A stretch of 64,000 bases of DNA from assembly GCA_027468165.1 (NCBI GenBank), contig GCA_027468165.1_3951.1, one strand, 5' to 3'. How positions within the stretch are numbered: position 1 is the first letter of the stretch; every line of letters starts with the position of its first letter. The translations under genes were made by a program, and so were the position numbers. The stretch is from a phage. This document shows positions 1 to 64,000 of the stretch, one piece after another. The notes under the pieces were generated by a model. The model was not told the DNA's origin and did no database searches. It saw nothing but the letters and a program-made list of their open reading frames with translations.

Positions 1-17
1 AAAAAAAAAAAATTTTG

Positions 18-111
18 TTGACACTGGTTTTTAAATAGATTAAATTACTAATCAACGGGGAGGGGATGACCTTCCCCACTAAGTAAAACCCTTAAACTAG
101 GAGATTCAAAA
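18..111 (+). promoter_or_regulatory. Early promoter plus conserved leader cassette (copy 1): -35 TTGACA 18-23, 17-bp spacer, -10 TAAATT 41-46, 5' UTR hairpin ~57-77, SD GGAG, ATG at 112
   Basis: Sequence motifs read directly; the same ~75-bp cassette recurs upstream of three other ORFs. Confidence 0.55.
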
Positions 112-312
112 ATGGCTATTATTAACGGTTTAAACATTGAAACTACTCACATCAAAGATATCAAAGTAGGGGATATAGTCCTTTTTCACGGCGTAGAAAA
201 AACCGTCACGGCGAAAGACATCAAAGAGGATTCTTTCATGGGTCGGTCTCTCTTCGGTGATTCTTATTGCTTGGGCTATCGTGCAGTTTTAAAAGTTGTA
301 AAAAATAACTAA
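112..312 (+). CDS. Hypothetical early protein (66 aa)
   Basis: ORF track; strong SD (GGAG) 8 nt upstream within leader cassette. Confidence 0.6.
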   Translation: MAIINGLNIETTHIKDIKVGDIVLFHGVEKTVTAKDIKEDSFMGRSLFGDSYCLGYRAVLKVVKNN

Positions 313-402
313 TAAAGTACTTTACAAGGGGCTTATAGTTCGATAAAGTAAGCCCCAGATAAAGAGCTTTACCACTAAATCCTTAAACTAGGAGATTCAA
401 AA

Positions 403-945
403 ATGAAATGCTTTCACGGTACTACTCAAGAAAACTTCACCAACCTGATTAATAACGGTGATAAGCCATCAGGTGCATGGAATTGTTCGGATATGGACGG
501 CAATTTTTACGTGTATCCAGAAAATAAAATCTATGGCGACGATGAGGAAGAGATAATCTCTGAAGGTATCCAGCAAGCTCTGGGCAATGCCGCTATCACC
601 GCAGCTTTCCAGATGAAAACCCAAAACATTGTTATCTTGGAACTTGATATTCCAGAAGATGAATTAAATGATGATTATTCTTGTGATAATATGGCGAACG
701 TGGCAAGTTTTACAGAATATTTTGATTTAAACTGGATTAAAAAGGTTTACACCACTGAATTTAATGCTATGTTTTCACCATTTTGTCTGCCTTCACTGGA
801 TAACCCGAATTTAAACTATATTGACGAGTCTCTGGAACTTCTCGCTAAAAGCGTTCAACAGTCCGACAGTATTCAAGTTTTTTGTGACATCATGGACACA
901 CTGACGGGAAACATCGCAGAAGAGGATTTAAAGAGTTTTTTCTAA
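403..945 (+). CDS. Hypothetical acidic protein (180 aa)
   Basis: ORF track; preceded by the SD half of the leader cassette (CCTTAAACTAGGAGATTCAAAAATG). Confidence 0.6.
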   Translation: MKCFHGTTQENFTNLINNGDKPSGAWNCSDMDGNFYVYPENKIYGDDEEEIISEGIQQALGNAAITAAFQMKTQNIVILELDIPEDELNDDYSCDNMANVASFTEYFDLNWIKKVYTTEFNAMFSPFCLPSLDNPNLNYIDESLELLAKSVQQSDSIQVFCDIMDTLTGNIAEEDLKSFF

Positions 946-977
946 TAACCTATACAATCACCTTATAAACACTATTC

Positions 978-1000
978 AGCCCCTTGCAGGGGCTTTTAAA
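978..1000 (+). terminator. Intrinsic terminator-like hairpin (AGCCCCT-TGC-AGGGGCT followed by TTTTAAA)
   Basis: GC stem plus T-run immediately after ORF 403-945. Confidence 0.55.
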
Positions 1001-1011
1001 GGGCTTTAATC

Positions 1012-1245
1012 ATGCTTACAACCGTTTACCTTATCCTTTCCATCTGTAATGGTCATTCATGTGATTTTAAAGGTCTCGAGGAGTTTACAGGGAGTAAAGA
1101 AAATACTATTCAGGTTTGCCAGATAGCAAGGCAAGACTACCCCGCCAGTGATGATATACAATGTTATTTTAAGACAGAAGACAGCGACGGCGTTTATTTT
1201 GATAGCGTTGATGGTCAATATGAAATTATCATAGAAAAAGACTAG
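1012..1245 (+). CDS. Hypothetical protein (77 aa)
   Basis: ORF track; weak RBS. Confidence 0.4.
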   Translation: MLTTVYLILSICNGHSCDFKGLEEFTGSKENTIQVCQIARQDYPASDDIQCYFKTEDSDGVYFDSVDGQYEIIIEKD

Positions 1246-1334
1246 ACAAGCCTGATAGAAATCTGTAAATTACTAATCAACGGGGAGGGAATGACCTTCC
1301 CCACTAAGTAAAGCCCTAAACTGGAGTTTTCACA
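1243..1334 (+). promoter_or_regulatory. Early promoter plus leader cassette (copy 2): -35 TAGACA, -10 TAAATT 1266-1271, leader hairpin, SD
   Basis: Near-identical to the copies at 18-111, 2002-2093 and 2599-2689. Confidence 0.5.
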
Positions 1335-1481
1335 ATGTCAAATGCAGTTGAAACGGTTTTTAACAATCCGGTATTTTCAGAGATGATTTTCTCGTTTATC
1401 ATGATGTTACTTGTTAAAACCATGAAAAAGGCCGAAAAATTACACTCAAAGAAAAAAGCTATTGCAAACCGTTTTAAGTAA
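1335..1481 (+). CDS. Small hydrophobic protein (48 aa; below ORF-track size cutoff)
   Basis: ATG placed exactly where the leader cassette predicts; manual translation MSNAVETVFNNPVFSEMIFSFIMMLLVKTMKK... to TAA at 1479-1481. Confidence 0.45.
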   Translation: MSNAVETVFNNPVFSEMIFSFIMMLLVKTMKKAEKLHSKKKAIANRFK

Positions 1482-1529
1482 AGATATAGTATCAATCAAG
1501 CCCACTTCCTAAACTGGAGATTCAAAAAA

Positions 1530-1871
1530 ATGGCTTATGTAACCGTAGTAACCGATAAAGCGGATTCATCTTGGTCAACTCAAGTAAGTGATAAGATGAC
1601 ACCTATGCAGTGCCTAAAATACTTTGAGCAATGGAATAAAGGCGAGGATGTAAGCCCCTTCCAAGTAATGCAGATTATCCATACAGACGACGAAGGGATT
1701 AAAACGGTTTTAAATAGTGAGTACTATGCAACCAGATTTGAGACGAGATGTAAAACGATGAAACTATTACGTGAATCCGGTTACCCTCATATTGCCGCGC
1801 TAATCTGGGATGACTTGCTAAAAAATCAGCGTATCAGTTACGTAAAACCTGAAAAAATATTCATCAGCTAA
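1530..1871 (+). CDS. Hypothetical protein (113 aa)
   Basis: ORF track; preceded by SD half of the leader cassette. Confidence 0.55.
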   Translation: MAYVTVVTDKADSSWSTQVSDKMTPMQCLKYFEQWNKGEDVSPFQVMQIIHTDDEGIKTVLNSEYYATRFETRCKTMKLLRESGYPHIAALIWDDLLKNQRISYVKPEKIFIS

Positions 1872-1903
1872 TCAATAACTTACAAAAAACTTTTAAAAAA
1901 GTG

Positions 1904-1932
1904 TTGACAATACCCCTTGACATTGGTAATGT
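1904..1932 (+). promoter_or_regulatory. Putative sigma70-like promoter (A-tract, TTGACA, 17 bp, TAATGT)
   Basis: Motif AAAAAAGTGTTGACA shared with other promoters in the window. Confidence 0.4.
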
Positions 1933-2001
1933 TGTTCGAGGGGGTTTATCTTAAAGGGATTCACTTAAAAGATTTCTTTAAAGATAAGCTTAAAAAATTG
2001 C

Positions 2002-2093
2002 TTGCAATCAGATATCAAAGCAAGTAAATTACTAATCAACGGGAAGGGAATGACCTTCCCCACTAAACAAAGTCCTAAACTGGAGATTCTAAA
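2002..2093 (+). promoter_or_regulatory. Early promoter plus leader cassette (copy 3): -35 TTGCAA, -10 TAAATT 2025-2030, leader hairpin, SD
   Basis: Repeated cassette. Confidence 0.5.
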
Positions 2094-2624
2094 ATGAACA
2101 AATTTCAAGCTATCAACTATATTCGTTCCGTCAATGTCATGTCAAAGCCTGTAAAAGATACGTATGAATTTCGTTGTAATGGTGTACACTTCGCAACAAT
2201 CACCAAATCAGAAAACGGGGCTTATTACGTTCATCGCCGTAATGTTGCAACCGTTGTAGTCTCTCATTTTATGCAAGCTGTCGCGGAACTTCTCCCGATG
2301 TTTTTGGGTCTTTACTTGGATGAGTGTAAAAACGTTCATAATCACGTTAAAAGCCTTTTAAATAGTTATAAAATGGCTTATGAGCGTTCTATCAAGTCCT
2401 TAAACAAGTTTTACAACGCACCTGAAAATACTGTATCAATGGCCTACGATGTAAATGGTGAGGCGGTGAGTCTCTTTGAAGTGGAAAAAATCAAGCTGTA
2501 CAATTTACTCCCTAACGATTACGCTAAAACCATCGGTGAAGGTTTAACGTTCAATATCAAGAACTTAGAAAAAACTTTAAAAGATATTGAAAAAGACATT
2601 GACGAGACAATCAAAAATCTGTAA
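2094..2624 (+). CDS. Hypothetical protein (176 aa)
   Basis: ORF track; leader cassette upstream. Confidence 0.6.
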   Translation: MNKFQAINYIRSVNVMSKPVKDTYEFRCNGVHFATITKSENGAYYVHRRNVATVVVSHFMQAVAELLPMFLGLYLDECKNVHNHVKSLLNSYKMAYERSIKSLNKFYNAPENTVSMAYDVNGEAVSLFEVEKIKLYNLLPNDYAKTIGEGLTFNIKNLEKTLKDIEKDIDETIKNL

Positions 2625-2689
2625 ATTACTAATCAACGGGAGGGATAACCTCCCAACTAAATAAAACCCTTAAACTAGGAGATTCAAAA
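2599..2689 (+). promoter_or_regulatory. Early promoter plus leader cassette (copy 4): -35 TTGACG, -10 TAAATT 2622-2627, hairpin GGGAGG/CCTCCC, SD
   Basis: Repeated cassette; stem shows compensatory changes relative to the other copies. Confidence 0.55.
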
Positions 2690-2938
2690 ATGGCAACTAT
2701 CCGCGCAATTGTAAATTCTTATGGCTGCTACACTCTGGATGTTAAATTTGATATTGGTGGAACTGATGAATGCTTTTCCTTAGTGAAAACAGTTATCAAG
2801 CAAGTTATCCCAGATTATAACCCTACTGATGACTTCTGGAAAGATGCCGTGAAAGAGGCGTTAAACGATGAATACCATTACCATTACTGGGGTGATTTGA
2901 TTGTATCCCTGTACTACGATAAAAAAGGCACTAACTAA
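2690..2938 (+). CDS. Hypothetical protein (82 aa)
   Basis: ORF track; leader cassette upstream. Confidence 0.55.
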   Translation: MATIRAIVNSYGCYTLDVKFDIGGTDECFSLVKTVIKQVIPDYNPTDDFWKDAVKEALNDEYHYHYWGDLIVSLYYDKKGTN

Positions 2939-2976
2939 TCAACGCAGCGGGGCTAAAATAGCCCCAGATACCTTTA

Positions 2977-3027
2977 AAGCCCCTTTATACTGATTCGATA
3001 GAATCTATCTCATAGGGGCTTTTTTAC
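2977..3027 (+). terminator. Terminator-like hairpin (AAGCCCCT ... AGGGGCTT followed by TTTTTT)
   Basis: 8-bp GC-rich stem with a large loop then T6; downstream of the plus-strand early genes. Confidence 0.45.
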
Positions 3028-3097
3028 GTCCTATCAAATCCCTTCCCTTCCCCTTTCCAGAATCTATCCCACTGATTCGATAGAATCTATCTCATAC
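2990..3097. repeat. 25-bp direct repeat CTGATTCGATAGAATCTATCTCATA (2990-3014 and 3073-3097)
   Basis: Exact duplication read directly. Confidence 0.8.
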
Positions 3098-3396
3098 CTT
3101 AAAAGGCAATAACTTTACAGTTTACCCTATAGCCTTTTATTAAATCAACTTAAATATAAGCCCATAACCCGAAAGGGAAGGGCAACCATTTAAACGCCAT
3201 ATAAAGCCCTATAACGGCCTTATTAACATAACTTAAGGGATTGCATTACCTCACCCTTAAAAGCCCTTTATAAAGCTTTCTAGGGGCTTAAAAGAGCCTT
3301 AAAAGAATCTTATAAGGGTGTAAGCTTTATCATCTCGTTAGTATCTAGTGAATAACTAAAAAGGGCTTGTCAGTGTCTTAAAAGTATGTTATAGGG

Positions 3397-3429
3397 GCTT
3401 AAAAGTTGCTTAAAAGTAGCTTAAAAGTT
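3397..3429. repeat. Tandem 11-bp repeat GCTTAAAAGTW x3
   Basis: Three head-to-tail copies read directly. Confidence 0.8.
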
Positions 3430-3642
3430 ACGTAAATGCTAGCCCCCTTAACATTTTCTTAACAATTTCTTAACAAACCCTACATAGTTATGTTTGTTAG
3501 TAACTTGTTAGCCCCTTGTTAAATCTCTGTTAAAACCATGTAAAAGCCTTGTAAGAACCTTTGGCATAGCCTTTAAAGCCCCTGAAAAGCCCTGTAAGGA
3601 GGTGTCTGTATAGTTGGGGTGTAATTACTAGGGAGAGACTAA

Positions 3643-3683
3643 AAAGGGCTTATAAGGAGCTATAAAGGGCTTTTAAAAGGGCT
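3643..3683. repeat. AAAGGGCT x3 at 22- and 11-bp spacing
   Basis: Read directly. Confidence 0.7.
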
Positions 3684-3779
3684 ATTTAAAAGGTCACTAG
3701 GGATTGGTAACAATACCAATTAAGAGGGAAAGGGAACGATAAGACCAGAGATAGTGACCATGTTAATAGCTTGTTAAAA

Positions 3780-4040
3780 AGGTTAAACACTTGTTAGAAA
3801 CTTGTTAATTATCTTAACAAAATAACTCTTTAAAATTAACTTGTTAGCCCTTGTTAGTCATCTGTTAAGCCTCTGTAAAGACTATTCAGCACTTGTTAGG
3901 ATACTGTTACCCTCTTGTTAAAACTGTTAAGAATCTGTTAAGACCTCTGAAGAGATGTTAAAAGGTTGTAAGAACTGTTAAGAGATTGTTAATGATATTT
4001 TAAAATTCTGCAAAGGGGGTGTTAAGGAGCTGTTAAGGGC
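3780..4040. repeat. Cluster of more than 20 YTGTTAR(G) motifs, many at ~10-11 bp phasing
   Basis: e.g. ACTGTTAAGAATCTGTTAAGACC...ACTGTTAAGAGATTGTTAATG; a second looser cluster at ~4190-4460. Confidence 0.7.
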
Positions 4041-4487
4041 TACCAAGCAGATATACATCTTCTACAGATATTTTTGAGTTCCTTTAAAGACCCTAAAAAA
4101 TGACTTGATAGTTCTATTTTATAAAAAATTTAAAATTCTGAATAATTACCTAGACAGTCTTCTAAAAATACAGGCATAAACAGGCTTATAAGATACCTTG
4201 TTAATACCTTGTTAGACCTTGTGAGATAAGGTCTGTAAAGATATTCCTGTTAAGTTTGTTAAAACAGTCTATATAGAGGCTTAGTAATACCTAGTGAACA
4301 CCTATAGAGGTAACATAGCTAACCTAATGGGTTACTGTTAAGTAACACAGGTAACCTAGAGATTAAGAGGTGTATAGGAGCTTCTAAGAGGGTATAGAGT
4401 GATGGTTAAGGTGATTGTATAGGTTGTTAAGAAGGCTTGTTAGAGGGCTATTTAGAAGGACTATACAGAGGGGCTATTAAGACCACT

Positions 4488-4535
4488 AGATAGATACTAA
4501 GATACTATATAGTACTATATAACTATATATAGAGA
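4488..4535. repeat. AT-rich tract with TACTATATA-type repeats
   Basis: TAGATAGATACTAAGATACTATATAGTACTATATAACTATATATAGAGAG. Confidence 0.6.
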
Positions 4536-4665
4536 GTAAGCTTAAGAAGGTTGTTAAGAAGGGTAGATATTTTATTCACATATGATGGTGACCCAGAGGT
4601 TGGGACAACCGATAAAATTTTATAAAAATTGAAAAGCCCCCAATTAAGGAGGCTCTTAAGATATT

Positions 4666-5259
4666 TTAAACCAGTGTTTCCAGAACTGTCTTCAGTGATG
4701 ACTTGGTTGTCTGATAAAAATGAGTAAATCCATTGTTGTTATCAAATACCAGCATCATGATATCATCTCCATTAATTGGGTACACTCGGATATCATAGTG
4801 AAACCCATTAAAGACAGCAGAACCATTACAGAATGCACTAAAGTCATCCACTGAGATGTACTCTTCATGACCTGTGATTTTTATACAGATACCCTTACTC
4901 GGTCTCTTAGGGTTGATATCTTCCATCACAGACATACTCTGTCCACCAAGAGACACCATAGTGACTACTTTACGGTTCTTCTGTCTAAAGTACATCTTAA
5001 CTTTCTGTAAAGTGTCTTCATAGAACGGATAAGACTTCTCTACAAAGATTCCTTCAAGTGGCTCTTTACCGTTTACAATACCTCTGTTATGACGTACTGC
5101 AAAGATAATTTGTTGGAGCCAGTCAAGATTTTCTTCGGAGAGTGCTTCCCGAATATCATTCCAGTCAAGGACTAGGTAGTTGCCTTCAACCTCTTTTAAG
5201 TTATCTTTTTCCATATCTATCACACCATTATCGTAAAACTTGGTAATCTGGTACTGCAA
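4666..5259 (-). CDS. Hypothetical protein (197 aa)
   Basis: ORF track; first gene of a tightly packed minus-strand block. Confidence 0.5.
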   Translation of the reverse strand: MQYQITKFYDNGVIDMEKDNLKEVEGNYLVLDWNDIREALSEENLDWLQQIIFAVRHNRGIVNGKEPLEGIFVEKSYPFYEDTLQKVKMYFRQKNRKVVTMVSLGGQSMSVMEDINPKRPSKGICIKITGHEEYISVDDFSAFCNGSAVFNGFHYDIRVYPINGDDIMMLVFDNNNGFTHFYQTTKSSLKTVLETLV

Positions 5260-5692
5260 ACTTATTGTTGTTGTTCTTAATGAGGTCTTCTTCTGTTACT
5301 AAAAATGTAAGACCACACAAGTGTGTGTATCTGCTATCATACTCAAATATTTTAAGTAAGTATTTACCATCGTGATAAACAAATTCTACTACACCTTTTG
5401 CAACAATCTTTCCAGTCTTGAAATCTTTAAGAGGGTATACATTACCAACTTTAGGAACTGTTTTCATCTCAGGTTCTTTTAGCTTCTCACCAACTTCTAC
5501 ATCACCTAGTAAGTGAGAACTCTCAAACGCTACATATTGCATATAAGCTTCTGAGCATTCCCAGATAAAGCAACTTACAAGAACCTTAGCAGCATGTCTT
5601 GAACAATTCAACTTATCACAAATCTCTTTGTACATTTCATCTTTAGTTGAGTTATCAAGCATTGCTTTTTGAACAACTTCTTTAATTTTCAT
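5228..5692 (-). CDS. Hypothetical protein (154 aa)
   Basis: ORF track. Confidence 0.5.
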   Translation of the reverse strand: MKIKEVVQKAMLDNSTKDEMYKEICDKLNCSRHAAKVLVSCFIWECSEAYMQYVAFESSHLLGDVEVGEKLKEPEMKTVPKVGNVYPLKDFKTGKIVAKGVVEFVYHDGKYLLKIFEYDSRYTHLCGLTFLVTEEDLIKNNNNKFAVPDYQVLR

Positions 5693-5745
5693 CTTGCTAC
5701 CTTCTAAGTTCCTACAAAGGGGCTATCAAGTAACCCCTCAAGTTG

Positions 5746-5970
5746 TTACTCAGACTTTTCAGTTTTCTTATCGGATTTCTTACTAGCCTTCTTCTCAGCT
5801 TTCTGTTCAGGTTCCTTCTCAGAAGTTGCCTTAATAACCATATCAAGAAGCTCTGATAAGTCACTCTTCAGTAGAGTAACGGGCTGCTCATTGTAGAAGT
5901 TTTTGTCAAGATAATCTTTGAACTCTTCAATAGAAGGAAATCCAAAAATTGGTACAGGTGTCTTAATCAT
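5746..5970 (-). CDS. Hypothetical protein with lysine-rich C-terminal tail (74 aa)
   Basis: ORF track; C-terminus EPEQKAEKKASKKSDKKTEKSE. Confidence 0.45.
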   Translation of the reverse strand: MIKTPVPIFGFPSIEEFKDYLDKNFYNEQPVTLLKSDLSELLDMVIKATSEKEPEQKAEKKASKKSDKKTEKSE

Positions 5971-6046
5971 TACTTAGTTTCTCCATAGGCATCTTTCAAG
6001 ATTGCCTTGTTAATCATTTCAGCGATTGCAAAACGAACACATACAG

Positions 6047-6580
6047 CTATAATTGTAGGTTGCATTCTTTACTTACCTCTTCAAGTTTAACCTCAGAGTC
6101 CTTAAGTCGTTTCTTATGAACTCTGAATCTCATTAGTGCGATGATGATACCAACTAAAGGGACAGCATACAAGTACCAAACATCATATACCTTTGCAGTA
6201 ATCTGTGTAATGGTTAAGTCTTGAGCTATGGAACTGATTGCTGATACTGCCAGTAATGTTGCTAGGAAAAATGCCAGTACCATGACAATACTTAGACAAC
6301 CTCTGGCACGGTGTTCATGCTTAATGCACTTATTCTTTTCGTCAACAACCCTGTTGTAGTCATTTGTAAAGTCTCTGTAGAAGGCTTTCAAGTATTCTTG
6401 ACTGTAGCCTTCAAAGCAACCTGTACCGTACCAATAATCACCACCAAAGTGTGCTATGATACCGGTATCTCCATTTGGTTTGGTTACTCTTAAAGAGACG
6501 TGATGACCAGTCTTCTGGTAATCTATCTTATATCTTTCTTCGTAAATCATTTTCCAACCCCTCTCAATCGTTTGTTCCAC
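6047..6580 (-). CDS. Membrane protein, two predicted C-terminal TM helices (177 aa)
   Basis: Hydrophobic segments LSIVMVLAFFLATLLAVSAI and YLYAVPLVGIIIALM. Confidence 0.5.
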   Translation of the reverse strand: MEQTIERGWKMIYEERYKIDYQKTGHHVSLRVTKPNGDTGIIAHFGGDYWYGTGCFEGYSQEYLKAFYRDFTNDYNRVVDEKNKCIKHEHRARGCLSIVMVLAFFLATLLAVSAISSIAQDLTITQITAKVYDVWYLYAVPLVGIIIALMRFRVHKKRLKDSEVKLEEVSKECNLQL

Positions 6581-6780
6581 TCAAGGTCAACAAGTCTTTG
6601 CAGGACTTTCCCTCTAGGTGTTACACCTTTTAAATCTGCATCGTAGCAACGGTAAAAGTCACCTTCAGCATGTTTACCATAGCATTTTCTGATATTCTGA
6701 CTTCTACGGTATTGTTCTAATAGAGACAGTCTGTAGTAATCTTCAACTGTAGTTAGTTTTTTCATTCTTTCACCACGCAT
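6547..6780 (-). CDS. Hypothetical protein (77 aa)
   Basis: ORF track. Confidence 0.4.
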   Translation of the reverse strand: MRGERMKKLTTVEDYYRLSLLEQYRRSQNIRKCYGKHAEGDFYRCYDADLKGVTPRGKVLQRLVDLEWNKRLRGVGK

Positions 6781-6848
6781 CTTCTTAAGAAACTAAAAAG
6801 GGAACTACCTCTCGATAGCTCCCATCATAGTTAACATTGTATATTCGG

Positions 6849-7430
6849 TCAAGAGTATTTTTTAGGCAGTAATGCGCTACGTTTGTTACTCTCTTCACTC
6901 AACAGTGCGATGAAGTCATCACCTTTGCCTTTCCACGGGCTGAATGAAGGGATATGCTCACGGATGGCTTCAATCACCGTCTTAAGTGCTGTATTTTTCA
7001 TCCACCAATCAGAATCTGCTGATGCCACTACGTAGTATCCACCTTCATCAGTCAGAATTGGCTCTGAGATACATGGTGAAATCAGAGTGGTGATGATTGA
7101 GCCATTGTTCATATAGTATGTGCGCTTCATAACCTTTTCAAGAAGCTTGTGAAGGTCACCAAACAGTGTTACAAGCTCTTTATGGTCAATGTCTTTTTCA
7201 AGATTGGCTCGATACTTCAAAAGTGCAGCATCAACTTCTCTGTCATTAAACTTGAAGTACTGGACTTCCTCAACAAGACAAACACTGATGTTGTTAACAT
7301 TCATAGTCAACTTGCAAACTTTTGCAGGAGAATTGATATTTGGTTGAAAAAGTGCAATACACCCTTCAATGTTTCCAAAATGTTGTACTAATGTCACTTG
7401 TGGAGTGATACTCTGTTGCTCTTCGGACAT
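6849..7430 (-). CDS. Hypothetical protein (193 aa)
   Basis: ORF track. Confidence 0.5.
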   Translation of the reverse strand: MSEEQQSITPQVTLVQHFGNIEGCIALFQPNINSPAKVCKLTMNVNNISVCLVEEVQYFKFNDREVDAALLKYRANLEKDIDHKELVTLFGDLHKLLEKVMKRTYYMNNGSIITTLISPCISEPILTDEGGYYVVASADSDWWMKNTALKTVIEAIREHIPSFSPWKGKGDDFIALLSEESNKRSALLPKKYS

Positions 7431-7774
7431 TACAGTTTCCTCATTAAATACTTTTTAAGTTGTGTGTTAGGCTTCTCAAAAACTTCTATAGAAGATATCT
7501 TAACAGATTCACCACGCATACCTGTATGTTTGAATATATAGTACTCTAACATACCTATATACTTTGCTGGTAAGTCATGCTTGACATACACCGTTACAGA
7601 ATCTTCAAATTCAACAACCTTTGTACCATCTTTGTAGTTAAACTCTTTAGGATGGTCGTATTTGTCGATGTCGTACATTAAAAAGAGTCTTTTCCGTTGC
7701 ATATCAAGCTTATTGGTTAAAGACTCTTTGATATCTGAGAAGTTTTTGTACACTGTGACATGGAGCTTACTCAT
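7430..7774 (-). CDS. Hypothetical protein (114 aa)
   Basis: ORF track; start/stop overlap with neighbours. Confidence 0.5.
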   Translation of the reverse strand: MSKLHVTVYKNFSDIKESLTNKLDMQRKRLFLMYDIDKYDHPKEFNYKDGTKVVEFEDSVTVYVKHDLPAKYIGMLEYYIFKHTGMRGESVKISSIEVFEKPNTQLKKYLMRKL

Positions 7775-8060
7775 CGTTAAACTCTCTGACGAAGAAATAG
7801 TTGACTTTGTTATTCCCTACCATAAGGTCAAAGCAGGTGTTCTCAAAAGGTTTGTTGTAGGCATCATATGAGGTGTATGTATCAGCTACTTGTTTAGTGT
7901 TGAGCTTTTTACTTGATGGATTTAAGAGGCCACCATACAGTTTCTTGATAGCCTCTTCTACAACAGACCAGATAATTTCGTCAGTAATTTCTTCGTACAG
8001 GTCAAGTTCACGCTCTAGTGAGAAGTCACAAATTGGGAAAATAACCTGTACTTTACTCAT
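7767..8060 (-). CDS. Hypothetical protein (97 aa)
   Basis: ORF track. Confidence 0.5.
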   Translation of the reverse strand: MSKVQVIFPICDFSLERELDLYEEITDEIIWSVVEEAIKKLYGGLLNPSSKKLNTKQVADTYTSYDAYNKPFENTCFDLMVGNNKVNYFFVREFNDE

Positions 8061-8455
8061 TAACGAATGACCTGTGTTACCTGAATAGCTTCAGTTACTG
8101 ACAAATCACCAACCGTTTCTTCTTTGACGAAGGTGAAGGTCAGTTCAATAGGCTCTTGCTCTTCTTGCTCAACAGGAACACCATTAAGCTCATCAAAGAT
8201 TGATTGAGTTGTCCAGTCTTCTCCACCATCTGGGTAGTGGATTGCGTAAAGTGGAAACTCTAAATTATACCAAGCAAAAACAGGGCAACCATCTGCATCA
8301 TCTCGGCATCTGTGAAGGCATGTGTTTGTACCTTCAAAATGCAAATGGAGATTACCATTCTCCTCAAAGATGAGAGCATCTTGCAGGTCTAGTTCCTCAT
8401 TTTCGCTGTAACGGCTGACATCGACTTTAACGTGAATATGACTGTTATTATTCAT
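8060..8455 (-). CDS. Hypothetical acidic protein (131 aa)
   Basis: ORF track. Confidence 0.5.
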   Translation of the reverse strand: MNNNSHIHVKVDVSRYSENEELDLQDALIFEENGNLHLHFEGTNTCLHRCRDDADGCPVFAWYNLEFPLYAIHYPDGGEDWTTQSIFDELNGVPVEQEEQEPIELTFTFVKEETVGDLSVTEAIQVTQVIR

Positions 8456-8846
8456 AAAAACCTCTCTCTGCTTGTTTTATCTTTTCTTTGAGTGTTTCAC
8501 AACGCTCTATGTGATATTTTGCTTCACACTCGTGAGTTGCTAACTCTCTTTCAAGTAGAGTTTTATAATAACCTGACAATTGCTCTGTTGTCAATGGGTG
8601 TTCAGAAATAATATCTAATCCACTTTCTCCAAGAGGGTTGAACCGACCGTACTCATCTACTTTGTAAATCTCGAACCTGAAAAACCCATTCTTAGCACGG
8701 GTAATAGGTGATAGTTCAGCTAACTCTACAGTGAACTTTGTAGAAACCTCGTCACCCCTTACTACAATCTGACTGCCAATAATCCTCACCATTGAACCAT
8801 CACGAGTGTACTTAAAAGTCCCAAAGTCACTAGCCCAAAGCTTCAT
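8448..8846 (-). CDS. Hypothetical protein (132 aa)
   Basis: ORF track. Confidence 0.5.
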   Translation of the reverse strand: MKLWASDFGTFKYTRDGSMVRIIGSQIVVRGDEVSTKFTVELAELSPITRAKNGFFRFEIYKVDEYGRFNPLGESGLDIISEHPLTTEQLSGYYKTLLERELATHECEAKYHIERCETLKEKIKQAERGFYE

Positions 8847-8859
8847 AATTTTCTCCTTA

Positions 8860-8887
8860 GAAAATAAAAAAGGCTCCCGAAGGAGCC
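8860..8887 (-). terminator. Intrinsic terminator on minus strand (GGCTCC-TTCG-GGAGCC followed by T-run)
   Basis: Perfect 6-bp GC stem; plus-strand A8 tract is a T-run on the minus strand; lies just downstream of the lysozyme gene. Confidence 0.7.
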
Positions 8888-8897
8888 TATGAAGATA

Positions 8898-9362
8898 TTA
8901 CTTTGGGTATACACTGTCAAGATAAATGTCAGCTTCCATTCTGCGTCTGTTTTTCAGGCCGTTTGAAGTGACCTTCTTACCTTTGACCGTAACCTTGTTC
9001 CACCACTGCATAGCTTCTGCACAACCTACCTTGTTACCAGCGTTGTGGCGCTTGATAAATGTAGAATCCTGCATAGCTGTGATACCGATGTTGTATGTTT
9101 CACTTACAAGTGCATCGAACTCGTTCTGAGAGGTTGGAACCTTGATGGCTTTATTCACTGCTGCAACGAACTTCTCAACATCTGCAAGAAGATACTGTTC
9201 AGCTTGTTCAGCGGTAATTTTCATACCCATCTTAACAGGTTTTCCGTCAATACGGATTGTACCATACCCGATTGTTGGGATTCCGGCAGAGTCTTCGTAA
9301 GCCTCTAACTTCAGACCTTCAAAGAACTTAATAGCCTCCAAACCTTTTCTTGAGAGTTGCAT
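8898..9362 (-). CDS. T4-type lysozyme (GH24 endolysin)
   Basis: N-terminal LEAIKFFEGLKLEAYEDSAGIPTIGYGT matches the T4 lysozyme catalytic E/D/T region; SD GGGGAGG upstream. Confidence 0.8.
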   Translation of the reverse strand: MQLSRKGLEAIKFFEGLKLEAYEDSAGIPTIGYGTIRIDGKPVKMGMKITAEQAEQYLLADVEKFVAAVNKAIKVPTSQNEFDALVSETYNIGITAMQDSTFIKRHNAGNKVGCAEAMQWWNKVTVKGKKVTSNGLKNRRRMEADIYLDSVYPK

Positions 9363-10246
9363 TATGCCTCCCCTGCTGGGTTAACTGTAACTGTTGCCGC
9401 ATTAGATGTTACAGAGCCACCTGCACCAGTAACTACACAAGTGTAGCTTCCTGCATCAGCAGCAGTTGCACCTTCTTTGGTATAAGTTGCAGCAGTTGCA
9501 TTGAGGATATCTTCCTCACCTTTCTTCCACTGGTAACCTGTTGCACCAGTTGCCACAACATTCAGTGTTAAGGTCTCACCTTCAGTGATTTCTTGATTGG
9601 CTGGTTGTTGAGTGATAACTGGCAAAGCATTCACGGTTACTGTTGCTGCATCTGAGGTGACACTTGTCCCGCCCTCTCCAGATACAACGCAAGTGTATGA
9701 ACCAGCGTCAGAAGGTGCTACGGATTGTTTTGTGTAAGTTGCAGAAGTGGCACTAGGGATGTCCTCACCATCTTTCTTCCACTGATAACCAGTGGCATTA
9801 GATGCAACAACACTCAGAGTAAGCGTTCCACCTTCATTGACTGTTTGGTTTGTTGGTTGCTGAGTGATTGATGGTGGTGTGATGGCATCTTTCAACTTAG
9901 CATTCAGCATTGAGAACGGCTTAACTCTTGCCAACCATTCACAATACACTGTGTCAACGTCTTTACCATTAATGATTGCATACTGTAAATCCATGAAGAA
10001 ATCAGCAGTTCTCATCTGTGCACCAACACTGTAAAGGAGTTCATCACTAAAAGGAACTTTGTAGTCTGGTTTGTAGTCAAACTTCGCAACCTCTGCAATA
10101 TCAGCTTCAGGCCAATATGAGCTATAGGTGAGTGGTAAAATAGCTTCTTGATATGTTCTAAAATCATATCTCTTACCAGCCTTTACATTTGCAATGAAAC
10201 CCTTTACAAATTCTTTGAAGTCTGGGTAAGTCTTTGCTTTAATCAT
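9362..10246 (-). CDS. Protein with N-terminal domain of unknown function plus two tandem Ig-like domains
   Basis: Two ~85-aa repeats (ITQQPTNQTVNEGGTLTLSVVASNATGYQWKKDGEDI... and ITQQPANQEITEGETLTLNVVATGATGYQWKKGEEDI...); stop overlaps lysozyme start (TAATG). Confidence 0.6.
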   Translation of the reverse strand: MIKAKTYPDFKEFVKGFIANVKAGKRYDFRTYQEAILPLTYSSYWPEADIAEVAKFDYKPDYKVPFSDELLYSVGAQMRTADFFMDLQYAIINGKDVDTVYCEWLARVKPFSMLNAKLKDAITPPSITQQPTNQTVNEGGTLTLSVVASNATGYQWKKDGEDIPSATSATYTKQSVAPSDAGSYTCVVSGEGGTSVTSDAATVTVNALPVITQQPANQEITEGETLTLNVVATGATGYQWKKGEEDILNATAATYTKEGATAADAGSYTCVVTGAGGSVTSNAATVTVNPAGEA

Positions 10247-10614
10247 TTCTTTTTAGCCTCTAAACGTGCGTTTAATCTAAAATAGCCTTTATGTTGTGGA
10301 GACACATCACTAACAACAATACCTTCAACCTTATAACCCTTACCAATTACATACTGGATACCCATAAGAAACGTACCAAGCCCAACAATGTGGAACATTG
10401 GGTATAGTAACTTATCTGAATCTGGGAGCTTAATTTCTGGGTTATAGGTGGGTTGTTCGGCAGTTGGTGTAATATCCTCTTCAGGCCATTTACTCATTCT
10501 CCATGTTAAAGGTGATGCAATAACATCGTTAAGATTGTATCTTTCACCATTCTCCACGGAGTGGATATAGGATTGTAGGAAGCAATAAAAGTCTTTTGCA
10601 CTCTTAGCCTTCAT
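10243..10614 (-). CDS. Paralog of the N-terminal domain of the 9362-10246 product (123 aa)
   Basis: Shared pattern AK..DF...RY...WPE.DI...Y.P..K.P.SD.LLY...QY.I.GK between the two proteins. Confidence 0.55.
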   Translation of the reverse strand: MKAKSAKDFYCFLQSYIHSVENGERYNLNDVIASPLTWRMSKWPEEDITPTAEQPTYNPEIKLPDSDKLLYPMFHIVGLGTFLMGIQYVIGKGYKVEGIVVSDVSPQHKGYFRLNARLEAKKK

Positions 10615-10627
10615 TAAATATCCTTAT

Positions 10628-10658
10628 AAACAGATAAAGGGGCATCAGCCCCTGTTTA
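10628..10658 (-). terminator. Hairpin GGGGC-ATCA-GCCCC with T-rich flank on minus strand
   Basis: Read directly; intergenic between two minus-strand genes. Confidence 0.4.
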
Positions 10659-10661
10659 TAC

Positions 10662-11252
10662 TTAAGCTTTGGTCTTAAGTAGGTTCTTAAGTTTTTTGAG
10701 ATTCATGCTCTCGTCAAACTTAAAACCAAATCCATTGACATAATCAATGAACTCGGATTTCTTACTAAGTGATAGTGCGTAACTCATATCAAAGTTATTA
10801 CTTGTTTCTGCGTCTGGACTAGAGTTCACATCAAATGAAATTTCTGTAGGCTCTTGCTTGCTACTTCTCATATTATCAATCAATAGACAGGTGTAGTTCG
10901 CTGGATAGAAGTTAACACTCCCATCAACATACCCATACTTATTATTGTGAATAAGGCTTGAAAATACCTTAAGAAATGTTTCTGAGTCGTGGCATACAAG
11001 TTTGAATTGGCTGCATTCTCCAAGAGCCACTAAAGAGTAAGGACTTTCACTATCAATGTCATAGTTTGGGTTTGATGTTGTAACCGTCACACGCATCAGG
11101 TTATTGGCAATAGTCTTCTGCTTAAAAGAATTTGGAACATAGTGAAGACCTCTATCACACTGATTAACTAACTCTTTCAATAGGTCATTTGCATATGGTG
11201 AATTAATTGATACAGAGCCATCACTATTATAATTAAAACTTACTGTTAACAT
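10662..11252 (-). CDS. Hypothetical protein (196 aa)
   Basis: ORF track. Confidence 0.5.
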   Translation of the reverse strand: MLTVSFNYNSDGSVSINSPYANDLLKELVNQCDRGLHYVPNSFKQKTIANNLMRVTVTTSNPNYDIDSESPYSLVALGECSQFKLVCHDSETFLKVFSSLIHNNKYGYVDGSVNFYPANYTCLLIDNMRSSKQEPTEISFDVNSSPDAETSNNFDMSYALSLSKKSEFIDYVNGFGFKFDESMNLKKLKNLLKTKA

Positions 11253-11479
11253 TTTTCAGTTCTCCTGCGATTTATGATTTTGCTGCAATAGAGAAACGAA
11301 GTAAACTCACTGGAAGAAACCATTAAGTGTTGTTCACTAGATTGAGCCATTGCCCTGAAATACATTCCAGTCAAAGCATCGTAGTGACTATTCTTTCCAA
11401 TTGAGGTTATATAGCCATGACTCTTTGCAGTTTTATATAAATCTATAATATCTGCGATTTCTAATTGGGAACTACACAT
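11246..11479 (-). CDS. Hypothetical protein (77 aa)
   Basis: ORF track. Confidence 0.4.
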   Translation of the reverse strand: MCSSQLEIADIIDLYKTAKSHGYITSIGKNSHYDALTGMYFRAMAQSSEQHLMVSSSEFTSFLYCSKIINRRRTEKC

Positions 11480-11714
11480 AGATAATCCTCTTGTCTTCTG
11501 TAATTTTGAAAGAACAGGTACAGACCAATTTCAGAGGACGAATAGTAGAGTAACTCTACCCTTTTTGATTCCTTACAGTGATTGGTATTTTTACCTTTCT
11601 TCGGGTTGTTTGATTTTCTCATTAAGTCTCCTTTGTAGAACAAGGCAGACCTACAGCTTTAAGTAAGATGGTACAGTAATCCATACAACAAGTCAAGAAC
11701 TATTGCAAGTTAAA

Positions 11715-11765
11715 AAAGTTGTTGACAAAGGACTTGACAAGGTGTAGGCTTATAAATACTTAGAA
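11715..11765 (+). promoter_or_regulatory. Putative promoter region at the minus-to-plus strand switch (tandem TTGACA boxes, motif ACTTGACAAGGTG)
   Basis: AAAAAAGTTGTTGACAAAGGACTTGACAAGGTGTAGGCTTATAAAT; the -10 element is ambiguous. Confidence 0.35.
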
Positions 11766-11871
11766 GATTACTTAAAAGGTTCCTCTAAAAAGGCTATTTA
11801 AACAGATATCTTTCTGGATATCTATCTTTTATCTTAAAAGCCTTTTAAGAGGTCTTATAAGAGGCATACCA

Positions 11872-12243
11872 ATGAAAAACAGAACAAACAAAGGCCAGTT
11901 TAAAAAAGGCCAGTCTGGAAACCCATCTGGAAGACCAAAAGGCTCTCGTAACAAAAGCTCTCTCGTAAAAGCTCAACTGACCATTGATAATTCTGCTGAG
12001 TTTGCTGCAAAGCTGTTTGAGGCGATTGTTACAAGGGACGCTGCTAAGCTTGCAGAGTTCGGTTTGACGACTGACGATGTAAACCTGAAGTCAATGATGG
12101 AAGCTGGTAAAACTATCATGACCCACTCAGCAGGTGAGATGAAAGCAATTGCAGCAGACACTAAGAAGACTCCTGATAACGGTGGTCAACAACAGACAGA
12201 TAACAAACCAACGTTCTCTGCTGTAGCAACTCTCAAAAAATAA
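11872..12243 (+). CDS. Small basic protein with N-terminal GNPSGRPKG motif (123 aa)
   Basis: ORF track; motif recurs in many uncharacterised phage proteins, function not assigned here. Confidence 0.5.
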   Translation: MKNRTNKGQFKKGQSGNPSGRPKGSRNKSSLVKAQLTIDNSAEFAAKLFEAIVTRDAAKLAEFGLTTDDVNLKSMMEAGKTIMTHSAGEMKAIAADTKKTPDNGGQQQTDNKPTFSAVATLKK

Positions 12244-12250
12244 TTTTAAA

Positions 12251-12285
12251 AGGTGTTGACAGACTCTACAAAGTTGCTCTAAAGT
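12251..12285 (+). promoter_or_regulatory. Putative promoter: A-tract, TTGACA 12256-12261, 18 bp, TAAAGT 12280-12285, with inverted repeat GACAGACT/AGTCTGTC bridging -35 and -10
   Basis: Read directly. Confidence 0.5.
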
Positions 12286-12324
12286 CTGTCACATCAAACA
12301 ACAAATGAGAGAAGAGAGTAAAAT

Positions 12325-13740
12325 ATGAGCGAGTTATTTAAACATGCGCACCTTCATACAGGTCGAACTGAAAATGGTGCTGTAAACCATACTTCATCAA
12401 TGTCTGCTCTGGTAGACTTCTACAAAGCCGCTGGCTCAAGCCGTAGCAATGTAGAAATCTTACCAGACCTGTTCTACAAAGCTTTGCGTGAGGATGTTGA
12501 TGTTGCAGTTCGTATTTTACTGCATATGCGAGATGTACGAGAAGGTATGGGCGAGCGTAAAGCTTTCCGAACTGTTTTACTTCAAGCAATTGAAGATAAG
12601 GTTTTAGAGCCTACACAGGTTCTTCGCATCATGGATAAGATTGCAGAACTTGGTCGTTTTGATGACTTCAAAATCTTCGTAGGTACTCGTTTTGAGACAG
12701 ATTCCTTCAAACATTTAGAAGCAGCATTACTAGACCCTGCAACAGCAGGTTTAGCAGCTAAGTGGTTGCCACGAGTAAAACCACGCCACAAACAGTTTGT
12801 AAAACGTTTCTGTAAGTTTGCAAACTTGAGTGAGAAGGAGTATCGCACACTGTTATCTGCACTGTCTGATACGGTTGAGCAAAAAATCTCTGCTAATGAT
12901 TTTGGTAAGATTGACTACAGCAAGATTCCTTCACTCGCTGCTGCACGTTACCAAAAGCTCTTTAACCGTAAAGATGGGGAACGTTACAAAGCTTATATCG
13001 AGTCACTCTCAAAAGGTGAGGCTAAGATTAACGCTGGTGCTGTTTACCCATACGATGTGATTAAATCTATTAAGTATGGTAATGCAGATGTTGCTAATGA
13101 GCAGTGGAAAGCACTTCCAAACTGGATGGCAGAAGGTGAAAACATCTTGTGTATGACTGATGTCTCAAGCTCAATGTCTTGGGTGAATCTTGGTTCAATC
13201 ACTGCCCTTGATATTGGTGTATCCCTTGCCTTGTATGTAGCAGAACGCAATACAGGTTGCTTTAAAGATGAGTTAATGGTCTATTCAACAAACCCTCATT
13301 TCATTGAACTGAGTGGTGATTTACGAAACCGTCATCGTCAGGTGATGCGACATGTTGAATATGGTTCAACTAACTTACAAGCAGCTTTTGACCGCATTCT
13401 TGAGGTAGGTAAGCGAAACAAATTGACTCAGAAAGATATGCCAAGTAAGCTTATCATCTTCTCTGATATGGAGTTTAATCAGGTTGATGGTGCAAATGGT
13501 CGTACAAACTTTGAAGCAATTCAGAGTAAGTACAAAAAAGCTGGATATGAGATGCCACAACTAGTATTCTGGTACTTAGCAAACCGTAATGGTACTTGCG
13601 AAGTGTCTGTTAAGGATAATGGTGTAGCAATGGTATCAGGGTTCTCTCCAGCCACTTTAAAAGCTCTGCTTGGTGGTGAGAAGTTTGACCCAATCAGCGT
13701 AATGCTCAAAGCAGTAATGATTGACCGTTACATCTGGTAA
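12325..13740 (+). CDS. von Willebrand factor A (vWA) domain protein with MIDAS motif; N-terminal ~270 aa unassigned (possibly TROVE-like)
   Basis: DxSxS motif (CMTDVSSSMS) followed by a vWA-like beta strand (KLIIFSDMEF); strong SD; sits immediately upstream of the tRNA array. Confidence 0.65.
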   Translation: MSELFKHAHLHTGRTENGAVNHTSSMSALVDFYKAAGSSRSNVEILPDLFYKALREDVDVAVRILLHMRDVREGMGERKAFRTVLLQAIEDKVLEPTQVLRIMDKIAELGRFDDFKIFVGTRFETDSFKHLEAALLDPATAGLAAKWLPRVKPRHKQFVKRFCKFANLSEKEYRTLLSALSDTVEQKISANDFGKIDYSKIPSLAAARYQKLFNRKDGERYKAYIESLSKGEAKINAGAVYPYDVIKSIKYGNADVANEQWKALPNWMAEGENILCMTDVSSSMSWVNLGSITALDIGVSLALYVAERNTGCFKDELMVYSTNPHFIELSGDLRNRHRQVMRHVEYGSTNLQAAFDRILEVGKRNKLTQKDMPSKLIIFSDMEFNQVDGANGRTNFEAIQSKYKKAGYEMPQLVFWYLANRNGTCEVSVKDNGVAMVSGFSPATLKALLGGEKFDPISVMLKAVMIDRYIW

Positions 13741-13752
13741 AAAGTTTTAAAA

Positions 13753-13787
13753 AGGGTATTGACAATGTGTTTGATACCCTTTAATAT
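13753..13787 (+). promoter_or_regulatory. Putative promoter: A-tract, TTGACA 13759-13764, 17 bp, TAATAT 13782-13787
   Basis: Near-consensus sigma70 elements; likely drives the tRNA array. Confidence 0.55.
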
Positions 13788-13842
13788 GTTCTACATAGAA
13801 ACGAAATGAGAGCTTTTCTAAGATACTGAAAATATTTTAAAA

Positions 13843-13878
13843 AAGTTCTTGACAACCACTAAAAAATAATGTTAAAGT
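13843..13878 (+). promoter_or_regulatory. Putative promoter: A-tract, TTGACA 13849-13854, 18 bp, TAAAGT 13873-13878, inverted repeat AACCACT/AGTGGTT
   Basis: Read directly. Confidence 0.5.
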
Positions 13879-13904
13879 GGTTACATAGAGTTTGAAAAGT
13901 TTAT

Positions 13905-13981
13905 CTCTGTTTAGCTCAGCTTGGTAGAGCGTTCCGTTTGGGGCGGTAAGGCCGGAGGTTCAAGTCCTCCAACAGAGACCA
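13905..13981 (+). tRNA. tRNA-Pro (anticodon UGG)
   Basis: Manual fold: acceptor CTCTGTT/AACAGAG, D-arm GCTCAGCTTGGTAGAGC, anticodon loop TTTGGGG, T-arm GGAGG-TTCAAGT-CCTCC, CCA encoded. Confidence 0.7.
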
Positions 13982-13988
13982 AATTAAT

Positions 13989-14066
13989 GTTCCAGTAGAC
14001 AAAATGGTATAGTCACCACTCTTTCAAAGTGGATATTTGAGGGTTCAAATCCCTTCTGGAACGCCA
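13989..14066 (+). tRNA. tRNA-Glu (anticodon UUC)
   Basis: Acceptor GTTCCAG/CTGGAAC, anticodon stem-loop CCACT-CTTTCAA-AGTGG, T-loop TTCAAAT, CCA encoded. Confidence 0.75.
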
Positions 14067-14073
14067 GTTTTGA

Positions 14074-14146
14074 CAGAAGACCAATTGCAGCAAACTTAAT
14101 CTTATTCATCTGACACGAAATCGGACAAAGAAGAGATTTGGTCTGG
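14074..14146 (+). repeat. tRNA-spacer element E1 (5' CAGAAGACC ... 3' GGTCTGG)
   Basis: Conserved termini able to pair (AGACC/GGTCT); starts 8 nt after tRNA-Glu and ends 12 nt before the next tRNA. Confidence 0.5.
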
Positions 14147-14157
14147 TCATTAAGAAT

Positions 14158-14234
14158 TGCGGGTATAGAGAAAGGGCGTCTCACATGTCTCATTAGCATG
14201 GTATCGGCAGGTTCGACTCCTGCACCCGCCTCCA
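14158..14234 (+). tRNA. tRNA-Met (anticodon CAU), initiator-like
   Basis: Anticodon stem-loop CATGT-CTCATTA-GCATG, T-arm GCAGG-TTCGACT-CCTGC, acceptor with unpaired 1:72 position; D-arm atypical. Confidence 0.55.
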
Positions 14235-14240
14235 ATTTTG

Positions 14241-14300
14241 CAGAAGACCGTATGCAGCAATAAACTACTTTTTGCGGATAAAAGAAAAAACACGGTCTGG
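14241..14300 (+). repeat. tRNA-spacer element E2 (CAGAAGACC ... GGTCTGG)
   Basis: Same terminal motifs and same placement relative to flanking tRNAs as E1. Confidence 0.5.
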
Positions 14301-14311
14301 CAATGTATTAA

Positions 14312-14385
14312 GGTTAGGAAGCACATAAGGTATGTGCGGTCGCCTGTTAAGCGAATGGCACAGGGTTCGAATCCCTGACTAACCG
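14312..14385 (+). tRNA. tRNA-Asn (anticodon GUU)
   Basis: Acceptor GGTTAGG/ACTAACC, D-stem GCAC/GTGC, anticodon loop CTGTTAA, T-arm CAGGG-TTCGAAT-CCCTG. Confidence 0.65.
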
Positions 14386-14396
14386 CAAATTTAAAT

Positions 14397-14484
14397 GTGT
14401 CGTTATCCCGTAGATGGTAGCGGTGGGGACTGTAAATCCCTTGTCATTGAGACTCGGTAGGTTCGACTCCTACACGGCACACCA
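14397..14484 (+). tRNA. tRNA-Tyr (anticodon GUA), long variable arm
   Basis: Acceptor GTGTCGT/ACGGCAC, anticodon loop CTGTAAA, ~14-nt variable arm, T-arm GTAGG-TTCGACT-CCTAC, CCA encoded. Confidence 0.7.
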
Positions 14485-14545
14485 ATTTTGAGAGGGCTAT
14501 TTAGCCCCTCCCTTAAAGGGTTCTTACGAGTATCCTTTAAAGGAG

Positions 14546-14619
14546 CAGAAGACCAAATACAGCAAGTTACTTAAAATTTCAAGCTAATTTAATTTTGAAA
14601 AATTTAAAACTTGGTCTGG
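14546..14619 (+). repeat. tRNA-spacer element E3 (CAGAAGACC ... GGTCTGG)
   Basis: Same terminal motifs. Confidence 0.5.
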
Positions 14620-14632
14620 CTCAACAAATTTA

Positions 14633-14763
14633 CAGAAGACCGTTTACAGCAAAACTTAAACAATCTATTTCTCGGTAAAGAAAAGGCGAAGGTTCGATTC
14701 CTTCACTCGGCAGATGTCGAGTTGGTGTAATGGTAGCACTTAAGATGATAAACAACGGTCTGG
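14633..14763 (+). repeat. tRNA-spacer element E4 (CAGAAGACC ... GGTCTGG) enclosing a tRNA-like fragment
   Basis: Same terminal motifs; interior contains T-arm and acceptor-like hairpins. Confidence 0.5.
14688..14739 (+). other. tRNA-like fragment in permuted order (T-arm + 3' acceptor strand, then complementary 5' acceptor strand + D-arm); no anticodon arm
   Basis: GAAGG-TTCGATT-CCTTC then ACTCGGC, 4-nt gap, then GTCGAGT + TGGTGTAATGGTAGCAC; the two acceptor strands are complementary. Confidence 0.3.
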
Positions 14764-14866
14764 TAATTATCTTTGCAGTAGCTTATGTGGCTAATTATGT
14801 CGTCCCATGAGTGCCGATGAATTTCCTTAGCATGATTCTAGATTAGCTTAATAGGAAATGACTCTA

Positions 14867-14887
14867 CAGACCCTTTAGCAAGGTCTG
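14867..14887 (+). repeat. Minimal spacer element E5 (CAGACC-CTTTAGCAA-GGTCTG)
   Basis: Shares the AGACC/GGTCT closing stem and GCAA motif with E1-E4. Confidence 0.4.
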
Positions 14888-14914
14888 CGTAGGTTACTGC
14901 AAAGATAATTTAAT

Positions 14915-14990
14915 GGAAGTGTAGCAGAATGGTGATGCGGCAGACTTTTAATCTGACAGGCGACGGGTTCGAATCCCTCCACTTCTACCA
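14915..14990 (+). tRNA. tRNA-Lys (anticodon UUU)
   Basis: Acceptor GGAAGTG/CACTTCT, anticodon loop CTTTTAA, T-loop TTCGAAT, CCA encoded; T-stem weak. Confidence 0.6.
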
Positions 14991-14994
14991 ATAT

Positions 14995-15071
14995 GGTTCA
15001 GTCGCAGATAAGGTAATGCAAGGGTCTCATAAGCCCTATGAATGTGGGTTCGATTCCCATCTGAACCTCCA
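14995..15071 (+). tRNA. tRNA with anticodon CAU (elongator Met or Ile-lysidine)
   Basis: Acceptor GGTTCAG/CTGAACC, anticodon stem-loop AGGGT-CTCATAA-GCCCT, T-loop TTCGATT, CCA encoded. Confidence 0.65.
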
Positions 15072-15072
15072 A

Positions 15073-15148
15073 GCTGGTATAGTTAAGAAGGTTATAACAC
15101 TCCCCTGATAAGGGAACATCGGTGGTTCGATTCCACCTACCAGTACCA
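15073..15148 (+). tRNA. tRNA-Ile (anticodon GAU)
   Basis: Acceptor GCTGGTA/TACCAGT, anticodon loop CTGATAA, T-arm GGTGG-TTCGATT-CCACC, CCA encoded. Confidence 0.7.
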
Positions 15149-15157
15149 ATTTCAATA

Positions 15158-15192
15158 AAGTTGTTGACATTGATATGTGACCACTTTATAGT
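15158..15192 (+). promoter_or_regulatory. Putative internal promoter: A-tract, TTGACA 15164-15169, 17 bp, TATAGT 15187-15192
   Basis: Near-consensus sigma70 elements. Confidence 0.5.
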
Positions 15193-15484
15193 AACTAAAA
15201 TACTTCATAATATGTATAATTCAAACACCAATACATGAGCGTTAGACGTAACACAATGTGGGGAAATTTGTTGTACATATTCTGAATAGTTTTCGTTGCG
15301 TAGCGTCTATTTTGCAAATTTAAAATAAATGCAAACGACAATGTTTTTCTGGCAGTAGCTTGATAGGCTAAACACCAGTGAGGTCTTCCAATCCCTCATC
15401 AAAGAATTTGGCGTACTCGCCCACGGTATGATTAATAAGGTGGGCATCTTTAAGGGTTTTTTAAGAGAGTCTTTAAAGATTAAT

Positions 15485-15561
15485 GCACCCTTAGTTCAAC
15501 TGGACAGAACAAATGACTTCTAATCATTAGGTTACAGGTTCGAATCCTGTAGGGTGTGCCA
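15485..15561 (+). tRNA. tRNA-Arg (anticodon UCU)
   Basis: Acceptor GCACCCT/AGGGTGT, D-stem GTTC/GAAC, anticodon stem-loop AATGA-CTTCTAA-TCATT, T-arm ACAGG-TTCGAAT-CCTGT, CCA encoded. Confidence 0.75.
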
Positions 15562-15576
15562 GTTTAAGAGGTATAT

Positions 15577-15918
15577 ATGAAGAACGGCTCTATAGGAGAA
15601 ATTGCAACTCAACTTGAGTTTATGAAGATGGGATATGAAATCTACTCACCAGCAACTGACAATGCTAGGTATGATTTTATAGCTCACAAAGACGGTAAAC
15701 TTTATAAAGTTGAAGTTAAATCCACCTCAAGGAAAGTTAGAGATGTATGGAAAGTGCAACTAAAGAGAGTTCATTCAAATAGAAGTTCAAACAGAATAGC
15801 TAACTTTGATAACACGTTAGTTGATTTCTTATCAGTTTATATTGAACCTCTTGAAAAGGTTATAATCCTTAAAGCTAAAGACGTTACTTCAAAAACTGAG
15901 TTAAGCTTAAGGGTTTAG
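15577..15918 (+). CDS. Small PD-(D/E)xK nuclease-like protein (113 aa) embedded in the tRNA array
   Basis: Motif D(FIA)...KVEVKS resembling the PD...(D/E)xK catalytic core; strong SD. Confidence 0.5.
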   Translation: MKNGSIGEIATQLEFMKMGYEIYSPATDNARYDFIAHKDGKLYKVEVKSTSRKVRDVWKVQLKRVHSNRSSNRIANFDNTLVDFLSVYIEPLEKVIILKAKDVTSKTELSLRV

Positions 15919-16027
15919 ATTATCTTCTGTAAGGAGGTGGTCTGTATCTCATGTTTCCAGAACATGTAAATAATCTGAGAAGGGGCTTTACAGTGTTGCG
16001 AAAATACGGTAAGCTTCGAATTATAGT

Positions 16028-16110
16028 ATGGGACGATGTTAAGACTCTAAGGCATGAGCAACGGCTTCCAACACCGTTTCAAAGGGGTTCAACTCCTCCG
16101 TCCCATGCCA
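16028..16110 (+). tRNA. Atypical tRNA-like gene, possibly tRNA-Trp (anticodon CCA) with enlarged D-region
   Basis: Perfect acceptor ATGGGAC/GTCCCAT, anticodon stem-loop ACGGC-TTCCAAC-ACCGT, T-loop TTCAACT, CCA encoded; D-region ~7 nt too long. Confidence 0.4.
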
Positions 16111-16122
16111 AGTCTTATTAGG

Positions 16123-16210
16123 GGTAGGTAGCGGCTAATGGTAGCCAAACTGTCTTGAAAACAGTTGCCACTGTAGAGATACGGTGAGGGTTCGACTCCT
16201 TTACTTACCG
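16123..16210 (+). tRNA. tRNA-Ser (anticodon UGA), long variable arm
   Basis: Anticodon stem-loop ACTGT-CTTGAAA-ACAGT, ~20-nt variable arm, T-loop TTCGACT. Confidence 0.6.
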
Positions 16211-16465
16211 CCTAATAAGATTTAAAGCCAAGCTTCATTCGGATGTTGCTTTGGTATCCCTCGTGTATTGTCGTACACAAGTAAAGCACCTAGTAGGTGT
16301 CACGGAGAAGAGATAATATCAAGCTCTCCAAAGGTTCTAGTCACCGGATTAAACAAGACTATGCAAAGGCCTATTTAGGTCTTTTTAGAGGGCTTCTAAG
16401 GTTATTACAGCTTGTTGTGGAACCTTGTTGCTTAGGTTCTTAGAAGTTCTCTAAAAAGATTTAAT

Positions 16466-16543
16466 GGGAGATTGACGGTAATTGGTAAACCTATCTCGCT
16501 TAGAACGAGATGTTTGAGGGTTCGAATCCCTTGTCTCCTACCA
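16466..16543 (+). tRNA. tRNA with anticodon UAG (Leu), short variable region
   Basis: Acceptor GGGAGAT/GTCTCCT, anticodon stem-loop TCTCG-CTTAGAA-CGAGA, 5-nt variable region, T-arm GAGGG-TTCGAAT-CCCTT, A73, CCA encoded. Confidence 0.6.
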
Positions 16544-16550
16544 AATTAAT

Positions 16551-16626
16551 GCAGGTGTAGCAAAATGGTTATGCGGCTGACTCTTAATCAGTAAGACGAT
16601 GGGTTCAATTCCCTCCACCTGTACCA
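16551..16626 (+). tRNA. tRNA-Lys (anticodon CUU)
   Basis: Acceptor GCAGGTG/CACCTGT, anticodon stem-loop GCTGA-CTCTTAA-TCAGT, T-loop TTCAATT, CCA encoded. Confidence 0.65.
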
Positions 16627-16632
16627 GACATT

Positions 16633-16708
16633 GGGGATGTAGTTTACATGGTTAAAACATAAGTTTTGCAAACTTAAGTACAGGGTTCAATTCCCTGCTT
16701 CTCCACCA
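16633..16708 (+). tRNA. tRNA-Ala (anticodon UGC)
   Basis: G3:U70 wobble pair in acceptor stem, D-stem GTTT/AAAC, anticodon stem-loop TAAGT-TTTGCAA-ACTTA, T-arm CAGGG-TTCAATT-CCCTG, CCA encoded. Confidence 0.75.
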
Positions 16709-16714
16709 ATTAGT

Positions 16715-16789
16715 GCATCCATAGTTTAAACGGGAAAATTACAGTCTTCCAAACTGAGGTTGAGGGTTCGATTCCCTCTGGATGCTCCA
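16715..16789 (+). tRNA. tRNA-Gly (anticodon UCC)
   Basis: Acceptor GCATCCA/TGGATGC, anticodon loop CTTCCAA, T-arm GAGGG-TTCGATT-CCCTC, CCA encoded. Confidence 0.7.
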
Positions 16790-16796
16790 AATTAAT

Positions 16797-16873
16797 GCTG
16801 CTTTCGTATAATTGGCTATTACACATCCCTTGTAAGGATGGAAATGCAGGTTCGAGTCCTGTGAGCAGCACCA
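16797..16873 (+). tRNA. tRNA-Thr (anticodon UGU)
   Basis: Acceptor GCTGCTT/GAGCAGC, anticodon stem-loop CATCC-CTTGTAA-GGATG, T-arm GCAGG-TTCGAGT-CCTGT, CCA encoded. Confidence 0.75.
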
Positions 16874-16968
16874 ATTCAGAGGTCAAGTGAAAGACCGCTG
16901 GTGTCAACTGAAGACCGTAACAAATTCCACGGAGTTGAGTTAGCGGCACAACTTCAGACCTCTTTCAT

Positions 16969-17043
16969 ACTCGCTTAGTTTATATGGTAAAACACCACCC
17001 TTACAAGATGAAGAAAAAGGTTCAAGTCCTTTAGTGAGTACCA
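16969..17043 (+). tRNA. tRNA-Val (anticodon UAC)
   Basis: Acceptor ACTCGCT/AGTGAGT, D-stem GTTT/AAAC, anticodon loop CTTACAA, T-arm AAAGG-TTCAAGT-CCTTT, CCA encoded; anticodon stem weak. Confidence 0.6.
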
Positions 17044-17044
17044 T

Positions 17045-17122
17045 GTTCCAGTATCCCAATTGGTAGAGGATGCAAGCTCAAACCTTGTACTAGTGACGGT
17101 TCGAATCCGTCTTGGAACACCA
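17045..17122 (+). tRNA. tRNA with anticodon CAA (Leu), short variable region
   Basis: Acceptor GTTCCAG/TTGGAAC, anticodon stem-loop GCAAG-CTCAAAC-CTTGT, 6-nt variable region, T-arm GACGG-TTCGAAT-CCGTC, A73, CCA encoded. Confidence 0.6.
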
Positions 17123-17236
17123 ACTTTAGGAGAGCACTGTGAGTGATAAGTCAATAGCAAAAAAGTTTAGAGCGTCATACCTAAACAGACGTAAAAACAG
17201 AGATTGTGAAAAACTGTATGGTGTTCTTGTAGGTAA

Positions 17237-17312
17237 GCAGGATTAGTTCAAATGGATAGAGCAACAGTCTACGAAGCTGTTAATAGGGGTTCGAATCCCT
17301 TATCCTGCGCCA
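17237..17312 (+). tRNA. tRNA-Arg (anticodon ACG)
   Basis: Perfect acceptor GCAGGAT/ATCCTGC, anticodon stem-loop ACAGT-CTACGAA-GCTGT, T-loop TTCGAAT, CCA encoded. Confidence 0.75.
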
Positions 17313-17331
17313 ATTTAAAGAGGCTATTTAG

Positions 17332-17889
17332 ATGAGATATTTGAAGTATGCTTCATGGATTTTCTTAGCTTTGTTAGAGCCATTTGCAGCAATCTTAGCA
17401 GTTATCTTAGCACCTTTCGTAGTTCCATTTTACAGTGAGAAGAAAGGACACTTACCTTTCGGCTTCAGATGGATGGAAACATACGACAACCCAATTGATG
17501 GTGATAAAGGTCATGTCGAACGGTGGGCTAAGATTAGAAAGATTGGTAAGCTCGGTGTCTACATGCAGAGAGTTGGATGGCTCTGGAGAAACAAAGCTTA
17601 TAACTTCTCTTACCATGTGTTAGGAAGAGATGTAAAAGATGTTACTAAGTGGAAAGGTAATATCAATGTAAGTTCTAACCCTGAAGATAATCAGACAGGT
17701 TATCTCCTAATGTGGAACAGTAATGCTTGGGGGTTATTCGCTTTTATCCCATCAATTAAAGTCTTTGGTAAACAATTCTACTGGAGAATTTATGTTGGGT
17801 GGAAACTTAAAAGTGTTGTCCCAGAAGAAAGAGCATTCTCAAGGGAAAGAGTTATGTTGGCATTCTTTATTCATCCACTGAGAAAGTAA
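17332..17889 (+). CDS. Membrane protein with hydrophobic N-terminus (185 aa) embedded in the tRNA array
   Basis: ORF track; N-terminal segment WIFLALLEPFAAILAVILAPFVVPF; ATG 20 nt after tRNA-Arg. Confidence 0.5.
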   Translation: MRYLKYASWIFLALLEPFAAILAVILAPFVVPFYSEKKGHLPFGFRWMETYDNPIDGDKGHVERWAKIRKIGKLGVYMQRVGWLWRNKAYNFSYHVLGRDVKDVTKWKGNINVSSNPEDNQTGYLLMWNSNAWGLFAFIPSIKVFGKQFYWRIYVGWKLKSVVPEERAFSRERVMLAFFIHPLRK

Positions 17890-17897
17890 AGATTTAA

Positions 17898-17973
17898 AGG
17901 GGATTAGTTTACAAGGTTAAAACCTCGGTCTTTGAAATCGAAGAAGTTGGTTCAATTCCAACATCCCCCGCCA
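17898..17973 (+). tRNA. tRNA-Gln (anticodon UUG)
   Basis: D-stem GTTT/AAAC, anticodon stem-loop TCGGT-CTTTGAA-ATCGA, T-arm GTTGG-TTCAATT-CCAAC, CCA encoded; position 1:72 unpaired. Confidence 0.65.
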
Positions 17974-17975
17974 AT

Positions 17976-18054
17976 GCTCCATTACTCCAATTGGCAGAGA
18001 GGCCAGACTTAAAATCTGTGTTATGTATCGGTTCGAATCCGATATGGAGTACCA
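17976..18054 (+). tRNA. tRNA with anticodon UAA (Leu), short variable region
   Basis: Acceptor GCTCCAT/ATGGAGT, anticodon loop CTTAAAA, 7-nt variable region, T-arm ATCGG-TTCGAAT-CCGAT, A73, CCA encoded. Confidence 0.6.
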
Positions 18055-18059
18055 AATTT

Positions 18060-18135
18060 AGCGGTATAGCATAACTGGCAATGCAACAGTCTCTGAAGCT
18101 GTCTTATTAAGGTTCAAATCCTTATGCCGCTGCCA
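18060..18135 (+). tRNA. tRNA-Gln (anticodon CUG)
   Basis: Acceptor AGCGGTA/TGCCGCT, D-stem GCAT/ATGC, anticodon stem-loop ACAGT-CTCTGAA-GCTGT, T-arm TAAGG-TTCAAAT-CCTTA, CCA encoded. Confidence 0.7.
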
Positions 18136-18166
18136 CTTCTAAGGGTTCTTACGAGAGTCCTTAAAT

Positions 18167-18242
18167 GTGGCCTTATCATAAATGGTAATGACCCATGCTG
18201 TGAACATGGTCTATACGGGTTCAAATCCCGTAGGTCACCCCA
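18167..18242 (+). tRNA. tRNA-His (anticodon GUG)
   Basis: Acceptor GTGGCCT/AGGTCAC, D-stem TCAT/ATGA, anticodon stem-loop CCATG-CTGTGAA-CATGG, T-arm ACGGG-TTCAAAT-CCCGT, C73, CCA encoded. Confidence 0.75.
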
Positions 18243-18247
18243 ATTTA

Positions 18248-18324
18248 TAGTCCAAGTAGCTTATATGGTTAAAGCGCGTGTCTGAAAAACATGAGAAGAG
18301 GGTTCAAATCCCACTGGACTACCA
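18248..18324 (+). tRNA. tRNA-Phe (anticodon GAA); ends uncertain
   Basis: D-stem GCTT/AAGC, anticodon stem-loop CGTGT-CTGAAAA-ACATG, T-loop TTCAAAT; acceptor pairing admits two registers. Confidence 0.55.
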
Positions 18325-18340
18325 ATTTCAAAGGTGCTTA

Positions 18341-19075
18341 ATGAAAGAGATGACAGAACAAGGTAAGGAGATTTTTAATCTCTTAAAAACTGGTAGAGGG
18401 TTTTCTAATCCCCTTATTACTGGTGCAGCAGTTCTCGGTGGAACCGTAGCTGCCTCTACATCACTTGTAAGCTCTATTAGCTCTGTAACAGACCCTACAA
18501 TAAAGGATAAACTTGTTGCGGCTGGACTTACAACAGTTCTGCTTAACAGCTTTACAACGAGTCTGACAAGCACTACATCAACCACTAAGACACTGACAGA
18601 TTACGGTCAAAAGTCCATTGATGAGTTTTCATCACGTATGCAGGTAGCAAAAGGATATTCCAATGTTATGGGTGCAGCAGGAGAACAAGTCGGTTGTACA
18701 CCATTTAGTGGTATTATGGGTGTTGCTACAGAGTACGGTCAAAAAGCTATTGACACAATTAACAGTACACTAGATGGTGTTAATGATGTATTAAGTGACT
18801 TACAAGATGCTATTGATAAAGGTCTTGATACTGTTTCTGATTTAGCTAATCAGGCTGTTAGTAAGATTAATGAAGGTATTTCGAAGATTACAGCTTATGC
18901 AAATGAAGTTGTGCAGATGATTGAAGAAGAAGCTGCCCTTATTGCAGAGTACCTTAAAACGAATATCAATGGGTTCTTAGCAGGTATCTTACCAGACTGG
19001 TTTGATGATGCTTGTAAAACTGGTGTGATTGACACTATTGCAACACCAGAAATGAAGAGCGCATTACAGAAATAA
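18341..19075 (+). CDS. Hypothetical Ser/Thr-rich protein (245 aa from the ATG at 18341)
   Basis: ORF-track frame trimmed to the first ATG downstream of tRNA-Phe (MKEMTEQ...). Confidence 0.5.
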   Translation: MKEMTEQGKEIFNLLKTGRGFSNPLITGAAVLGGTVAASTSLVSSISSVTDPTIKDKLVAAGLTTVLLNSFTTSLTSTTSTTKTLTDYGQKSIDEFSSRMQVAKGYSNVMGAAGEQVGCTPFSGIMGVATEYGQKAIDTINSTLDGVNDVLSDLQDAIDKGLDTVSDLANQAVSKINEGISKITAYANEVVQMIEEEAALIAEYLKTNINGFLAGILPDWFDDACKTGVIDTIATPEMKSALQK

Positions 19076-19076
19076 T

Positions 19077-19169
19077 GGAAGATTAACCCTAAAAGGTAAG
19101 GGAGCAGTTTGCTAAACTGCCAGTAGCTGAGAAATCGGTGTACCAGTTCAAGTCTGGTATCTTCCTCCA
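19077..19169 (+). tRNA. tRNA-Ser (anticodon GCU), long variable arm
   Basis: Acceptor GGAAGAT/ATCTTCC, anticodon stem-loop GCAGT-TTGCTAA-ACTGC, ~21-nt variable arm, T-arm ACCAG-TTCAAGT-CTGGT, CCA encoded. Confidence 0.6.
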
Positions 19170-19173
19170 ATTT

Positions 19174-19249
19174 GAATCCGTGACAGAAATGGCTATGTGC
19201 CTGTCTGCAAAACAGGTTTATAAGGGTTCGAGTCCCTTCGGATTCTCCA
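19174..19249 (+). tRNA. tRNA-Cys (anticodon GCA)
   Basis: Perfect acceptor GAATCCG/CGGATTC, anticodon stem-loop CCTGT-CTGCAAA-ACAGG, T-arm AAGGG-TTCGAGT-CCCTT, U73, CCA encoded. Confidence 0.7.
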
Positions 19250-19286
19250 AATTATTTTACTCTCTCTCAATTAAAATAATAATAAT

Positions 19287-19346
19287 GCCCTGCTATAAGT
19301 ATTCTTCCTTTCGCTACCGAAGAGTATTTTTAGACAGGGCTTTTTT
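19287..19346 (+). terminator. Terminator-like structure (GCCCTG ... CAGGGC followed by TTTTTT)
   Basis: Closing GC stem plus T6 after the tRNA array. Confidence 0.5.
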
Positions 19347-19411
19347 ACAGAGTTATACTTTATAAGAAGCCTTATACAGTATGTCTCTGACGTACATTGT
19401 GGTTTCTCCTT

Positions 19412-19436
19412 GACGGTCTCTGTACCGTCTTTTTTA
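19412..19436 (+). terminator. Intrinsic terminator (GACGGT-CTCTGT-ACCGTC followed by TTTTTT)
   Basis: Perfect 6-bp stem plus T-run. Confidence 0.7.
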
Positions 19437-19471
19437 AGGGGAAACATAATTAATTATTTGGAGAAAACATA

Positions 19472-19672
19472 ATGAGTGAGAACGTTTATAAAGAACTTTA
19501 TGAAGCCAATAAAAAGCTGGAATTTATGCAGACTACTATTATGGCAATTGCAGACAGATTGTCTGTAGCAACAGGTATTGATATTAAAGAAGCATCTATG
19601 GATGCACTTCTTGATGCTGTTGATGCAAAGTTCGAAGTTAAGAAAGAAGAGACTGCTACAGACTCTGAATAA
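19472..19672 (+). CDS. Hypothetical small protein (66 aa) upstream of terminase
   Basis: ORF track; SD GGAG. Confidence 0.45.
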   Translation: MSENVYKELYEANKKLEFMQTTIMAIADRLSVATGIDIKEASMDALLDAVDAKFEVKKEETATDSE

Positions 19673-19693
19673 TTCTATTTGCGGAGGTGCTTA

Positions 19694-21295
19694 ATGGACT
19701 TAAATGCTGTTAAGCAGAAGCGAGTGGAAGATGTTAGGAAAGTCCTAGCTGGAGAGTTGGGGCTTTCTGATGAAGTAAAAGAAATTATCAAATCATTCGG
19801 TAAAGACCCCTCTAAATTCCTTCCAACTCAAATTCTGACTTTATTAAGATACACACCAGACCAAGTTAGACTTATCTTCAAATTGATGACTGATAAGAAC
19901 TATGTAGCCCCTCAGCCGGGTTCTCAAGAGGTGTTTTTAAATACTAATGCTGACTTGGTTTTATATGGTGGTGCTGCTGGTGCTGGTAAAACTGCTGCAT
20001 TGTTAATGGACTCTTTAAGGTTTATTGAAGACCCTAACTATAATGCTGTATATTTCCGTCGAAATACAACACAGTTACAAGGTGGTTTATGGCCTGCTGC
20101 AAAGAAACTATTTGGTAAGTTTGGTGGGGTTCCTCACGAGCAGAAGATGACTATCACATTCCCTTCTGGGGCAACTATCAAGTTCACCTACCTAGAACTT
20201 GAAAAGCACGCTGAAGGTCATCAGGGTATTGAATACTCGGCTATTTACTTTGACGAAGGTACACACTTCTCTGCTTCACAGATTTCATACCTACAGACTC
20301 GTCTACGTTCTGGGGCTGAAGGTGATTCATACATGAAGATTTCTATGAACCCAGACAGAGACCATTTTATTTATGATTGGGTAGAACCCTTCTTAGATGA
20401 AGAAGGTTACCCAGACCCTGAGAAGTGCGGTCGTATTCGTTGGTATGTTATGAATGATGGTGTGATGGTTTCTGATTGGGAGAGAGACAAGATTCTTGAA
20501 ATGTTCCCTCTTGAGATTCCTCAGACATACACCTTCATCTCTGGTACGATTGATGATAACCCAATTCTTGACTTCTTAGAGCCTAAATATCGTGGTAAGT
20601 TGGAAAACAACACACCTGTAAACGTTGCAAGACTTCGTTTCGGTAACTGGAAGGCTCGTGCAGAAGGTTCAAACTATTGGCAAAGACAATGGTGTGAGAT
20701 TGTTGATTCACTCCCAGAAGATGTATTTGATGTCAGAGCATGGGACTTAGCAGCGACTTTACCATCTGAGATTAACCCTAACCCAGACTGGACAGCGGGT
20801 GTTAAGATGGGTAAATCTAAAAAAGACGGTTGCTATTATATCATTGATGTAGTAAGATTTAGAGATAGACCCTCTGGAGTCGAAACACAAATTAATTTGA
20901 CTGCTGAAAGTGACGGTAAGCGAACTGGTATTTTTATCCCTCAAGACCCAGGCGCTGCTGGTAAATCCTATGCAACATCCCTCATCAGGAAACTTGCCGA
21001 GAAAGGTTATCGCGCAAGAGCTAAACCAACAAATAAAGATAAAGTTACCCGCTTTGCGGGATTTTCTGCTGCTTCTGAAGCTGGACTTGTAAAAGTCTTG
21101 AGAGGTAGTTGGAACGAAGCTTATTTCCAAGAACTTGAAGGTTTTTGTGGTGATGGCAAAACTAAAGATGACCAAGTGGATGCTACCAGTGATGCTTTCA
21201 ACAGTCTTAACGAAGTTAAATTATTCAAGCCACCATCAATGGGTGCTCATACAGACTTAGTGAGAGGAAACCCATATGAGGGGCTTAGACGTTGA
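19694..21295 (+). CDS. Terminase large subunit
   Basis: Walker A (VLYGGAAGAGKT), size, position upstream of portal; start trimmed to ATG 19694. Confidence 0.8.
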   Translation: MDLNAVKQKRVEDVRKVLAGELGLSDEVKEIIKSFGKDPSKFLPTQILTLLRYTPDQVRLIFKLMTDKNYVAPQPGSQEVFLNTNADLVLYGGAAGAGKTAALLMDSLRFIEDPNYNAVYFRRNTTQLQGGLWPAAKKLFGKFGGVPHEQKMTITFPSGATIKFTYLELEKHAEGHQGIEYSAIYFDEGTHFSASQISYLQTRLRSGAEGDSYMKISMNPDRDHFIYDWVEPFLDEEGYPDPEKCGRIRWYVMNDGVMVSDWERDKILEMFPLEIPQTYTFISGTIDDNPILDFLEPKYRGKLENNTPVNVARLRFGNWKARAEGSNYWQRQWCEIVDSLPEDVFDVRAWDLAATLPSEINPNPDWTAGVKMGKSKKDGCYYIIDVVRFRDRPSGVETQINLTAESDGKRTGIFIPQDPGAAGKSYATSLIRKLAEKGYRARAKPTNKDKVTRFAGFSAASEAGLVKVLRGSWNEAYFQELEGFCGDGKTKDDQVDATSDAFNSLNEVKLFKPPSMGAHTDLVRGNPYEGLRR

Positions 21296-21311
21296 TAGCT
21301 AGGTGAGAAGA

Positions 21312-22778
21312 ATGGCAGATATTACAGAAACACAAGAAAGCTTACCACCATTTAGAATTGGTGAAGTAGGTTCTTTGGGTCTGAAGGTTAAGAATGGTAG
21401 AATCTATGAAGAACCTCGTCAGGCACTAAGGTTCCCTGAAAGTATTAAAACTTTCCAATTAATGATGCGTGACCCTGCTGTAGCAGCATCTGTAAATATT
21501 ATTAAGATGTTTGTCAGAAAAGTCAACTGGAGATTCGTACCTCCAAAGGGAAAAGAGCAAGACCCTAAAATGCTTGAAAGAGCAGACTTCTTTAATTCTT
21601 TAATGGATGACATGGAGCATGATTGGGCAGATTTTATTAACTCTGTAATGTCATTCTGCACTTATGGGTTCTGTGTTAACGAAAAGGTTTATAAGAAACG
21701 TCAGGGTAAAAAAGGAAAGTACCAATCGAAATTTGACGATGGTCTAATTGGGTGGGCTAAATTACCAATCAGAAACCAGTCAACGCTTGATAAGTGGTAT
21801 TTTGACGAAGACTTTAGAAAAGTTACTGGTGTCAGACAAAATCTAAGAAATGTTTCACATATTGCTGGAGCAATTAATCTTGGAGAAAGACCACTAACAA
21901 GAAAACTCCCACGAGCTAAATTCATGCTGTTTAAGTATGATGATGAGTATGGTAACCCAGAAGGTCGTTCACCATTACTTAATGCTTATGTACCGTGGAA
22001 GTATAAAGTACAGATTGAAGAGTATGAAGCCGTTGGTGTTTCAAGAGACTTGGTAGGTATGCCAAAGATTGGTTTACCACCAGATTATCTGGATGAAAAT
22101 GCAGAACCTGAAAAGAAAGCTTTCGTACAATACTGCAAAACTGTTGTTAACGATATGATTGCTAACGACAGAGCAGGTTTAATCTGGCCTAGATATATCG
22201 ACCCAGATACTAAAGAGGATATTTTTGAGTTCTCATTAGTTTCTAGACAGGGTGCTAAAGCATATGACACAGGCTCTATCATTGACAGATATTCCAAGCA
22301 GATTATGATGGCATTTATGTCAGATATTCTTGCTATGGGTCAGTCAAAATATGGTTCATTCTCTCTTGCAGATTCTAAGACAAGCCTATTGGCTATGTCA
22401 GTAGATATTCTGCTGAAGCAAATTAAGAACGTAATCAACCGTGACTTAGTTGCACAGACTTATGCTCTTAATATGTGGGATGATGAAGAACATGTGCAAA
22501 TCACATATGATGATATCGAAACTCCAGACCTTGAAGTAATTGGTTCTTACATTCAGAAGACTGTTGCAGTAGGTGCTTTGGAAGTTGACAAAGAGCTATC
22601 TAACAAACTTAGAGAGCATATTGGTCTTCCTCCTGCTGATGAGTCTCAGCCAGTATCTGAAAAGCTTTCTCCAAATAGCCAAAGCCGTTCAGGAGATGGT
22701 TATAAGACCGCTGGAGAAGGTACTGCAAAGACACCTTCAGCGAAAGACCCAAGCACAGCAAATAAGGCAAATAAATAA
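21312..22778 (+). CDS. Portal protein (putative)
   Basis: ~490 aa ORF directly after terminase; start trimmed to ATG 21312. Confidence 0.6.
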   Translation: MADITETQESLPPFRIGEVGSLGLKVKNGRIYEEPRQALRFPESIKTFQLMMRDPAVAASVNIIKMFVRKVNWRFVPPKGKEQDPKMLERADFFNSLMDDMEHDWADFINSVMSFCTYGFCVNEKVYKKRQGKKGKYQSKFDDGLIGWAKLPIRNQSTLDKWYFDEDFRKVTGVRQNLRNVSHIAGAINLGERPLTRKLPRAKFMLFKYDDEYGNPEGRSPLLNAYVPWKYKVQIEEYEAVGVSRDLVGMPKIGLPPDYLDENAEPEKKAFVQYCKTVVNDMIANDRAGLIWPRYIDPDTKEDIFEFSLVSRQGAKAYDTGSIIDRYSKQIMMAFMSDILAMGQSKYGSFSLADSKTSLLAMSVDILLKQIKNVINRDLVAQTYALNMWDDEEHVQITYDDIETPDLEVIGSYIQKTVAVGALEVDKELSNKLREHIGLPPADESQPVSEKLSPNSQSRSGDGYKTAGEGTAKTPSAKDPSTANKANK

Positions 22779-23278
22779 TGGCTGAAGTTATCTCTATTTC
22801 AAATGCTACACGAGTGCATTCGTATAGAGGTGTCCTTATCATCACTGATAAGCTATCTGTAGAGGCTGGCTCAAGGGTCAGCCTTTCAGGTTATGTTAGT
22901 GATGGTGGAGCCTCTGACGTTTTCACTATTTGCAGGTTACTTGATGCACCAATGAGTGGAAAACCGTTTATTTCAGGAAATTGTAGTGAAATTGTTAAAA
23001 TTCCATTTGACAGTTCATGCCTTTTGGGTGTAAAGTTATATAACTGCGAGAATAAACGTATCAATGTTAATAGCATTGAAGCCGCTTTCATTACCCTCGA
23101 CACTGCATTTCAATCTCCAATGACAGTTAATAAAGAAACAAACAGACTTGAATACATTTTTTCACAAAATGATTACAAAGTACTTGTCAAAGGTAAAGTA
23201 TATGATATGATTGTAAATGTGGTAGATGAATCTGGTAACCATTCAACAGTCCTTAAACAAAAAGTAAGGTTTAATTAA
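22778..23278 (+). CDS. Hypothetical head-module protein (166 aa)
   Basis: ORF track; translationally coupled to portal. Confidence 0.5.
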   Translation: MAEVISISNATRVHSYRGVLIITDKLSVEAGSRVSLSGYVSDGGASDVFTICRLLDAPMSGKPFISGNCSEIVKIPFDSSCLLGVKLYNCENKRINVNSIEAAFITLDTAFQSPMTVNKETNRLEYIFSQNDYKVLVKGKVYDMIVNVVDESGNHSTVLKQKVRFN

Positions 23279-23610
23279 TGGGAACATTAACTATTGATGG
23301 TAAGAATAAAATCCTCGCCACGCTAACCCCAACGACTATTATTTTACACAATGTAGACCCAACGGCAGACCCTACAGCAAATAAGGTTACTCAGCCAGTG
23401 GCTATTTATTTTTCTGAACCGGATAATGGCTTAATTGCCTCAGAAGACACAGTTAATATTACTGTCCCAGCTTCTGCAACGGTCTCACACTATAGCTTGT
23501 GGGATGCTAACGATAAATGCGTGGCAACTGGTGCTCTTAGCAAACCTCAATTCTTTGCTGAAGAAGGTATCTATGTTATCTCTTCAGTCTCTGTAGATTT
23601 AAACAAATAG
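23278..23610 (+). CDS. Hypothetical head-module protein (110 aa)
   Basis: ORF track. Confidence 0.5.
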   Translation: MGTLTIDGKNKILATLTPTTIILHNVDPTADPTANKVTQPVAIYFSEPDNGLIASEDTVNITVPASATVSHYSLWDANDKCVATGALSKPQFFAEEGIYVISSVSVDLNK

Positions 23611-23621
23611 GGTGAGTAAAA

Positions 23622-24968
23622 ATGAGTTCGAATATCTTCAGACTTGCTGATAGATTATTCAACCAACCTTTACTAGCCACTGAATCATTAGCTCACTCAG
23701 CAGCAACTTATGTGAATAACAGATTGCTGGGTGATGTCCAAGCAGCAGTAAACTTTGATAAACCTAAAGGTGAAGCAAGAAGTCTTTTAAAAGTAAAAGA
23801 TGACATTGCTATTATTCCTATTATGGGTGGTTTAACTCATCGTATGACATTCATTGATGCAATGTGTACAGGTGGTCTAAGCTCTTATGAAGGTTTACGT
23901 AGAGGCTTTGACGAAGCTTTAGCAGATGAGTCAATTAAGACTATTGTTCTGCATATTGATTCTGGTGGTGGTGAAGCTTCAGGTTGCTTTGAATTAGCAC
24001 GTCACATTATGGCTTCAAGAGGCCAAAAGAAAATTATTGCTTATGTAGATGAGTTCGCTTGTTCCGCTGCATATGCTCTTGCATCTTCTGCTGAAGAAAT
24101 TATTGCATCACCAGATGCAGATGTTGGTTCTATTGGTGTAATCATGGTTCATCAGGAATTAACTAAGGCATTTGAAAAGAATGGCGTAACAATTAACGTC
24201 ATTAAAGCTGGTGAGTTTAAAGGTATGGGTTCACCATTCCAAGCACTTTCAGAAGAAAGCAAAGAAAGACTTCAAAAGAGAATTAATGATACCTACGCAA
24301 CCTTTACAGGTTTTGTAGCTGAATCTCGTAATCTCTCTGAAGAAGCTGTAAAGAATACTGAGGCGAATGTTTATTCTGCTCAGGAAGCTCTTGAACTTGG
24401 TTTAATTAACTCAATCATGTCTCAAGATGATTTCTTAAATTACTTACAAGGTTCTGAAGAGGCTCCTGTAAGTTTAAACGTTAACAATTCAGGTGAAGAA
24501 ATGACTGAACAAGAAAAGCAAGAACTAGAAGCTTTGCGTCTTCAGGTTGCTCAAATGAAAGCTAAAGAACAGGAAGCTGCTTTGTCAGATTTGACTAATA
24601 AGATTTCTGCTTCTGCTGAAGCTTTTGGATTTGATGCAAAAGAAGCTGCAACGACTATTTTAGGTGCTGGTCTTGATAACCCTCTGAGTGTTCTGTTTAT
24701 GAATGCTATGGAAGGTGCTAACCAGAAACTTAATGAAACTATCGCATCCCATGCTTCTGCAATGGAAGAAAAAGAATCAGAGATTACCAAGCTGAAAGAA
24801 ACTGCTGGTGCTGTTCTTGAACATTCCAACGCTATGGAAGAAGTGGGTAATGACGGCGAAGCTGATTTGGTTGAAGAAGAAAAAGAACCAGCTAAGAATG
24901 CTTCCGAAGACACCGCTGAACAACGCAAACTGGCTCTCCAGAATGCTCTAAAATCTCTTATCAAATAA
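23622..24968 (+). CDS. Prohead protease (S49/ClpP-like) fused to coiled-coil scaffold-like C-terminus
   Basis: IIPIMGGL...VLHIDSGGGEASG...AYVDEFACSAAYALA matches the SppA/ClpP-type fold; C-terminal half is E/K/A-rich. Confidence 0.65.
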   Translation: MSSNIFRLADRLFNQPLLATESLAHSAATYVNNRLLGDVQAAVNFDKPKGEARSLLKVKDDIAIIPIMGGLTHRMTFIDAMCTGGLSSYEGLRRGFDEALADESIKTIVLHIDSGGGEASGCFELARHIMASRGQKKIIAYVDEFACSAAYALASSAEEIIASPDADVGSIGVIMVHQELTKAFEKNGVTINVIKAGEFKGMGSPFQALSEESKERLQKRINDTYATFTGFVAESRNLSEEAVKNTEANVYSAQEALELGLINSIMSQDDFLNYLQGSEEAPVSLNVNNSGEEMTEQEKQELEALRLQVAQMKAKEQEAALSDLTNKISASAEAFGFDAKEAATTILGAGLDNPLSVLFMNAMEGANQKLNETIASHASAMEEKESEITKLKETAGAVLEHSNAMEEVGNDGEADLVEEEKEPAKNASEDTAEQRKLALQNALKSLIK

Positions 24969-24979
24969 GGAACACAACA

Positions 24980-25357
24980 ATGGCATATCAAGGTTTTACT
25001 AAGTTAGGTAAAAGAGAACCTCTGAATGATATCATTCTTTGGGAACAGGTTACCCCAACAGGCCACTCTCGTAAAGAGTACACTCCGGTTGCTTCAACAG
25101 AATACCGTGTAGGTGAAGTTCTGAAAGCAGATGGTACTAAGGTTACAGCAGGGCAAGAAGCTCAGGCTGACTCTGTATGTATCGTTAACTTTTATGCAGA
25201 CTCACAACTGTCTTATCACGGTCAGTTGAAAGTGGTAGGTATCTACCGCGATGCAGAACTGAAAGACATGCTTACTCTTGAGTCTGGTGTTAATGCTGAG
25301 AACGTCAAGAAAGCTCTGGCTGCTAAAGGTATTGATTTCTTACCAACTGGCCTGTAA
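24980..25357 (+). CDS. Hypothetical head protein (125 aa; possible decoration protein)
   Basis: Position between protease and capsid genes. Confidence 0.45.
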   Translation: MAYQGFTKLGKREPLNDIILWEQVTPTGHSRKEYTPVASTEYRVGEVLKADGTKVTAGQEAQADSVCIVNFYADSQLSYHGQLKVVGIYRDAELKDMLTLESGVNAENVKKALAAKGIDFLPTGL

Positions 25358-25390
25358 TAACAATAATAAGACATTCTGGAGAATTTTACA

Positions 25391-26503
25391 ATGTTGACTA
25401 ATTCTGAAAAAAGCAGATTTTTCCTTGCTGACCTGACTGGTGAAGTCCAGTCTATCCCAAATACTTATGGGTATATTTCCAACTTAGGTCTGTTCCGTTC
25501 AGCACCAATTACCCAAACTACTTTCCTGATGGACTTAACTGATTGGGATGTTAGCTTGCTTGATGCGGTAGACCGTGATAGCCGTAAAGCAGAGACTAGC
25601 GCACCTGAGCGTGTTCGTCAAATCAGCTTCCCAATGATGTACTTCAAAGAAGTTGAAAGCATCACTCCTGATGAAATTCAGGGTGTACGTCAGCCAGGCA
25701 CTGCAAACGAACTGACTACTGAAGCTGTAGTACGTGCTAAGAAGCTGATGAAGATTCGTACCAAGTTCGATATTACTCGTGAGTTCCTGTTTATGCAAGC
25801 TCTGAAGGGTAAAGTTGTTGATGCTCGTGGTACTCTGTATGCTGACCTGTACAAGCAGTTCGACGTTGAGAAGAAGACTATTCACTTCGACCTTGACAAC
25901 CCTAATGCTGACATCGACGCTTCTATTGAAGAACTGCGTATGCACATGGAAGACGAAGCTAAGACTGGCACTGTAATCAACGGTGAAGAAATTCACGTAG
26001 TTGTTGACCGTGTATTCTTCAGCAAACTGACTAAGCATCCTAAGATTCGTGACGCTTATCTTGCACAGCAGACTCCACTGGCTTGGCAACAGATTACTGG
26101 CTCTCTGAGAACTGGTGGTACTGACGGCGTTCAGGCTCATATGAACACCTTCTACTACGGTGGTGTTAAGTTTGTCCAGTACAATGGTAAGTTCAAAGAC
26201 AAGCGTGGTAAGGTTCACACTCTGGTGAGCATTGATGGTGTTACTCAGGACGGAACTGTAGGTGTAGGTCACGCTTTCCCTAACGTTTCTATGCTGGGTG
26301 AAGCAAACAACATCTTCGAAGTGGCATATGGCCCATGTCCTAAGATGGGTTATGCAAATACACTTGGTCAGGAACTGTACGTATTCGAATACGAAAAAGA
26401 CCGTGACGAAGGTATTGACTTTGAAGCTCACTCTTACATGCTGCCATACTGTACTCGTCCTCAGTTGCTGGTAGACGTTCGTTCTGACGCTAAAGGCGAA
26501 TAA
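25391..26503 (+). CDS. Major capsid protein (putative)
   Basis: 370-aa ORF with strong SD after protease/scaffold; call is positional. Confidence 0.6.
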   Translation: MLTNSEKSRFFLADLTGEVQSIPNTYGYISNLGLFRSAPITQTTFLMDLTDWDVSLLDAVDRDSRKAETSAPERVRQISFPMMYFKEVESITPDEIQGVRQPGTANELTTEAVVRAKKLMKIRTKFDITREFLFMQALKGKVVDARGTLYADLYKQFDVEKKTIHFDLDNPNADIDASIEELRMHMEDEAKTGTVINGEEIHVVVDRVFFSKLTKHPKIRDAYLAQQTPLAWQQITGSLRTGGTDGVQAHMNTFYYGGVKFVQYNGKFKDKRGKVHTLVSIDGVTQDGTVGVGHAFPNVSMLGEANNIFEVAYGPCPKMGYANTLGQELYVFEYEKDRDEGIDFEAHSYMLPYCTRPQLLVDVRSDAKGE

Positions 26504-26524
26504 TATTCTTAAGGAGGGTTATGA

Positions 26525-26974
26525 ATGTGTTATACAGGCGACCCAGCCAATAACCCTCTTGATAGAGTAAGAATCCTCTGCACAGACACCAATAATGATG
26601 AAATTCTTATTGAGCAGTCTGTGCTAGAGTGGTTCTATCTAGAATCTGGAAAGGATGAAAAGAAAGCAGCCATCAAAGCTCTTAAATATTTACTCTTTCA
26701 AGTAGCCAAGATGGGAGATGAGAAGGTTGGTGGTGTTTACTTACGTAACTCTTCCAGATTCAAGTCTCTGAAGGCTGTTTATGACGACCTTGTTAAAAGC
26801 TCTGTTTCAGGACTACCCTATGCAGGTGGTATTAGTCAGTGTGATATTGACATGCGTCGTCATAATCCTTGCTCTGTCAAGAAATACACAGAATATGGTG
26901 ATGCTGCTAGATACGAAGGCAGAGATTACTGCAACCGTGTTAATGGCGTATTTATTATCGAGCGAGATGAATAA
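26525..26974 (+). CDS. Hypothetical head-tail joining protein (149 aa)
   Basis: ORF track; position. Confidence 0.45.
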   Translation: MCYTGDPANNPLDRVRILCTDTNNDEILIEQSVLEWFYLESGKDEKKAAIKALKYLLFQVAKMGDEKVGGVYLRNSSRFKSLKAVYDDLVKSSVSGLPYAGGISQCDIDMRRHNPCSVKKYTEYGDAARYEGRDYCNRVNGVFIIERDE

Positions 26975-27456
26975 TGGTTAAAAGGGTTATTCACCCCGCT
27001 AGAGCAAAATTAGTCGGGGCTATGAAGAACTTGCACACGGCTAATGCTCAAGTTGGGTATTTTCAAGAACAAGGTCAACATAGCTCTGGTTTTTCTTATC
27101 CTGCTTTAATGTACTTACAAGAAGTTATTGGGGTTCCTTCAGCTTCTGGTAAAGTATATCGTAGGTTGTTTGAAATCACTATGATGCTAAACAGACAGAC
27201 CTTGTTAGAGCAGACTAAGAAGAATCTATATAAGCAACTTAGCAGTCTCAACACAGACCCTTCAAACACCTTAGAAGCATTTGCAAAGAATGCTCAGAAG
27301 GCAATTAAAAGAGGTTTTGGTAATTCTGCTATCCTCCCTCCTAACGCACCTTCCACAGTCAAGAAAAAAGGCTTTAACGCACCTCTTGTTGAGACAGGTG
27401 ACTTAAGGGATAACCTTGCTTATAAAATTTCTACTAAGAAGGGTATTAAAAAATGA
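26974..27456 (+). CDS. Hypothetical head-tail joining protein (160 aa)
   Basis: ORF track; coupled starts. Confidence 0.45.
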   Translation: MVKRVIHPARAKLVGAMKNLHTANAQVGYFQEQGQHSSGFSYPALMYLQEVIGVPSASGKVYRRLFEITMMLNRQTLLEQTKKNLYKQLSSLNTDPSNTLEAFAKNAQKAIKRGFGNSAILPPNAPSTVKKKGFNAPLVETGDLRDNLAYKISTKKGIKK

Positions 27457-27854
27457 GACTCTTAAACAGACACAGCTTTATAGTAAAGCGTAAAGTCTCT
27501 GAAGACGGTTATTATAATGATGATGGTGATTGGGTAGCTTCACAAGATATTGTAGAGGTTAACTGTAAAGGTAATATCCAGCCATACATCAAAGGTTCTG
27601 TAAAGAATGGTACACAGATTGCTTTACCGGAAGGTATTAGGCTTACCGATACAAGAATCCTGTATACTACATATAAACTTAGAACTTCAGATGATGTAGA
27701 GTGGAATGAGTCTGATATTGTTATGATTGATGGTCATGAGTATGAAGTATTTATGACTATGGATTGGTCACAGCAATTAGCCCATACGTCCCATTATGAA
27801 TATATCATTATTAGAAGGGATAAAATGAATGCAGTTAGAAACAGCAGAACTTGA
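27453..27854 (+). CDS. Hypothetical protein (133 aa)
   Basis: ORF track. Confidence 0.45.
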   Translation: MRLLNRHSFIVKRKVSEDGYYNDDGDWVASQDIVEVNCKGNIQPYIKGSVKNGTQIALPEGIRLTDTRILYTTYKLRTSDDVEWNESDIVMIDGHEYEVFMTMDWSQQLAHTSHYEYIIIRRDKMNAVRNSRT

Positions 27855-28428
27855 AAAAGGTCTAGTTAGAACCTTAGTGGATGTTATTGGTCACAGACTA
27901 GCTCGTGATAAAAATAATAGACCAAATGTAATTAGAGCTTACCCTTCTGATAACTCAAATGACAAAGGTTTAAAACCTGACCAGCCATTCATTACCGTAT
28001 ATTGTCAAGATGCTGCAACACCTTATGGTTGGGTTCTTGATAAGTTTGTTGAGGATGATGTAGTTTGCTACAGAATTGCTTTTCAGATTCCAGTATTGAT
28101 TACGGTAAATGGTAAAGGTGCTCACAGTATTATGCTTGAGCTTAAACAACGATTAGAGATGAGTTCAGTCAGAGATTTAATTCTTGAAGAGACAGGAGCT
28201 ACAGTTCTAGATACTGGAGCTATCCCAAATGACTATACTTATCTTAATACAGATTTCGAAAATTCTGCACCTCTTGTTGTAACTCTTGTAAAAAATTCAG
28301 TCCTGAAAGATGAACGTGGAGGTATTATTGAACGTGTCATCGTTGATGGTGAATTAGTTTACGAAGAAGGACAAGAGCCACCAGAATATACTATCCATCT
28401 AGATGTAGACTCCAAAGGGGTAAAATAA
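27829..28428 (+). CDS. Hypothetical protein (199 aa)
   Basis: ORF track. Confidence 0.45.
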   Translation: MQLETAELEKGLVRTLVDVIGHRLARDKNNRPNVIRAYPSDNSNDKGLKPDQPFITVYCQDAATPYGWVLDKFVEDDVVCYRIAFQIPVLITVNGKGAHSIMLELKQRLEMSSVRDLILEETGATVLDTGAIPNDYTYLNTDFENSAPLVVTLVKNSVLKDERGGIIERVIVDGELVYEEGQEPPEYTIHLDVDSKGVK

Positions 28429-29781
28429 ATGTGGAATCCAATTGTTAATGTAGATATTACATTGAACACCGCAGGAACTACAAGAGAAGGTTTTGGGCTA
28501 CCACTATTTTTAGCTTCAACAGATAACTTTGAAGAAAGAGTGCGTGGTTACACTTCCTTAACTGAAGTTGCTGAAGATTTCGATGAGAAGTCTGCTGCAT
28601 ATAAGGCTGCTAAACAACTTTGGAGTCAAACTCCTAAAGTAACTCAGCTTTATATTGGTAGACGTGCTATGCAGTACACTGTATCAATTCCTGATGCCGT
28701 TACCGAAAGTACAGACTATTCTTTAACTGTAGCTGCTGGCGGTGGAATTTCTCAACCATATCAGTATACAGCAAAAAGCTCAGACACTGCTGAAGTAGTG
28801 TTGCAACAGTTTAAAACACAGATTGAAGCTGACCCAACAATCAAAGATAAGGTTTCTGTGAACGTAACTGGTAGTGGTTCTTCTACCACAATGGTTATTA
28901 CCAAAGCTGGTGATAATGATTTTGTGAAAGTAACAACTACAGCACAAACAGTGTCAATTGCAAGTACAACTGCTGATACAGCGTCAACTGCTCTGGCAGC
29001 CATTGAAGCTTATTCTACTGACTGGTATTTCATTGCAGCAGAAGACAGAACTCAACAGTTTGTCTTAGCAATGGCTTCTGAGATTCAGGCTCGCAAGAAA
29101 ATCTTCTTCACTGCTAACTCTGATGTAGCAGCACTGCAAGGCACAGAATTAAACAGTGCAAATGATGTTCCAGCACAGCTTGCTAAGAACATGTACACCC
29201 GTACAGTTTGCTTGTGGCATCACACAGCAGCAGAAGACTATCCAGAGATGGCATACATTGCTTATGGTGCTCCATATGATGCAGGTTCAATTGCTTGGGG
29301 TAACGCACAGTTAACTGGCGTAGCTGCTTCTCTACAACCATCTAATCAGAGACCTCTGACAAGTATTCAGAAGTCAGCTTTAGATGCACGTCACTGTAAC
29401 TTTATTGACCTTGATGGTGGTGTTCCAGTGGTTCGTAGAGGGATTACTTCTGGTGGGGAATGGATTGATATCATCCGTGGTGTTGACTGGTTAGAATCAG
29501 ACCTGAAAACTTCTCTGAGAGACTTGCTAATTAACCAGAAGGGTGGTAAGATTACTTATGATGATACTGGTATTACCCGTATTCGTCAAGTCATTGAAAC
29601 CTCTCTACAAAGAGCAGTCAACAGAAACTTCCTGTCATCTTACACAGTTAATGTTCCTAAAGCCTCTCAAGTTGCTTTAGCAGACAAGAAAGCTCGTATC
29701 CTGAAAGATGTTACCTTCGCAGGTATCTTAGCAGGGGCTATCTTGGATGTTGACTTGAAAGGTACAGTGGCTTACGAATAA
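28429..29781 (+). CDS. Tail sheath protein (putative)
   Basis: 450-aa ORF followed by a 148-aa ORF, chaperone pair and tape measure, the conserved contractile-tail gene order. Confidence 0.55.
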   Translation: MWNPIVNVDITLNTAGTTREGFGLPLFLASTDNFEERVRGYTSLTEVAEDFDEKSAAYKAAKQLWSQTPKVTQLYIGRRAMQYTVSIPDAVTESTDYSLTVAAGGGISQPYQYTAKSSDTAEVVLQQFKTQIEADPTIKDKVSVNVTGSGSSTTMVITKAGDNDFVKVTTTAQTVSIASTTADTASTALAAIEAYSTDWYFIAAEDRTQQFVLAMASEIQARKKIFFTANSDVAALQGTELNSANDVPAQLAKNMYTRTVCLWHHTAAEDYPEMAYIAYGAPYDAGSIAWGNAQLTGVAASLQPSNQRPLTSIQKSALDARHCNFIDLDGGVPVVRRGITSGGEWIDIIRGVDWLESDLKTSLRDLLINQKGGKITYDDTGITRIRQVIETSLQRAVNRNFLSSYTVNVPKASQVALADKKARILKDVTFAGILAGAILDVDLKGTVAYE

Positions 29782-29796
29782 TAGAGGTAAATTGGA

Positions 29797-30243
29797 ATGG
29801 CTATGTATCAGCAATATTCCCCTAAAGACGTTGTATGTAGCTGGAACGGCATTGCTATTGAAGGCTTTGCTCCAGATTCATTCTTACGTCTACAGAGAAC
29901 ATCACCACTTATTACACCAGTTGTAGGTGCAGGTGGTCAGGTTGCTCTGACAAGAAATGCAGACAAGACAGGTACTATTGAGATTGAGCTAATGCAGACT
30001 TCTCTCTCTAATCAGATGCTTTCTGCAATTCAAGCTAAACAAGACAATATGGAACTTGAAGAAGATATCTCTTCTAACTTCGTAATCTACGACCCATCAG
30101 GCTCTGTTCTGGCAACTGGTATTAATGCTTGGTTGCAGGAACTACCACAGATTGAACTTGGTCGTGACCAGAACTCTAAGACTTGGATTTTTGGTTGTGA
30201 GAAGCTAGACTACACTTCTACAATTCCAGCGTCAAGTGTTTAA
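29797..30243 (+). CDS. Tail tube protein (putative)
   Basis: Position and size; followed by a strong terminator. Confidence 0.5.
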   Translation: MAMYQQYSPKDVVCSWNGIAIEGFAPDSFLRLQRTSPLITPVVGAGGQVALTRNADKTGTIEIELMQTSLSNQMLSAIQAKQDNMELEEDISSNFVIYDPSGSVLATGINAWLQELPQIELGRDQNSKTWIFGCEKLDYTSTIPASSV

Positions 30244-30255
30244 TAAATCCTATAA

Positions 30256-30288
30256 GGGGGAGACTTTAAAAGGTCTTCCCCTTTTTTG
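30256..30288 (+). terminator. Intrinsic terminator (GGGGGAGAC ... GTCTTCCCC followed by TTTTTT)
   Basis: Long GC stem plus T6 after sheath/tube genes. Confidence 0.8.
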
Positions 30289-30316
30289 TTTCTTTTAAAA
30301 GTATTAAGGAATCACA

Positions 30317-30715
30317 ATGAAAACAGAAGCTAGAGTAATTAATGGTAAGAAAGTAAATATCGTTCTGCTTGGGGCAAGAGATGGTATTAAGATGTCTATG
30401 AAGTTGGGTAAAATTGTTGTTCCGACTTTTGCACAGATGCTATCAAGTCTGACTGATAAAGATAAGAAAGAAGTCCCAATGGTTCCATTTAAAGAACTTG
30501 TTGAGGCTTGTTTTGACAGAATTGAAGAAATTAACCTTGAAGAAATGGCTACCATGTTATTTCAAGGGGCAACTGTTGATGACTTCCCACTTAATATTGA
30601 TACATACTTCCAAGCAAACTATGGTGAATTTATTGATTACTTAGCATTTGCGCTGGAGGCAAACTTCGGAAGTTTTTTCGAAGCAAGCATTTTCAAAAGC
30701 CTAACTTCTCAGTAA
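30317..30715 (+). CDS. Tail assembly chaperone (G-like)
   Basis: Position immediately upstream of tape measure; slippery heptamer near 3' end. Confidence 0.6.
   Translation: MKTEARVINGKKVNIVLLGARDGIKMSMKLGKIVVPTFAQMLSSLTDKDKKEVPMVPFKELVEACFDRIEEINLEEMATMLFQGATVDDFPLNIDTYFQANYGEFIDYLAFALEANFGSFFEASIFKSLTSQ
30673..30679 (+). promoter_or_regulatory. Candidate -1 programmed frameshift site T_TTT_TTC
   Basis: X_XXY_YYZ heptamer in frame of ORF 30317-30715; the -1 frame is open from here through ORF 30718-30957. Confidence 0.5.
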
Positions 30716-30717
30716 AC

Positions 30718-30956
30718 ATGGGTAACACTCTACAGACACCACTAACTGATGCTGCTGTAGAGGCAACCTATGAAGAAGCAGACGAGATGAAATTTGTGCT
30801 TGCTATTTATGGTATGGAAGGGTGTAAAGAAACACTTGACCAACTCTTTGCTATGACATTCTCTGATTTATTATCATTGAGACAATTTCTTGAAATTCAG
30901 AGGTCGTATAAAGAGGAAATTGCTTACAACGAACTTAGAAGAGCAGGAAAAATGTA

Positions 30957-30957
<1 letters not shown>
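30718..30957 (+). CDS. Tail assembly chaperone extension ORF (GT-like; probably expressed by -1 frameshift from 30317)
   Basis: ORF in -1 frame relative to upstream chaperone; abuts tape measure start. Confidence 0.5.
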
Positions 30958-36359
<5,402 letters not shown>

Positions 36360-36360
<1 letters not shown>

Positions 36361-37829
36361 TGGCAGGATTAACTACAACAGGATTACAAACTCTAAGATA
36401 TCAGGAAATTTTTGATAATATCAAATCAAGACTTCTTAGAGATATTTCACCAAACCTTGACGTTTCTGAAGATAGTCAATTAGGCCTCTTCCTAGCTTCA
36501 ATTGCAAGGTCTTTAGCAGATACTCACGAGATTCTATCAGAAGTCTATGATGGTGGAACAATTGACAAGGCCGAAGGCTTTAACCTTGATGATATTACCG
36601 CTTTAAACGCTGTATATAGGTATGTTGCACAGGCAACAAGAGGTCAGGTGGAGTTTACTGGAACAACTGGTGCTACCATTCCTTCAACAACAAGATTAAG
36701 AAGTACTGCCGGAAACATCTTTTATCCAGTTAACAACATTACCCTTACCCCATCATATTGTGTTGAAGCTGTCCTTGAAGTTAACTCTTTACGAACTGAT
36801 GCAGATTATGTTATTATTATTGATAACGTCATTTTCTCATATAAACCAACCTCATCAGATACAATCACCACACTTCTAACAAAATTAGCAGAAGCTATTA
36901 ATGGTGGTATTGTAGCAAAGGCAGAAGTCATTAATGATGGAGCAGCATTAAAAATCTATAAAGATGAGGGTGATATCATTGCAAGAACAAACCCTATGGT
37001 TGTCACTGCAACAACGTTTCTGACCTTTACAAAAATTACAACTATTTCAGATGTAGTAGCTGAAGAGGTTGGTGCTACCCCTGCTTTAGCTGGTACACTT
37101 ATTGAGATTGAGACAACTGTTGATGGTCTTGACAGTATTTATAACAGATATGACTTAACAACTGGTAGAAACGAAGAAACTGACACAGAACTTAGACAGA
37201 GATATTTAGAGTCCTTAGCAGTTACTGGTGTAGGAACTTTGGATGCAATTGTAGCTGCTGTTAAAAGAGTTCAAGGTGTCTCAGATGCTTCAGGTGTTGA
37301 AAATGATACTGAAGAAACAAACTCAGAAGGTCTCCCACCAAAATCTTTTAAGATTGTTGTAGTTGGCGGTCAAAATGATAATGTTGCTCAAGCAATCTGG
37401 GATACAAAACCTGCTGGTATTAGAGCTTATGGCTCAATTTTTGGTACAGCCCATGATTTAGGTGGTTTAGCACACAATATCTATTTTAGCAGACCAACAC
37501 CAAAATACGCATTTGTTAAGGTCTCTTACTCTCTATATGATGAAGAAAGCTTGACAATCCCTGAAGAGGATATCAGAGACAGTATTGTACAAGGTATTAA
37601 TGCCTACGGAAGAACTCTTAAGGTTGGTAATGATGTTATCCCTAACAGAATCTATGGACATATCTATGACGTAATTAAAGGTATTGAGATTAATGAAGTT
37701 AAAGTAGCATTATCAAATAACCAATCAGTTCCACCTAGTGACGGACAATATACTACAGCAAGAATTACTGTTGACGGTGACCAATATACTGTTTGGGAAA
37801 GCAGCCAGTATACCATCACTAAGGAGTAA
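36360..37829 (+). CDS. Baseplate wedge protein (gpJ-like, 489 aa)
   Basis: Position and size. Confidence 0.5.
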
Positions 37830-37831
37830 TA

Positions 37832-38686
37832 ATGTTTGAAAAGATTGATAGTGTTTATTACAAAACACTTGATGAACGAACTGTAACACAGTTTAAAGAT
37901 AAGTTTATCTACACAAGCATCTTGAAAGCAGTCACTGATGAGTTACAAACGCTAGAGGATGTTTGCTGGCAGATGCACACAGAGAGAAATATCAGGACGT
38001 CAGTAGGCCAACAACTTGATAATATTGGCTCACTGATTAAAGTTCCTAGACCTTTAGGTGCTGATGATGAAACATATAGAGCTATGCTTTATATCCAAAT
38101 CTTCCTAAGACGCTCTGACACTACTCCTACATTCTTGCAAAAAGCAATTATGACACTGTATGGTGCAACTTTCTCTCAGATTTTTGAGCATATTACTCCT
38201 AAGACTGGTGGTATCGTTATCCGTATTAACACCAGAAAAAACGTTCTTGATGCTGCATATACGCTATCAAAGATTTCTGCAACAACCACTGGTTCTGCTG
38301 TTATCTTAAGAGATGTTACTTTAAAGGGGACTGCTTGGACACCTGTAGAGGTTGCTGATTCAGCACTTGCCATTGTTGATGATAAAGAGAACTGGTTTGT
38401 AACTGATGCTAACAGAGGTCTGGTAACAAATAACACTGGTGGCTCTCTGGAGTCTAACCTAGTAGGGAGTCTTGCAGATGCTGGTGTTATTGATGGTTAC
38501 TTTAAGGTTGACAGAACAGCAAACTCACAGAGTGATGATTACATGACTGTAGATAGGTCTAATAAAAGTGGATATTTCATCATTGGTAAAGAAGCTGTTG
38601 CAGGTGGTGCATACGGAATCATGGCTGAGGTTGCACAAATTGTCAAAGGCAGAAAAGATAAATCACAACAAGAAGGAAATTCTTAA
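37832..38686 (+). CDS. Baseplate/tail-fibre attachment protein (284 aa)
   Basis: Position. Confidence 0.45.
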
Positions 38687-38988
38687 TGGCAGTTTTAAAT
38701 TGGTCTACAAATGAAGTGGATACCGATGGTAATCAGTTAAAAGTTTTACCACCACCGGAAATTCAAGAGACAGGTCTTTTAAAGGGTGAGCCTATGGGTA
38801 GGCAGTGGTTCAACTATATTATCAACTACCTGCTGAATAAAGTAAACGGCACTGTTGGTGAAGTTCGCTCATATGCAACTGAGCAACCAGATTTAGTGGC
38901 TAATGGCTGGAATCTGATTAAGTCTGAGACAGGGACTGCATCAACAAGTACAAGAAACCTTTACACATATGAATATGTAGGAGCTTAA
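38686..38988 (+). CDS. Hypothetical tail protein (100 aa)
   Basis: ORF track. Confidence 0.45.
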
Positions 38989-38990
38989 TA

Positions 38991-40166
38991 ATGGCAGTAG
39001 GTGAAATTCAAATTAGTGCCTTGCCACAAGCGGCCTTACCAATTGATTTGAGTGATATCTTCCATCTTAAGCAAGGTGTTGAGGATAAAAGATGTACGCT
39101 TGAACAATTGTTAGCACCTCACGCATCTTTGAGGAATAACCCTCATGGTGTAACTAAATCACAAGTTGGTCTTGATAATGTTATTAACTCTCTACAATTA
39201 GTTGCAGCTAATAACTTGTCAGACATTGTGAATGTTGCTGAGGCAAGAGCGAATCTGCAAATTATGTCTTCAGATGAAGTGAACAGTTTAATTAAGAGAC
39301 ATATCGACGACAAAAGCAACCCACACAATACAACTAAAGCACAGGTTGGGTTAAGTAATGTTCAGAACTGGACAACATCAAACCTGTACAATGAAGATGC
39401 TGATAAGTATGCTACCGCGAGAGCAGTGAATAATTTATACAAAGCTATCCAAGCATCATATCCAGTAGGGACTATTCATCTATCTGTTAACTCTACTAAT
39501 CCATCTACTTACTTGCTTTGTGGGGGTACTTGGGAGTTAGTATCTAAAGGTAAGGCACTAGTTGGTTATGATACAGATTCTAGACCTGTTGGTTCAACGT
39601 TTGGTTCTCAGACTGTAGCATTAACAAATAATAATTTACCGGCGCACACCCACTCTATCTATTTAACAGGTGGTGGCCATACACACTCTGCAAGTGTATC
39701 TATCTCCAGTTTTGATTATGGTTCAAGAAGTACATCAACTTTCGATTATGGTACGAAGGCAACCGATGGTGCTGGTGCTCACACTCACACTTTTAGTGGC
39801 ACGACAAGTAATGCTGGTAACCACAACCATAGAGTACCACTGAGAGGTAATGATAGGAGTGGGTGGAATGCTATTACCGCGTCTGCTGATGCTGGGGTTG
39901 GTAACGCTTCGTATACTGATTTAGCAGGTGCTCACACCCATAGCTTCTCAGGCACAACTGCATCATCTGGTGCTCATAGCCATACTGTTGCAATTGGTGC
40001 TCATAGCCACACTGTTAGTATCGGTTCACACAGTCATACTGGCACTGTTACTGTTTCTAGCTCAGAGCATACGCACTCAGGCACATCTGGCTCTGTTGGT
40101 GGTGGTCAGGCTTTCAGTGTTGAGCAGCCATCTTTTGTAGTATATGTATGGCAGAGAACAGCTTAG
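38991..40166 (+). CDS. Tail fibre protein with His-rich (HxH) C-terminal module
   Basis: Repeated GAHTHS/HSHTV motifs; C-terminus ...AFSVEQPSFVVYVWQRTA paralogous to the end of the next gene. Confidence 0.65.
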   Translation: MAVGEIQISALPQAALPIDLSDIFHLKQGVEDKRCTLEQLLAPHASLRNNPHGVTKSQVGLDNVINSLQLVAANNLSDIVNVAEARANLQIMSSDEVNSLIKRHIDDKSNPHNTTKAQVGLSNVQNWTTSNLYNEDADKYATARAVNNLYKAIQASYPVGTIHLSVNSTNPSTYLLCGGTWELVSKGKALVGYDTDSRPVGSTFGSQTVALTNNNLPAHTHSIYLTGGGHTHSASVSISSFDYGSRSTSTFDYGTKATDGAGAHTHTFSGTTSNAGNHNHRVPLRGNDRSGWNAITASADAGVGNASYTDLAGAHTHSFSGTTASSGAHSHTVAIGAHSHTVSIGSHSHTGTVTVSSSEHTHSGTSGSVGGGQAFSVEQPSFVVYVWQRTA

Positions 40167-40176
40167 TTTCTTTACA

Positions 40177-40199
40177 GGGGCTTTATAGCCCCTTTTAAG
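40177..40199 (+). terminator. Intrinsic terminator (GGGGCT-TTATA-GCCCC followed by TTTTAAG)
   Basis: Read directly. Confidence 0.7.
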
Positions 40200-40212
40200 A
40201 GGAAAATTTATA

Positions 40213-42744
40213 ATGGCAGATTACAAATTGAGTCAATTAAACTCAATCGACACAATCCGTTCAGATGACCTTCTTCATGTCAGAGTTAAAAAGAGACCTG
40301 AAATGCTGGGTGATGAAGACCGTCGAATGACCTATCAAGACTTTTTAGCATCTTTTAAGCTTGAAAGATTTGTTCAGATTGCTGGTAGTAATATGACAGG
40401 TGACTTAGGGATTGTTAAGTTACTTTATGGTGGTAAGGCAGTCTTTGACCCAACAGGCTCTTCTGAGATTACTATTGGGGATGTTTTAAAGACTTTTAAA
40501 ATCAACGCAAGCGGCCTTAAACTAACTATTGCAGATGCTTCAAGGTCGGCAACTGTTTATCATACTCTGAATAAGCCAAGTCCTAATGAACTTGGGATGA
40601 GAACTAATGAAGAGAATGATGCAAGATATGCAAGGCTTGCTATTACAAACACATTCTCTGGAACTCAGAACATTCAAGGTGATGCTAACTTACTTCGCCT
40701 TAGAAACCAAAATGCAAACAAAGCACAATATATTGAAGGTGTAAACCTAGATGGTTCGGCTAGATGGTGGGTTGGTATTGGTAGTAATGGCTCTGACGAA
40801 GTAAAGCTGTACAATAACAAATACAACACAGCAGTGATTGTTGCAAACAATATCTCTGTGAGTAGGTCTTTAGCAATCACTGGTCAAGTTCAACCATCAG
40901 ATTTCTCTAACTTAGATGCTAGATACTTTACTCAGACAGTTGCTAATCAGAGATTTGCACAGTTAGCTGCTAATAACAATTTCACTGGTACTAACACTTT
41001 TAGCAGAAATCTAACTATCATTAGTGACAGTGCTGCTTTAAGGTTGAAAAATGCAACATCTAGTTCCCTATTTATTCAGGGAGTTAACTCTCAGAATGCC
41101 AACAGATGGTATGTAGGGAACGGTGATAACACCGCCTCTGTGTTACTACACAACTATGTATACAATTCAAATATTAGGCTCGATAATGGATATATCTCAG
41201 TCAACCAGAATTTCAGAATCACTGGTCAAGTTCAACCTTCTGATTGGACTAACATCGACTCTAGATACATTCCGGTAGGAACTTTGAGTAATCTTGCTAA
41301 ACTAAGTGATGCAAACACTTTCAGGTCTTCACAAGTAATTCTCAAAGATGAACTATCGTTACAGCTAAGAAACACTGTTCAGGATAAGCCACTATACCTT
41401 GCTGGTTATAACGCTGATAATGTGAGAAGGTGGTTCATCGGGAATGGGGAGCCAGCAGACCCAACTAAACTCATTATTTACAATGATAGGACTGGTACTG
41501 CTATTTTCATGCAAGATGACTTCTTGCTGAACAAAACAGTCAGAATTGCTGGTCAAGTACAACCTTCTGATTGGACTAACATTGATGGTCGATACTATAA
41601 CAAGTCATCAGCAGATAATAGGTATCTAAGAGTAAGAAGCACTGGATTTAACACCAGCGGTGTGGATAAATGGGCTAAGATTGCAACTGTCACCATGCCA
41701 CAAACAACATCAACAGCAGTAATCGAGTTGTTTGGTGGGGCTGGGTTCAACTTTGGTGCATATGACCAAGCCTGTAAAACAGAAATTGTTCTTAGAACAG
41801 GTAATAACAACCCAAAAGGATTAAATGTTGTTGCATGGAAAAACTCACCAAATGGTGTTGTGACGGAAATTGGGTATGTTAACACATCTGGCGATAATTA
41901 TGACATCTATTGCAAAGCTACTCGTTATCAAAATGCTACGACAGCTAGGGTTCAGTCATCAGATAATGCAACAGTACAACTGTTTGCAACCCCAGAGACA
42001 TACGATAATGCTCCAGATGACTATGTTGCTGGGACAATTGCTTATTATTATACTAGTCTCTTGAAACCAACCCCTTCAGATATTGGTGCATACACTAAAG
42101 GAGAAACTGACCAGAAGATTGCACAGGCAATTAGTGACTCTACAGACCTGAATAAAATCTACCCAGTTGGTATTGTAACGTGGTTTAACAGTAATGTTGA
42201 CCCTAACACAGCGTTGCCTGGGTTAACTTGGACGTATCTGAACAATGGTGTTGGTAGAACTATCAGAATCGCAGCAGCAAATGGTTCAGATGTTGCTACA
42301 ACTGGTGGTTCAGATTCTGTAACGTTATCTGTTGGTAACTTACCTTCACACACGCATAGTTTCTCTGCTACCACGTCGTCGTTTGATTACGGCACTAAAA
42401 CCACGAATAACACCGGGGCGCATACGCACAGTGTGAGCGGTACAGCCGCAAGTGCCGGAAACCATACTCATAGTGTCAAAGGCGCATCAGCAGAAAGACG
42501 GTACACATCAAGTGGGTCAACAAATGAGGTAGTGGCTGCGGTCAATATGAATACAAGTGCTGCAGGAGCGCACACTCATAGTGTCAGCGGCACAGCTGCA
42601 TCTGCAGGTGCTCACGCACATACTGTCGGTATTGGTGCTCACACCCATACAGTTAGTGGTAACACTGGTGGTACAGGTTCTGGTTCAGCATTTAGTGTTA
42701 CTAACCAGTTCTACAAGTTGATGGCTTGGGTAAGAACTGCTTAA
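40213..42744 (+). CDS. Long tail fibre protein (843 aa) with three internal repeats and His-rich C-terminal module
   Basis: Repeats ITGQVQPSD(F/W)(S/T)N(L/I)D(A/S/G)RY; C-terminal HxH module shared with 38991-40166. Confidence 0.7.
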   Translation: MADYKLSQLNSIDTIRSDDLLHVRVKKRPEMLGDEDRRMTYQDFLASFKLERFVQIAGSNMTGDLGIVKLLYGGKAVFDPTGSSEITIGDVLKTFKINASGLKLTIADASRSATVYHTLNKPSPNELGMRTNEENDARYARLAITNTFSGTQNIQGDANLLRLRNQNANKAQYIEGVNLDGSARWWVGIGSNGSDEVKLYNNKYNTAVIVANNISVSRSLAITGQVQPSDFSNLDARYFTQTVANQRFAQLAANNNFTGTNTFSRNLTIISDSAALRLKNATSSSLFIQGVNSQNANRWYVGNGDNTASVLLHNYVYNSNIRLDNGYISVNQNFRITGQVQPSDWTNIDSRYIPVGTLSNLAKLSDANTFRSSQVILKDELSLQLRNTVQDKPLYLAGYNADNVRRWFIGNGEPADPTKLIIYNDRTGTAIFMQDDFLLNKTVRIAGQVQPSDWTNIDGRYYNKSSADNRYLRVRSTGFNTSGVDKWAKIATVTMPQTTSTAVIELFGGAGFNFGAYDQACKTEIVLRTGNNNPKGLNVVAWKNSPNGVVTEIGYVNTSGDNYDIYCKATRYQNATTARVQSSDNATVQLFATPETYDNAPDDYVAGTIAYYYTSLLKPTPSDIGAYTKGETDQKIAQAISDSTDLNKIYPVGIVTWFNSNVDPNTALPGLTWTYLNNGVGRTIRIAAANGSDVATTGGSDSVTLSVGNLPSHTHSFSATTSSFDYGTKTTNNTGAHTHSVSGTAASAGNHTHSVKGASAERRYTSSGSTNEVVAAVNMNTSAAGAHTHSVSGTAASAGAHAHTVGIGAHTHTVSGNTGGTGSGSAFSVTNQFYKLMAWVRTA

Positions 42745-42822
42745 TCCCTTATTGACTGATTGTTAAGATGGTGTTAATATTCTTTAGGGTATTCTCACCA
42801 TCTTGGCTGATGAGGTGATTAA

Positions 42823-43020
42823 ATGCCTACAATCCTAGCAATTCTTCTAAAAAATCTAGGTAGCTTCTTCTGGAAACTTATTTTATCCCTTCTAAGTGAA
42901 TACATGATTGAGAAAGTGTTCTTTAGGCTTGCAAGATACCTTGCGAGTAAAACAGACACACCTATTGATGATGAGTTCGTAGATAACTTAGAAAAAGCTT
43001 TTAAGGGGGAGAATAAATGA
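42823..43020 (+). CDS. Small membrane protein, holin-like (65 aa)
   Basis: N-terminal hydrophobic helix, charged C-terminus; call is tentative. Confidence 0.4.
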   Translation: MPTILAILLKNLGSFFWKLILSLLSEYMIEKVFFRLARYLASKTDTPIDDEFVDNLEKAFKGENK

Positions 43021-43388
43021 AGTGGCTAGAGGAAGCTTTTAAAAATAATATTGGTGCAATTGTAGTTGGTATTTTTAGTGTTATCGGAATGTATACCACG
43101 ATGCAAGTTTCAAGTGGTAAACAAGAAGTGTCTGTCTCAACAAAGTTACAACAGTTGGATAATTACACAAGTAGTAACTATTCAGCTATTCGTGATTTAC
43201 AGTCTGACATGAGACTTATTCAGTTAGGGATGGAGAACCAGAAAGTTCAGTTAGAGAATGTTAAGGGTGAGAACGCAAAACTTACCAAAACTCTTGATAA
43301 ATTCTCTGACAGTGTGAATAATCTGGCCCAATCAGTATCAGCCCTCCAAGCTATTACTGAGAAGAACACAAAGAATACTGAAAAGTAA
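43017..43388 (+). CDS. Membrane-anchored coiled-coil protein (123 aa; spanin-like or lysis accessory)
   Basis: N-terminal TM (IGAIVVGIFSVIGMY) then heptad-like region. Confidence 0.4.
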   Translation: MKWLEEAFKNNIGAIVVGIFSVIGMYTTMQVSSGKQEVSVSTKLQQLDNYTSSNYSAIRDLQSDMRLIQLGMENQKVQLENVKGENAKLTKTLDKFSDSVNNLAQSVSALQAITEKNTKNTEK

Positions 43389-43393
43389 AGTTT

Positions 43394-43425
43394 AAGGCTC
43401 CTTTTTACGGGAGCCTTTTTTGTTT
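43394..43425. terminator. Bidirectional intrinsic terminator (AAGGCTCC-TTTTTAC-GGGAGCCTT plus T-run)
   Basis: Between convergent genes ending at 43388 (+) and 43425 (-). Confidence 0.8.
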
Positions 43426-44324
43426 TATTTACCTACTGACAAAGGTGCTTCAATCTTCCCTGCATGTTGGTAATTGTTAATACCACCAATAAAGTCACTT
43501 GCAGTGAGATGTTTCAGGTCACTTAAAGTATTAAGTGGAAGACCAATCTCAAAAGTTGGTGCATGGAACTCTTCATTGTTCATCAGTTCATAAACCTGCT
43601 TCATATGATTCTGATAAATCTGAGTATCTCCAAAGACACCTATCAAATATCGTGGAGTGTATCCAGTCATCTTACAAAGAACTTCCAGAATAAAACCGTA
43701 AGATGCAATATTAAACGGAAGTCCTAAAAAGGTATCTACTGAACGCTGATACCATTGTAAGTCAACTTCACCCTCGTTAGTAATATAAATCTGAAACAGA
43801 ACATGACAAGGTGCTAGAGCCATTGAGTTTGCTGCAATATCTGCTGCATTCCAAGCATTAACAAGCATGTAACGGTCTGTGATATCACCCTTCATCTTTG
43901 TTACTAAGGTCTCTAACTGGTCTACAACACAACCGTTATGACCTTCAAAGTTTCTCCACTGAACTCCATAGATTCTTCCACCTGCATCTTCTAACCAATC
44001 TTGTTCAGAAGAATAATTAGAGCTTAACCAGCGTTTAAAATCATCTGACCAGATTGTCCAACGTTCTCCGTCATTTTCACCCCAAGTGCGATAACGGAGT
44101 TCGCCAAGCTTATTCTCACCATTCAGGAACCATAAAGCTTCCCCAATAACTTGCCGTGTAAACACCTGTTTAGATGTTAAGAGCGGGAAACCAGTTCGCA
44201 TATCAAAACGAAACTGAGGTGGAGCAAATGCAGAGATAACATCTCCAGTTCGTGTAGTACGCAGTTCACCGACGGATAAAACATGGTTCAGGATATTTTT
44301 ATAACTTGAATCTGCTTGTGACAT
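43425..44324 (-). CDS. thyA: Thymidylate synthase
   Basis: Full-length ThyA hallmarks including the catalytic Cys region (ALAPCHVLFQ) and GDTQIYQNH. Confidence 0.9.
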   Translation of the reverse strand: MSQADSSYKNILNHVLSVGELRTTRTGDVISAFAPPQFRFDMRTGFPLLTSKQVFTRQVIGEALWFLNGENKLGELRYRTWGENDGERWTIWSDDFKRWLSSNYSSEQDWLEDAGGRIYGVQWRNFEGHNGCVVDQLETLVTKMKGDITDRYMLVNAWNAADIAANSMALAPCHVLFQIYITNEGEVDLQWYQRSVDTFLGLPFNIASYGFILEVLCKMTGYTPRYLIGVFGDTQIYQNHMKQVYELMNNEEFHAPTFEIGLPLNTLSDLKHLTASDFIGGINNYQHAGKIEAPLSVGK

Positions 44325-44325
44325 A

Positions 44326-44871
44326 TCAAAAGTGTCCTTTTACTTGTGGAACATAAATTTCAAAAGTTGCTTTACCATCCTCTGATGGTTTTGACTGTAC
44401 CTTTGTAAATACACGACCATCATACAACTTCTCGAAGAAGTTTTCAAAAGGTAAATGTACAGTGACCTCTTCAGTAACTTTATGGAAAACTGTATGGAAC
44501 ACTACATCAGCATACGGTAAAGCATTGACAAGGACACCTGCACCACCAATTACAAAGACATCTTCATCAATAGAGCTATCAAGATACTTCAAAAATGCTC
44601 CAAATGACTCTTTACTGGCTTTTGCATACATTACGTCATCTTTGCCAAAGTCTATACCTAAGTATGGTACAGAGTTTGTTAATATGAGGTTTGCACGTTC
44701 TGGTAAAGGTTTACTACCCAGAGTCTTGAAAGTCTCATTACCCATCACTACTAAGTTGTTTTTAGTGAGTCTCTTAAACTCTTGCATATCCTGTTTATGT
44801 CGAGGCCACGGCATACCAGTTGGAGTACCAAACTCACCATTTTCGCCACTTGCAAAGATTAATTTAATCAT
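44326..44871 (-). CDS. folA: Dihydrofolate reductase
   Basis: DHFR hallmarks (MPW..., LVVMGNETFKTLG...R.N.ILT, VIGGAGV); translationally coupled to thyA. Confidence 0.8.
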   Translation of the reverse strand: MIKLIFASGENGEFGTPTGMPWPRHKQDMQEFKRLTKNNLVVMGNETFKTLGSKPLPERANLILTNSVPYLGIDFGKDDVMYAKASKESFGAFLKYLDSSIDEDVFVIGGAGVLVNALPYADVVFHTVFHKVTEEVTVHLPFENFFEKLYDGRVFTKVQSKPSEDGKATFEIYVPQVKGHF

Positions 44872-45128
44872 TTTGTAAATCCTTTCTTAATGAACCAGTT
44901 GATAACATTCTTCACAGCTTTATTACTATGGTAGATTAAGTGTGGTGTAGGCTGGTATAAACCATAAGCCCAGAAAGCAATGATTTCATTACATCCTGTA
45001 CACCTTGTACTCTCTTCGGCAATATGACCGTGGACTATTTCACTTACCTCACCTTGTAAGTCTGTACACCCACAATGTGGGCATCGGATAGGTGTTCCAT
45101 CAGACTCATAGCAGTGTTCAATTTTCAT
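44868..45128 (-). CDS. Small zinc-ribbon protein (86 aa)
   Basis: CPHCGC ... CTGCNE cysteine pairs. Confidence 0.5.
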   Translation of the reverse strand: MKIEHCYESDGTPIRCPHCGCTDLQGEVSEIVHGHIAEESTRCTGCNEIIAFWAYGLYQPTPHLIYHSNKAVKNVINWFIKKGFTK

Positions 45129-45644
45129 TTATTTAACCTCAAAAACTGGCTCAAGAACCAATATAAAGTCTACACAGTCATCTTCTTCATCCAGAATACC
45201 ATCAAAGTTCTTAGGAACGAAGTCGAAGAGGCTCATAACAAAACAGTCAGAAGTAACCCTAATAGTGCCTCCCATATTCTCTACAGTCAACACTGTACGG
45301 CTTTCTTTTACCTCTCGAAGAAGATTGCTCACAAAGTCATCTAAGAAGTACTTCATCAGTGACTTAAAACCTTTAGGGTAATCTGTACCAGAGTATGTTT
45401 CAATCTGAGGTACAAGCTTAACATTTATACTAGTCTTTGTTAAGAACGTATTAGAGAACATGCTATCAGGTAACTTGCAAACAGTCTTTCCAGTACCTTC
45501 ATGTTCAATCTCAACAAAACCAGCTTCATCGCCACATGTAACTATTTTAAAAGATGCTTCATTCTCATACTGTGAAGCCATAAACTTTTTAAGCATCTCT
45601 TTAAGGAAATCTGCATGGGCATCTTGTAAGAAGATATCAATCAT
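45129..45644 (-). CDS. Hypothetical protein (171 aa)
   Basis: ORF track. Confidence 0.5.
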   Translation of the reverse strand: MIDIFLQDAHADFLKEMLKKFMASQYENEASFKIVTCGDEAGFVEIEHEGTGKTVCKLPDSMFSNTFLTKTSINVKLVPQIETYSGTDYPKGFKSLMKYFLDDFVSNLLREVKESRTVLTVENMGGTIRVTSDCFVMSLFDFVPKNFDGILDEEDDCVDFILVLEPVFEVK

Positions 45645-45657
45645 AGTTAATCACCTA

Positions 45658-46017
45658 TTATGGGAACAGACACTTAATGTCATCGTTTTTGAAAACGAAG
45701 CTTGTGTAATTGTGACCATCAACGTCCAGCCAAACAGCCTGAACATCTACACCATCAAGGTTGTGGTAAAGCTCTTTGATGAAGTGGTCTTTCACAATCT
45801 GACTGCTAGTTGTTTCCAGCTTAATGTTTGAGATTGCTGAACCTACAGCCATATAACCCATGACACGTTTCTTCTCAGTATGATTAATCTTACCATCTTT
45901 GTAAGTCATAATGAGATTGGAAAGAATCTTTGCACCGTAATGCTTCTCAAGGTGAGTAGGTACACCATAAAAACCTAGTGCGAAGTTTTCAGAGTGGATA
46001 ATGTTTTCACGTTTCAT
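45658..46017 (-). CDS. Hypothetical protein (119 aa)
   Basis: ORF track. Confidence 0.5.
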   Translation of the reverse strand: MKRENIIHSENFALGFYGVPTHLEKHYGAKILSNLIMTYKDGKINHTEKKRVMGYMAVGSAISNIKLETTSSQIVKDHFIKELYHNLDGVDVQAVWLDVDGHNYTSFVFKNDDIKCLFP

Positions 46018-46018
46018 A

Positions 46019-46348
46019 TTAATCTGCCAACCTTAAATTGAAGTTAACACCAAATTTTTCACATACTCCCAACATAAACTCAAGGGAGACATTGCCAGTG
46101 AGATTGATTATGTTGGATACACGAGCCTGAGAGATACCACAAATTTTAGCAACTTGCTCTTGAGAAAGACCTCTGGATTTAATCTCTCTCTTAAAACGAT
46201 GTGCAACGAAATCTCTCATTTCGTCTACATCCATTGGACAAATATAACTCCCCATTTCAGCCTCTCTGTCAGCCTCCCAATCATCTTGTGGAGCATAAGG
46301 GTCAAAAACCTCATTCATCTTTCTTCTTCCGTTTGCGTGAAGTGTCAA
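46019..46348 (-). CDS. Helix-turn-helix (XRE-like) DNA-binding protein
   Basis: LSQEQVAKICGISQARVSNI matches the classic HTH pattern. Confidence 0.6.
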   Translation of the reverse strand: MTLHANGRRKMNEVFDPYAPQDDWEADREAEMGSYICPMDVDEMRDFVAHRFKREIKSRGLSQEQVAKICGISQARVSNIINLTGNVSLEFMLGVCEKFGVNFNLRLAD

Positions 46349-46523
46349 TCAATGAATCTATGTTTGTAGCTCTAACCTTTTCACGTTCATCGTTAAGATA
46401 ATCGTCAAGAGCCTTTTCAATCTGTGAATCATCTTGACAGATAACTGTAAAGACTGTAAAGCCGTCTGTATCATCAATTATCTTACCATAACCGCTTCTG
46501 GGATGTAACTTTTTAAGAGCCAT
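46311..46523 (-). CDS. Hypothetical protein (70 aa)
   Basis: ORF track; overlaps neighbour by 38 nt, start uncertain. Confidence 0.4.
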   Translation of the reverse strand: MALKKLHPRSGYGKIIDDTDGFTVFTVICQDDSQIEKALDDYLNDEREKVRATNIDSLIDTSRKRKKKDE

Positions 46524-46524
46524 A

Positions 46525-46908
46525 TCAAATACCTGTGCAGCTTCTGTTTTCTAAGAAATACTCAACACCATACATAGCTTTTTGCATCAAATCTTCTTTA
46601 AACTGGATACGATGATTAAGCATAGCCTGTACATCAATATCATCATGGTGCTTCTCTTTAATATTTGCAGATTGCAGGAAATACTCTGCAAGAACACGAT
46701 ACTGATAGTCAGTTACCTTATCAGTCATCTCTGTTAAAGACTCTTCAGAGATTGGTTTAAGTAACTCACCATTAGCCAGAGCAACACCTTTAACAATCTG
46801 GCAAGTGTCTTCTGGAACACCTGATAAGTCCACATTTGGGAGTTCTGTTGCATTGACTGGTAAATTCATTGCCATAACCATTGCAGCAGCTAATAAAATC
46901 TTTTTCAT
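46525..46908 (-). CDS. Secreted/periplasmic protein with cleavable signal peptide (127 aa)
   Basis: N-terminus MKKILLAAAMVMAMNLPVNA then TELP. Confidence 0.55.
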   Translation of the reverse strand: MKKILLAAAMVMAMNLPVNATELPNVDLSGVPEDTCQIVKGVALANGELLKPISEESLTEMTDKVTDYQYRVLAEYFLQSANIKEKHHDDIDVQAMLNHRIQFKEDLMQKAMYGVEYFLENRSCTGI

Positions 46909-47173
46909 AATGACCTCAAAGTTATATTAAATTTTGTATTACATCGAGTATAAAAATAAGCTATAACACCTGACTTGTCAACAGATTTTATAGCTTATTT
47001 GGCAGATTTTTATAAGGCTACTACCATCCTTCCATACCAAACCCTACCTTACCAAACCATACAATACTGAACCTCACTTAAAACCCTCTTAGAAGACTCT
47101 TAAGTGATGCTGGTGAGTACCCGTTGGTTTATGCTGCTCAGTATACTCACCAAATTTTCTATGTCAACAACTT

Positions 47174-48277
47174 TTATTCATAATCTCGTATAACGAGACC
47201 AACAGGGAACTGTAAAGAACCCTTACGAGTCATCTTCTGGAACTGAACCGTTAAAGGCTTCCCGATAAACTCTTCAGGATGTTCAGCAAGATACTGTTTT
47301 TTCTCATGAGTAGTCTTCCATGAGACATCTACAAAGACGTTAGGGAGAGTCTCTACAACAAACTTGCCATGACCACGCTTATCAGTCTTTACACCAGTTA
47401 CTTTAAACTCTTCAGTGTGCATCTTCTTGTGCTTAATCAAGAAGTATGAACGGTGACAACACTCATAGAAGGAGTATTCAGAAATTGAACGGTACATTGC
47501 ACCTTCAAACTTAGCTTCAACCCATTTATCATGAGCTTCATCAAACTCTTCCCAAGAATTTACACGACGAGATTTAACAGGAACAACTTTACAGCCATCT
47601 CTAAAGTCATTCAATGGTGAAGTCTCAATAATATCTCTACGCTCAGGCCACGTCTTAGTGCTGTCACAGATATCATACCAGTAAAACTTGAGCAGGTGTC
47701 TGTCAGGATTGTCTTCATTTTTAATCATAGAGACAATATCTTCTAAGTCCCACCCATGAGCATAAATCTCTCCATCAAATTCATCAACATCTTTGTGGAG
47801 CCTTAGCATTGCCATAATGTCAGGTATTAGTTCAGTAGGGATTTTGTAAACAGTATTCTCACGAGAGTATGCTGTAAATACACTGCCAATACTCAAGTGC
47901 CTTGAAATCCTACAACGTACACCATCCAGTTTTGGTTGAGCATCAGCAGGGAATTTCAAATACTTTGCATGACTAACCTTTGCAGCATCATGAGCAAGCT
48001 GAACACCTACCTTTTCAGTATTCTGTGCAGACTCTTTTGTGTAAGCATAACCTTTGCGGTCAACTTGCTTTTTATACTTAGCAGAAACTTCAAAGAGAGC
48101 TTGCTGTTCAGCGTTACGCTCATTCTTTTTACCGATGTTTTTAGGTTCTGCTGTATACTCTTCAAACATCATCTTGCCATTTTCTTTACCGTAGGTTGTA
48201 ATAACTTTGTCACCTACAGCAACGCATGACCAGACATTGAAAGAGCCATCTTTATTTTGTTTGTACAGAATTGTCAT
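47174..48277 (-). CDS. ATP-dependent DNA ligase (T7-type, putative)
   Basis: Nucleotidyltransferase motif I KxDGxR (PKLDGVRC), motif III-like FDGEIY; start trimmed to ATG with SD GAGG at 48275-48277. Confidence 0.7.
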   Translation of the reverse strand: MTILYKQNKDGSFNVWSCVAVGDKVITTYGKENGKMMFEEYTAEPKNIGKKNERNAEQQALFEVSAKYKKQVDRKGYAYTKESAQNTEKVGVQLAHDAAKVSHAKYLKFPADAQPKLDGVRCRISRHLSIGSVFTAYSRENTVYKIPTELIPDIMAMLRLHKDVDEFDGEIYAHGWDLEDIVSMIKNEDNPDRHLLKFYWYDICDSTKTWPERRDIIETSPLNDFRDGCKVVPVKSRRVNSWEEFDEAHDKWVEAKFEGAMYRSISEYSFYECCHRSYFLIKHKKMHTEEFKVTGVKTDKRGHGKFVVETLPNVFVDVSWKTTHEKKQYLAEHPEEFIGKPLTVQFQKMTRKGSLQFPVGLVIRDYE

Positions 48278-48470
48278 TTTTAACCTCTGAGTGATACCAA
48301 GTGTAACAAGCATTACATGCGTAAAGCTCTAAGTCATTTTTATCTGGTTTATGGAAACAGTTTGACCCACAACGACACCGGAATAGCTTACCATCAACAC
48401 GAAGAATGAATGTTTCAAGCTCACCATCTTCTGTAAGAACTGCGTTCTTAAATTTATCTTCTACAGTCAT
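48252..48470 (-). CDS. Small Cys-rich (zinc-binding) protein (72 aa)
   Basis: CRCGSNC ... CNAC. Confidence 0.45.
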   Translation of the reverse strand: MTVEDKFKNAVLTEDGELETFILRVDGKLFRCRCGSNCFHKPDKNDLELYACNACYTWYHSEVKNDNSVQTK

Positions 48471-48521
48471 TTTCTCTTACCACCAATTTCTACGTCAATA
48501 ACTTGAACATCACCAGCAACA

Positions 48522-48782
48522 TCACTCAATAACCGTAGTATGTGATTGACCGTTTTTACCATAGCTGTAAGATGTTGTTGTTTGAGAGTTTGGACATCTG
48601 ACAACAACAATGTCTCTGCTTATGGTATCACCATGTAACTTATAGACTTTGCAATCTTGCATCTCTGGTGGGAGGCTGTAAGAAGCATTTTTATCTTCAT
48701 AAGAAGGGTTGCAGCCAGATAGAAAAATAACACCAAGTGCAATTACTGCTTTCCACATAATACCTCCCCTATTACTGTTCAC
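48522..48782 (-). CDS. Small lipoprotein (lipobox LSGC)
   Basis: N-terminus ...MWKAVIALGVIFLSGC: basic n-region, hydrophobic core, lipobox cysteine. Confidence 0.55.
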   Translation of the reverse strand: MNSNRGGIMWKAVIALGVIFLSGCNPSYEDKNASYSLPPEMQDCKVYKLHGDTISRDIVVVRCPNSQTTTSYSYGKNGQSHTTVIE

Positions 48783-48944
48783 GATGTTCTACTTCTCTGT
48801 ACGTTCGTCGATAGATTATAATAAGCTGTGCTAACTCGTTGCTTTTCACATCTGAACGTAGCAGTTGCCAATCAAAACCTTTACCGACTCTTCCATACAA
48901 ACTAAATAATTTTACTTTGTGTTTCATTTTGGTGTCCCTAATAC

Positions 48945-49172
48945 TCAGAGGCCAATACTAATACGTTCACCCTTAAGGACTCCTGTACGGTCTCTTGCAA
49001 TCTTACCGTCAACAATAAGAATGTGCGCAGACTTTAAAGATTCACTATTAAAACCTTTTACGAACTTACTAGGCATCACCACAATAAGCATCTCTTGAAT
49101 CAACTCTGGAGTATAGCAGTTGTTGTGAAGTTGCTGAATAACGTCTGCAAGTGTCATTTTTGATGTCTCCAA
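48945..49172 (-). CDS. Hypothetical protein (75 aa)
   Basis: ORF track. Confidence 0.4.
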   Translation of the reverse strand: METSKMTLADVIQQLHNNCYTPELIQEMLIVVMPSKFVKGFNSESLKSAHILIVDGKIARDRTGVLKGERISIGL

Positions 49173-49363
49173 TACTCAATGTCAATAAGTTCTTGTGCAA
49201 TGCTTTTCAGATTACCTTTCAAGAAAACCTTCTCAGAACCTGAAAGAGATGAATTATCAATTAGCCTGTTCATCCTCTCAAACAACTTCTGCTTACGATT
49301 CTTGATAGTCTCCTTTGAAGCACCTTTCATCATTGCTGCATGGGTTCTTCCACGGTGGCTCAT
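49154..49363 (-). CDS. Hypothetical protein (69 aa)
   Basis: ORF track. Confidence 0.4.
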   Translation of the reverse strand: MSHRGRTHAAMMKGASKETIKNRKQKLFERMNRLIDNSSLSGSEKVFLKGNLKSIAQELIDIEYWRHQK

Positions 49364-49424
49364 AAGCCCTCCTATATAAGATATTGTATAAGGTACTCTT
49401 CCATGAGCACCTTGTCAATACTAA

Positions 49425-49979
49425 TCAGTGTACTTCAAGCCAATTTTTACCAACTTTACCAGTACCAGTTACAAGCGTTTCCTCCTTAAGCCCTAAATTT
49501 CTTGACGCTTGACCATACATCCAGTCAATTACTGCTTTAACATCCTGCGTCATGTCTTCTGGGCACTCCCAACTATTCTCATCGTGATATGCTAAAAGCA
49601 ATCTAGCGCCAATAGCTGGTTTTCGACCATTCAACTTTGTAAGACCCTCTTCACAAGTTCTTCTACAAGCAAGGTTGATGGCTTCATTCTGAACCTGACT
49701 TTCAGAACCCATAAGCAAATAATTCAATAACTTATGTGGAGATTTACACCACAACCAAGCTCCAGCAACCTTTACAAACCCTCCTTTAGAGATTGCGGCA
49801 GTCTTACCAAATACCTCTTCAAGAGCCTTCTTAGTAGCTTTGAAGTCTGCTTCTAAATTATCCAGCAGCTTCTTAATTTTAGGGAGACGTACAAAGTATG
49901 TTTGCTTAGTTAAAGCACCCTCCTCAGTTGTAGATGCTTTAATCGTCTTAGCAAATTTCTCATCGCCAGCCCCGAACAA
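49425..49979 (-). CDS. DNA polymerase (family A), C-terminal segment / exon 2 (motif B second half and motif C)
   Basis: Begins FGAGDEKFAK (second half of the T7 gene 5 / Klenow O-helix motif) and contains LLAYHDE (motif C); no ATG or SD at its 5' end. Confidence 0.7.
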   Translation of the reverse strand: MFGAGDEKFAKTIKASTTEEGALTKQTYFVRLPKIKKLLDNLEADFKATKKALEEVFGKTAAISKGGFVKVAGAWLWCKSPHKLLNYLLMGSESQVQNEAINLACRRTCEEGLTKLNGRKPAIGARLLLAYHDENSWECPEDMTQDVKAVIDWMYGQASRNLGLKEETLVTGTGKVGKNWLEVH

Positions 49980-50778
49980 TACATCTGGTCAATACACTCG
50001 CAAGGTGTACCAGTTCTCTTATGAACTTCTCCGCATTTCTACGGAGTGTCGGACTATATCACGTAGCAGTGATGCTACCGTTGCACTTGGGAATGGTCAT
50101 TAGCTTACCACCCTACTCTACTCAGTTCATACGTTAAGTATGCCTTTCGATAGTCTCTGAACGTTTCTCTGTTAGGAATCTCTATAGTTATGTTATTTAC
50201 TTAGGTAGTCAATTGCTCTTTGCATATTATCAACGCTATCTGCAAGCAACCCCAAAGCTCTGTTGCAATTGTGGCATAACATACCTCTTACCTTTCCGGT
50301 TTTATGGTCATGGTCAACAACAAGTTTAGCCTTGTGTCGTGAACCATTCATGATAAAACCTTCACCGCCACAAATTTGACATTTGTAATCACAGTCACGG
50401 AGTAGAGCTTCAACCTCTTCTCTTTCCAATCCATATGTTCTTAGGTAGTAATTCTTAACTCTACCTTTCTCACCGCAATGTGACGAACAATAAACTTGCC
50501 TTGCTGTTCTCGGCATGAACACCTTCTCACAACTAGGACATTTCTTAGTAAGAACCCTGTGTTCTGCCCTTCTGTCAAACTTTAATACACAACTTCTGCA
50601 CCGTTTCTGATTGTATTGGTATGGTTTAAACTCCGTACCACACTCAGTGCATAATCTCTCTTCGTAACCTGCCATTGTCTCTCTCCTTGTTTTAGGAGTC
50701 CTAACAGAGACTTCGCTGCTGATTACCATATCTTTACAGACTTAGGCTTCCAGCAATTCACAACGTTTTACATGCGCC
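49980..50778 (-). mobile_element. Intervening sequence (~0.8 kb) splitting the DNA polymerase inside motif B; carries an HNH endonuclease ORF (candidate group I intron)
   Basis: Polymerase motifs A and first half of B lie upstream, second half of B and motif C downstream; boundaries approximate. Confidence 0.55.
50193..50729 (-). CDS. HNH homing endonuclease
   Basis: HNH core DHDHKTGKVRGMLCHNCNRALG plus two N-terminal Cys4 zinc-finger-like clusters. Confidence 0.8.
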   Translation of the reverse strand: MVISSEVSVRTPKTRRETMAGYEERLCTECGTEFKPYQYNQKRCRSCVLKFDRRAEHRVLTKKCPSCEKVFMPRTARQVYCSSHCGEKGRVKNYYLRTYGLEREEVEALLRDCDYKCQICGGEGFIMNGSRHKAKLVVDHDHKTGKVRGMLCHNCNRALGLLADSVDNMQRAIDYLSK

Positions 50779-52955
50779 ACTGACGCATAAATGCCATTTT
50801 TGGCTTTCTTACGACCTTTACTAATTTCTTGAAGAAGACTTGCATCCTGTGTAGCTCGACATGTCAAGATGTCTTCCTCTTTATTAAGACTGAAGTAGAT
50901 ACTATTTAAAGTATGTGCATCAGTTCCTGAGTACACCACGTACAAGTCATTTTCCGAATCATAATGCAAATACTTGTCAATCTCTGGGTTTAGATACTGG
51001 TCAAAATGTTTGCAATAATATCTACCATCCTCTTGTTTGACAAACTCAACCTCTTCTTTACCCTCTGTCACTGCTTTGGTGAACTCTTTATCACCCATAA
51101 AGTTACACAGCAGTACAAGTTGCGCGCTATTCATATCTGCTGAAACAATATTAGTTCCTTCTTCACAAGTCCAAACTTCCCTCATAGGTGCTCCATAGAC
51201 AGCAGCACCAGACGGTACGTTTACAATACCATATTGTGTCATACGTCCAGTTGAAGTACCAAATACCATTGCACCAGCACTAAGGCGACCATCTGGACGA
51301 ATCTGGTTCAACCAACCTTTTTCATCATCCTTTGAGTTCTCAATAGTTCTGCGTCGGTGCATCAAAGTATAGTACTTAGCAATCTTCTGTCCAAGCTCAC
51401 CTTCAATCGTATCATAAGATGATTCAGTAAGTTTTGGTGAAGTCCTAATCAGACAAGGTTCAAGCAAATCTGTGTACTTCTTCACAGACCAGTTATGCTC
51501 AATGTACTGGACACCTTCGTGTTCAACATAGCTCAAACCACACCGTTCCACCATCTCATCCCACTTAGGATGCTTTGTAATCATCTTTTTGTTGTCTTTG
51601 AAGCGACAAACCTTAACAGGACGACCATCAGAGTCTTTCTTATAGTTCCAGTCATCTGGAATCCAACCAACTGATTTCAAGTAGTCTTTAACAACTGCTA
51701 CCTGAGTCATACGAGAAACTTCGAACTCAATTGGTGTATATGGTGCATCAATCAAACCTGTGTAGCGACTTGACTCAAGTTCAAAGTGGTTAACAACATG
51801 GCTGTTATAGTACTTCACAGTTTTAACTGTTTTTACTGGCTTCCAGTCTTTGCACTTCTTACCAATCTTTGCATTCAACTCATTGCAAATTGCACGAGCA
51901 TCCTTCATTGCTACAAAACCTTCCTTGTACTCTTCACCAGTTACGGAGTTGGTTGGTGTATAGCAATTCCGCTTTTCAATGTTAAAAATCTTTGTAGTTG
52001 GCTTACCAAATGGCTTGATTTCATATGTCTGCATCTCACCGTTACGTACCTGCTGACGATACTTTGTCTTAGGGTACTTGGTAATTCTCTTCAGTCCATC
52101 TGCATGGCCGAATGCTTCAACATACTCATTCCAAGCTTTTGCAAACTCTTCTCCAGTGACTTTGCCTTTGGTCTTAATAGTTGGAGGAAGATGTGGTTCA
52201 ACTTCTGAAGCAAGCTCATTAGTCAACTTGTCAAGTTCCTTTACATGGAACTCCATAAGCTCTTTATCAGCTTTCCAACCATTGATAGCTTGTTGACTCA
52301 TCCAGAAAGATGTTTCTTTAGCTCGCATGTAGGTTTCATAGGTGTCTACGCCACACTTCTTCAGCTTGAGATATTCATTATCCAGTGCACGTTTAGTTTT
52401 GGCGTTAATACGGATATCTTCTACAACACGAGTGAAGATTTCTGCATTCCACACACCCCAATGTTCAATCTCTGGTTTACGTACACCAACACGAGCACCC
52501 CATGCTGCCAAGCCATGAGCACCTTTATAGCCCTTTGGAGTTGGTCTATCCATCCACTGAACACGAGACTGGATAAGAGAATCCTGAAAGAAATTACTCC
52601 ACGGCTTACACTTTGGATTATCAAAGTTCCACAAATCAGGTGCAATGTGATTGAAAACCCACCAGTCATACCCTAAACCATTATGGATGCAAAGTCGTTT
52701 TGCCTTTAACGCAAACTCAATACCTTCACGCAAACCACCCTTAATGTACTTGGTATACTTGTGACCGAGGATAGGCTCATCTGTAAAGACCCATACAGGT
52801 GGCTCTTCATCGTCAGATTTATAGTCTGCGAAAGCCATTACGTGCACTTTAGTGAACTCAAGGAGTAAACCATCAGTTTCTGTATCACCAACTAAATGTA
52901 AGTTTTTAAAATCTACGTTTTCCATTTTTACTCCCTCTAAAATCATTAACCACAT
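50742..52955 (-). CDS. DNA polymerase (family A), N-terminal segment / exon 1 (exonuclease domain, motif A, first half of motif B)
   Basis: Motif A IVSADMNSAQL (Klenow LIVSADYSQIELR), then RKKAKNGIYASV (T7 RDNAKTFIYGFL); the frame runs on 11 codons to a stop. Confidence 0.85.
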   Translation of the reverse strand: MWLMILEGVKMENVDFKNLHLVGDTETDGLLLEFTKVHVMAFADYKSDDEEPPVWVFTDEPILGHKYTKYIKGGLREGIEFALKAKRLCIHNGLGYDWWVFNHIAPDLWNFDNPKCKPWSNFFQDSLIQSRVQWMDRPTPKGYKGAHGLAAWGARVGVRKPEIEHWGVWNAEIFTRVVEDIRINAKTKRALDNEYLKLKKCGVDTYETYMRAKETSFWMSQQAINGWKADKELMEFHVKELDKLTNELASEVEPHLPPTIKTKGKVTGEEFAKAWNEYVEAFGHADGLKRITKYPKTKYRQQVRNGEMQTYEIKPFGKPTTKIFNIEKRNCYTPTNSVTGEEYKEGFVAMKDARAICNELNAKIGKKCKDWKPVKTVKTVKYYNSHVVNHFELESSRYTGLIDAPYTPIEFEVSRMTQVAVVKDYLKSVGWIPDDWNYKKDSDGRPVKVCRFKDNKKMITKHPKWDEMVERCGLSYVEHEGVQYIEHNWSVKKYTDLLEPCLIRTSPKLTESSYDTIEGELGQKIAKYYTLMHRRRTIENSKDDEKGWLNQIRPDGRLSAGAMVFGTSTGRMTQYGIVNVPSGAAVYGAPMREVWTCEEGTNIVSADMNSAQLVLLCNFMGDKEFTKAVTEGKEEVEFVKQEDGRYYCKHFDQYLNPEIDKYLHYDSENDLYVVYSGTDAHTLNSIYFSLNKEEDILTCRATQDASLLQEISKGRKKAKNGIYASVAHVKRCELLEA

Positions 52956-52974
52956 ACATTACTGCAAAAAATTA

Positions 52975-53020
52975 TAAAAAGCAAGTTGACAATGTACTTG
53001 ACAAGGTGTTAATCTTTGCG
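52975..53020 (+). promoter_or_regulatory. Putative promoter region at the minus-to-plus strand switch (tandem TTGACA boxes, motif ACTTGACAAGGTG)
   Basis: AAAAAGCAAGTTGACAATGTACTTGACAAGGTGTTAATC; same arrangement as 11715-11765. Confidence 0.35.
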
Positions 53021-53182
53021 AAGTGGGTTTTTACTTAAAAGGTTACTTAACAGTTTAACTATACAGATACTTTAAAACTCTTAAAAGATTATTTAATAGC
53101 TTTTAAAAAGCTTTAAAGTATAACGTATAGAATACGTTAAGATAAAAGATTAAAACTTAATAGTTACTTAAAAGAGGCTTAC

Positions 53183-53605
53183 ATGCAGAAAATGTTTGTT
53201 CACCCAGACATAGCTGACTTTGTTAGAGCTTTGCAGAAGTTGGAAGAACTTGACATTGCTGCTCAACGGGAATATGCTCACCATCACAGGAGAATGGTTG
53301 ATATACAACATGAAATAGAGTTGTCTGAAAACTATGAAGATGACTTAAAATGCTCTGTATTTGAGCATATGAAAGATGTTGCTACAGCGAGACGTAAAGC
53401 TAAAGACACAGTTGCTTTACTAGATTCTCTTAAAAAGAAGTTGCAAAGTGGTACAGACCTGTGTAATCTAGCGTCACTGATTAATGATGTTGAAACTTCT
53501 TGGGATAGGCATTACTATCCACGTTCTGAAAAGACACTTGACTTTTCTTCATCCGAAAACTTAAAATGCTCTAGAAAGAAACTTAACCAACTGAGAGAGA
53601 AATAA
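53183..53605 (+). CDS. Hypothetical protein (140 aa)
   Basis: ORF track. Confidence 0.5.
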   Translation: MQKMFVHPDIADFVRALQKLEELDIAAQREYAHHHRRMVDIQHEIELSENYEDDLKCSVFEHMKDVATARRKAKDTVALLDSLKKKLQSGTDLCNLASLINDVETSWDRHYYPRSEKTLDFSSSENLKCSRKKLNQLREK

Positions 53606-53606
53606 T

Positions 53607-54419
53607 ATGAACACTACTGTAGACCAGATGCTTAAAGAAAAAGGTGTTGACGAAGCATTCTTAATCAATGCCGTAGAAAGCATGGCTATGATTCTTCGTG
53701 GAAACAACTACACAGAACAGTTTATGCCTGCAAGCTATAACTTGCCTAAAGACAAGTCTGATAACGGTGCTTTTGCAGAACAGGTTAACATGATGCTGTG
53801 CGACAAGAAACTTGCTTTAGCATCCATCGTTGTAGGTGTTGATGCTCTTGCAGAGTTCATCTTTTATGAGATGCAGAAAAATGACTATATTGCCATGACC
53901 TCTGAAGAAAAAGACTCGCTACTACTCTTAGATAATAATGAGCTAGTTGACCTGTTAATTTCGTCAACGAGTGCTGTTATGGCTGCTCTTGAGAAGCGCA
54001 TGGAAGAGAAGCTGTCACGATATGAAAAACTTGATTGGGGTGTAGAAGAGTTAAACCCACGAATCAAAGAGATTATCCAGCAAACCAAAGATTCTTTGGA
54101 AGAAGCTGTGAAAGATGATTCCGTAGCTGATGTAGAACCACTACAGGTGAAGGTCGCTCTGATGATTCCAGCTATTTCTACAATGATGAATATCGTTGCA
54201 CTAATCCAACTTTCACAGATGTTGGGTGTAACCATTGAGTTCGTTGAGGAGATGACTGGTGGTGTCAGTATGCAAGCAATCAATGATGTTTTGGTAAACA
54301 TTGGTGCTTCAATCATTGAAGAGAAGCTGCGTATTAACTTTGGTGATGATTTTGTGAAGCAAGTATCAGCTATGGCTGAAAAAGAGTATTCACAGATTAA
54401 TACCGACCAACTGCACTAA
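53607..54419 (+). CDS. Hypothetical acidic protein (270 aa)
   Basis: ORF track. Confidence 0.5.
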   Translation: MNTTVDQMLKEKGVDEAFLINAVESMAMILRGNNYTEQFMPASYNLPKDKSDNGAFAEQVNMMLCDKKLALASIVVGVDALAEFIFYEMQKNDYIAMTSEEKDSLLLLDNNELVDLLISSTSAVMAALEKRMEEKLSRYEKLDWGVEELNPRIKEIIQQTKDSLEEAVKDDSVADVEPLQVKVALMIPAISTMMNIVALIQLSQMLGVTIEFVEEMTGGVSMQAINDVLVNIGASIIEEKLRINFGDDFVKQVSAMAEKEYSQINTDQLH

Positions 54420-54436
54420 GTCTTTATAAACCCTAC

Positions 54437-54462
54437 AAGCCTCCTTAGTTGGGGGCTTTTTT
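54437..54462 (+). terminator. Intrinsic terminator (AAGCCTCC ... GGGGGCTT followed by TTTTTT)
   Basis: Read directly. Confidence 0.6.
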
Positions 54463-54481
54463 AGTAATGAAGGGAGGTAGA

Positions 54482-55225
54482 ATGAGTAGTATTATTGCAT
54501 TTACTGGAAAGGCACGTTCTGGAAAAGACACCTCATGCTCTATTGTCAAGAATATCTTAGAAGATGAGTATGGCTACAATGTTGCAGTAATGGCCTATGC
54601 AGACAATCTTAAGCTATCTGCGTCAAAGATATTTGACCTGACTTGGAATGACCTTTACGGAGAAACTAAAGAGACTCCACAGGTTTTTGATTTATCATAC
54701 CCTGAACTTATGAGTAAAGTTACGGAAGCTATGGAGTTCACCTTCAGAGATGAACGTTACCATATGGACTTTAAGCTTATGTCTGAGTTAACCGGACGAT
54801 TAATCATGGAACTTAAGAGGGTTGCTAAACCAACTCTATTGACACGTCTGGGTTTTAGCAAGAAGTATAAATTCTCATCAAGACAAATTCAACAGATTTG
54901 GGGTACTGAAGTTATCCGTAAAGTTATGGGTGACAAGTTCTGGGCTAAAGACCTTGAAAAAAGAATGGTAAACTTCTTTGATGTTTGCTCACTTAGGAAT
55001 CAAGAAGGTGTTGTTTTAATCAGTGACTTAAGGTTTGACTCTGAAGCTGAGTGGTTGAGCAGATTTGCACACCAAACTATTGAAGTAAAAAGAGACAATG
55101 TGGACAAGGTTTCATCACATGTTTCAGAAAATGGAATTTCTACTAAATATGCGCGTGACATTATCCATAATAATGGTACTCTTGAAGACCTTGAAAACAA
55201 GCTAAGAGCTATCCTGAAAATTTAA
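54482..55225 (+). CDS. Deoxynucleoside monophosphate kinase (T4 gp1-like)
   Basis: P-loop GKARSGKDT matches T4 dNMP kinase (GVKRSGKDT); start trimmed to ATG with SD AAGGGAGG. Confidence 0.65.
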   Translation: MSSIIAFTGKARSGKDTSCSIVKNILEDEYGYNVAVMAYADNLKLSASKIFDLTWNDLYGETKETPQVFDLSYPELMSKVTEAMEFTFRDERYHMDFKLMSELTGRLIMELKRVAKPTLLTRLGFSKKYKFSSRQIQQIWGTEVIRKVMGDKFWAKDLEKRMVNFFDVCSLRNQEGVVLISDLRFDSEAEWLSRFAHQTIEVKRDNVDKVSSHVSENGISTKYARDIIHNNGTLEDLENKLRAILKI

Positions 55226-55233
55226 AAGAGAGA

Positions 55234-55434
55234 ATGAAGATGAGAGTAAAAGATAATTTCAAAGTTATTGACCATCGTTTAGTGGAACTCTCATCTCTTT
55301 CCAATGAGGTAATGATTGAACGTCTTAAGAGAGTTGAATCACGAAGGAAAGAGATTGCAGATGAAATTCATGAACTGGACAAGATTGAAAATGGATTGAA
55401 GGCAGAACTACAACGAAGAGGTGCTAATGTCTAA
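55234..55434 (+). CDS. Small coiled-coil protein (66 aa)
   Basis: ORF track. Confidence 0.4.
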   Translation: MKMRVKDNFKVIDHRLVELSSLSNEVMIERLKRVESRRKEIADEIHELDKIENGLKAELQRRGANV

Positions 55435-57412
55435 AGGTCGTAAATTGAAAGAGGCTGGTCAGTTTATTGGTCATTGTGCATGTCCACGTTGTGGTTCATC
55501 AGATGCTGGTTCAATCTACCATCATGACGATGATTCTTATTCGATGACTTGCTTTAGCTGTAACAAAGGTTTCCCAGAGTGGGATTTTGATAAAGGACAA
55601 ATCGTGAGCACTTATTCTACTGGTTCAGATAATAAAAACCGTACTTTCCGTGGAATGGATTTAGACGATGTAAAAGAAAACCTAGAAGCAATGGACTTGA
55701 AAGATAGGAAGATTCCTGCAAAAGTCCTTGAACGTTTAGGTATCAAGGTTGACATTGATAGTGACGGTGAAATTGATGCACATTTCTATCCGACTTACAA
55801 ACGTAATGAAGATGGCAAGCTAGAACATGTTGGTTATCGTGTTCGTCACCGTTACCCAGAAGACCATCCAAAAGAACACCTACGTGGTAAGTTAAAAGAC
55901 TTTTCAGGTGGTGTTGGAGATATTAAAGGCGAACTGGCAATGTTTGGTTCATGGATTGCTCCAGAAGGTGGTAACCGTTTATTCATCTGGGAAGGTGAGA
56001 TGGAATGTGCGACAGCTATCTACATGACTTCTTTGGCAATTAAAGATAAGTCTCGTCGTAAGAATTACTGTCACGTATCTGTTCCATCAGGTGCAAACAT
56101 TAAGTCTATCAAAGACAACTATCAGTACATCACATCATTTGATGAGATTTACTTGTGCTTTGATAACGATGAAGCAGGTGCTAAAGCCACTAAAGAGGCT
56201 GCTGGTATCCTCCCTATTGAGAAGGTTCGTTTATTCCAGTATCCAGAAGGTGTAAAAGACCTTAACGAATGGTGGACAAAGTTCTATAAAGAGAAAGATA
56301 CAGTTCTGGAAGGATTTAAGCAGCGTATCTACAACGCACCTCGTTACTGCCCTGCTGGTATCAAGAACTTCGCAGATGGTTTTGAGGCAATGAAGAATCG
56401 TGGTCAGATTCCATTGATTCCTTTCCCAGAGTCTTTCGGAGATTTGAACAGGCTGACTTATGGTGGTTATGGTTTAGGTGAGATTACAACTATTGCAGCA
56501 CCATCTTCAGTAGGTAAGTCAGCTTACACTCGTGAGATGATTTATTCAGCTTGGAAAGAAACTGATTATAATATCGGTGTAATTCCTGTAGAAGATACCT
56601 ATGAAGAGTTGATGGAGATGCTCTGTGCAATTCACCTGAGCAAACAGATTTCTGAGATTCCTTATGACGAACGTGATTGGGATGAATTAAGGGGGGCACA
56701 CGCAGAGCTTTCTAAAGGTCGTCGAATCCATATCGTTGACCATCAAGGGGCAATTGACCAAGATAACCTGCTAGAGTTTGTTGACTATCTTGTTAATAGT
56801 TTAGACTGTAAGATTATCATCCTTGACCCTATTACGTTGGCTCTGTCACGTTCAGATACGGATGAAGAGGAAGTTTTGTCTGAGCTATTGCGTCGTTGTA
56901 AACGCTACCAGTATGCGCAGGTAAACGTGTGTCACGTTCGTAAGAGTGCAGGTGGTCAGAAAGCCAACTCTGAAGGTGGAGATATCTCTGAAGAGGATAT
57001 TAAGGGTTCTGGTGCATACTTCCAGATTTCCATGAACAACATTCTGTTAATGCGTAACAAGGTTGACCCAGACCCTGTTAAGAAAAACTTGACAAAAATC
57101 AAGTTAACTAAGTGCCGTCGTCATGGTAAGTCAACAGGTATTGCTGGACACACTTGGTACAATCCAGACACAGGACGTCTTATCAAAGCTTCTGGATGTG
57201 GTGTTGATATTGATGGTGCAGCAGAAAATATTCGGCAACAGTTTGGTATTGGTGAAGCCGAAGACCATTACGATGACTCTTTGCCACATTATGAGGATGA
57301 AGTGTTTGACCGTGAGACTGGTGAAGTCTATACTGAAGAGCAGCGTCAAAGCTCAACGATTCCACCTGTATTAAGTGAGGATGCAGATGACTGCCCATTC
57401 GAAACTGAGTGA
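55421..57412 (+). CDS. Primase-helicase (T7 gp4-like)
   Basis: N-terminal Cys4 zinc ribbon (CPRCGSSD...CFSCN), central TOPRIM-like region, C-terminal Walker A (AAPSSVGKSAYT). Confidence 0.85.
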   Translation: MLMSKGRKLKEAGQFIGHCACPRCGSSDAGSIYHHDDDSYSMTCFSCNKGFPEWDFDKGQIVSTYSTGSDNKNRTFRGMDLDDVKENLEAMDLKDRKIPAKVLERLGIKVDIDSDGEIDAHFYPTYKRNEDGKLEHVGYRVRHRYPEDHPKEHLRGKLKDFSGGVGDIKGELAMFGSWIAPEGGNRLFIWEGEMECATAIYMTSLAIKDKSRRKNYCHVSVPSGANIKSIKDNYQYITSFDEIYLCFDNDEAGAKATKEAAGILPIEKVRLFQYPEGVKDLNEWWTKFYKEKDTVLEGFKQRIYNAPRYCPAGIKNFADGFEAMKNRGQIPLIPFPESFGDLNRLTYGGYGLGEITTIAAPSSVGKSAYTREMIYSAWKETDYNIGVIPVEDTYEELMEMLCAIHLSKQISEIPYDERDWDELRGAHAELSKGRRIHIVDHQGAIDQDNLLEFVDYLVNSLDCKIIILDPITLALSRSDTDEEEVLSELLRRCKRYQYAQVNVCHVRKSAGGQKANSEGGDISEEDIKGSGAYFQISMNNILLMRNKVDPDPVKKNLTKIKLTKCRRHGKSTGIAGHTWYNPDTGRLIKASGCGVDIDGAAENIRQQFGIGEAEDHYDDSLPHYEDEVFDRETGEVYTEEQRQSSTIPPVLSEDADDCPFETE

Positions 57413-57482
57413 TAGTTATAAAAGAGAGGGGTTCACACCCTTCTTTGAAGAAAAAAGTTTAAATAAATTTCAGGAAGAGTGT

Positions 57483-57511
57483 TTGACAAAGATTGATAGG
57501 TTCTATAGAAT
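57483..57511 (+). promoter_or_regulatory. Putative promoter (TTGACA 57483-57488, 17 bp, TAGAAT 57506-57511)
   Basis: Near-consensus sigma70 elements upstream of the small ORF at 57665. Confidence 0.5.
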
Positions 57512-57664
57512 GCTCCACATGAAATGCAATGGGGGAGTTGAGATAAAACAAGATTTCCACCAGAGCATGATTACGGTCATCATTGCGCTACCTCAGCATA
57601 ATATTAGTTGGCTGTTTATAATTAAAGAAAATGTGTTTGAATATCAAGTATATCGGAGAATATC

Positions 57665-57814
57665 ATGAAACACTCTAAAGCATTTGAAAAAGTTTTTGGG
57701 GATTCCTTAAAAGCCACTGCTGGCAAACCAGCAAAATACTATGAAGAGAAGCGTGTAAGAACTGGAAAAACTGCACGTAAAGCAGCTTCTAAAGATAAGC
57801 ACAATTTCCAGTAA
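57665..57814 (+). CDS. Small basic protein (49 aa; below ORF-track size cutoff)
   Basis: SD GGAGAA 5 nt upstream of ATG; manual translation MKHSKAFEKVFGDSLKATAGKPAKYYEEKRVRTGKTARKAASKDKHNFQ. Confidence 0.4.
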   Translation: MKHSKAFEKVFGDSLKATAGKPAKYYEEKRVRTGKTARKAASKDKHNFQ

Positions 57815-57821
57815 TTAATGT

Positions 57822-57850
57822 TTGACAATAGAGTATCAACAAATTAGAAT
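57822..57850 (+). promoter_or_regulatory. Putative promoter (TTGACA 57822-57827, 17 bp, TAGAAT 57845-57850)
   Basis: Near-consensus sigma70 elements upstream of the SSB gene. Confidence 0.55.
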
Positions 57851-57886
57851 TGGTACTCTTCATAAATTGAGATAGAGGTTTAAATA

Positions 57887-58744
57887 ATGTCTAAAGTTGT
57901 TAAAATGAAAGCTCCGGTAGAGAAGTACAATGGTACTGAACGTCAAACTCTGCGTTACCTGCTGAAAGATGTTTGGTTTTATTACCTGAACACTTCACCA
58001 CGTCCGGCAAAAGGTAAATCCATTGATAAGAAATTCCCAGGAAAAGATTGTAACTACAGTGTTTCAATTCTGGCAGAGGATGGTAACAAGCTGTTTAAAG
58101 AGTTTACTAAGTCTAAGAAAAACCCAGAAGGTTGGGATAAAGTTACTACTGAAGCAGTTGATGCAGATGACTTCGAAGAGAAGTTTGGTTGCAAACCACC
58201 ATTTGAAGCAGACACTTACCATATCTTGAAAGTAAGTCGTGCAGCAGCTTATAAAGATGGTGCTGTGTGGACAGCTAAACAGTCATTCCCTGTAATGCTG
58301 ATTGAAGAAGTAAATGGTAAGCGTGTAGCTGTTAAACAGCCGATGAAGAAAATCAAAGCTCAAGCATCTGACAAACATGAAGATGACAAGAACTATGATG
58401 TAATTCATCCAGATATTGCAGTCGGTAACGGTTCTTTTGGTAGTGTGATTCTTTCTACTCACTTCTACACTTTTGAGAACAATGTTCTGACAAAACCTAT
58501 TCAGGAACAGTTTATCATTGATACCCTTGTACCTTACACTGGTGGTAACGGTGCTAACGGTGAACCTGAACTGGATGAAGACGAACTGGCTATGCTTGGT
58601 CTTGATGGTGTTGAAGATAACGGTGAAATCACTGAAGAAGACGCAAAAGACCACAAACCTTCGAATGATTCTGATGATGGTGACGATGAAGACTTGCCAG
58701 ACCCAGATGACGAAGAAGATGAAGACTTCGATACAGAAGACTAA
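57887..58744 (+). CDS. Single-stranded DNA-binding protein (T7 gp2.5-like) with acidic C-terminal tail
   Basis: Position between helicase and exonuclease; C-terminus DGDDEDLPDPDDEEDEDFDTED. Confidence 0.55.
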   Translation: MSKVVKMKAPVEKYNGTERQTLRYLLKDVWFYYLNTSPRPAKGKSIDKKFPGKDCNYSVSILAEDGNKLFKEFTKSKKNPEGWDKVTTEAVDADDFEEKFGCKPPFEADTYHILKVSRAAAYKDGAVWTAKQSFPVMLIEEVNGKRVAVKQPMKKIKAQASDKHEDDKNYDVIHPDIAVGNGSFGSVILSTHFYTFENNVLTKPIQEQFIIDTLVPYTGGNGANGEPELDEDELAMLGLDGVEDNGEITEEDAKDHKPSNDSDDGDDEDLPDPDDEEDEDFDTED

Positions 58745-58762
58745 TCTCTAAAAGTTACTTTA

Positions 58763-58790
58763 AAGCCCTGTACTTGGTATGGGGCTTTTT
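58763..58790 (+). terminator. Intrinsic terminator (AAAGCCC ... GGGGCTTT followed by TT)
   Basis: Read directly. Confidence 0.55.
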
Positions 58791-58806
58791 CATATGGAGA
58801 GTCACA

Positions 58807-59847
58807 ATGGAGAAGTATACGCTAACAAAACTTCCCGATTCAGTTACACATGTCTTTATTGACTCTGACAGTATTGCCTATAAAGGTGCTTGTGTAGTTG
58901 AGAAAGCAAAATATAAATATGTCAATAAACTCACAGCAGAAGAATCTGAACCATTTGATAATGCAAAAGATGCTGCAAGATGGTTAGCAGACCAGAGAAT
59001 CTTTGTAGAAGAGCTTGGCCTAACATTTGATGAAGATGAATGGGAAAGACAGACTTGGAAAGAAGCTAAGAGTGAAAAAGAAGCTATCATGGCTACTCAG
59101 CAGGTTCTTCAGGAATGGCTTAAGGTTGTTGGTAAAGAAAGAACTTGGGTAGGTTATTTAACAGAGAAGGGTGTGCATAAACATAAAGACGTTAAAGGTC
59201 TTGAGCACCAATATCAAGGTAACCGTAAAGATGCTGTCACACCAACACACTTAGTTGCTTGTCGTGAATATCTTTTATCCAGACCAGAGTTCAAACTCTT
59301 AAAGGGTGGATTCGAAGCTGATTCCATCGTAATTGCTAAAGCTGAAAAGATGGGTAAGAAAGCTGCTCTTATGAGTATTGACAAAGACCTTCGACAAGCT
59401 GAAGGAACCTATTGTATTGATATGACTTATGAAAAATCACCACTAATTTTTATCGCTGATAATAACGTTGGTGATATCTGGGATTGTCCTATCAAATCAA
59501 AACCAAAAGCTGCAAAAACAGTTGGTGTAGGTTTTAAATTTTTGTGTTATCAGGCTGTTGCTGGTGATAATGCAGATAACTACTTCGGTCTTAAAGGTGC
59601 TGGAAAAGTAGCTGTGATGAATGCTTTAGATGGTAAAGAGACCTATAAAGAGTGTCTTGACGCTATCTATGAACTCTATGCTAAAAAAGAGTCTTATACC
59701 TATGTATCATGGGATGGACAGACTGTTACAAAAACACCATTAGAGTTAATGGAGCAGCATTTCTGGGTAGCATATCAAGAGAGAAATCCAAAAGATAATT
59801 TCTCTTTTAAGAAATATAATTGGGAGCCGTGTATGAATGAAGATTAA
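58807..59847 (+). CDS. 5'-3' exonuclease (T7 gp6 / FEN-like)
   Basis: Pattern HVFIDSDSIAY...YQGNRK...MSIDKDL...AVAGDNADNYFG parallels T7 gp6; start trimmed to ATG with SD GGAGAG. Confidence 0.65.
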   Translation: MEKYTLTKLPDSVTHVFIDSDSIAYKGACVVEKAKYKYVNKLTAEESEPFDNAKDAARWLADQRIFVEELGLTFDEDEWERQTWKEAKSEKEAIMATQQVLQEWLKVVGKERTWVGYLTEKGVHKHKDVKGLEHQYQGNRKDAVTPTHLVACREYLLSRPEFKLLKGGFEADSIVIAKAEKMGKKAALMSIDKDLRQAEGTYCIDMTYEKSPLIFIADNNVGDIWDCPIKSKPKAAKTVGVGFKFLCYQAVAGDNADNYFGLKGAGKVAVMNALDGKETYKECLDAIYELYAKKESYTYVSWDGQTVTKTPLELMEQHFWVAYQERNPKDNFSFKKYNWEPCMNED

Positions 59848-60334
59848 AGGATTTGGCAATTGTCCTACCTATGGTCATTGGGTATCTTTATGTGGGGAAG
59901 TTGACCCCACTAAACATTTTGGTTTTGTCTACCTAGTGTACTGCAAAAAGACTGGACAGTATTATTTGGGTAAAAAACAGCTTAATAGTGTGACCAAAAG
60001 AAAAGTTGCTGGCAAGACTCGGAAGAAGGTAGTCACTAAGGAGAGTGATTGGATGACTTATGAGACTTCTTCTGAGTATATTAAGAAAGATATCGAGAGC
60101 TTTGGAAAAGAATTTTTTGACTTTTACATTATCCAAACCTACTACACGAAAGGTGGCCTAGTTTATGGTGAAGCAAACCTCCAACATAAATTCGATGTAA
60201 TGACAAAAAGGATTGACTCTAAGCTCAGACTCTTCTACAATGCCAATATTGCAGCAATTAAGTTTATTACTAAAGAAACTTATGAAGATGCTGAAAAAAG
60301 AATCCATAAGATAATGAAAGCAAACTGTGCTTGA
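59837..60334 (+). CDS. GIY-YIG domain protein (possible free-standing homing endonuclease)
   Basis: GFVYLVYCKKTGQYYLGKK aligns with the I-TevI GIY...YIG core. Confidence 0.5.
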   Translation: MKIKGFGNCPTYGHWVSLCGEVDPTKHFGFVYLVYCKKTGQYYLGKKQLNSVTKRKVAGKTRKKVVTKESDWMTYETSSEYIKKDIESFGKEFFDFYIIQTYYTKGGLVYGEANLQHKFDVMTKRIDSKLRLFYNANIAAIKFITKETYEDAEKRIHKIMKANCA

Positions 60335-60340
60335 TAACTA

Positions 60341-60586
60341 TTGAGAGAGAATAAAATGTTTAACAAAAGTAAAGCTGTGAGTCATGTAGCAAAGGTTGAC
60401 AGCAAGATTGAAGAACTTGAGCGCATTCTTGCAAATGCCAGAGAGTCAATAATTAAAGAAGTTGAAGCTGTTGAATCTCAAATGCAGCACCTAATGCTTA
60501 AACGTCAAGAGTTACGTGAGCATCTGGAATATATTGAAACACGAGAGCTAAAAGTTAACAGATTTTTAAGGAGTCCGAATGTTTAA
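60341..60586 (+). CDS. Hypothetical coiled-coil protein (81 aa)
   Basis: ORF track. Confidence 0.45.
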   Translation: MRENKMFNKSKAVSHVAKVDSKIEELERILANARESIIKEVEAVESQMQHLMLKRQELREHLEYIETRELKVNRFLRSPNV

Positions 60587-61334
60587 CTCAAGAGAATCAG
60601 TAAAAAACTGGAATCTTCGTTGCGGAAACACCCAAAAGCAACCTTACAGTGATGAGTATTGGGAATCTTTGAAATCCCAGTCTCTGTGTATGCTTGAAGA
60701 AGCAAAAGAGCTTGTAAAAGCAATTGAAGAGAAAGACCCCATTGAGACACTGGATGCTCAGGCAGATTTGCAATATGTTCTTGACGGTTTGATTTACCTG
60801 TCACAACATGACCATAACGGTGCTATGAAAGCTGTTTGCCATAATAATGACCTGAAGTATACAGACGACTATGAAGAAGCTTTAAAGCGTCTTGCAGATG
60901 TTGAGAAGCGTACTGGTCAAGAGTGTATCATTAGAATGTCAGTGGTTGATGGTAAAGAGTGGTATGCGATTGTCCGTGCAGCCGATGGGAAGATTATGAA
61001 GCAATCAAATCTCCCTAAAGTACAGCTTGGTGAATACATTGTAGAGCTTGAAAGCCAAGAACTTTTTGTGGTAGTATCTGAGACATGCGTTATCTGCAAA
61101 GGTATTGTAGGTAGCTTAAAGGATTTGGGTGTAGATGGTTTTGTAGAAGTTAATCCAATTACCTCTAAAGCAGATAAAGATTTCTGTAAAGAGAATGGAC
61201 TATGGATTGCAGATATTGTCTACTACGATGGTGAGCAGTTCCATGTAACCTCATACCCGAAACTGAACTATGATGCTAATAACCTGAAGTGCTGGTTAAA
61301 AGGGGTTGGTTATAATGGATTCACAGAACATTAA
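60579..61334 (+). CDS. Protein with MazG-like NTP-pyrophosphohydrolase-like N-terminus and CxxC-containing C-terminus
   Basis: N-terminus EEAKELVKAIEEKD...LDAQADLQYVLDGLIYL (EExxE...D pattern); C-terminal ETCVICKG; both assignments tentative. Confidence 0.4.
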   Translation: MFNSRESVKNWNLRCGNTQKQPYSDEYWESLKSQSLCMLEEAKELVKAIEEKDPIETLDAQADLQYVLDGLIYLSQHDHNGAMKAVCHNNDLKYTDDYEEALKRLADVEKRTGQECIIRMSVVDGKEWYAIVRAADGKIMKQSNLPKVQLGEYIVELESQELFVVVSETCVICKGIVGSLKDLGVDGFVEVNPITSKADKDFCKENGLWIADIVYYDGEQFHVTSYPKLNYDANNLKCWLKGVGYNGFTEH

Positions 61335-61638
61335 TAAAGAAGGTGTGGCTCAGAAGAGCCACTTCTCAAACTACAATATCTCTATGACGGTGTTTATGTA
61401 TGACCCGTTACTTGAGAAGTATGGTGAGACTCCAGATACACTTCTGGATAATGAACAAGTTTTAAAAGCAGTTCTGTACAAATACGGGATTGATATTGAG
61501 AAAGAGTATTCTTTTGAAATCTGTCAACACAGGAATACTTTTGGCAAAGTTGTAATGGCTCCACTCTTCATGGGTGTAGAAAGAACTGACTATGGTTGGT
61601 TATATCTAAAAAGAAACTTGGAGAAATACCGTGTCTAA
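61306..61638 (+). CDS. Hypothetical protein (110 aa)
   Basis: ORF track. Confidence 0.45.
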   Translation: MVIMDSQNINKEGVAQKSHFSNYNISMTVFMYDPLLEKYGETPDTLLDNEQVLKAVLYKYGIDIEKEYSFEICQHRNTFGKVVMAPLFMGVERTDYGWLYLKRNLEKYRV

Positions 61639-61966
61639 AGCAAAAAAGCTATCTTATGATGACATTATCTCAGGTGCTAAATTAGGTGTTGATAGTATCG
61701 GACAAGATGTTAAGCACGAGGACACAGTTATGTACTGTGACGACCGAAGAGGTAGAAGTGCAATCTTGTTTGGAAGAATTGTTTGCAAAATGCGAGGCAA
61801 TTACGTTGTTGCAGACATGGATGTGAATGTCACACAAAAACTTGAAACAATTATGGATGCTAGTGCACCGTCATGGTTCCTGAATTGTATGCACACTTCT
61901 TCAGTCACAAAAGTAAGTGATAAGTTTTACGATATGTGGCAGAATGAGCAAATTTTCAAGATTTAA
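61631..61966 (+). CDS. Hypothetical protein (111 aa)
   Basis: ORF track. Confidence 0.45.
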   Translation: MSKAKKLSYDDIISGAKLGVDSIGQDVKHEDTVMYCDDRRGRSAILFGRIVCKMRGNYVVADMDVNVTQKLETIMDASAPSWFLNCMHTSSVTKVSDKFYDMWQNEQIFKI

Positions 61967-61972
61967 ACTAGG

Positions 61973-61994
61973 GAGCCTCTTCGGAGGCTCTTTT
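61973..61994 (+). terminator. Intrinsic terminator (GAGCCTC-TTCG-GAGGCTC followed by TTTT)
   Basis: Perfect 7-bp stem plus T-run. Confidence 0.75.
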
Positions 61995-62012
61995 CATCTG
62001 TAGGATTTAAAA

Positions 62013-64000
62013 ATGATTAAGACAATTAAAAAATCAAACGGTACAGTAGTAAACTTTGACCCAGAAAGACTGAATAAGTGGGCATCATGGGCAGATAAGC
62101 GTGGTATTATCTGGTCAGAAGTCACTATGGAAGCCATGAAACGTGTCTATGAAGGTTGCACTACAAAAGAGATGCACCAAGCCATGATTGATGTTTGTGT
62201 TGATAAACAAACTCAAGAGTACTCAGATATGGCTGGACGGCTACTTCTGGGGATTATCTACAAAGAAGCCTTTGGAGGCTTTACTAAGGTTCCTACGCTG
62301 ATTACCTTCGTTAAAAATATGGAGAGAGCAGGACTTTGGGAGAAGATGGACTATTCTCAGGAAGAGCTTGAATATCTGCAAGGGTACATTGTGCACTCAA
62401 AAGATATCTCTTACGGTTATGCAGTCCTGAAACAGTTCAGAGACAAGTATGGTATCCGTGATATTAAAACGGGAAGACTTTTTGAGTCACCACAATTTAT
62501 GTTTATGGGTATGGCTATGAAAGCCTTCGAGAAGCAACCAAAGCACCGTAGACTGCAAGATGTTATCAAGCTGTACACTTACCTATCTGACCTGAAGATT
62601 AATGCTCCTACGCCTTATCTGAATGGTTTAAGAGCTACTAAATCAGGTTATGCGTCATGCTGTTTGATTAAGGCAAACGATACTGCTGAGTCACTTGGTA
62701 TTGCTGCAAAGGTTGCTTATGATATGACTACGAAGCAAGCTGGTATTGGTATGCTGATGGAGACTCGTACTATTGGTGATGGTATCCGTCAAAATACTAT
62801 CGAACACATGGGTAAACTACCTTATTACAAGCTTGTACGTTCATCTGTAGAGGCAAACAAACAAAAGAGCCGTGGTGGTTCAGCTAACAACTTCTACACC
62901 GCTCTAGACCCGCAGATTGAAGATTTACTGCGTTTGAAGCACCCTACAACGGTTCCTTCGAAACGTATTAACGAGATGGACTACTCATTTGGTACAAATG
63001 ATTATTTCTGGCAGTGTGTTCAATATGATACAGACTGGTTGCTATTCTCTTACAAGGATGCACCAAAGCTCTATGACATGTTCTACACAGCATCTGCTGA
63101 TGAGTTTGCTATGGCAGTTGGTCACGCAGTACATTCAGGTGTTAAGCACAGACGGGTGAAGGCTCGTGAAATTGCTAAACTGTTTATCCAGCAGCGTTAT
63201 GCAACAGGCCGTGTGTACCCATTCTTCACGAATAATGCAAACACACATACACCATTTAAAGAGCCTTTGAAGATGTCAAATCTTTGTATGGAAATTGTGT
63301 TGCCAGTGTACGGCTTTGAGAAAGAGACAGACCTTTACAGAGATGATGCTGTGAAAGAGGATGGTGAGGTAGCTCTTTGCTTCCTAGCTAGTTTGGTTGC
63401 AGGGAGAATTTCAGAAGATGAATACGCTGACGTTGCTTATTATGCTCTTGCAATGGTTGACTCCGTTATCGACCTTATGGATTATCCGTATCCGTCGATG
63501 CGCAACCATGTTCAGAAGCGTCGTTCTGTTGGGATTGGCCTTACAAATGTGGCTCATTACCTTGCGAAAAACTACGTGAACTACTCTTCAAGAGCAGGTA
63601 AGACAAAGCTTCATGAGCTTGCTGAAATGCACTCTTACTATTTACACGAAGCTTCTTTAAGACTTGCTAAAGAACGTGGTGTACCTGAGTATATGCAGTT
63701 CACTAAGTATCCTGAAGGTTGGGTTCCTCCGAAAACAGCTAACAGGAAGATTGATGAGAAGCATGATGCAAAACTTCGTTATGATTGGGATGACTTAGCA
63801 CAACGTATTAAAGAAAATGGTGGAATCCGTAACTCTGTATTAGAAGCTTACATGCCTAATGAGAGTTCTTCACTGGCAACTAATACGACAAATGGCCTGT
63901 ATCCAATTCGTGACTTTATTTTAACTAAAAAGTCTGCAACTGGTAACGTACTGTTTATTGTTCCAGACTACGAAGAGTTGAAGTATGTCTATGAAATTGC
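62013..64000 (+). CDS. nrdA: Ribonucleotide reductase class I large subunit, 5' partial (runs off window end)
   Basis: ATP-cone-like N-terminus (MIKTIKKSNGTVVNFDPERLNKW) and active-site motif SNLCMEIVLP; no stop before 64000. Confidence 0.75.
   Translation, partial: MIKTIKKSNGTVVNFDPERLNKWASWADKRGIIWSEVTMEAMKRVYEGCTTKEMHQAMIDVCVDKQTQEYSDMAGRLLLGIIYKEAFGGFTKVPTLITFVKNMERAGLWEKMDYSQEELEYLQGYIVHSKDISYGYAVLKQFRDKYGIRDIKTGRLFESPQFMFMGMAMKAFEKQPKHRRLQDVIKLYTYLSDLKINAPTPYLNGLRATKSGYASCCLIKANDTAESLGIAAKVAYDMTTKQAGIGMLMETRTIGDGIRQNTIEHMGKLPYYKLVRSSVEANKQKSRGGSANNFYTALDPQIEDLLRLKHPTTVPSKRINEMDYSFGTNDYFWQCVQYDTDWLLFSYKDAPKLYDMFYTASADEFAMAVGHAVHSGVKHRRVKAREIAKLFIQQRYATGRVYPFFTNNANTHTPFKEPLKMSNLCMEIVLPVYGFEKETDLYRDDAVKEDGEVALCFLASLVAGRISEDEYADVAYYALAMVDSVIDLMDYPYPSMRNHVQKRRSVGIGLTNVAHYLAKNYVNYSSRAGKTKLHELAEMHSYYLHEASLRLAKERGVPEYMQFTKYPEGWVPPKTANRKIDEKHDAKLRYDWDDLAQRIKENGGIRNSVLEAYMPNESSSLATNTTNGLYPIRDFILTKKSATGNVLFIVPDYEELKYVYEI

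Follow-up and report, generated by a model that had tools for sequence, protein, structure and literature searches.

The 64,000-nucleotide phage sequence analyzed here in full (hereafter the window; GenBank assembly GCA_027468165.1, contig GCA_027468165.1_3951.1) probably encodes both halves of a Ro60/Y-RNA-type ribonucleoprotein (RNP), namely a Ro60-like protein and, 330–1030 nt downstream on the same strand, four Y-like RNAs located in the spacers of a tRNA array (Table 1). An RNP of this kind had been raised as a possibility in the initial annotation of the sequence, and is supported by the predicted fold of the protein, by four RNAs sharing a conserved handle, and by the linkage of that handle to the protein gene across phages.

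Table 1. Features of the Ro-like locus, in window coordinates
Feature	Coordinates	Strand	Characteristics and basis
DUF5681 ORF, 123 aa, just 5' of the Ro-like ORF	11872..12243	+	Pfam PF18932, E = 7e-14
Sigma-70-like promoter candidate ahead of the Ro-like ORF	12256..12285	+	TTGACA-18-TAAAGT; consensus scan, 10/12 matches
Ro60-like protein, 471 aa, DUF2828+DUF7788	12325..13740	+	Pfam, PHROG, and fold searches; orthologue of Bas63 gp130
N-terminal all-helical domain, aa 1–~265	12325..13119	+	TROVE/HEAT-ring-like, by fold only
vWA domain, aa ~270–455, full MIDAS	13132..13689	+	Pfam DUF7788, invariant residues, hhalign, vWA fold matches
Two sigma-70-like promoter candidates	13759..13878	+	TTGACA at 13759 and 13849; consensus scan
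Y-like RNA 1, short class	14071..14149	+	Lower stem TGAC/GTCA, AGA/G internal loop, 7-bp helix AGACCAA/TTGGTCT, CAGCAA box 14088–14093; R1 E = 9.6e-6
Y-like RNA 2, short class	14238..14303	+	Lower stem TTGC/GCAA, helix AGACCGT/ACGGTCT, CAGCAA box; R1 E = 9.7e-6
Y-like RNA 3, short class	14543..14622	+	Lower stem GAGC/GCTC, helix AGACCAA/TTGGTCT, CAGCAA box; R1 E = 5.9e-6
Y-like RNA 4, YrlA-type	14630..14766	+	Lower stem TTAC/GTAA, helix AGACCGT(T)/(A)ACGGTCT, CAGCAA box, V hairpin, then permuted tRNA domain; R1 E = 1.6e-5
Permuted tRNA-like core of RNA 4	14688..14739	+	T arm, 7-bp closed acceptor hairpin, TG, D arm; exact manual parse

Gene neighborhood

The window belongs to a Felix O1-type phage, and its Ro-like gene lies directly upstream of the tRNA array, as the initial annotation had it, 165 nt 5' of the first of 25 tRNAs called by ARAGORN (13905–19249). 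The DUF5681 ORF was matched only in the Ounavirinae loci L001–L007 and was absent from more distant loci (tblastn); on this sequence comparison it is a lineage-specific neighbor outside the conserved module. Sigma-70-like sites are no more numerous than in shuffled sequences and the site ahead of the Ro-like ORF is for that reason only a candidate promoter, while the candidates at 13759 and 13849 would drive the tRNA/Y-like RNA array. Arrays of Felixounavirus are mosaic, with HNH and PD-(D/E)XK genes and a variable tRNA content, and other tRNA-like fragments are also present in the window. The atypical element singled out earlier at 16028–16110 is tRNA-like (acceptor stem, T arm, and GCCA end) and not a called tRNA; it falls outside the RNA family described below.

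A divergent Ro60-like protein

The 471-aa ORF is present as first described, and its product belongs over its full length to the DUF2828/DUF7788 family. DUF2828 (PF11443), with which a comparison of the N terminus had been suggested, matches the N-terminal part (Pfam, E = 4e-29), and DUF7788 (PF25043) matches aa 275–455 (E = 1e-43), in agreement with the vWA-like assignment of the C-terminal ~190 aa. Residues 1–471 also match PHROG 850, “RNA-binding protein” (E = 4e-183). The motif TDVSSSMS, rightly recognized as a MIDAS, contains D279-V-S281-S-S283 (DxSxS at 13159–13173) and is joined by T349 and D381; these five residues are invariant among 58 homologues, and hhalign places the MIDAS onto that of Ro60-type vWA domains.

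Neither the TROVE (PF05731) nor the vWA_Ro60 (PF25045) Pfam model matched the protein at E ≤ 0.1, whereas the positive control ET08 gp220 matched both; BLASTP between the two proteins gave E~1. Alignment by hhalign against 35 canonical TROVE proteins returned a probability of 90% (E = 1.7e-6) over 188 columns, which take in only the vWA domain and the final helix of TROVE and leave aa 1–235 unaligned; sequence-profile homology to canonical Ro60 appears partial. In those N-terminal 235 aa, Pfam, BLASTP, and hhalign detected no TROVE sequence similarity. By fold, a helical HEAT-like ring domain is followed by a vWA domain, and the full-length match is Ro60, not a structural vWA protein. The ORF is thus predicted with high confidence to have the whole Ro60 architecture, a helical TROVE-like domain plus a MIDAS-bearing vWA domain. 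The earlier suggestion of a TROVE-type N terminus is upheld by predicted fold and not by sequence; because aa 1–235 lack detectable TROVE similarity, the resemblance of this domain to TROVE could still, formally, have arisen by convergence.

Four putative Y-like RNAs in the array spacers

The stem-closed spacer elements of the initial annotation proved to be four copies of one RNA family, abutting tRNA ends, with paired 5' and 3' ends and the same closing structure in all four single-sequence folds. Their common handle is a discrete 7-bp helix (A/U-G-R...Y-C-U/A, then an unpaired G) with a CAGCAA box 3 nt after its 5' strand. The lower stem covaries among the four copies, and that of RNA 2 reads TTAC/GTAA in loci L004–L006, a compensatory change. 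A covariance model of the handle (R1) has exactly four matches in the window (E 6e-6 to 2e-5; next E = 1.2), and the pattern AGAAGACC-N40-70-GGTCTGG occurs three times as against none in 100 shuffles. Rfam searches of the spacers at E ≤ 10 returned nothing beyond models of the tRNA type and matches at chance level that stayed under the gathering score, a result that is uninformative because Rfam is equally silent beside the canonical ET08 Ro gene. The published Ro-binding motif (GNCGAAN0-1G in bacteria, GGUCCGA in animals) is absent, the conserved box being CAGCAA instead.

The interior of RNA 4 contains the tRNA arms that had been reported not to make a canonical tRNA, a description that holds exactly. 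This core of RNA 4 parses as GAAGG-TTCGATT-CCTTC (T arm), ACTCGGC-AGAT-GTCGAGT (acceptor hairpin), TG, and GTGT-AATGGTA-GCAC (D arm), and both its T loop (TTCGATT) and its D loop (AATGGTA) keep the tRNA consensus positions. It does not form a native-order cloverleaf with an anticodon arm and was not called by ARAGORN, nor did it match the tRNA model of Rfam at E ≤ 10. After circular re-permutation ARAGORN calls it a tRNA, in which the “anticodon stem” runs on into the handle, and re-permuted constructs from other loci are likewise called tRNAs. YrlA-type permuted interiors were also found in L010, L024, L049, L066, and Lumos by automatic parse and at L051:7422 by eye, several permuted interiors having ACCA or GCCA at the acceptor apex. 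The same T-acceptor-D order is shared by unrelated phages whose sequences differ.

The handle tracks the protein gene

The protein family extends to 710 phage records, including Felix O1, Listeria A511, and Staphylococcus, Campylobacter, and mycobacteriophages. In 75 distant viral loci (38–47% protein identity), a strict descriptor of the handle gave 70 plus-strand and two minus-strand matches, 57 of the 70 lying less than 1 kb from the gene and 47 loci being positive. Searches of these 75 loci with R1 returned 119 matches at E ≤ 1, none of them on the strand opposite the gene; ~54 of the loci, including many non-seed ones, were positive at E < 0.01. Outside the seed, R1 also matched in mycobacteriophage Lumos and Listeria A511, and seven further lineages gave 23 matches, all on the plus strand; Bas63 has four. 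Among 80 bacterial/MAG loci there were 58 matches at E < 0.01 in 41 loci, again all on the plus strand. The negative controls, 90 kb covering the T5 tRNA region and the ET08 canonical-Ro region, gave one match only (E = 0.15, wrong strand). Depending on the dataset, the handle goes unmatched in roughly 25–50% of the homologue loci, some of which have short flanks.

This linkage extends over very distant phages and prophage-like loci and spans phages of Proteobacteria, Firmicutes, Actinobacteria, Campylobacter, and Fusobacterium as well as MAG loci, at 26–47% protein identity, and the genes flanking the Ro-like gene and handle differ completely between distant lineages. The handle is upstream of the gene in some lineages and downstream in others, often in 2–5 tandem copies, and in many loci is 25–400 nt from the stop codon or <700 nt upstream of the start. 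In 23 loci the RNA is found beside the gene with no tRNA within 6 kb, and therefore tracks the protein and not tRNA arrays.

In a 46-sequence handle alignment, six of the seven helix pairs change on both sides (3–4 pair types), although the covariation statistics of this alignment are biased because the descriptor imposed the pairing. Support free of this bias is provided by the asymmetry in strand and position, together with the covariance model matches outside the seed. RNAalifold run blind recovers exactly the 7-bp helix with compensatory changes at all seven pairs, and the helix varies in sequence between lineages and copies yet stays complementary; on this comparative evidence it is under selection at the RNA level.

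Comparison with known systems

The orthologue in Escherichia phage JohannRWettstein (Bas63), gp130 (bas63_0130), is identical at 457 of 471 residues (97%) and has the same placement, between a DUF5681 ORF and tRNA-Pro. Its authors reported structural similarity to Ro60 and a location 5' of tRNA genes and speculated about Y RNAs (PMC11482910, PhageMaP preprint), and showed that gp130 counters the Ppl defense and can be transferred to T7 (PMC11482910). They suggested that “some tRNA genes are possibly Y RNAs,” with no RNA identified and no family-wide analysis (PMC11482910). In contrast to this suggestion, the four handle RNAs do not correspond to any annotated tRNA, being located in spacers that lack annotation; in Bas63, copies 3 and 4 overlap the minus-strand mini-CDS bas63_0137.

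Genes for bacterial Y RNAs lie no more than a few kb from rsr, in the same orientation, and specify a tRNA-like as well as shorter species (Chen et al. 2014; PMC4201824). The phage locus shares with the bacterial Ro60 (Rsr)/YrlA/YrlB system a ring-type helical domain plus MIDAS vWA and RNAs a few kb away on the same strand; with YrlA and YrlB the pairing of 5' and 3' ends, a conserved 5'-side motif, and, probably, the derivation of several RNAs from one precursor (PMC4201824); and with YrlA a permuted tRNA domain ordered V-T-acceptor stem-loop-D, plus shorter companions. Unlike Rsr and canonical Ro, the protein has no Pfam TROVE or vWA_Ro60 match, and in the handle it is CAGCAA and not GNCGAAN0-1G that follows the 7-bp helix. 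The RNAs are also embedded in a tRNA array, a location excluded by the 2014 pipeline (PMC4201824). Around the canonical TROVE Ro gene of Bxz1-type mycobacteriophages (ET08 gp220), the handle model finds nothing. The Ro60 of Thermus phage phiLo was deposited as a “TROVE domain-containing protein” (PDB 9KOP, 9L5Y), and its RNAs Yrl1 and Yrl2 have a CGAA motif (PMC12135203) as opposed to the CAGCAA handle.

The “Ro-like RNA binding protein” of Lumos and the “RNA-binding protein” of Listeria A511, P100, and CKA15_055 belong to the same DUF2828+DUF7788 family (29–34% identity), such proteins having been annotated as Ro-like from remote homology. Three tandem handle RNAs adjoin the gene in each of Lumos and A511, one of those in Lumos being YrlA-type. 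The CKA15 authors speculated on Y RNAs (PMC12282133), and the Lumos and Listeria records and papers define neither a partner RNA nor an RNA motif. CKA15 has hyper-abundant RNAs, which are suggestive of stable accumulation, but these seem to come from an intergenic block other than that of the handle RNAs, the coordinates not clearly coinciding. Genes for RtcB and an RNA ligase are found near the A511 locus.

In the T5 record, the small stable RNAs RNAI, RNAIII, RNAIV, and tRNA-like RNA1/2/3 are annotated between tRNA genes and are presumably processed from the same precursors. They differ from the RNAs described here in having no handle, RNA1 and RNA2 folding acceptor-closed and not permuted, and no Ro-like homologue was detectable in the 40-kb T5 stretch searched. 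Species 1 and 2 of T4 are likewise stable non-tRNA RNAs of a phage tRNA cluster.

Alternative explanations

It is conceivable, if unlikely, that the protein is a stand-alone anti-defense factor, an inhibitor of Ppl or similar, and that the nearby RNAs are unrelated or loosely co-inherited. Bas63 gp130, supplied from a plasmid or inserted in T7, is enough by itself to restore plating of T7 and Bas63 on Ppl hosts, a rescue that does not need the Bas63 RNAs, and it improves plating even where there is no defense system (PMC11482910). Loose co-inheritance, however, does not explain a co-oriented handle beside genes sharing 26–47% identity amid wholly different neighbors, and the tested phage regions without the gene (the T5 and ET08 controls) have no handle. 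We give still less credence to the elements being cis-acting signals, either tRNA-precursor processing or punctuation sites or an autoregulatory operator of the Ro-like gene, instead of trans-acting partner RNAs. Their frequent closeness to the start or stop codon is compatible with untranslated regions, and those in the window abut tRNA ends, but such signals fit poorly with a position that varies between upstream and downstream, with tandem copies, with the two promoter-like sites and the tRNAs that intervene between gene and elements in the window, and with the 23 loci lacking a nearby tRNA. Complete permuted tRNA domains and ACCA apexes would be unexpectedly elaborate for a cleavage site or operator, and an operator bound by the protein would still amount to recognition of an RNA handle by that protein.

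Purified particles of Listeria phage CKA15 contained the homologue at 57% sequence coverage (PMC12282133), which is unexpected for a cytoplasmic RNP and could indicate a virion-associated or structural vWA protein, possibly packaged and injected; a structural role was the refuting outcome named in the initial annotation. This is very improbable for a gene that sits in the early/tRNA region outside the structural module and whose product matches Ro60 in fold along its whole length. Deletion in Bas63 is viable, with normal particles and infectivity on defense-free hosts already indicated, and has a defense-specific phenotype that is complemented in trans, the protein works in T7 infections, and neither “gp130” nor “Ro60” occurs in the text of the Bas63 virion cryo-EM paper; packaging of an abundant RNP would, moreover, be compatible with a Ro60/Y-RNA-type particle. 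The mosaic nature of Felixounavirus arrays and the tRNA-like fragments elsewhere in the window would suit a decayed or rearranged tRNA pseudogene, with the shared motif a repeat that recombination or homing endonucleases had distributed within the arrays. We find this scarcely credible, given that DNA repeats would not show the compensatory changes by which the helix keeps its complementarity, that the permuted order recurs with different sequences in unrelated phages, and that strict strand polarity and gene linkage persist even where there are no arrays.

Proposed function

For the Ro60/Y-RNA-type particle that we favor, the 7-bp helix and CAGCAA box would be the putative protein-binding site, the counterpart of the Ro-binding stem and GNCGAA motif of Y RNAs. 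RNAs 1–4 would be transcribed within the tRNA precursor, the promoter-like sites at 13759 and 13849 being the probable starting points, and freed by tRNA-processing enzymes cutting the flanking tRNAs. The variable interiors may serve as adaptors or gates, and the interior that resembles a tRNA may recruit an exoribonuclease, in the way that YrlA does for Rsr-PNPase, or enzymes that handle tRNAs. During infection the particle may act on structured RNAs, in surveillance, protection, or decay of tRNA or rRNA, and neutralization of the Ppl ATPase-PHP, published for the orthologue, would be one output of the protein. Because gp130 alone suffices against Ppl, the RNAs most likely regulate or retarget the protein and are not obligatory cofactors.

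Ro60/Y-RNA particles are a classic RNA-surveillance system in which the function of the Y RNA is still debated. The present locus points to a parallel and much commoner phage version, in which a divergent Ro-fold protein is accompanied by its own RNA family with a handle unlike the known Ro-binding site, and to these RNAs as the previously undescribed half of a widespread viral particle. We tentatively suggest that DUF2828/DUF7788 proteins and CAGCAA-handle RNAs might form a second, unrecognized Ro60/Y-RNA-type RNP lineage, far commoner in phages than the canonical one, in which a ring protein, gated or retargeted by its modular RNAs (tRNA mimics and other cargo), shields or remodels the pool of RNA in the face of host defenses such as Ppl that are RNA-directed or based on nucleases. 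If so, this lineage would explain part of the unannotated tRNA-array spacers in phages with this protein. With an orthologue that has a clean genetic phenotype (Ppl neutralized, portable to T7) and candidate partner RNAs now defined, the system is directly testable, including which molecules the tRNA-mimic module recruits and whether the RNAs gate, retarget, or stabilize the protein. The pairing of RNAs and protein also gives a likely function to stretches of tRNA arrays that are now unannotated or mis-annotated as tiny ORFs such as bas63_0137. Hundreds of phage genomes encode the protein, and in these the RNAs can be annotated with the handle covariance model.

The Ro-like protein of the window

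The window is a 64-kb segment of a Felixounavirus (Felix O1-like) genome, and its region 11500–15000 shares 97–98% identity with many phages of Salmonella and Escherichia (261 records). The initial annotation had placed an ORF with a MIDAS motif upstream of the tRNA array. This ORF is present as described, and matches Pfam DUF2828 (E = 4e-29), DUF7788 (aa 275–455, E = 1e-43) and PHROG 850, which is labeled "RNA-binding protein" (E = 4e-183). The MIDAS is complete, D279, S281 and S283 (DxSxS), T349 and D381 being invariant in an alignment of 58 homologs. A phmmer search of PDB sequences with the protein returned no match, and the family profile gave a weak Ro60 match in the MIDAS region (E ~ 0.9). 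As these sequence searches were nearly blank, a fold comparison was needed, and the protein is predicted from it to adopt a Ro60-type fold.

Features of the window and of related phage records
Feature	Record	Coordinates	Description
Ro-like ORF	window	12325–13740	plus strand, 471 aa
Promoter-like sites	window	13759, 13849	TTGACA
tRNAs	window	13905–19249	25, all plus strand (ARAGORN)
Y-like RNA, copy 1	window	14071–14149	
Y-like RNA, copy 2	window	14238–14303	
Stretch with hairpin	window	14485–14540	~55 nt, GC-rich hairpin GAGAGGGCTATTTAGCCCCTC; no tRNA called
Y-like RNA, copy 3	window	14543–14622	
Y-like RNA, copy 4	window	14630–14766	V-like hairpin, then permuted tRNA core
Permuted arms of copy 4	window	14688–14739	T arm GAAGG-TTCGATT-CCTTC; 7-bp closed hairpin ACTCGGC-AGAT-GTCGAGT; TG linker; D arm GTGT-AATGGTA-GCAC
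Long-stem element	window	14765–14910	146 nt; ~23-bp closing stem; MFE −54 kcal/mol; 5' part GCAGTAGCTTATGTGGCTAA resembles tRNA acceptor and D arm
Mini hairpin	window	14862–14886	inside the long-stem element; C-AGACC-cttTAGCAA-GGTCT-G, an echo of the handle
Element with tRNA-5'-like start	window	15340–15484	start GCAGTAGCTTGATAGGCTAA at 15352–15371, then hairpins
PD-(D/E)XK ORF	window	15577–15918	PF11645, E = 6e-18; inserted in tRNA array
Atypical tRNA-like element	window	16028–16110	acceptor stem TGGGACG/CGTCCCA; T arm GGGGTTCAACTCCTC; 9-nt "anticodon" loop CTTCCAACA; GCCA end
Long hairpin	window	16375–16464	26-nt arms, 85% complementary; directly upstream of tRNA-Leu
PF11645 gene	Vibrio phage phi-pp2 (L092)	1979–2428	in the tRNA/Ro-like region
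Non-coding block	A511 (L083)	4453–5111	between tRNA-Pro and gp59
Handle RNAs	A511 (L083)	5699–5968	three
Stable RNAs	T5 (L095)	10284–13949	eight annotated in tRNA region, function not assigned there; three tRNA-like
Group I intron	L029	11720–11946	Rfam RF00028, 71.5 bits; a few kb downstream of Ro-like gene and tRNAs

Four Y-like RNAs in the tRNA array

The four Y-like RNAs share a design comprising a 4-bp lower stem, an AGA/G internal loop, a 7–8-bp helix, a CAGCAA box and a variable interior, and fold to an identical closing structure. The closing helix, AGACC-NN/NN-GGUCU, together with the box 3 nt past its 5' strand, is here called the handle. Lower stems vary by copy with complementarity kept (TGAC/GTCA, TTGC/GCAA, GAGC/GCTC and TTAC/GTAA), and the pattern AGAAGACC-N40-70-GGTCTGG occurs three times as against none in 100 shuffles. 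A K-turn reading of the AGA/G loop was rejected by inspection, its 1n position being G where A is required and the loop not being conserved outside Felixounavirus.

Copies 1–3 have short, AU-rich interiors. In copy 4, the tRNA arms that the initial annotation had found not to make a canonical tRNA match exactly a permuted core, in the same module order as YrlA, the tRNA-like Y RNA of bacterial Ro60 (Rsr), whose published layout is 5' handle, V, T, closed acceptor stem-loop, D and 3' handle (PMC4201824). At default thresholds ARAGORN called both of two circularly re-permuted constructs of copy 4 as tRNAs; it made no call on the native order. The spacers matched neither Y_RNA/YrlA nor any other Rfam family, at gathering score or E ≤ 10, and the surroundings of a canonical phage Ro gene were equally blank, so that this negative says nothing on Y-RNA membership.

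The handle accompanies the gene across lineages

We fetched 80 viral-contig loci encoding homologs, 75 of them distant (38–47% identity). The exact Felixounavirus motif AGAAGACC...GGTCTG was absent from the distant loci, where single matches to the 5' box were mostly coding, and the handle family emerged only once the helix sequence was let vary; in L007 (47% identity) the helix is different yet complementary and the CAGCAA box unchanged. A strict descriptor (7-nt stem, 3 nt, CAGCAA, 15–170 nt, complementary 7 nt, G) matched the 75 distant loci 70 times on the gene strand versus twice on the opposite strand, with 47 loci positive and 57 of the 70 gene-strand matches within 1 kb of the gene. 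In a gapless alignment of 46 handles, both partners vary at six of the seven helix pairs, each of which shows three to four Watson–Crick types; these statistics are biased because the descriptor imposed pairing. The flanking pairs, which it did not demand, are unpaired, and the helix is thus a discrete 7 bp. The asymmetry of strand and position is unbiased evidence for the handle.

A covariance model (R1) was built from 35 handles with interiors N-masked, which cured the misalignment of 3' strands by MAFFT of full RNAs. Within the window the matches of R1 are just the four elements, at E 6e-6 to 2e-5, and the next best has E = 1.2. Searched on both strands, the 75 distant loci (885 kb) gave 119 matches at E ≤ 1, every one of them on the gene strand; two to five tandem copies are common, and about 54 loci, many outside the seed, are positive at E < 0.01. 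Four datasets stood outside the building of R1. It matched mycobacteriophage Lumos twice, with a YrlA-type copy visible by eye between the two matches, and Listeria phage A511 four times; seven lineages (Klebsiella, Campylobacter, Ralstonia, Bacillus, Enterococcus, Staphylococcus and Fusobacterium) gave 23 matches, all on the plus strand; Bas63 gave four; and 80 loci from bacterial genomes and MAGs (33–43% identity) gave 58 matches at E < 0.01, spread over 41 loci, all plus-strand and mostly less than 700 nt upstream of the gene. Controls on the T5 tRNA region (40 kb) and the canonical-Ro stretch of mycobacteriophage ET08 (50 kb) yielded a single match, at E = 0.15 and on the wrong strand. In 23 loci the RNA stands beside the gene yet no tRNA lies within 6 kb, indicating that the RNA follows the protein and not the tRNA arrays. 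These searches show the linkage of handle and gene to be strict, lineage-independent and co-oriented.

Conserved handle, modular interiors

Many handle-RNA interiors are short and AU-rich. A permuted tRNA domain parses cleanly in L010, L024, L049, L066 and Lumos, with a closed acceptor hairpin of 7–8 bp, a linker of T or TA and a D loop containing GG; the same layout was seen by eye in L051:7422, and L007, L031 and L033 parse in part, a T arm being present. ACCA or GCCA stands at the acceptor apex in L024, L049 and L051:7422. In L031 and L051 an automatic parser found no T arm, in L007 and L033 no D arm, and it mis-registered the window copy. Run blind on ten tRNA-like members, RNAalifold predicted a structure that coincides with the 7-bp helix, all of whose pairs have compensatory changes; given the tRNA-like class aligned by column, it did not recover the T, acceptor and D arms, and each sequence was therefore parsed explicitly. 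Of six re-permuted constructs, three were called tRNAs. The RNA L051:5734 encloses a tRNA-like sequence in ordinary order, and other classes of handle RNA have other conserved interiors in common. Y RNAs, too, are built from variable modules joined to a conserved handle on the protein side, and their stability typically depends on Ro.

Two families of Ro-like phage proteins

The phage example of Chen et al. (PMC4201824), mycobacteriophage ET08 gp220, is a canonical TROVE plus vWA_Ro60 protein; BLASTP found no similarity between it and the window protein, and the handle is absent from its surroundings. The family of the window protein comprises 710 phage records (by host: Escherichia 120, Mycobacterium 95, Salmonella 77, Vibrio 56, Listeria 54, Staphylococcus 42, Campylobacter 40, and others), and includes Lumos gp56 ("Ro-like RNA binding protein") and A511 gp178 ("RNA-binding protein"), both DUF2828 plus DUF7788 in Pfam. 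The gene is very often within or adjoining tRNA arrays. Its surroundings in A511 include RtcB, an RNA ligase and an HD phosphohydrolase; RNA-repair neighbors in the sampled loci (RtcB and RNA ligase in A511, PTH2 twice, RNA ligase once) are anecdotal. A DUF5681 neighbor was rejected as a third component, being confined to Ounavirinae.

Other elements of the arrays

R1, ARAGORN and Rfam gave no match to the long-stem element, whose Bas63 counterpart is the minus-strand mini-CDS bas63_0138. The element with a tRNA-5'-like start has weak tmRNA-type Rfam matches only (E 0.0075–0.6). The atypical tRNA-like element was called by neither ARAGORN (default thresholds) nor Rfam (E ≤ 10) and lies outside the handle family, and the long hairpin, within a spacer flagged in the initial annotation (16213–16465), is without a handle. 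The PF11645 ORF may be a mobile endonuclease. In tootiki and Bas63 a tRNA-Asp directly follows tRNA-Tyr and no tRNA is called at that place in the window, so tRNA content varies within the genus. In several distant viral contigs (L033, L036, L045 and L050) the strand of the Ro-like gene also encodes a tmRNA, no more than a few kb away from it.

The A511 non-coding block, distinct from the three handle RNAs of that phage, is by synteny probably the counterpart of the hyper-abundant RNAs CKA15_059-061 of Listeria phage CKA15 (≤67% of phage reads); these were dropped as expression evidence, since A511 synteny leads to this other intergenic block. R1 matched none of the eight T5 stable RNAs, and the two of them that were folded, RNA1 and RNA2, are acceptor-closed; the non-tRNA RNAs of phage tRNA arrays therefore seem to belong to more than one class.

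A candidate Ro/Y-type RNP

The initial annotation had proposed a Ro60/Y-RNA-like RNP. This reading is supported by the Ro60-type fold prediction, the four end-paired RNAs with their conserved box and covarying helix, the YrlA-type tRNA mimic and the co-oriented handle–gene linkage, and a specific RNP of the protein with these RNAs is, in our view, fairly probable. The helix and CAGCAA box would be the putative binding site of the protein. Because the RNAs abut tRNA 3' and 5' ends and promoter-like sites are found in the window, we infer that they would be cut from the tRNA precursor by tRNA-processing enzymes. Interiors may serve as adaptor or gate modules, and a tRNA-like interior would, by analogy with Rsr–YrlA–PNPase, recruit an exoribonuclease or enzymes that act on tRNA.

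The protein half has been described before, in an ortholog with 97% identity. Comparison of the sequences (457 of 471 residues identical, neighbors the same) confirms bas63_0130 of Bas63 as the ortholog of the window ORF. On a host with the Ppl defense (ATPase plus PHP domain), phage deleted for g130 forms tiny plaques, a defect that is complemented in trans, and gp130 alone, plasmid-borne or in T7, rescues T7 on Ppl hosts, making it an anti-defense factor (PMC11482910). One rival reading is that the protein is such a factor by itself and the RNAs are unrelated to it; another is that it is a virion protein, the CKA15 homolog having been detected in purified virions (PMC12282133). The elements could alternatively be cis-acting processing or operator sites, or decayed tRNA repeats. 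As full explanations, all four are opposed by a linkage that is strand-specific, position-variable, multi-copy and array-independent, and by the compensatory changes in the helix. Within the RNP proposed here, the RNAs are likelier regulators or retargeting adaptors than obligatory cofactors, as gp130 counters Ppl without them.

Bas63 carries its four handle RNAs in unannotated spacers, outside the annotated tRNA genes, and the minus-strand mini-CDS bas63_0137 overlaps copies 3 and 4. The PhageMaP insertions designated g137 and g138 disrupt RNAs 3 and 4. Y RNAs were speculated for the Ro-like homolog of CKA15 (PMC12282133), and no paper defining the handle RNAs or motif was found in a search that did not extend to several relevant reviews and the Chen 2014 and PhageMaP supplements. 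The RNA half appears to be new: the sequences with their conserved handle, the copy of YrlA type and the linkage seen across the family. This linkage would define a second Ro/Y-type lineage in phages, apparently undescribed.

Follow-up and report, generated by a model that had tools for sequence, protein, structure and literature searches.

An array of candidate Y-RNA-type small RNAs among phage tRNA genes, next to a gene for a Ro60-like protein

Introduction

What is encoded by the repeated, stem-closed elements that lie among the tRNA genes of this Felix-O1-like phage? In the window (the whole 64-kb stretch of phage DNA analysed here), an earlier note had described four of them and a minimal copy, and had offered processing cassettes, small structured RNAs or miniature mobile insertions as explanations. 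Here we propose, with a probability of roughly 0.7, that they are an unannotated array of Y-RNA-type small non-coding RNAs, one YrlA-like and three of a short form, paired with the adjacent Ro60-like gene.

Conservation of Ro60-Y RNA particles extends from bacteria to humans, with their roles established in few model species. The interior of bacterial YrlA runs in the order V region, T-arm, acceptor-like hairpin and D-arm (Chen et al., 2014; PMC4201824), and in the Thermus phage phiLo two Y-like RNAs (Yrl1 and Yrl2) encoded beside a Ro60 gene bind that protein (PMC12135203). In phage Bas63, the ortholog of the Ro60-like protein, gp130, suffices on its own to counter the ppl defence when supplied from a plasmid or from T7, so RNAs of the kind proposed here are unnecessary for that activity. 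The authors of the Bas63 study only guessed that some annotated tRNA genes might be the Y RNAs of gp130.

Results

A repeat family with a common RNA fold

The motif AGACCNNNTRCAGCAA occurs four times in the window against 0.01 expected from shuffles, always on the + strand and between 14078 and 14652, which bears out the four elements described earlier. Exact CAGAAGACC occurs five times in the 64 kb, four of them inside the element cluster. No element copy was found outside the cluster in the 64-kb window; the same module is present in distant phages.

All four elements share a fold consisting of a 4-bp outer clamp, an AGA/G internal loop, a stem AGACCNN/NNGGUCU of 7-8 bp, a single-stranded UR-CAGCAA and a variable interior (Table 1). 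With the outer stem included, the full units are slightly larger than those first outlined. The AGACC/GGTCT cores, which had been said to be able to pair, do pair, and the helix extends to 7-8 bp with bases beyond the core that vary from copy to copy (AGACCAA/TTGGTCT, AGACCGT/ACGGTCT and AGACCGTT/AACGGTCT). The outer stems likewise vary compensatorily between copies, and relatives add G-U variants and changes on both sides of the element stems. G-U pairs are tolerated in the stem at positions where the opposite strand would have C-A mismatches. Element positions are syntenic across Felixounavirus, Suspvirus and Mooglevirus. The fixed register proposed for the elements holds for the two that are flanked by tRNAs, in which the motif starts 6-7 nt past the CCA, with its end 11 nt short of the following tRNA (gaps of 3-4 nt upstream and 8 nt downstream when the outer stem is counted), and does not hold for the others.

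Table 1. Positions in the window of the gene, promoter-like sites and candidate RNAs discussed in the text.
Feature	Position	Strand	Description
Ro60-like protein gene	12325-13740	+	471 aa; helical-repeat ring and vWA domain, intact MIDAS D279-x-S281-x-S283; Bas63 gp130 ortholog
Two sigma-70-type promoter-like sites	13759-13787, 13849-13878	+	near-consensus, 10/12 matches each; ahead of first tRNA
Element 1	14071-14149	+	candidate short Y-like RNA, 79 nt; UGAC/GUCA, AGA/G internal loop, AGACCAA/UUGGUCU, UUG-CAGCAA, interior hairpin
Element 2	14238-14303	+	candidate short Y-like RNA, 66 nt; UUGC/GCAA, AGACCGU/ACGGUCU, AUG-CAGCAA, interior hairpin
Element 3	14543-14622	+	candidate short Y-like RNA, 80 nt; GAGC/GCUC, AGACCAA/UUGGUCU, AUA-CAGCAA, A/U-rich interior hairpin
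Element 4	14630-14766	+	candidate YrlA-like RNA, 137 nt; outer stem UUAC/GUAA; stem 14637-14644/14754-14761; CAGCAA 14647-14652
Element 4, anticodon-stem-like helix	14655-14659/14740-14744	+	
Element 4, variable-arm hairpin	14668-14683	+	
Element 4, T-arm	14688-14704	+	
Element 4, acceptor-like 7-bp hairpin	14705-14722	+	loop AGAU
Element 4, D-arm	14725-14739	+	
Long-stem structured RNA	14765-14910	+	146 nt; contains hairpin 14867-14887 (CAGACC-CUUUAGCAA-GGUCUG)

Element 4 carries a permuted tRNA-like domain and elements 1-3 do not

The interior of element 4 is ordered V, T-arm, acceptor-like hairpin and D-arm, matching the permuted order of bacterial YrlA Y RNAs. In its alignment 97% of cells are paired, and three pairs of the acceptor-like helix change on both sides. 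ARAGORN called a tRNA once the sequence had been re-permuted, recognising the acceptor, D and T arms, and called nothing in the native order; the Rfam tRNA model matched only the T-arm. Direct reading of the sequence gives A14, R15, G18, G19, A21 and a GTTCGATTC T-loop. We considered and rejected a functional circularly permuted tRNA gene, since the closing module occupies the place of the anticodon loop, the sequence lacks an encoded CCA and a 4-nt loop caps the acceptor stem. In some algae and archaea, functional circularly permuted tRNA genes give rise, by circularisation and processing, to a complete tRNA with an anticodon loop. The earlier note had missed both this interior and the upstream gene.

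The tRNA-like domain is absent from elements 1-3. Searches with covariance model R1, built only from Ounavirinae element 4, gave 33 bits (E 2e-4) for element 1 and 40 bits (E 5e-6) for element 2, and did not report element 3 at E<=10. In L007, SUSP2 and Mooglevirus, element 1 keeps its closing module and has its interior swapped for a different hairpin. Element 2 (folding z -2.4) has a conserved loop containing CGGA in its interior hairpin, and in relatives both sides of its outer stem have changed, from UUGC/GCAA to UUAC/GUAA. The outer stem of element 3 (folding z -2.1) shows the G-U variants GGGC/GCUC and GAGC/GUUC in relatives.

The minimal copy of the earlier note is a real hairpin, for which relatives have CAAACC/GGTTTG in place of CAGACC/GGTCTG, a compensatory change; it belongs to the family only in part, as its loop reads CUU-UAGCAA, not CAGCAA, and it lies inside a separate 146-nt RNA. 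That RNA folds at -54.8 kcal/mol (z -6.9), and its long stem exists in two sequence types, GCAGUAGC.../...GUUACUGC and GUAGAUAAG.../...CUUAUCUAC, both of which keep the pairing. It may be a fifth small RNA of a different build, or a processing stem of the RNase III type.

No Rfam YrlA or Y_RNA match was obtained at E<=1 over 6 kb or at E<=10 over 856 nt, and Rfam scans of the tRNA region (E<=1), the elements (E<=10) and 14 distant loci (gathering threshold) returned only tRNA, tmRNA and chance matches. The published YrlA/Ro motif GNCGAAN0-1G is found in no element, with (U)R-CAGCAA conserved in its place. By-eye inspection for ribozyme cores (hammerhead, twister and similar) and for a CRISPR or retron origin found no supporting motifs, and there are no terminator-like sites at the elements.

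The upstream gene and the transcription context

The first element starts 331 nt downstream of the 12325-13740 gene, whose product has the Ro60 architecture of a helical-repeat ring followed by a vWA domain with MIDAS. Its Pfam domains are DUF2828 and DUF7788, not TROVE, and the likeness to Ro60 is one of fold only: a single-sequence search against PDB sequences gave no Ro60 match, and the family profile reached Ro60 only at E 0.83. Our literature search on DUF2828 found nothing useful. As judged from the sequence, the two promoter-like sites would drive one transcript from tRNA-Pro to tRNA-Ile that includes all elements. No terminator-like site was found between 13905 and 15148, and the next promoter-like site is at 15164.

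The module accompanies the homologous gene in distant phages

The homologous gene and module pairing recurs, unannotated, in very diverse phages. Across 75 distant loci, in which the homologous protein is 38-47% identical, the module (A-AGRWUNN-NUW-CAGCAA...G) gave 97 matches in 56 loci within 700 nt of the gene and on its strand, against 2 on the opposite strand and 4-10 in shuffles. This descriptor replaced a first, rigid one (fixed 7-bp stem, 2-nt spacer) that did no better than chance, with 29 matches against 19-25 in shuffles; it was derived from the same data that it scanned, a circularity which the strand, shuffle and reverse-search controls reduce and do not remove. The 5' half-motif alone occurred 65 times on the strand of the gene and twice on the other. 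In 44 of the 65 it was met by a full 7-bp partner and then G, with 28 distinct stem sequences among the 44. Free G-U pairing makes the reversed-stem control weak (15 of 65 reached 7/7), and strand asymmetry and the following G were relied on instead. In the reverse direction, starting from the 5' half-motif in IMG/VR, the gene was present in 31 of 64 module loci, always on the same strand, compared with 3 of 61 for non-module matches. About half of these reverse-search modules had no gene in the examined locus, and at least five of those contigs carry it further away.

Modules in the distant loci often stand in two or three tandem copies, and arrays of two to five with differing interiors occur. 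Most lack a tRNA-like interior, and 56 of 114 matches are no longer than 75 nt. In 38 distant loci with the module beside the homologous gene, there is no tRNA gene in ~9 kb of sequence. R1 was restricted to Ounavirinae because MAFFT aligned the acceptor and D regions of the distant tRNA-like RNAs poorly, and distant members were aligned with Infernal. It gave full-length matches on the strand of the gene in distant loci, down to E 1.8e-11. Covariation in the resulting alignment A6 is strong, with 92.4% of cells paired and 33 of 37 pairs changed on both sides, compared with ~40% in slid controls, figures that carry the circularity of an alignment fitted to R1.

Mycobacterium phage Lumos has three tandem modules downstream of a gene annotated 'Ro-like RNA binding protein' (DUF2828+DUF7788), of which the middle one is reached by Rfam YrlA at E 6.8e-6 (39.3 bits, threshold 69) and by R1 at E 2.4e-6. 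Listeria phage A511 has a promoter and then three tandem modules upstream of the homolog, and neither array has tRNAs between the module copies. Among 50,697 deposited phage genomes, at least 710 encode a DUF2828/DUF7788 Ro60-like protein, and their hosts are Proteobacteria, Firmicutes and Actinobacteria. In several records, spurious ORFs have been called over these RNAs.

Discussion

The option of small structured RNAs is supported by these results and can be narrowed to Y-RNA-like RNAs linked to the adjacent Ro60-like gene. The promoter-like sites at 13759 and 13849 probably drive the elements together with the first tRNA operon. RNase P and 3'-end nucleases that excise the neighbouring tRNAs would free the element RNAs, which the terminal stems could then shield from trimming. 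The closing module, comprising a 5' A, the AGACCNN/NNGGUCU stem, three spacer nucleotides, an unpaired CAGCAA and a 3' G, together with an Ounavirinae-specific 4-bp clamp, is the proposed docking site of the Ro60-like protein, whose gene lies directly upstream. The specificity of each RNA would come from its variable interior, a tRNA mimic in element 4 and simple hairpins in elements 1-3, which by analogy with known Ro60-Y RNA particles could serve as a tether, gate or decoy. Such particles could take part in RNA surveillance or in the anti-defence activity of the Bas63 ortholog.

The closest counterparts are YrlA and YrlB of Salmonella and Mycobacterium (RF02553; PMC4201824). These are also encoded beside a Ro60-type gene, and their 5' and 3' ends join in a protein-binding module (putative here) that carries a short and conserved single-stranded motif close to the 5' end. 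YrlA has the same interior order as element 4, and YrlB, which is shorter and without the full tRNA-like domain, resembles elements 1-3. The motif, however, is GNCGAAN0-1G there and CAGCAA after a 3-nt spacer here. In further contrast to YrlA, the phage closing helix is conserved on both strands, with A-U and G-C as its first two pairs plus a 3' G, the Felixounavirus RNAs are undetected by the Rfam model, the partner protein is DUF2828/DUF7788 and not TROVE, and four to five copies lie within a tRNA operon instead of an rsr-rtc operon. Yrl1 and Yrl2 of phiLo differ in having a recognisable TROVE protein and a CGAA motif in a bulge, and neither a tRNA-like domain nor a tRNA-operon context is reported for them (PMC12135203). 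Metazoan Y RNAs are similarly modular, Ro60 being served by a conserved terminal helix and other partners by a variable loop region, but they are RNA polymerase III transcripts of unrelated sequence and lack a tRNA-like domain. Species 1 and 2 of the T4 tRNA cluster are stable non-tRNA RNAs that are co-transcribed and co-processed with phage tRNAs, as proposed for the elements. In contrast, they have no known link to a Ro60-like protein.

Several other explanations need to be considered. The modules could be leader or trailer operators that place the mRNA of the Ro60-like protein, or transcripts nearby, under the control of that protein, with no free trans-acting RNAs. Distant modules do abut the gene, 34 downstream and 21 upstream in a strict scan, which is compatible with UTR locations, and binding of the protein to the module belongs to this explanation too. 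In the window, however, two promoter-like sites and two tRNAs intervene between the gene and the first module. Tandem arrays of two to five modules with different interiors and a full tRNA-like domain are better explained by independent RNAs, and YrlA/YrlB and phiLo Yrl1/2, the nearest systems known, exist as free RNAs. We regard regulation in cis as unlikely.

It is rather improbable that the elements are cis-acting spacers of a tRNA precursor with no later life, serving to direct or time the cuts of RNase III, E or P or to shield intermediates. They do share a transcription unit with the tRNA genes that they separate, the gaps being short and regular, and further long hairpins precede tRNAs in the cluster (14765-14910, 15446-15480 and 16375-16464). 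The idea of processing cassettes survives to the extent that release by tRNA-processing nucleases is probable. On the other hand, the presence of the module beside the DUF2828 gene in the 38 tRNA-free loci means that it is not a tRNA-processing signal as such, and the A511 and Lumos arrays point the same way. A cleavage spacer needs neither a conserved single-stranded CAGCAA nor a complete tRNA-like domain, and most tRNA junctions of the cluster are only 1-10 nt and have no such element.

We give similarly little credence to RNAs that are real but independent of the Ro60-like protein, for example partners of some other protein, or tRNA-mimic decoys for host anticodon nucleases and further defences aimed at tRNAs, with the gene linkage reflecting a shared pathway. 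The mimicry of tRNA by element 4, the position of the RNAs among phage tRNAs and the activity of gp130 against ppl without RNAs are in keeping with this. Yet what hundreds of loci conserve is the closing module and not the tRNA-like part, which most modules lack. Tight linkage on the same strand to a single gene family, seen here in phages of Gram-negative, Gram-positive and actinobacterial hosts, usually marks a cognate RNA-protein pair. Finally, despite short inverted termini, variable interiors and several copies close together, miniature inverted-repeat mobile DNA inserted between tRNA genes is highly improbable, as the elements are confined to one strand and one cluster in the 64 kb, are syntenic across three Ounavirinae genera, tolerate G-U pairs, have flanks that form covarying 4-bp stems instead of target-site duplications and conserve RNA structure within their interiors.

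Beyond the paired array of Y-RNA-type RNAs proposed for the window, we tentatively suggest that DUF2828/DUF7788 Ro60-like proteins, each with a dedicated array of 'CAGCAA-module' RNAs, may form a widespread, unannotated phage ribonucleoprotein in which the variable heads of the RNAs, some of them tRNA mimics, steer or gate the protein in the course of infection. If so, the particle might recruit host exonucleases or act against host defences, ppl and tRNA-targeting nucleases among them, and the elements of the window would be the cognate RNAs that the Bas63 study sought among annotated tRNA genes.

The Bas63 ortholog was recently shown to counter a bacterial defence, and candidate RNAs can now be placed between the tRNA genes at exact coordinates. 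Correction of the annotation would follow in several records, where ORFs cover the RNAs. The same gene-RNA pairing is present in many unrelated phages, including the well-studied Listeria phage A511 and mycobacteriophages, and the conserved closing module is a simple, mutable target that makes the function of phage Ro60-like proteins and their RNAs directly testable.

Architecture of the elements in the tRNA cluster

The window is 94-96% identical to Felix-O1-like phages (Ounavirinae, Felixounavirus) and its tRNA cluster contains 25 tRNA genes. All four stem-closed spacer elements described in the earlier note are present, and their terminal motif is far commoner than in shuffled sequence: AGACCNNNTRCAGCAA occurs four times, always on the plus strand between 14078 and 14652, against 0.01 expected from shuffles. 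When each element was folded with a few flanking bases, a single architecture common to all four was obtained. An outer stem of 4 bp, different in each copy (UGAC/GUCA, UUGC/GCAA, GAGC/GCUC and UUAC/GUAA), is followed by an asymmetric internal loop (AGA on the 5′ side versus G on the 3′ side) and a main stem of 7-8 bp, AGACCNN/NNGGUCU. The AGACC/GGTCT cores, noted earlier as able to pair, do so within this stem, the inner pairs of which vary compensatorily among copies. U-R-CAGCAA is single-stranded on the 5′ side and the interior beyond is variable. We refer to the stem, spacer, CAGCAA and 3′ G as the closing module. The interiors act like heads that can be exchanged: among the Ounavirinae, that of element 1 comes in two unrelated versions on an unaltered closing module.

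Upstream of tRNA-Pro, at 13759 and 13849, are two promoter-like sites of the sigma-70 type, both near consensus, and no terminator-like site was found from there through to tRNA-Ile. A single tRNA precursor would therefore contain the elements, which would be co-transcribed with the tRNAs and then presumably freed by the tRNA-processing machinery.

Features of the tRNA cluster and of two distant phage loci
Feature	Position	Strand	Remark
Ro60-like gene (predicted)	12325-13740	+	upstream of the elements
Element 1, complete unit	14071-14149	+	fold including outer stem
Element 2, complete unit	14238-14303	+	fold including outer stem
Element 3, complete unit	14543-14622	+	fold including outer stem
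Element 4, complete unit	14630-14766	+	fold including outer stem
Long-stem RNA	14765-14910		146 nt
Two long near-perfect hairpins	15446-15480, 16375-16464		directly upstream of tRNA-Arg and tRNA-Leu
Interspersed protein genes	15577-15918, 17332-17889, 18278-19075		PD-(D/E)XK endonuclease (PDDEXK_5) and two DUF proteins (DUF7338, DUF7217)
Lumos, three tandem modules	3461-3516, 3523-3652, 3664-3720		after the gene
A511 (L090), ROOL-like RNA	507-1058		flanks Ro60-like gene and three modules
A511 (L090), RtcB "tRNA splicing ligase" gene	4851-5497		flanks Ro60-like gene and three modules

The interior of element 4 resembles a rearranged tRNA. It begins with a strand like that of an anticodon stem (CUUAA), followed by the hairpin of a variable arm and a canonical T-arm (GAAGG-UUCGAUU-CCUUC). 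Next are an acceptor-like hairpin of 7 bp (ACUCGGC-AGAU-GUCGAGU), the bases U8 and G9, and a D-arm (GUGU-AAUGGUA-GCAC) that has A14, R15, G18, G19 and A21; UUAAG, the partner strand of CUUAA, comes last. The Rfam tRNA model recognises the T-arm alone and ARAGORN calls no tRNA in the native order; with the two halves swapped, ARAGORN calls a tRNA with exactly the same arms. Across eight Ounavirinae, 97% of cells pair, and the acceptor-like helix has been rebuilt (ACUCGGC/GUCGAGU, ACACG/CGUGU, ACCCUUC/GAAGGGU). The order of arms, V / T / acceptor-hairpin / D, is identical to that of bacterial YrlA Y RNAs (PMC4201824).

Other structures in the cluster

The supposed minimal copy at 14867-14887 shares only an AGCAA-containing loop with the family and is part of a different, long-stem RNA (terminal stem ~23 bp, -54.8 kcal/mol, z -6.9), the first 2 nt of which also belong to the 3′ outer stem of element 4. 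The stem of this RNA has two sequence versions among relatives with pairing kept in both; the RNA could serve as a substrate for RNase III or be one more small RNA. This stem and the two long hairpins all end in ...AAAGAU(U/A)AAU(UUAAU)G just before a tRNA, suggestive of a processing signal that recurs in the cluster.

The tRNA-Thr/tRNA-Val spacer (16878-16964) is also structured (-30.7 kcal/mol, z -2.9) and contains CUGAAGACCGUAAC, similar to the 5′ end of the elements without CAGCAA. At 15295-15484, in the gap of 336 nt that follows tRNA-Ile, Rfam gives weak matches to the models of tmRNA (15 bits, E 0.006) and of permuted tmRNA (20 bits); both fall far short of the threshold and are probably due to chance. 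Close relatives (CL1, Shy, Bas63) carry tRNA-Asp(GTC) between tRNA-Tyr and element 3; this gene and ~110 nt around it are absent here (14484-14546, compared with 1094-1171 in L001 and 1156-1233 in L002, two retrieved relatives), and neither tRNA-Asp nor tRNA-Trp is among the 25 tRNAs. In some relatives an extra ~62-nt insert between tRNA-Asn and tRNA-Tyr (L002 991-1056; L005 and L006 about 6075-6135) holds a T-arm-like hairpin, GUAAGG-UGCAAGU-CCUUAG, receives no ARAGORN tRNA call and may be the remains of a tRNA or else another small RNA. A tRNA-like 3′ half (...GCGGGUUCGAGUCCUGCCGCCUCGACCA) in relatives, likewise not called by ARAGORN (L004 about 7700-7780, L006 about 7230-7310, L007 about 8110-8190), may represent a tRNA split by an insertion, e.g., of an HNH endonuclease gene. 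Where elements 3-4 and the long-stem RNA lie, deposited genomes annotate short minus-strand ORFs (in Bas63, L088 2855-3129, bas63_0137 and bas63_0138), with similar "hypothetical protein" calls in other records; these are probably spurious.

The neighboring Ro60-like gene

The ORF ending 331 nt before element 1 matches only DUF2828 and DUF7788 in Pfam. A confident AlphaFold model built with 40 homologs (pLDDT 87.6, pTM 0.88) was compared with the PDB using Foldseek, and the ten best matches were all Ro60/TROVE proteins aligned over their full length (best E 1.6e-7, TM 0.66). On the strength of this model, the ORF is predicted to encode a Ro60-like protein, and the vWA-domain MIDAS residues do not vary across its family. 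The relationship is invisible at the sequence level: a single-sequence search of PDB sequences found no Ro60 match, and with a family profile the E value for Ro60 was no better than 0.83. In Bas63 the orthologous gene is bas63_0130, the product of which, gp130, was noted in a 2024 preprint to resemble Ro60 in structure and was shown there to counter the ppl defence. Homologs were found by tblastn in 710 of 50,697 phage records, including mycobacteriophages, where they are annotated "Ro-like RNA binding protein," and phages of Listeria, Staphylococcus, Campylobacter, Vibrio, Enterococcus and Bacillus.

The closing module in distant phages

The terminal motifs were also sought in very distant phages, using 75 viral contigs with homologs only 38-47% identical to the window's protein. 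Many of these loci have "orphan" T-arms followed by an acceptor-like hairpin and D-arm near the gene, and the RNAs extracted around them all start and finish with the window-type module. A descriptor (A or any base at the 5′ end, stem of 7 bp or longer, 3-4 nt spacer, C[ACU]GCA[AGU], gap of 15-200 nt, partner strand, G) gave 97 matches in 56 of the 75 loci on the gene's strand within 700 nt of the gene, versus 2 on the opposite strand and 4-10 in block shuffles; a stricter version gave 55 versus 1 and 1-5, respectively. At least two copies stand in tandem in 36 loci, and about half of the matches are short hairpins (≤75 nt). The 5′ half-motif alone occurs 65 times on the gene's strand versus twice on the other, and in 44 of these 65 it is matched by a perfect partner of 7 bp with G directly after it, with 28 different stem sequences among them. 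For 123 unique modules the consensus reads (A/U)A | A-G-R-W-U-N-N | N-U-W | C-A-G-C-A-A ... N-N-A-W-Y-C-U | G, of which the Ounavirinae stem AGACC is a lineage variant. Since 38 module-bearing loci have no tRNA gene within ~9 kb, the module is tied to the gene and not to tRNAs. In the reverse test, IMG/VR was scanned for the 5′ half-motif TAAAGGATNNNTWCAGCAA, yielding 125 instances, 64 of them with a 3′ partner; the gene was present in the retrieved DNA of 31 of these, always on the same strand, and in only 3 of the 61 lacking a partner.

R1, a covariance model trained solely on eight Ounavirinae copies of element 4, found full-length matches in distant loci, all on the gene's strand (best L031, E 1.8e-11; also L050, L034, L026, L011, L030, L025, L016, L032, L019, L010 and L008), and detects elements 1 and 2 of the window via the closing module. 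In the 24-sequence alignment fitted to R1, which biases pairing figures towards structure, 92.4% of cells are paired versus ~40% with partners slid, and 33 of 37 pairs show both-sided changes. The closing stem, for which a covariation check was proposed earlier, is 100% paired in this model-fitted alignment, and each of its seven positions shows double changes. The strand and shuffle controls of the descriptor scan are free of that bias.

Two named phages illustrate the arrangement. The protein of Mycobacterium phage Lumos also has DUF2828 and DUF7788, and each of its modules reads UGGACNN / 3 nt / CAGCAA ... NNGUCCA / G; the middle one is tRNA-like, matching R1 (E 2.4e-6) and Rfam YrlA (39.3 bits, E 6.8e-6, under the threshold of 69). 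Listeria phage A511 has a promoter and three tandem modules upstream of the gene and an RtcB-type ligase 1.3 kb downstream of it, a layout that recalls the Salmonella rsr-yrlBA-rtcBA operon. The ROOL-like large RNA of A511 scores 87.5 bits, just under the gathering score of 99, and Rfam places a tRNA inside an annotated CDS (1347-1417).

Interpretation

The common fold, the covariation and the R1 homologs in distant phages support the earlier proposal of small structured RNAs. Most simply, elements 1-4 can be read as Y-type RNAs that partner the Ro60-like protein, with binding, processing and function inferred; the YrlA-like member would then be element 4, the other three being short forms. 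For Thermus phage phiLo, experiments showed binding of the phage Ro60 to two Y-like RNAs whose genes adjoin its own (PMC12135203). An obligate partnership is counted against by three points: gp130 alone, in T7 or on a plasmid, is enough to counter ppl, the canonical YrlA motif GNCGAA is absent from the window elements, and the Rfam YrlA model has no match among the window RNAs.

It is possible that in some phages the modules regulate in cis the mRNA of the Ro60-like gene itself; this fits the window poorly, where promoter-like sites and tRNAs lie between gene and elements. The earlier idea of processing cassettes survives in the proposed release by tRNA-processing machinery, but tRNA processing alone cannot account for arrays that are linked to the gene in loci free of tRNAs. 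An origin as miniature mobile insertions is contradicted by the strand bias of the copies, the synteny of their positions, the G-U pairs in the stems and the covarying flanks.

Y RNAs adjoining Ro60 genes are already known, phages included. Judged against the literature consulted and Rfam 15, four aspects of reading elements 1-4 as Y-type RNAs appear new: that these particular RNAs occur in Felixounavirus, that a CAGCAA closing module is the common signature, that this module is paired in hundreds of phages with Ro60-like proteins of the DUF2828/DUF7788 branch, and that it is multiplied within a tRNA operon.

Follow-up and report, generated by a model that had tools for sequence, protein, structure and literature searches.

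The DNA that we analyzed (the window, 64,000 nucleotides) comes from a Felix-O1-like phage, and a sequence search yielded 252 matching phage records. ARAGORN found 25 tRNAs in the whole window, located from 13905 to 19249 and all on the + strand; tRNA-Asp and tRNA-Trp are missing from this set. Upstream of the tRNAs is a gene for a 471-amino-acid protein (12325..13740, + strand) that is Ro60-like in its predicted fold (see below). Two sequences between this gene and the first tRNA (13759..13878, + strand) resemble sigma-70 promoters, with TTGACA-17-TAATAT and TTGACA-18-TAAAGT as matches to the consensus only. There was no terminator-like site on the + strand from the promoter-like sites to position 15200. 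No RNA-repair or nuclease partner was identified among the neighboring ORFs.

We focused on a spacer of 430 nt (14485-14914) that is flanked by tRNA-Tyr and tRNA-Lys and is 99.5% identical to that of Salmonella phage BPSELC-1. The spacer folds much more stably than shuffled versions of itself (z = -5.1) and consists of four modules: (i) two hairpins (~14487-14545); (ii) an AU-rich element closed by a stem, here called E3; (iii) a stem-closed element, E4, that contains a tRNA-like segment ~0.9 kb downstream of the Ro60-like gene; and (iv) a long hairpin (14764-14912). Modules (i) and (iv) had no significant nhmmer match in distant loci that encode relatives of the Ro60-like protein (DUF2828 loci, below), indicating that they are specific to the Ounavirinae. 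In the GenBank records examined, no RNA feature is annotated in the spacer. Some of the records have short 'hypothetical proteins' annotated over it.

As judged from sequence, folds and alignment, E4 is a 127-nt element (14636-14762, + strand). It is closed by a basal stem of 7 bp (14638-14644 with 14754-14760; GACCGUU with AACGGUC) with AA immediately on its 5' side and UG immediately on its 3' side. A single-stranded sequence, UACAGCAA (14645-14652), adjoins the 5' strand of this stem. The interior of the element is a permuted tRNA-like domain (14655..14744, + strand; present in both minimum free energy and centroid folds). This domain is bounded by a 5-bp helix that resembles an anticodon stem (CTTAA, 14655-14659, with TTAAG, 14740-14744) and begins with a variable hairpin (14664-14686). 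There follows a T arm (GAAGG-TTCGATT-CCTTC, 14688-14704), with equivalents of G53-C61, T54, T55, C56 and A58. Directly after it are the acceptor 3' strand (ACTCGGC, 14705-14711), a loop (AGAT, 14712-14715) and the acceptor 5' strand (GTCGAGT, 14716-14722), and the two strands form a 7-bp hairpin with one G-U pair. A TG linker (14723-14724, with 14723 equivalent to U8) leads to a D arm (GTGT-AATGGTA-GCAC, 14725-14739) that has equivalents of A14, G18, G19 and A21. There is no anticodon arm 3' of the D arm (14739); the 5-bp 'anticodon' stem runs instead into an internal loop and from there into the basal stem. A first-pass annotation of the sequence had described a T arm, a closed 7-bp acceptor hairpin and a D arm at 14688-14739 without an anticodon arm, and direct reading of the sequence showed this description to be exact.

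All of the nucleotides of the tRNA elbow have equivalents in E4 (U8, A14, G18, G19, G53-C61, T54, T55, C56 and A58). The equivalent of the Levitt pair is non-canonical, with A15 opposite C or A at position 48. The minimum free energy fold of E4 contains the T, acceptor and D hairpins, and the centroid fold agrees. When E4 was folded by itself, the signal was modest (z = -2.39; 5 of 200 shuffled sequences folded equally well). The arrangement of the T, acceptor and D hairpins in E4 exceeds what is expected by chance.

We aligned 14 distinct versions of E4, which come from Felixounavirus, Mooglevirus and Suspvirus. The acceptor helix was 99% paired in this alignment and three of its seven pairs had changed on both sides, with variants including ACTCGGC/GTCGAGT, ACCCTTC/GAAGGGT and ACACGT/GCGTGT. 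The loop of this helix differed among relatives in both length and sequence (AGAT, TACG and GCCAAACA). The T arm and the stem of the D arm were invariant in all 14 sequences, and one position in the D loop (14734) varied. Pairing was 80% in the closing helix and 87% in the variable hairpin. In none of 500 shuffles did the covariation score or the percentage paired over the whole structure reach the observed value, and sliding the partner columns by one to three positions reduced pairing from 94% to 44-49%. This combination of covariation and conserved pairing is not the behavior of a decaying remnant.

Programs that find known tRNAs and related RNAs did not recognize this region. ARAGORN called neither a tRNA nor a tmRNA at 14688-14739, and Rfam, both at the gathering threshold and at E <= 10, found no tRNA, tmRNA or YrlA there. 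Thus, the conventional tRNA that the first-pass annotation had named as the finding that would count against its fold is predicted by neither ARAGORN nor Rfam, and its suggestion of a tmRNA-like RNA has no match by either. The Rfam tRNA model (RF00005) gave a partial match to the T arm only (14.9 bits, compared to a threshold of 29 bits). The YrlA model (RF02553) had no match at E <= 10 over the whole spacer (14485-14914). Its sole match in the tRNA array (17 bits) lay over tRNA-His and tRNA-Phe and was spurious. In addition, the basal module of E4 has no GNCGAAN0-1G motif; it reads CAGAAGACC...UACAGCAA. GGCGAAG occurs only once (14685-14691), where the variable hairpin meets the T arm, and with a C that is not conserved. 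None of the described Rfam families covers E1-E4; Dicty_Class_I_RNA was the only recurrent weak match. We also tried to convert E4 to a tRNA by de-permuting it. A construct with three artificial loops yielded no genes with ARAGORN at its default setting, and a forced, odd fold appeared only at a relaxed threshold. Derivation of E4 from a tRNA resident in the window was tried as well and rejected, as there was no similarity beyond the universal T loop.

We found that E4 is one of four elements in the tRNA array that have a common basal module. The module consists of AAG, a stem of 6-7 bp with U(A/G)CAGCAA after its 5' strand, and CUG after its 3' strand; between U(A/G)CAGCAA and the 3' strand is an insert that varies. 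All four elements read AAG...CUGG. E1 (14077..14145, + strand; AAG-ACCAAT-UGCAGCAA...UUGGUC-UG) is between tRNA-Glu and tRNA-Met, and E2 (14244..14299, + strand; AAG-ACCGUA-UGCAGCAA...ACGGUC-UG) is between tRNA-Met and tRNA-Asn. E3 (14549..14618, + strand; AAG-ACCAAA-UACAGCAA...UUGGUC-UG) has an AU-rich insert. The motif AGAAGACC-NNN-U(A/G)CAGCAA occurs in four copies within the tRNA array, and each copy is followed 30-100 nt downstream by NNN-GGUCUGG, the NNN of which is complementary to the first NNN. With up to three mismatches allowed, the basal motif had six matches in the whole window compared to 0.84 expected, and none of the shuffled sequences reached six. All Ounavirinae loci examined have at least one of E1-E4 and at most four, and the paired NNN differs between paralogues. 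Among the four, only E4 has a tRNA-like insert.

The product of the gene at 12325-13740 matches the Pfam domains DUF2828 and DUF7788, has a vWA domain with an intact MIDAS, and belongs to PHROG 850 ('RNA-binding protein'). There was no Pfam match to TROVE. The MIDAS residues (D279, S281, S283, T349 and D381; DxSxS...T...D) are invariant in 40 homologues. A search of PDB sequences with phmmer found nothing relevant, and a connection to Ro60 therefore required comparison of folds. An AlphaFold model, made with 40 homologues as input, had a pLDDT of 88.7 and a pTM of 0.88. In a Foldseek search of the PDB with this model, the top ten matches were all Ro60, matched over the full length (~510-540 aligned columns; E from 1e-7 to 2.5e-6; TM up to 0.65). 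Fold matches include Ro60 from Xenopus (2i91, 1yvr, 1yvp), Deinococcus (2nvo) and Thermus phage phiLo (9kop, 9l5y), as well as human complexes. After Ro60, the next matches were isolated vWA domains. The protein is thus predicted to have a HEAT-repeat ring and a vWA domain with MIDAS, as in Ro60. It is best read as a divergent Ro60-like protein; at the level of sequence it is not a member of the TROVE family.

We looked for the basal module in 75 viral contigs that encode homologues of the DUF2828 protein (38-47% identity). A strict pattern (AA, a 6-bp stem, CAGCAA, the complementary strand and TG) had 54 matches in these loci compared to one in shuffled sequence. The pattern requires pairing, and covariation in the stem is partly built into these matches; the bias in strand and position and the counts in controls are independent evidence. 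When the sequence motif alone was used, 62 of 66 occurrences were on the same strand as the gene. In 47 of the 66 (71%), the motif was closed by a complementary strand and TG, compared to 3 of 43 chance occurrences in unrelated control contigs. Positions of the motif were concentrated within ~1 kb on either side of the DUF2828 gene. At least one closed element was present in 34 of the 75 loci, and about half of the loci had no match to the strict pattern.

It is the DUF2828 gene, and not a tRNA array, to which the elements are linked, as 14 of the element-bearing loci have no tRNA gene (locus meaning up to 6 kb on either side). We obtained similar results with 80 loci from bacterial and archaeal assemblies (33-43% identity). 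These are mostly on contigs of metagenome-assembled genomes and may be prophage or phage DNA. There were 51 matches on the gene strand and 5 on the opposite strand, and 7 in shuffled sequences. Loci from Firmicutes mostly had no match to the pattern. Overall, the linkage on the same strand is tight (tens to a few hundred nt) and persists at 33-47% protein identity and in unrelated genomic contexts.

The permuted tRNA-like structure recurs in phages in which the DUF2828 protein is only ~44-47% identical. Locus L081 (44% identity) has two tandem elements (5285-5400 and ~5422-5535). Both have an insert with a canonical T arm (GGTTCGAGTCC), an acceptor-like stem capped by GAAA and a canonical D arm (TAGCTCAGTTGGTAGAGC), and the permuted order is that of E4. 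The acceptor-like stem has 7 bp in the first element and only ~3 clear pairs in the second. In locus L078 (9105-9225), a T arm is followed by two further hairpins, and in locus L125 (5733-5835) the scaffold encloses a whole tRNA-Thr. Other distant elements have different recurrent inserts. This variety of inserts within one scaffold indicates that the scaffold acts as a carrier of interchangeable modules.

The only described RNAs that resembled the basal module in the Rfam searches were the Class I RNAs of dictyostelid amoebae. Class I RNAs are 42-65 nt long, start with AAG, end with CUGU, and have a 6-bp terminal stem in which structure is kept and sequence is not (PMC7919456). An 11-nt motif, CCUUACAGCAA, lies beside the 5' strand of the stem and the middle is variable (PMC7919456). 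They are free-standing, abundant RNAs and were reported to be unique to Dictyostelia (PMC7919456). The Rfam model for these RNAs (RF01414) aligned to E3 over the full model (15.2 bits), and this was the only Rfam match of E3. It also matched two elements in locus L103, and scores overall were 15-16 bits compared to a gathering threshold of 41.5. In the window elements, 7-9 of the 11 positions of the motif are present; the corresponding region is UUGCAGCAA in E1, UGCAGCAA in E2, UACAGCAA in E3 and UUACAGCAA in E4. Several distant phage elements carry CCUUACAGCAA or UCUUACAGCAA exactly. A phage element in locus L093, 33 nt downstream of the DUF2828 gene, reads GGUUCCUUACAGCAAAC...GGAACCUG, and a curated example from an amoeba reads GGUUCCUUUACAGCAAUC...GGGAAUCUG (PMC7919456).

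We built a covariance model (R1) solely from amoeba sequences, namely the termini of 68 RNAs, and used it over a search space of 1.87 Mb. This model had nine matches (E of 0.0015-0.05, to be taken as rough values). All nine were on the gene strand and were 14-417 nt from a DUF2828 ORF. The clustering of the amoeba-model matches beside DUF2828 ORFs cannot be chance. R1 and a second model (R2), made from distant phage elements, work on short elements; they cannot bridge the 40-100-nt inserts of E1-E4, even with filters off, and give no verdict on these four. Some amoeba RNAs also have tRNA-like features. T-arm-like GGUUCGAUCC hairpins (GGUUCGA(A)UCC) are present in asu_can_20, ppa_can_99 and DpuR-22, and in asu_can_20 the T arm is followed by a GNRA-capped stem, a mimic of a tRNA minihelix as in E4.

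Like the Class I RNAs, the phage elements start with (A)AG, have a paired 6-bp stem of variable sequence with a motif resembling (CC)UUACAGCAA after its 5' strand, have a variable middle, and end with CUG(U). Unlike the phage elements, Class I RNAs are products of eukaryotic genes that have their own DUSE promoter, and they are bound by Rnp1A. In addition, three of the window elements are longer: E2 (56 nt) is within the range of Class I RNAs, whereas E1 and E3 (69-70 nt) and E4 (127 nt) are outside of it. Rnp1A, an RRM protein of Dictyostelium, is the only direct binder of a Class I RNA that has been demonstrated (PMC7919456). [quoted passage not shown] The supplementary data that we searched contained neither the DDB_G0281243 accession nor the conserved peptide motifs. 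A lone match to DVSGSM in these data was in an unrelated vWA protein.

We tentatively suggest that E1-E4, their relatives next to DUF2828 genes in phages and bacteria, and the Class I RNAs are one ancient class, the cognate 'Y RNAs' of a DUF2828 branch of Ro60-like proteins; we consider this a possibility worth raising, and are not yet inclined to favor it. If so, then Class I RNAs would not be unique to Dictyostelia, and their stem and 11-nt motif would dock a Ro60-like ring protein, for which an amoeba homologue of DUF2828 or DDB_G0281243 would be candidates. The variable inserts, among them the tRNA mimics seen in both phages and amoebae, would serve as effector modules that can be exchanged.

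In the window itself, we think that E4 is probably a small non-coding RNA with the tRNA-like segment as its tRNA-mimic module, and a Y-RNA-like partner of the Ro60-like DUF2828 protein. A tRNA-mimic domain like that of Y RNAs was among the possibilities raised in the first-pass annotation, and it is the one that the data bear out: the parts are in the order found in YrlA, the stem scaffold is conserved, and a gene for a protein with a predicted Ro60 fold is nearby. E1-E4 would be transcribed together with the phage tRNA array and then cut out of its transcript. The module of AAG, stem, UACAGCAA and CUG would be the binding site for the DUF2828/vWA protein encoded upstream. The insert of E4 reproduces the tRNA elbow and the acceptor/T minihelix and could recruit, or act as a decoy for, a factor that recognizes tRNA. 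Candidates for such a factor include RNase P, the CCA-adding enzyme, modification enzymes, a nuclease or a repair enzyme. E4 might then be an adaptor between the ring protein and this factor, so that the ribonucleoprotein is targeted to the factor or sequesters it, by analogy to the Y RNA that tethers Ro60 to PNPase. Cleavage of E4 by RNase P between 14715 and 14716 is plausible, given the 7-bp acceptor stem and T arm and the precedent of Mycobacterium smegmatis YrlA. Such a particle might function in quality control of tRNA or other RNA during infection, or in countering host defenses directed at tRNA.

Other explanations of these elements can be considered. E1-E4 could be spacer or processing elements of a tRNA operon (entry sites for RNase E, RNase III or RNase P, or insulators), with the tRNA-like part of E4 as a handle for RNase P and the proximity to DUF2828 genes due to a shared tRNA-array neighborhood. 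All four elements in the window are between tRNAs, tRNAs are present in 20 of the 34 distant loci with elements, and one distant scaffold encloses tRNA-Thr (L125, above). We nonetheless consider this explanation unlikely. In the 14 loci described above, an element is beside the DUF2828 gene with no tRNA up to 6 kb on either side, and six DUF2828 loci have tRNA genes and no element that was detected by the pattern. Furthermore, UACAGCAA is conserved and single-stranded and the AAG and CUG flanks do not vary, which looks like a site for recognition by a protein, and the dictyostelid RNAs that share this signature are abundant and free-standing (PMC7919456). It is also conceivable that the basal module is bound by some other factor from the phage or host, and that the DUF2828 protein is a co-regulated neighbor that acts on other RNAs. 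The precedent for this is Rnp1A, as no other protein has been shown to bind a Class I RNA directly (PMC7919456). The tight linkage to DUF2828 genes on the same strand, down to 33-47% identity and in unrelated contexts, makes this quite unlikely, as does the predicted fold, which is that of the only family of proteins for which a pairing with adjacent, modular small RNAs is known.

Two further explanations, both raised in the first-pass annotation, fared less well. A decayed remnant, formed by the 3' end of one degenerate tRNA gene and the adjoining 5' end of a second (an artifact of dimeric tRNAs), would fit the location in a tRNA array, and tRNA dimers can mimic YrlA (PMC4201824). However, the acceptor strands are paired to one another, with compensatory changes across genera, there are no flanking anticodon arms, and the enclosing stem is conserved. 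The segment copies no resident tRNA, with similarity limited to the universal T loop, and the same design recurs in distant phages. We regard a remnant as very improbable. The second explanation, a circularly permuted tRNA gene, would account for a 3' half that precedes a 5' half, and might supply the tRNA-Asp or tRNA-Trp that the window lacks if the transcript were circularized and re-cut. It can be practically dismissed: there is neither an anticodon nor a loop to hold one, the stem where it should be runs into the basal stem, the de-permuted construct was rejected by ARAGORN at its default setting, and relatives that have a normal tRNA-Asp keep E4 unchanged.

Reading E4 as the RNA partner of the DUF2828 protein has several implications. 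It points to a large undescribed family of small RNAs in phages and bacteria that is tied to widespread proteins with a 'domain of unknown function', and it would assign a Ro60-like role to DUF2828 proteins. It would also extend the tRNA mimicry of Y-type RNAs to the Felix O1 group, common enterobacterial phages that are used in typing and therapy and for which this region at present either lacks annotation or is wrongly given as small hypothetical proteins. In the literature, we found no prior description linking DUF2828 or Felix O1 phages to Ro60 or Y RNA, or Class I RNA to Ro60 or TROVE. For Class I RNAs, which are abundant, developmentally important and have been without a mechanism since 2004, the similarities described here provide a testable hypothesis for both function and origin.

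Three known systems are useful for comparison. Circularly permuted tRNA genes, as in Cyanidioschyzon merolae, have the 3' half before the 5' half. Their products are complete tRNAs, anticodon arm included, and processing takes place at bulge-helix-bulge motifs, through the eukaryal/archaeal splicing endonuclease. E4 is like these genes in having the 3' half ahead of the 5' half, and unlike them in having neither an anticodon arm nor bulge-helix-bulge processing features.

Several phages are known to encode canonical Ro60 together with small RNAs. Thermus phage phiLo has phiRo60 with Yrl1 and Yrl2 (PMC12135203), and mycobacteriophages, CcrColossus and Bacillus phage G have Ro60 with Y-RNA-like RNAs (PMC4201824). 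As in these systems, the phage studied here encodes a protein with a Ro60 fold (predicted in our case) and two or more adjacent small structured RNAs. In contrast, the described systems are of the canonical TROVE type and have a CGAA bulge motif, and neither a tRNA-array context nor a UACAGCAA module has been described for them.

In its anatomy, E4 corresponds to YrlA on all counts. YrlA has a stem that binds Ro60 and a tRNA-like domain ordered variable hairpin (V), T arm, acceptor-like stem-loop and D arm; its gene adjoins that of Ro60 and a smaller RNA, YrlB, is often present as well (PMC4201824). In M. smegmatis, the acceptor stem of YrlA has 7 bp; RNase P cleaves the RNA and CCA is added to it (PMC4201824). 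Chen et al. cautioned that tRNA dimers can imitate YrlA (PMC4201824). E4 is likewise modular, and the parts of its tRNA mimic are in the YrlA order, with a closed acceptor stem; it is near a gene for a protein with a predicted Ro60 fold; and it has smaller paralogues, E1-E3. It differs from YrlA in its basal module (AAG, stem, UACAGCAA and CUG in place of GNCGAAN0-1G), in its partner gene (DUF2828/DUF7788 and not TROVE) and in being embedded in a phage tRNA array. Because RF02553 did not match, GNCGAAN0-1G is absent and the protein is not a TROVE member at the level of sequence, we place E4 outside of the YrlA family. E4 is built like YrlA and differs from it in RNA signature and in protein family.

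The spacer between tRNA-Tyr and tRNA-Lys (14485-14914), which holds the small RNA elements E3 and E4, contains further conserved RNA structure. A structured RNA of about 150 nt on the plus strand (14764-14912) lies between E4 and tRNA-Lys and abuts both. Its terminal stem is long and encloses three hairpins, and the RNA is conserved, with changes on both sides of 4 pairs among the six Ounavirinae sequences that we compared. A search of Rfam gave no match to this RNA, nor did nhmmer over the distant loci that encode homologues of the Ro60-like DUF2828 protein. At the start of the spacer, also on the plus strand (14487-14545), there are two conserved hairpins, GAGAGGGCT...AGCCCCTCC and TTAAAGGGTTCTTACGAGTATCCTTTAA. 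The second has a compensatory change, G-C to A-T, in other genera.

Several GenBank records annotate short hypothetical proteins over E3 and E4, for example HP1_22 at 2956-3084 of L002, a relative. Features named 'hypothetical protein' also lie beneath the match in records H42, H46, H50, H54, and H60, and the window has an ORF of this kind (39 aa; 14611-14730). Most likely, these short proteins are a mis-annotation of an RNA locus.

We found sub-threshold Rfam matches on the plus strand at 15295-15484, in the 336-nt spacer preceding tRNA-Arg. The families matched, tmRNA (15 bits, E = 0.005) and permuted tmRNA (20 bits), scored weakly, and the motif of the E-type elements was absent from that spacer. 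The matches probably arose by chance.

The tRNA array differs from that of relatives. In L005 (2282-2358), L002 (2767-2840), and L003 (2423-2497), tRNA-Asp is immediately 5' of the spacer. In contrast, the window has no tRNA-Asp at the corresponding site (14484/14485), and both tRNA-Asp and tRNA-Trp are missing among its 25 tRNAs. The array also contains a plus-strand ORF for a PD-(D/E)XK endonuclease (15577-15918; 113 aa; Pfam PDDEXK_5), flanked by tRNA-Arg and tRNA-Ser and possibly an insertion of the mobile or homing type.

The scaffold of the E-type elements carries a complete tRNA in a distant phage, L125. There (5733-5835), the AAG/stem/UUCAGCAA...CUG scaffold surrounds a tRNA-Thr(tgt), called by ARAGORN at 5753-5824. 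This tRNA suggests that genuine tRNAs can be taken up by scaffolds or give rise to them. In unrelated contigs, the same scaffold holds other inserts, of at least three recurrent types. One type has GAACCUUUCUGGAGGGGAAAGCAAAAACUCGCC, a second is large (210-256 nt) and has CCUAGGACGAUGUAAAAGGUUCGAAC...GUCCCUUAC, and a third has GAUAUAGCUGC(C/A)GAGCCGAA; all three are without prior description. Elements with these other inserts are in L079 (5275-5372), L080 (3132-3234), L082 (148-282), L092 (1264-1375), and L105 (5733-5830), in L102, L104, L120, and L131, and, at 209-256 nt, in L087, L092, L105, and L106. Separately, a distant DUF2828-encoding phage contig, L103, has a group I intron (11720-11946; Rfam, 71.5 bits).

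Inserts also occur in the dictyostelid Class I RNAs, which resemble the scaffold (sequences from supplement 48 of PMC7919456). Three of these amoeba RNAs, asu_can_20, ppa_can_99, and DpuR-22, have T-arm-like hairpins (GGUUCGAUCC or GGUUCGAAUCC), and another conserved insert, GUAGAAUAGGUGGGAG...GUGAAAUACCACC, is common to DdR-66, DdR-67, and DpuR-27 to DpuR-30.

Follow-up and report, generated by a model that had tools for sequence, protein, structure and literature searches.

A probable free-standing homing endonuclease gene of the I-Ssp6803I family in the tRNA array of a FelixO1-like phage

Our analysis of a small gene lodged between two phage tRNA genes indicates that it is most likely a homing endonuclease gene of the I-Ssp6803I (PF11645) family, free-standing and without an intron, that occupies an intergenic slot of a Felixounavirus tRNA array. 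The window, that is, the whole stretch of 64,000 nucleotides of phage DNA that was analyzed, carries in this region what its sequence matches identify as the tRNA array of a FelixO1-like phage (Ounavirinae, Felixounavirus); the array matches 313 Ounavirinae phage records with 80-99% identity. The original prediction had placed a 113-aa ORF between tRNA-Arg(UCU) and the next tRNA, and its coordinates proved to be exact (Table 1). The felixounavirus array is highly mosaic, with many slots holding alternative alleles and occupants. We also observed that tRNA-Asp has been lost from the array of the window.

Table 1. Coordinates of the ORF and of the features around it (positions in the 64,000-nt window)
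Feature	Position	Strand	Description
tRNA array	13905-19249		25 tRNA genes
Sigma-70-like promoter (candidate), TTGACA-17-TATAGT	15164..15192	+	11/12 consensus matches; kept in relatives
tRNA-Arg(UCU)	15485-15561	+	directly 5' of the ORF; ARAGORN
Inserted block	15562..15927	+	~365 nt = leader + ORF + 9 nt trailer
Shine-Dalgarno motif AAGAGG	15566..15571	+	5 nt 5' of the ORF ATG; read off the sequence
ORF	15577..15918	+	113 aa, start ATG, stop TAG; ORF listing
Conserved non-coding spacer	15923..16122	+	~97% identical in >240 relatives
tRNA-like relic	~16028-16111		3' part of the spacer
tRNA-Ser(UGA)	16123-16212	+	next tRNA 3' of the ORF; ARAGORN

The ORF is present as a single copy in the window and has a G+C content of 33% (window, 39%). 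Its start codon follows the CCA end of tRNA-Arg(UCU) at a distance of 15 nt, and its stop codon lies 204 nt before tRNA-Ser(UGA). The short 5' leader, TTTAAGAGGT, is similar to that of the 70%-identical copies described below, TTTAAGGTGA. Among the ORF and the copies of felixounavirus relatives, dN/dS was 0.04-0.13 in every comparison, therefore the ORF codes for a protein under purifying selection, and the frame was intact in all 13 Ounavirinae copies examined. The Pfam score given below, the 721 homologous cluster representatives recovered by an exhaustive HMMER search (E<=1e-3) and the low dN/dS indicate that this is more than a chance reading frame. The sigma-70-like promoter in Table 1, a consensus match, is the nearest candidate for a transcription unit comprising tRNA-Arg, the ORF and tRNA-Ser. 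Since this conserved promoter lies upstream of tRNA-Arg(UCU), the ORF is probably co-transcribed with that tRNA and expressed from the tRNA precursor transcript. A second, 56-aa ORF at 15951-16121 was considered as a gene and rejected: it has no family matches in Pfam or PHROG and shows a 1-nt indel with respect to other phages, and it was taken as non-coding.

The product of the 113-aa ORF is predicted to be a PD-(D/E)xK nuclease of the I-Ssp6803I family. It matches Pfam PF11645 (PDDEXK_5; I-Ssp6803I family) with 65.5 bits against a gathering cutoff of 26.1 (E 6.5e-18), over profile positions 6-115 of 138, and PF11645 is present in 98 of the 100 homologues found. The PADLOC model for homing endonucleases ('HEase') also matches the protein (E 8.5e-9), and the only solved structure that phmmer found by sequence was PDB 2OST (E 9e-7), that of I-Ssp6803I, the founding member of PF11645. 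In PHROG, the protein matches phrog_5018, whose function is unassigned there, and more weakly phrog_6591, annotated as 'Holliday junction resolvase' (E 5e-4). NCBIfam gave no meaningful match, and no GIY-YIG domain was found in the protein, the Pfam and PHROG matches being solely of PD-(D/E)xK type.

An AlphaFold2 model built on 81 homologues reached a pLDDT of 93.6 and a pTM of 0.85. In a Foldseek search of the PDB with this model, the four chains of 2OST occupied ranks 1-4 (chain A: TM 0.84, rmsd 2.0 A, 110 columns), and the next families were Hjc, SPARDA DREN domains and EcoRV, all with TM <=0.62. Four residues are putatively catalytic, namely E8 of the N-terminal helix, D33, E46 and K48, the last two in the triplet E46-V47-K48. 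The broad homologue alignment was too diverse for use; in the 81 homologues, D33, K48 and D83 are invariant, and in the 20 closest homologues E8 and E46 are invariant as well. Besides, the YD and QVK of 2OST are the counterparts of D33 and K48 in the alignment. In this sense, the D...EVK arrangement and the restriction-endonuclease-like fold that had been suggested for this ORF are both borne out, the former by D33 and E46-V47-K48 and the latter by the family match, the 2OST match and the structure prediction for which the original prediction had called.

An intron-encoded gene or an interrupted tRNA was also considered and rejected. No group I intron was detected at E<=1 in positions 13500-19500, where the Rfam scan yielded only tRNAs and noise. 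The tRNAs flanking the ORF are whole and uninterrupted, and the gene has its own Shine-Dalgarno motif in the intergenic spacer.

The distribution of the gene among relatives is sporadic. At least 80% of the 561-bp interval from tRNA-Arg to tRNA-Ser is covered in only 9 of 257 matching records, and in the remaining records, among the matches listed, only the 3' 200 bp aligned. With tblastn, the protein was found in nine Ounavirinae records, and in IMG/VR none of the 28 felixounavirus loci carries the gene. Thus it has a frequency of about 3.5% in relatives and is missing from about 96% of them. Where the window has ~365 bp, ORF-less relatives have the 41-bp segment AATAGTTAGCAGATTGCTTAGACGACCTTATCGGGTCTCCG; their order is tRNA-CCA, then AATAGTTAGCAGATTGCTTAGACGACCTTATCGGGTCTCCG, then TGTAAGGAGG, and the junctions are clean. 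The conserved spacer that follows the ORF is the right-hand homology flank of the insertion.

The copies of relatives are not all located at the same place. LNA6 has a 94% copy at the site of the window, and the contig L054 from Logan has a 96% copy in the same arrangement; in the window, this insertion point leaves 15 nt between tRNA-Arg and the ORF and 204 nt between the ORF and tRNA-Ser. Copies of about 70% identity, found in eight phages (NJ12, EC106, Barry, Tribble, LF110P1, SPJ41, SWJM-02 and Suspvirus CHB7), lie at a second point, 22 nt 3' of tRNA-Ser(UGA). A 58% copy in two metagenomic contigs with a related array (L052 and L053) marks a third one, between the conserved spacer and tRNA-Ser(UGA), and its stop codon overlaps the 5' end of this tRNA. 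The copies of the window, the ~70% copies and the 58% copy are differently placed, so there are three homologous genes at three positions around one tRNA gene. One target motif common to both insertion sites was considered and rejected: a search for the 41-bp segment across the whole window, allowing up to 12 mismatches, gave no second copy. In the genus Vipunavirus, pVp-1 and VPG01 carry a homologue, and the relatives VPT02, VF16 and KIT04, whose flanks are 84-94% identical, were not among the tblastn matches; judging from these matches alone, this group also appears to be polymorphic for presence and absence.

The slot of the ORF is also used by genes of another kind. In three related loci (L012, L025 and L028), HNH endonuclease genes (phrog_2255, E 4e-39) stand between the UCU tRNA and the 41-bp segment, and in two others (L042 and L054) different HNH genes are found between tRNA-Met and tRNA-Ile. 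These HNH ORFs of relatives were recognized by PHROGs and not by Pfam. The slot is itself a hotspot. The presence/absence polymorphism that the original prediction had proposed as a test of mobility is clearly observed, with the gene in few of the records that match its interval, in three positions, and with HNH genes in the same slot; the sporadic distribution and the varied positions support the mobile, free-standing homing endonuclease that it had suggested. A gene without a nuclease fold and in a fixed position, which would have spoken against that suggestion, is not what was found. By its distribution, then, the ORF behaves like a mobile, selfish-type gene. The copies at the site of the window are fairly old relative to their flanks, as dS between those of the window, LNA6 and L054 is 0.16-0.38. 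Given this age and its rarity, the gene is not visibly sweeping through the population, which counts against the homing explanation.

The tRNA alleles next to the different copies were also compared. In seven of seven genomes, the ~70% copy is linked to an 87-nt tRNA-Ser(UGA) allele sharing just 68% identity with the resident allele of 90 nt, and this 87-nt allele occurs in none of the 31 examined genomes that lack the ~70% copy. Such a pairing would look like a cassette formed by an endonuclease gene and a resistant or foreign target gene. The tRNA-Ser(UGA) allele of the window is the common one, identical to that of ORF-less relatives. With respect to CL1, the tRNA-Arg(UCU) of the window, LNA6 and L054 has compensatory changes in the anticodon stem. 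We considered this tRNA-Arg(UCU) as an immunity allele and rejected it, given that it is also present in the ORF-less L019, L020, L033, L037 and L038, and that of L019 is identical to the window's. The flanks of the window copy are distinguished from ORF-less genomes only by the missing 41 bp. Since the flanking tRNA alleles are identical to those of ORF-less relatives, self-immunity would be explicable only by the missing 41 bp, a source of protection that we offer as a conjecture, and this too counts against the homing explanation. Regarding the target of the window enzyme, the replaced junction is the most economical guess.

What we infer from these observations is that the protein cleaves DNA, which target it has and that the gene homes. 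The ORF would be transcribed with the tRNA precursor from the candidate promoter and translated from its own Shine-Dalgarno site, giving a protein that is probably oligomeric, as I-Ssp6803I is. In a mixed infection with an ORF-less relative, this protein would cut both strands of the relative's homologous DNA in a Mg2+-dependent manner. The break would lie at the insertion point or close to it, whether at the junction between tRNA-Arg(UCU) and the 41-bp segment or in the neighboring tRNA-Ser(UGA) region. Repair by recombination, with the ORF-bearing genome as template, would then transfer the gene, together with flanking markers, to the recipient. The window gene is, in these terms, an ordinary and rarely annotated member of a known selfish-gene class; free-standing PDDEXK_5 genes have already been included among the homing endonucleases of Jug phages (PMC12880540).

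In order to place the gene in its family, we gathered every homologue context obtainable from GenBank, metagenomic contigs, IMG/VR, a metagenome scan and one bacterial genome. The set comprises eight further GenBank phage groups, with T5-like Vibrio phages and phages of Streptomyces, Arthrobacter, Acinetobacter, Klebsiella, Enterococcus and Exiguobacterium, and long metagenomic contigs picked solely by length; the search for related loci gave one and then four loci in viral contigs and none in genome contigs. Of 33 non-redundant lineages, 32 have the gene at most ~175 nt from a tRNA gene, nearly always within a tRNA array, the lone exception being a 1.5-kb contig. Moreover, tRNA-Ser(UGA) abuts the gene in 15 of the 33 lineages, and in 13 of those 15 the stop codon lies between -35 and +8 nt from the first base of this tRNA. 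The share of tRNA-Ser(UGA) among the 314 tRNAs of the surveyed loci is 6%, which gives a binomial P of 3e-8 for enrichment downstream and 1e-6 for either side, values whose significance is overstated as the lineages are non-independent. On a Paenibacillus chromosome, the order is serS, PDDEXK_5 and tRNA-Ser(UGA), with a 3-nt gap. Other abutting tRNAs are tRNA-Leu(UAG) (three cases), tRNA-Tyr(GUA) (two cases) and tRNA-Ser(GCU). A general enrichment for tRNAs with a long variable arm (Ser, Leu and Tyr) was borderline in the first 19 contexts and was abandoned with the larger set, which pointed specifically to tRNA-Ser(UGA).

A literature search of limited range found no published link of PD-(D/E)xK endonucleases to phage tRNA clusters or to tRNA-Ser, and, as far as can be told, the association of PDDEXK_5 genes with tRNA arrays and tRNA-Ser(UGA) is new. 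A possible explanation, which we propose tentatively and which may well prove wrong, is that the PF11645 branch in question constitutes a mobile lineage of nucleases specialized on tRNA-Ser(UGA), a near-universal gene: it would recognize the gene (less likely the tRNA), insert at its edge, and move with or beside a copy of tRNA-Ser(UGA) among unrelated phage families and even into bacterial chromosomes. If this were true, the nuclease would contribute to the assembly and rearrangement of tRNA arrays in phages, as a PD-(D/E)xK counterpart of SegB with an isotype-specific target, and the three positions that the felixounavirus copies take around one tRNA-Ser(UGA) would record this process at different moments.

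Other functions have to be weighed against a homing endonuclease gene, and we regard all of them as less likely. The original prediction had offered tRNA or RNA processing, or a role in anti-defense, as alternatives, and these received no direct support from the sequence analysis. One proposal, which extends the homing explanation and does not replace it, is that a homing-type endonuclease is kept for the benefit of the phage: breaks in the array would drive recombination, shuffling or amplification of tRNA genes against host defenses that target tRNAs, or would exclude competing phages. There is a precedent in SegB, which cuts within tRNA genes and drives an amplification of tRNA-Tyr that leads to escape from Septu (PMC13096335), and the high mosaicism of the felixounavirus array, including the loss of tRNA-Asp in the window, would fit, as would the strong purifying selection on the ORF. 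However, no tandem amplification is seen in the window, where the ORF and each of the neighboring tRNAs are single-copy, and the low frequency of the gene in relatives speaks against a strong general benefit. We consider this proposal unlikely.

The association with tRNA-Ser(UGA) could also have a functional origin. A nuclease acting on tRNA and paired with a tRNA gene might cleave the tRNA-Ser(UGA) of the host or of a competitor, or process the phage tRNA precursor, the adjacent phage tRNA being resistant or being the product; the linkage between the ORF and tRNA-Ser would then reflect function and not homing. The striking and specific abutment described above (15 of 33 lineages, for a tRNA that makes up only 6% of the total) would agree with it, as would the constant association of the ~70% sister copy with a divergent tRNA-Ser allele of its own, and the PD-(D/E)xK fold does include enzymes that cleave RNA, the tRNA-splicing endonuclease being an example (PMC3424549). 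Nevertheless, DNA is the substrate of the sole characterized member of the family, an endonuclease that no other structure approaches in similarity to the model, and the window protein retains a complete metal-binding D/E-x-K motif. The gene is missing from about 96% of close relatives with the same tRNAs, so it is not needed for tRNA maturation. Furthermore, HNH homing endonuclease genes occupy the same slots, and the window ORF is not beside a special tRNA-Ser allele. A tRNA nuclease thus seems quite unlikely to us.

It is hardly probable, in turn, that the protein serves the phage as a housekeeping nuclease acting on DNA structures, for instance in the resolution of Holliday junctions, in recombination or in packaging. 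Some homologues are annotated as 'Holliday junction resolvase', the weak phrog_6591 match points the same way, and archaeal Hjc appeared in the fold search with a TM of ~0.6. Yet Pfam Hjc gave no match to the protein at E<=1, and I-Ssp6803I fits the model far better (TM 0.84, against <=0.61 for Hjc structures). A core enzyme of DNA metabolism would not be absent from ~96% of near-identical relatives, nor would it shift among tRNA slots, and this function offers no rationale for a location in tRNA arrays in 32 of 33 lineages. Finally, it is very improbable that the ORF is the inert remnant of a homing endonuclease gene, preserved without any cutting activity: the copies at the site of the window are rare and not visibly spreading, and the protein is ~35 residues shorter than I-Ssp6803I, but the frame is intact in 13 of 13 copies, the catalytic residues are conserved with dN/dS at 0.04-0.13, and 113-125 aa is the normal, typical length in this phage subfamily.

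To our knowledge, only one PD-(D/E)xK homing endonuclease of the I-Ssp6803I family has been characterized, and it comes from an intron of a cyanobacterial tRNA gene. The locus described here suggests that phages harbor a large branch of the family whose genes are free-standing and associated with tRNA arrays, above all with tRNA-Ser(UGA). It would provide, beside SegB and structurally unrelated to it, a second example of endonucleases colonizing phage tRNA clusters. These clusters are now understood as counter-defense loci against host immunity that cleaves tRNAs. Natural felixounaviruses with and without the ORF, which can be obtained and have E. coli K-12 or Salmonella as hosts, together with the three insertion points, constitute a simple test system that bears on how the enzyme recognizes its target, how it avoids self-cleavage and what role it has in the evolution of mosaic tRNA arrays; the association with tRNA arrays and tRNA-Ser(UGA) makes the question of the target directly testable. 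Additionally, a sequence-specific nuclease of 113 aa with a long target would be of interest to enzyme engineers.

Among known systems, the nearest relative is I-Ssp6803I, the homing endonuclease of a group I intron in the tRNA-fMet gene of Synechocystis, a tetramer that reads a 23-bp pseudo-palindrome and whose homologues have been described as generally cyanobacterial (PMC3384342); PF11645 in tRNA-fMet introns is also reported elsewhere (PMC13011429). The two proteins share the Pfam family and the fold (TM 0.84, rmsd 2.0 A, 26% identity) and the D...(E/Q)-x-K catalytic arrangement, and both are small and belong to mobile elements associated with a tRNA gene. They differ in that I-Ssp6803I is intron-encoded and cyanobacterial, whereas the window gene is free-standing, intergenic and of phage origin, and in the associated tRNAs, which are Arg(UCU) and Ser(UGA) for the latter and fMet for the former. 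The window protein has E46 where I-Ssp6803I has Q, and with 113 aa against ~150 aa it is missing ~35 C-terminal residues, so that its oligomeric state and the length of its recognition site may differ from those of I-Ssp6803I.

Hjc, SPARDA DREN and EcoRV, the next-best structural neighbors (TM 0.55-0.62), have the same PD-(D/E)xK core, but their fit is much poorer than that of I-Ssp6803I, they have no Pfam match to the ORF protein, and their genomic context and biology are different; the tetramer of SPARDA DREN is similar to that of I-Ssp6803I (bioRxiv 10.1101/2025.04.08.647717). The HNH genes of Felixounavirus and T5-like tRNA regions (phrog_2255) resemble the window gene in occupying the same slot after the UCU tRNA, besides other slots of the array, and in being sporadic. 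They belong to the His-Me finger superfamily, unlike the PD-(D/E)xK product of the window ORF, and they appear frequently in Felixounavirus annotations, in contrast to the PDDEXK_5 gene, which is rare and usually labeled 'hypothetical'.

The closest functional analogue of the window ORF is SegB of T4 and T6, an analogue in niche and not a member of the family. SegB is a free-standing GIY-YIG homing endonuclease located in the tRNA cluster and absent from close relatives; its 27-bp site includes the conserved T-psi-C motif of tRNAs, and it leads to near-100% inheritance of the T4 tRNA region (PMC2330249). It co-localizes with tRNAs across phages without isotype preference and amplifies tRNA genes against tRNA-cleaving defenses (PMC13096335). 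Both genes encode endonucleases, have no intron and lie between phage tRNA genes, and the same biology is proposed for them. The activity of SegB has been shown experimentally, while the window enzyme is known here from its sequence and a model. Their folds and catalytic mechanisms, GIY-YIG in one case and PD-(D/E)xK in the other, are unrelated, and in contrast to segB, with no isotype preference, the PDDEXK_5 family is biased to tRNA-Ser(UGA).

The tRNA array in which the nuclease gene lies is mosaic throughout, both in the window and in the aligned relatives. Single tRNA slots, for example those of Ile, Arg(UCU), Ser(UGA), Leu(UAG) and Ala, are occupied by alternative, strongly divergent alleles, and the combinations of these alleles vary among phages that are otherwise ~95% identical. 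We also found that tRNA-Asp(GTC), placed directly 3' of tRNA-Tyr in the relatives CL1, LNA6, Barry and others, is missing from the window; its deletion is clean (~84 nt), and the 3' end of tRNA-Tyr now abuts what lies beyond the tRNA-Asp CCA in those phages. Many relatives carry an odd tRNA-like gene in place of tRNA-Arg(UCU), with the sequence GGGGCGTATCTCAGCGGTCTTCTAAACCGCC...GGGTTCGAGTCCTGCCGCCTCGACCA. Its anticodon loop reads UCU and its extra arm is long; ARAGORN did not call this gene.

HNH endonuclease genes are present in the tRNA array of some felixounaviruses and absent from that of others. One occupies the slot of the window ORF, after the UCU tRNA, and another is placed between tRNA-Met and tRNA-Ile; the Pfam search did not detect them. 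Two further protein genes, a DUF7338 gene and a 265-aa ORF, lie inside the window array and, in contrast to the nuclease gene, keep fixed positions in the relatives examined.

Coordinates of the array features and of the compared loci
Feature	Location	Remarks
tRNA array	window 13905-19249	
tRNA-Asp(GTC) deletion point	window 14480-14490	between tRNA-Tyr 14397-14484 and tRNA-Lys 14915; from comparison with relatives
Candidate sigma-70 promoter	window 15164-15192	TTGACA-17-TATAGT
Spacer, ORF to tRNA-Ser(UGA)	window 15923-16122	
56-aa ORF	window 15951-16121	
tRNA-like segment	window ~16028-16111	
DUF7338 gene, 185 aa	window 17332-17889	Pfam E 8e-62; phrog_2143
265-aa ORF	window 18278-19075	homologues in relatives (244 aa) with DUF7217
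HNH endonuclease genes	L028 8312-8659; L012; L025; L042 1744-2229; L054 413-1051	phrog_2255
Odd UCU tRNA-like gene	L002 (NJ12) ~1880-1965; L028 8213-8297	
Odd UCU tRNA-like gene, further loci	L013, L016-L018, L023, L024, L026, L031, L032	
Paired CUA tRNAs	L051 1548-1697	metagenomic contig
tRNA with four-base anticodon	L043 1735-1817	metagenomic contig
Locus of the chromosomal nuclease homologue	L064 1626-3520	Paenibacillus sp. GCA_035645235.1

The spacer between the nuclease ORF and tRNA-Ser(UGA) is ~97% conserved across more than 240 relatives, and its 3' part can be folded like a tRNA: ATGGGAC pairs with GTCCCAT in an acceptor stem of 7 bp, and a T arm and a GCCA end are present as well. The anticodon-loop-like sequence is TTCCAAC in the window and CTCCAAA in relatives, and reads as CCA (Trp); tRNA-Trp is absent from the window array. 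Neither ARAGORN nor Rfam called this segment, and its fold z-score is only -1.3. It is overlapped by a 56-aa ORF that differs from the relatives by a 1-nt indel and for which no homologues were found. Also inside the array, 3' of tRNA-Ile, there is a near-consensus sigma-70 promoter candidate, which is kept in relatives; the number of promoter-like sites in the region does not exceed the shuffled expectation.

Homologues of the nuclease were also found elsewhere, and metagenomic phage tRNA arrays that bear them contain unusual tRNAs, namely two neighbouring tRNAs with the amber-reading anticodon CUA in L051 and a tRNA with the four-base anticodon ccta in L043. A chromosomal homologue (39% identity) is encoded in Paenibacillus between serS (seryl-tRNA synthetase) and a tRNA-Ser(UGA) located 3 nt downstream; NCBI names it 'group I intron-associated PD-(D/E)XK endonuclease', yet it does not lie in an intron.
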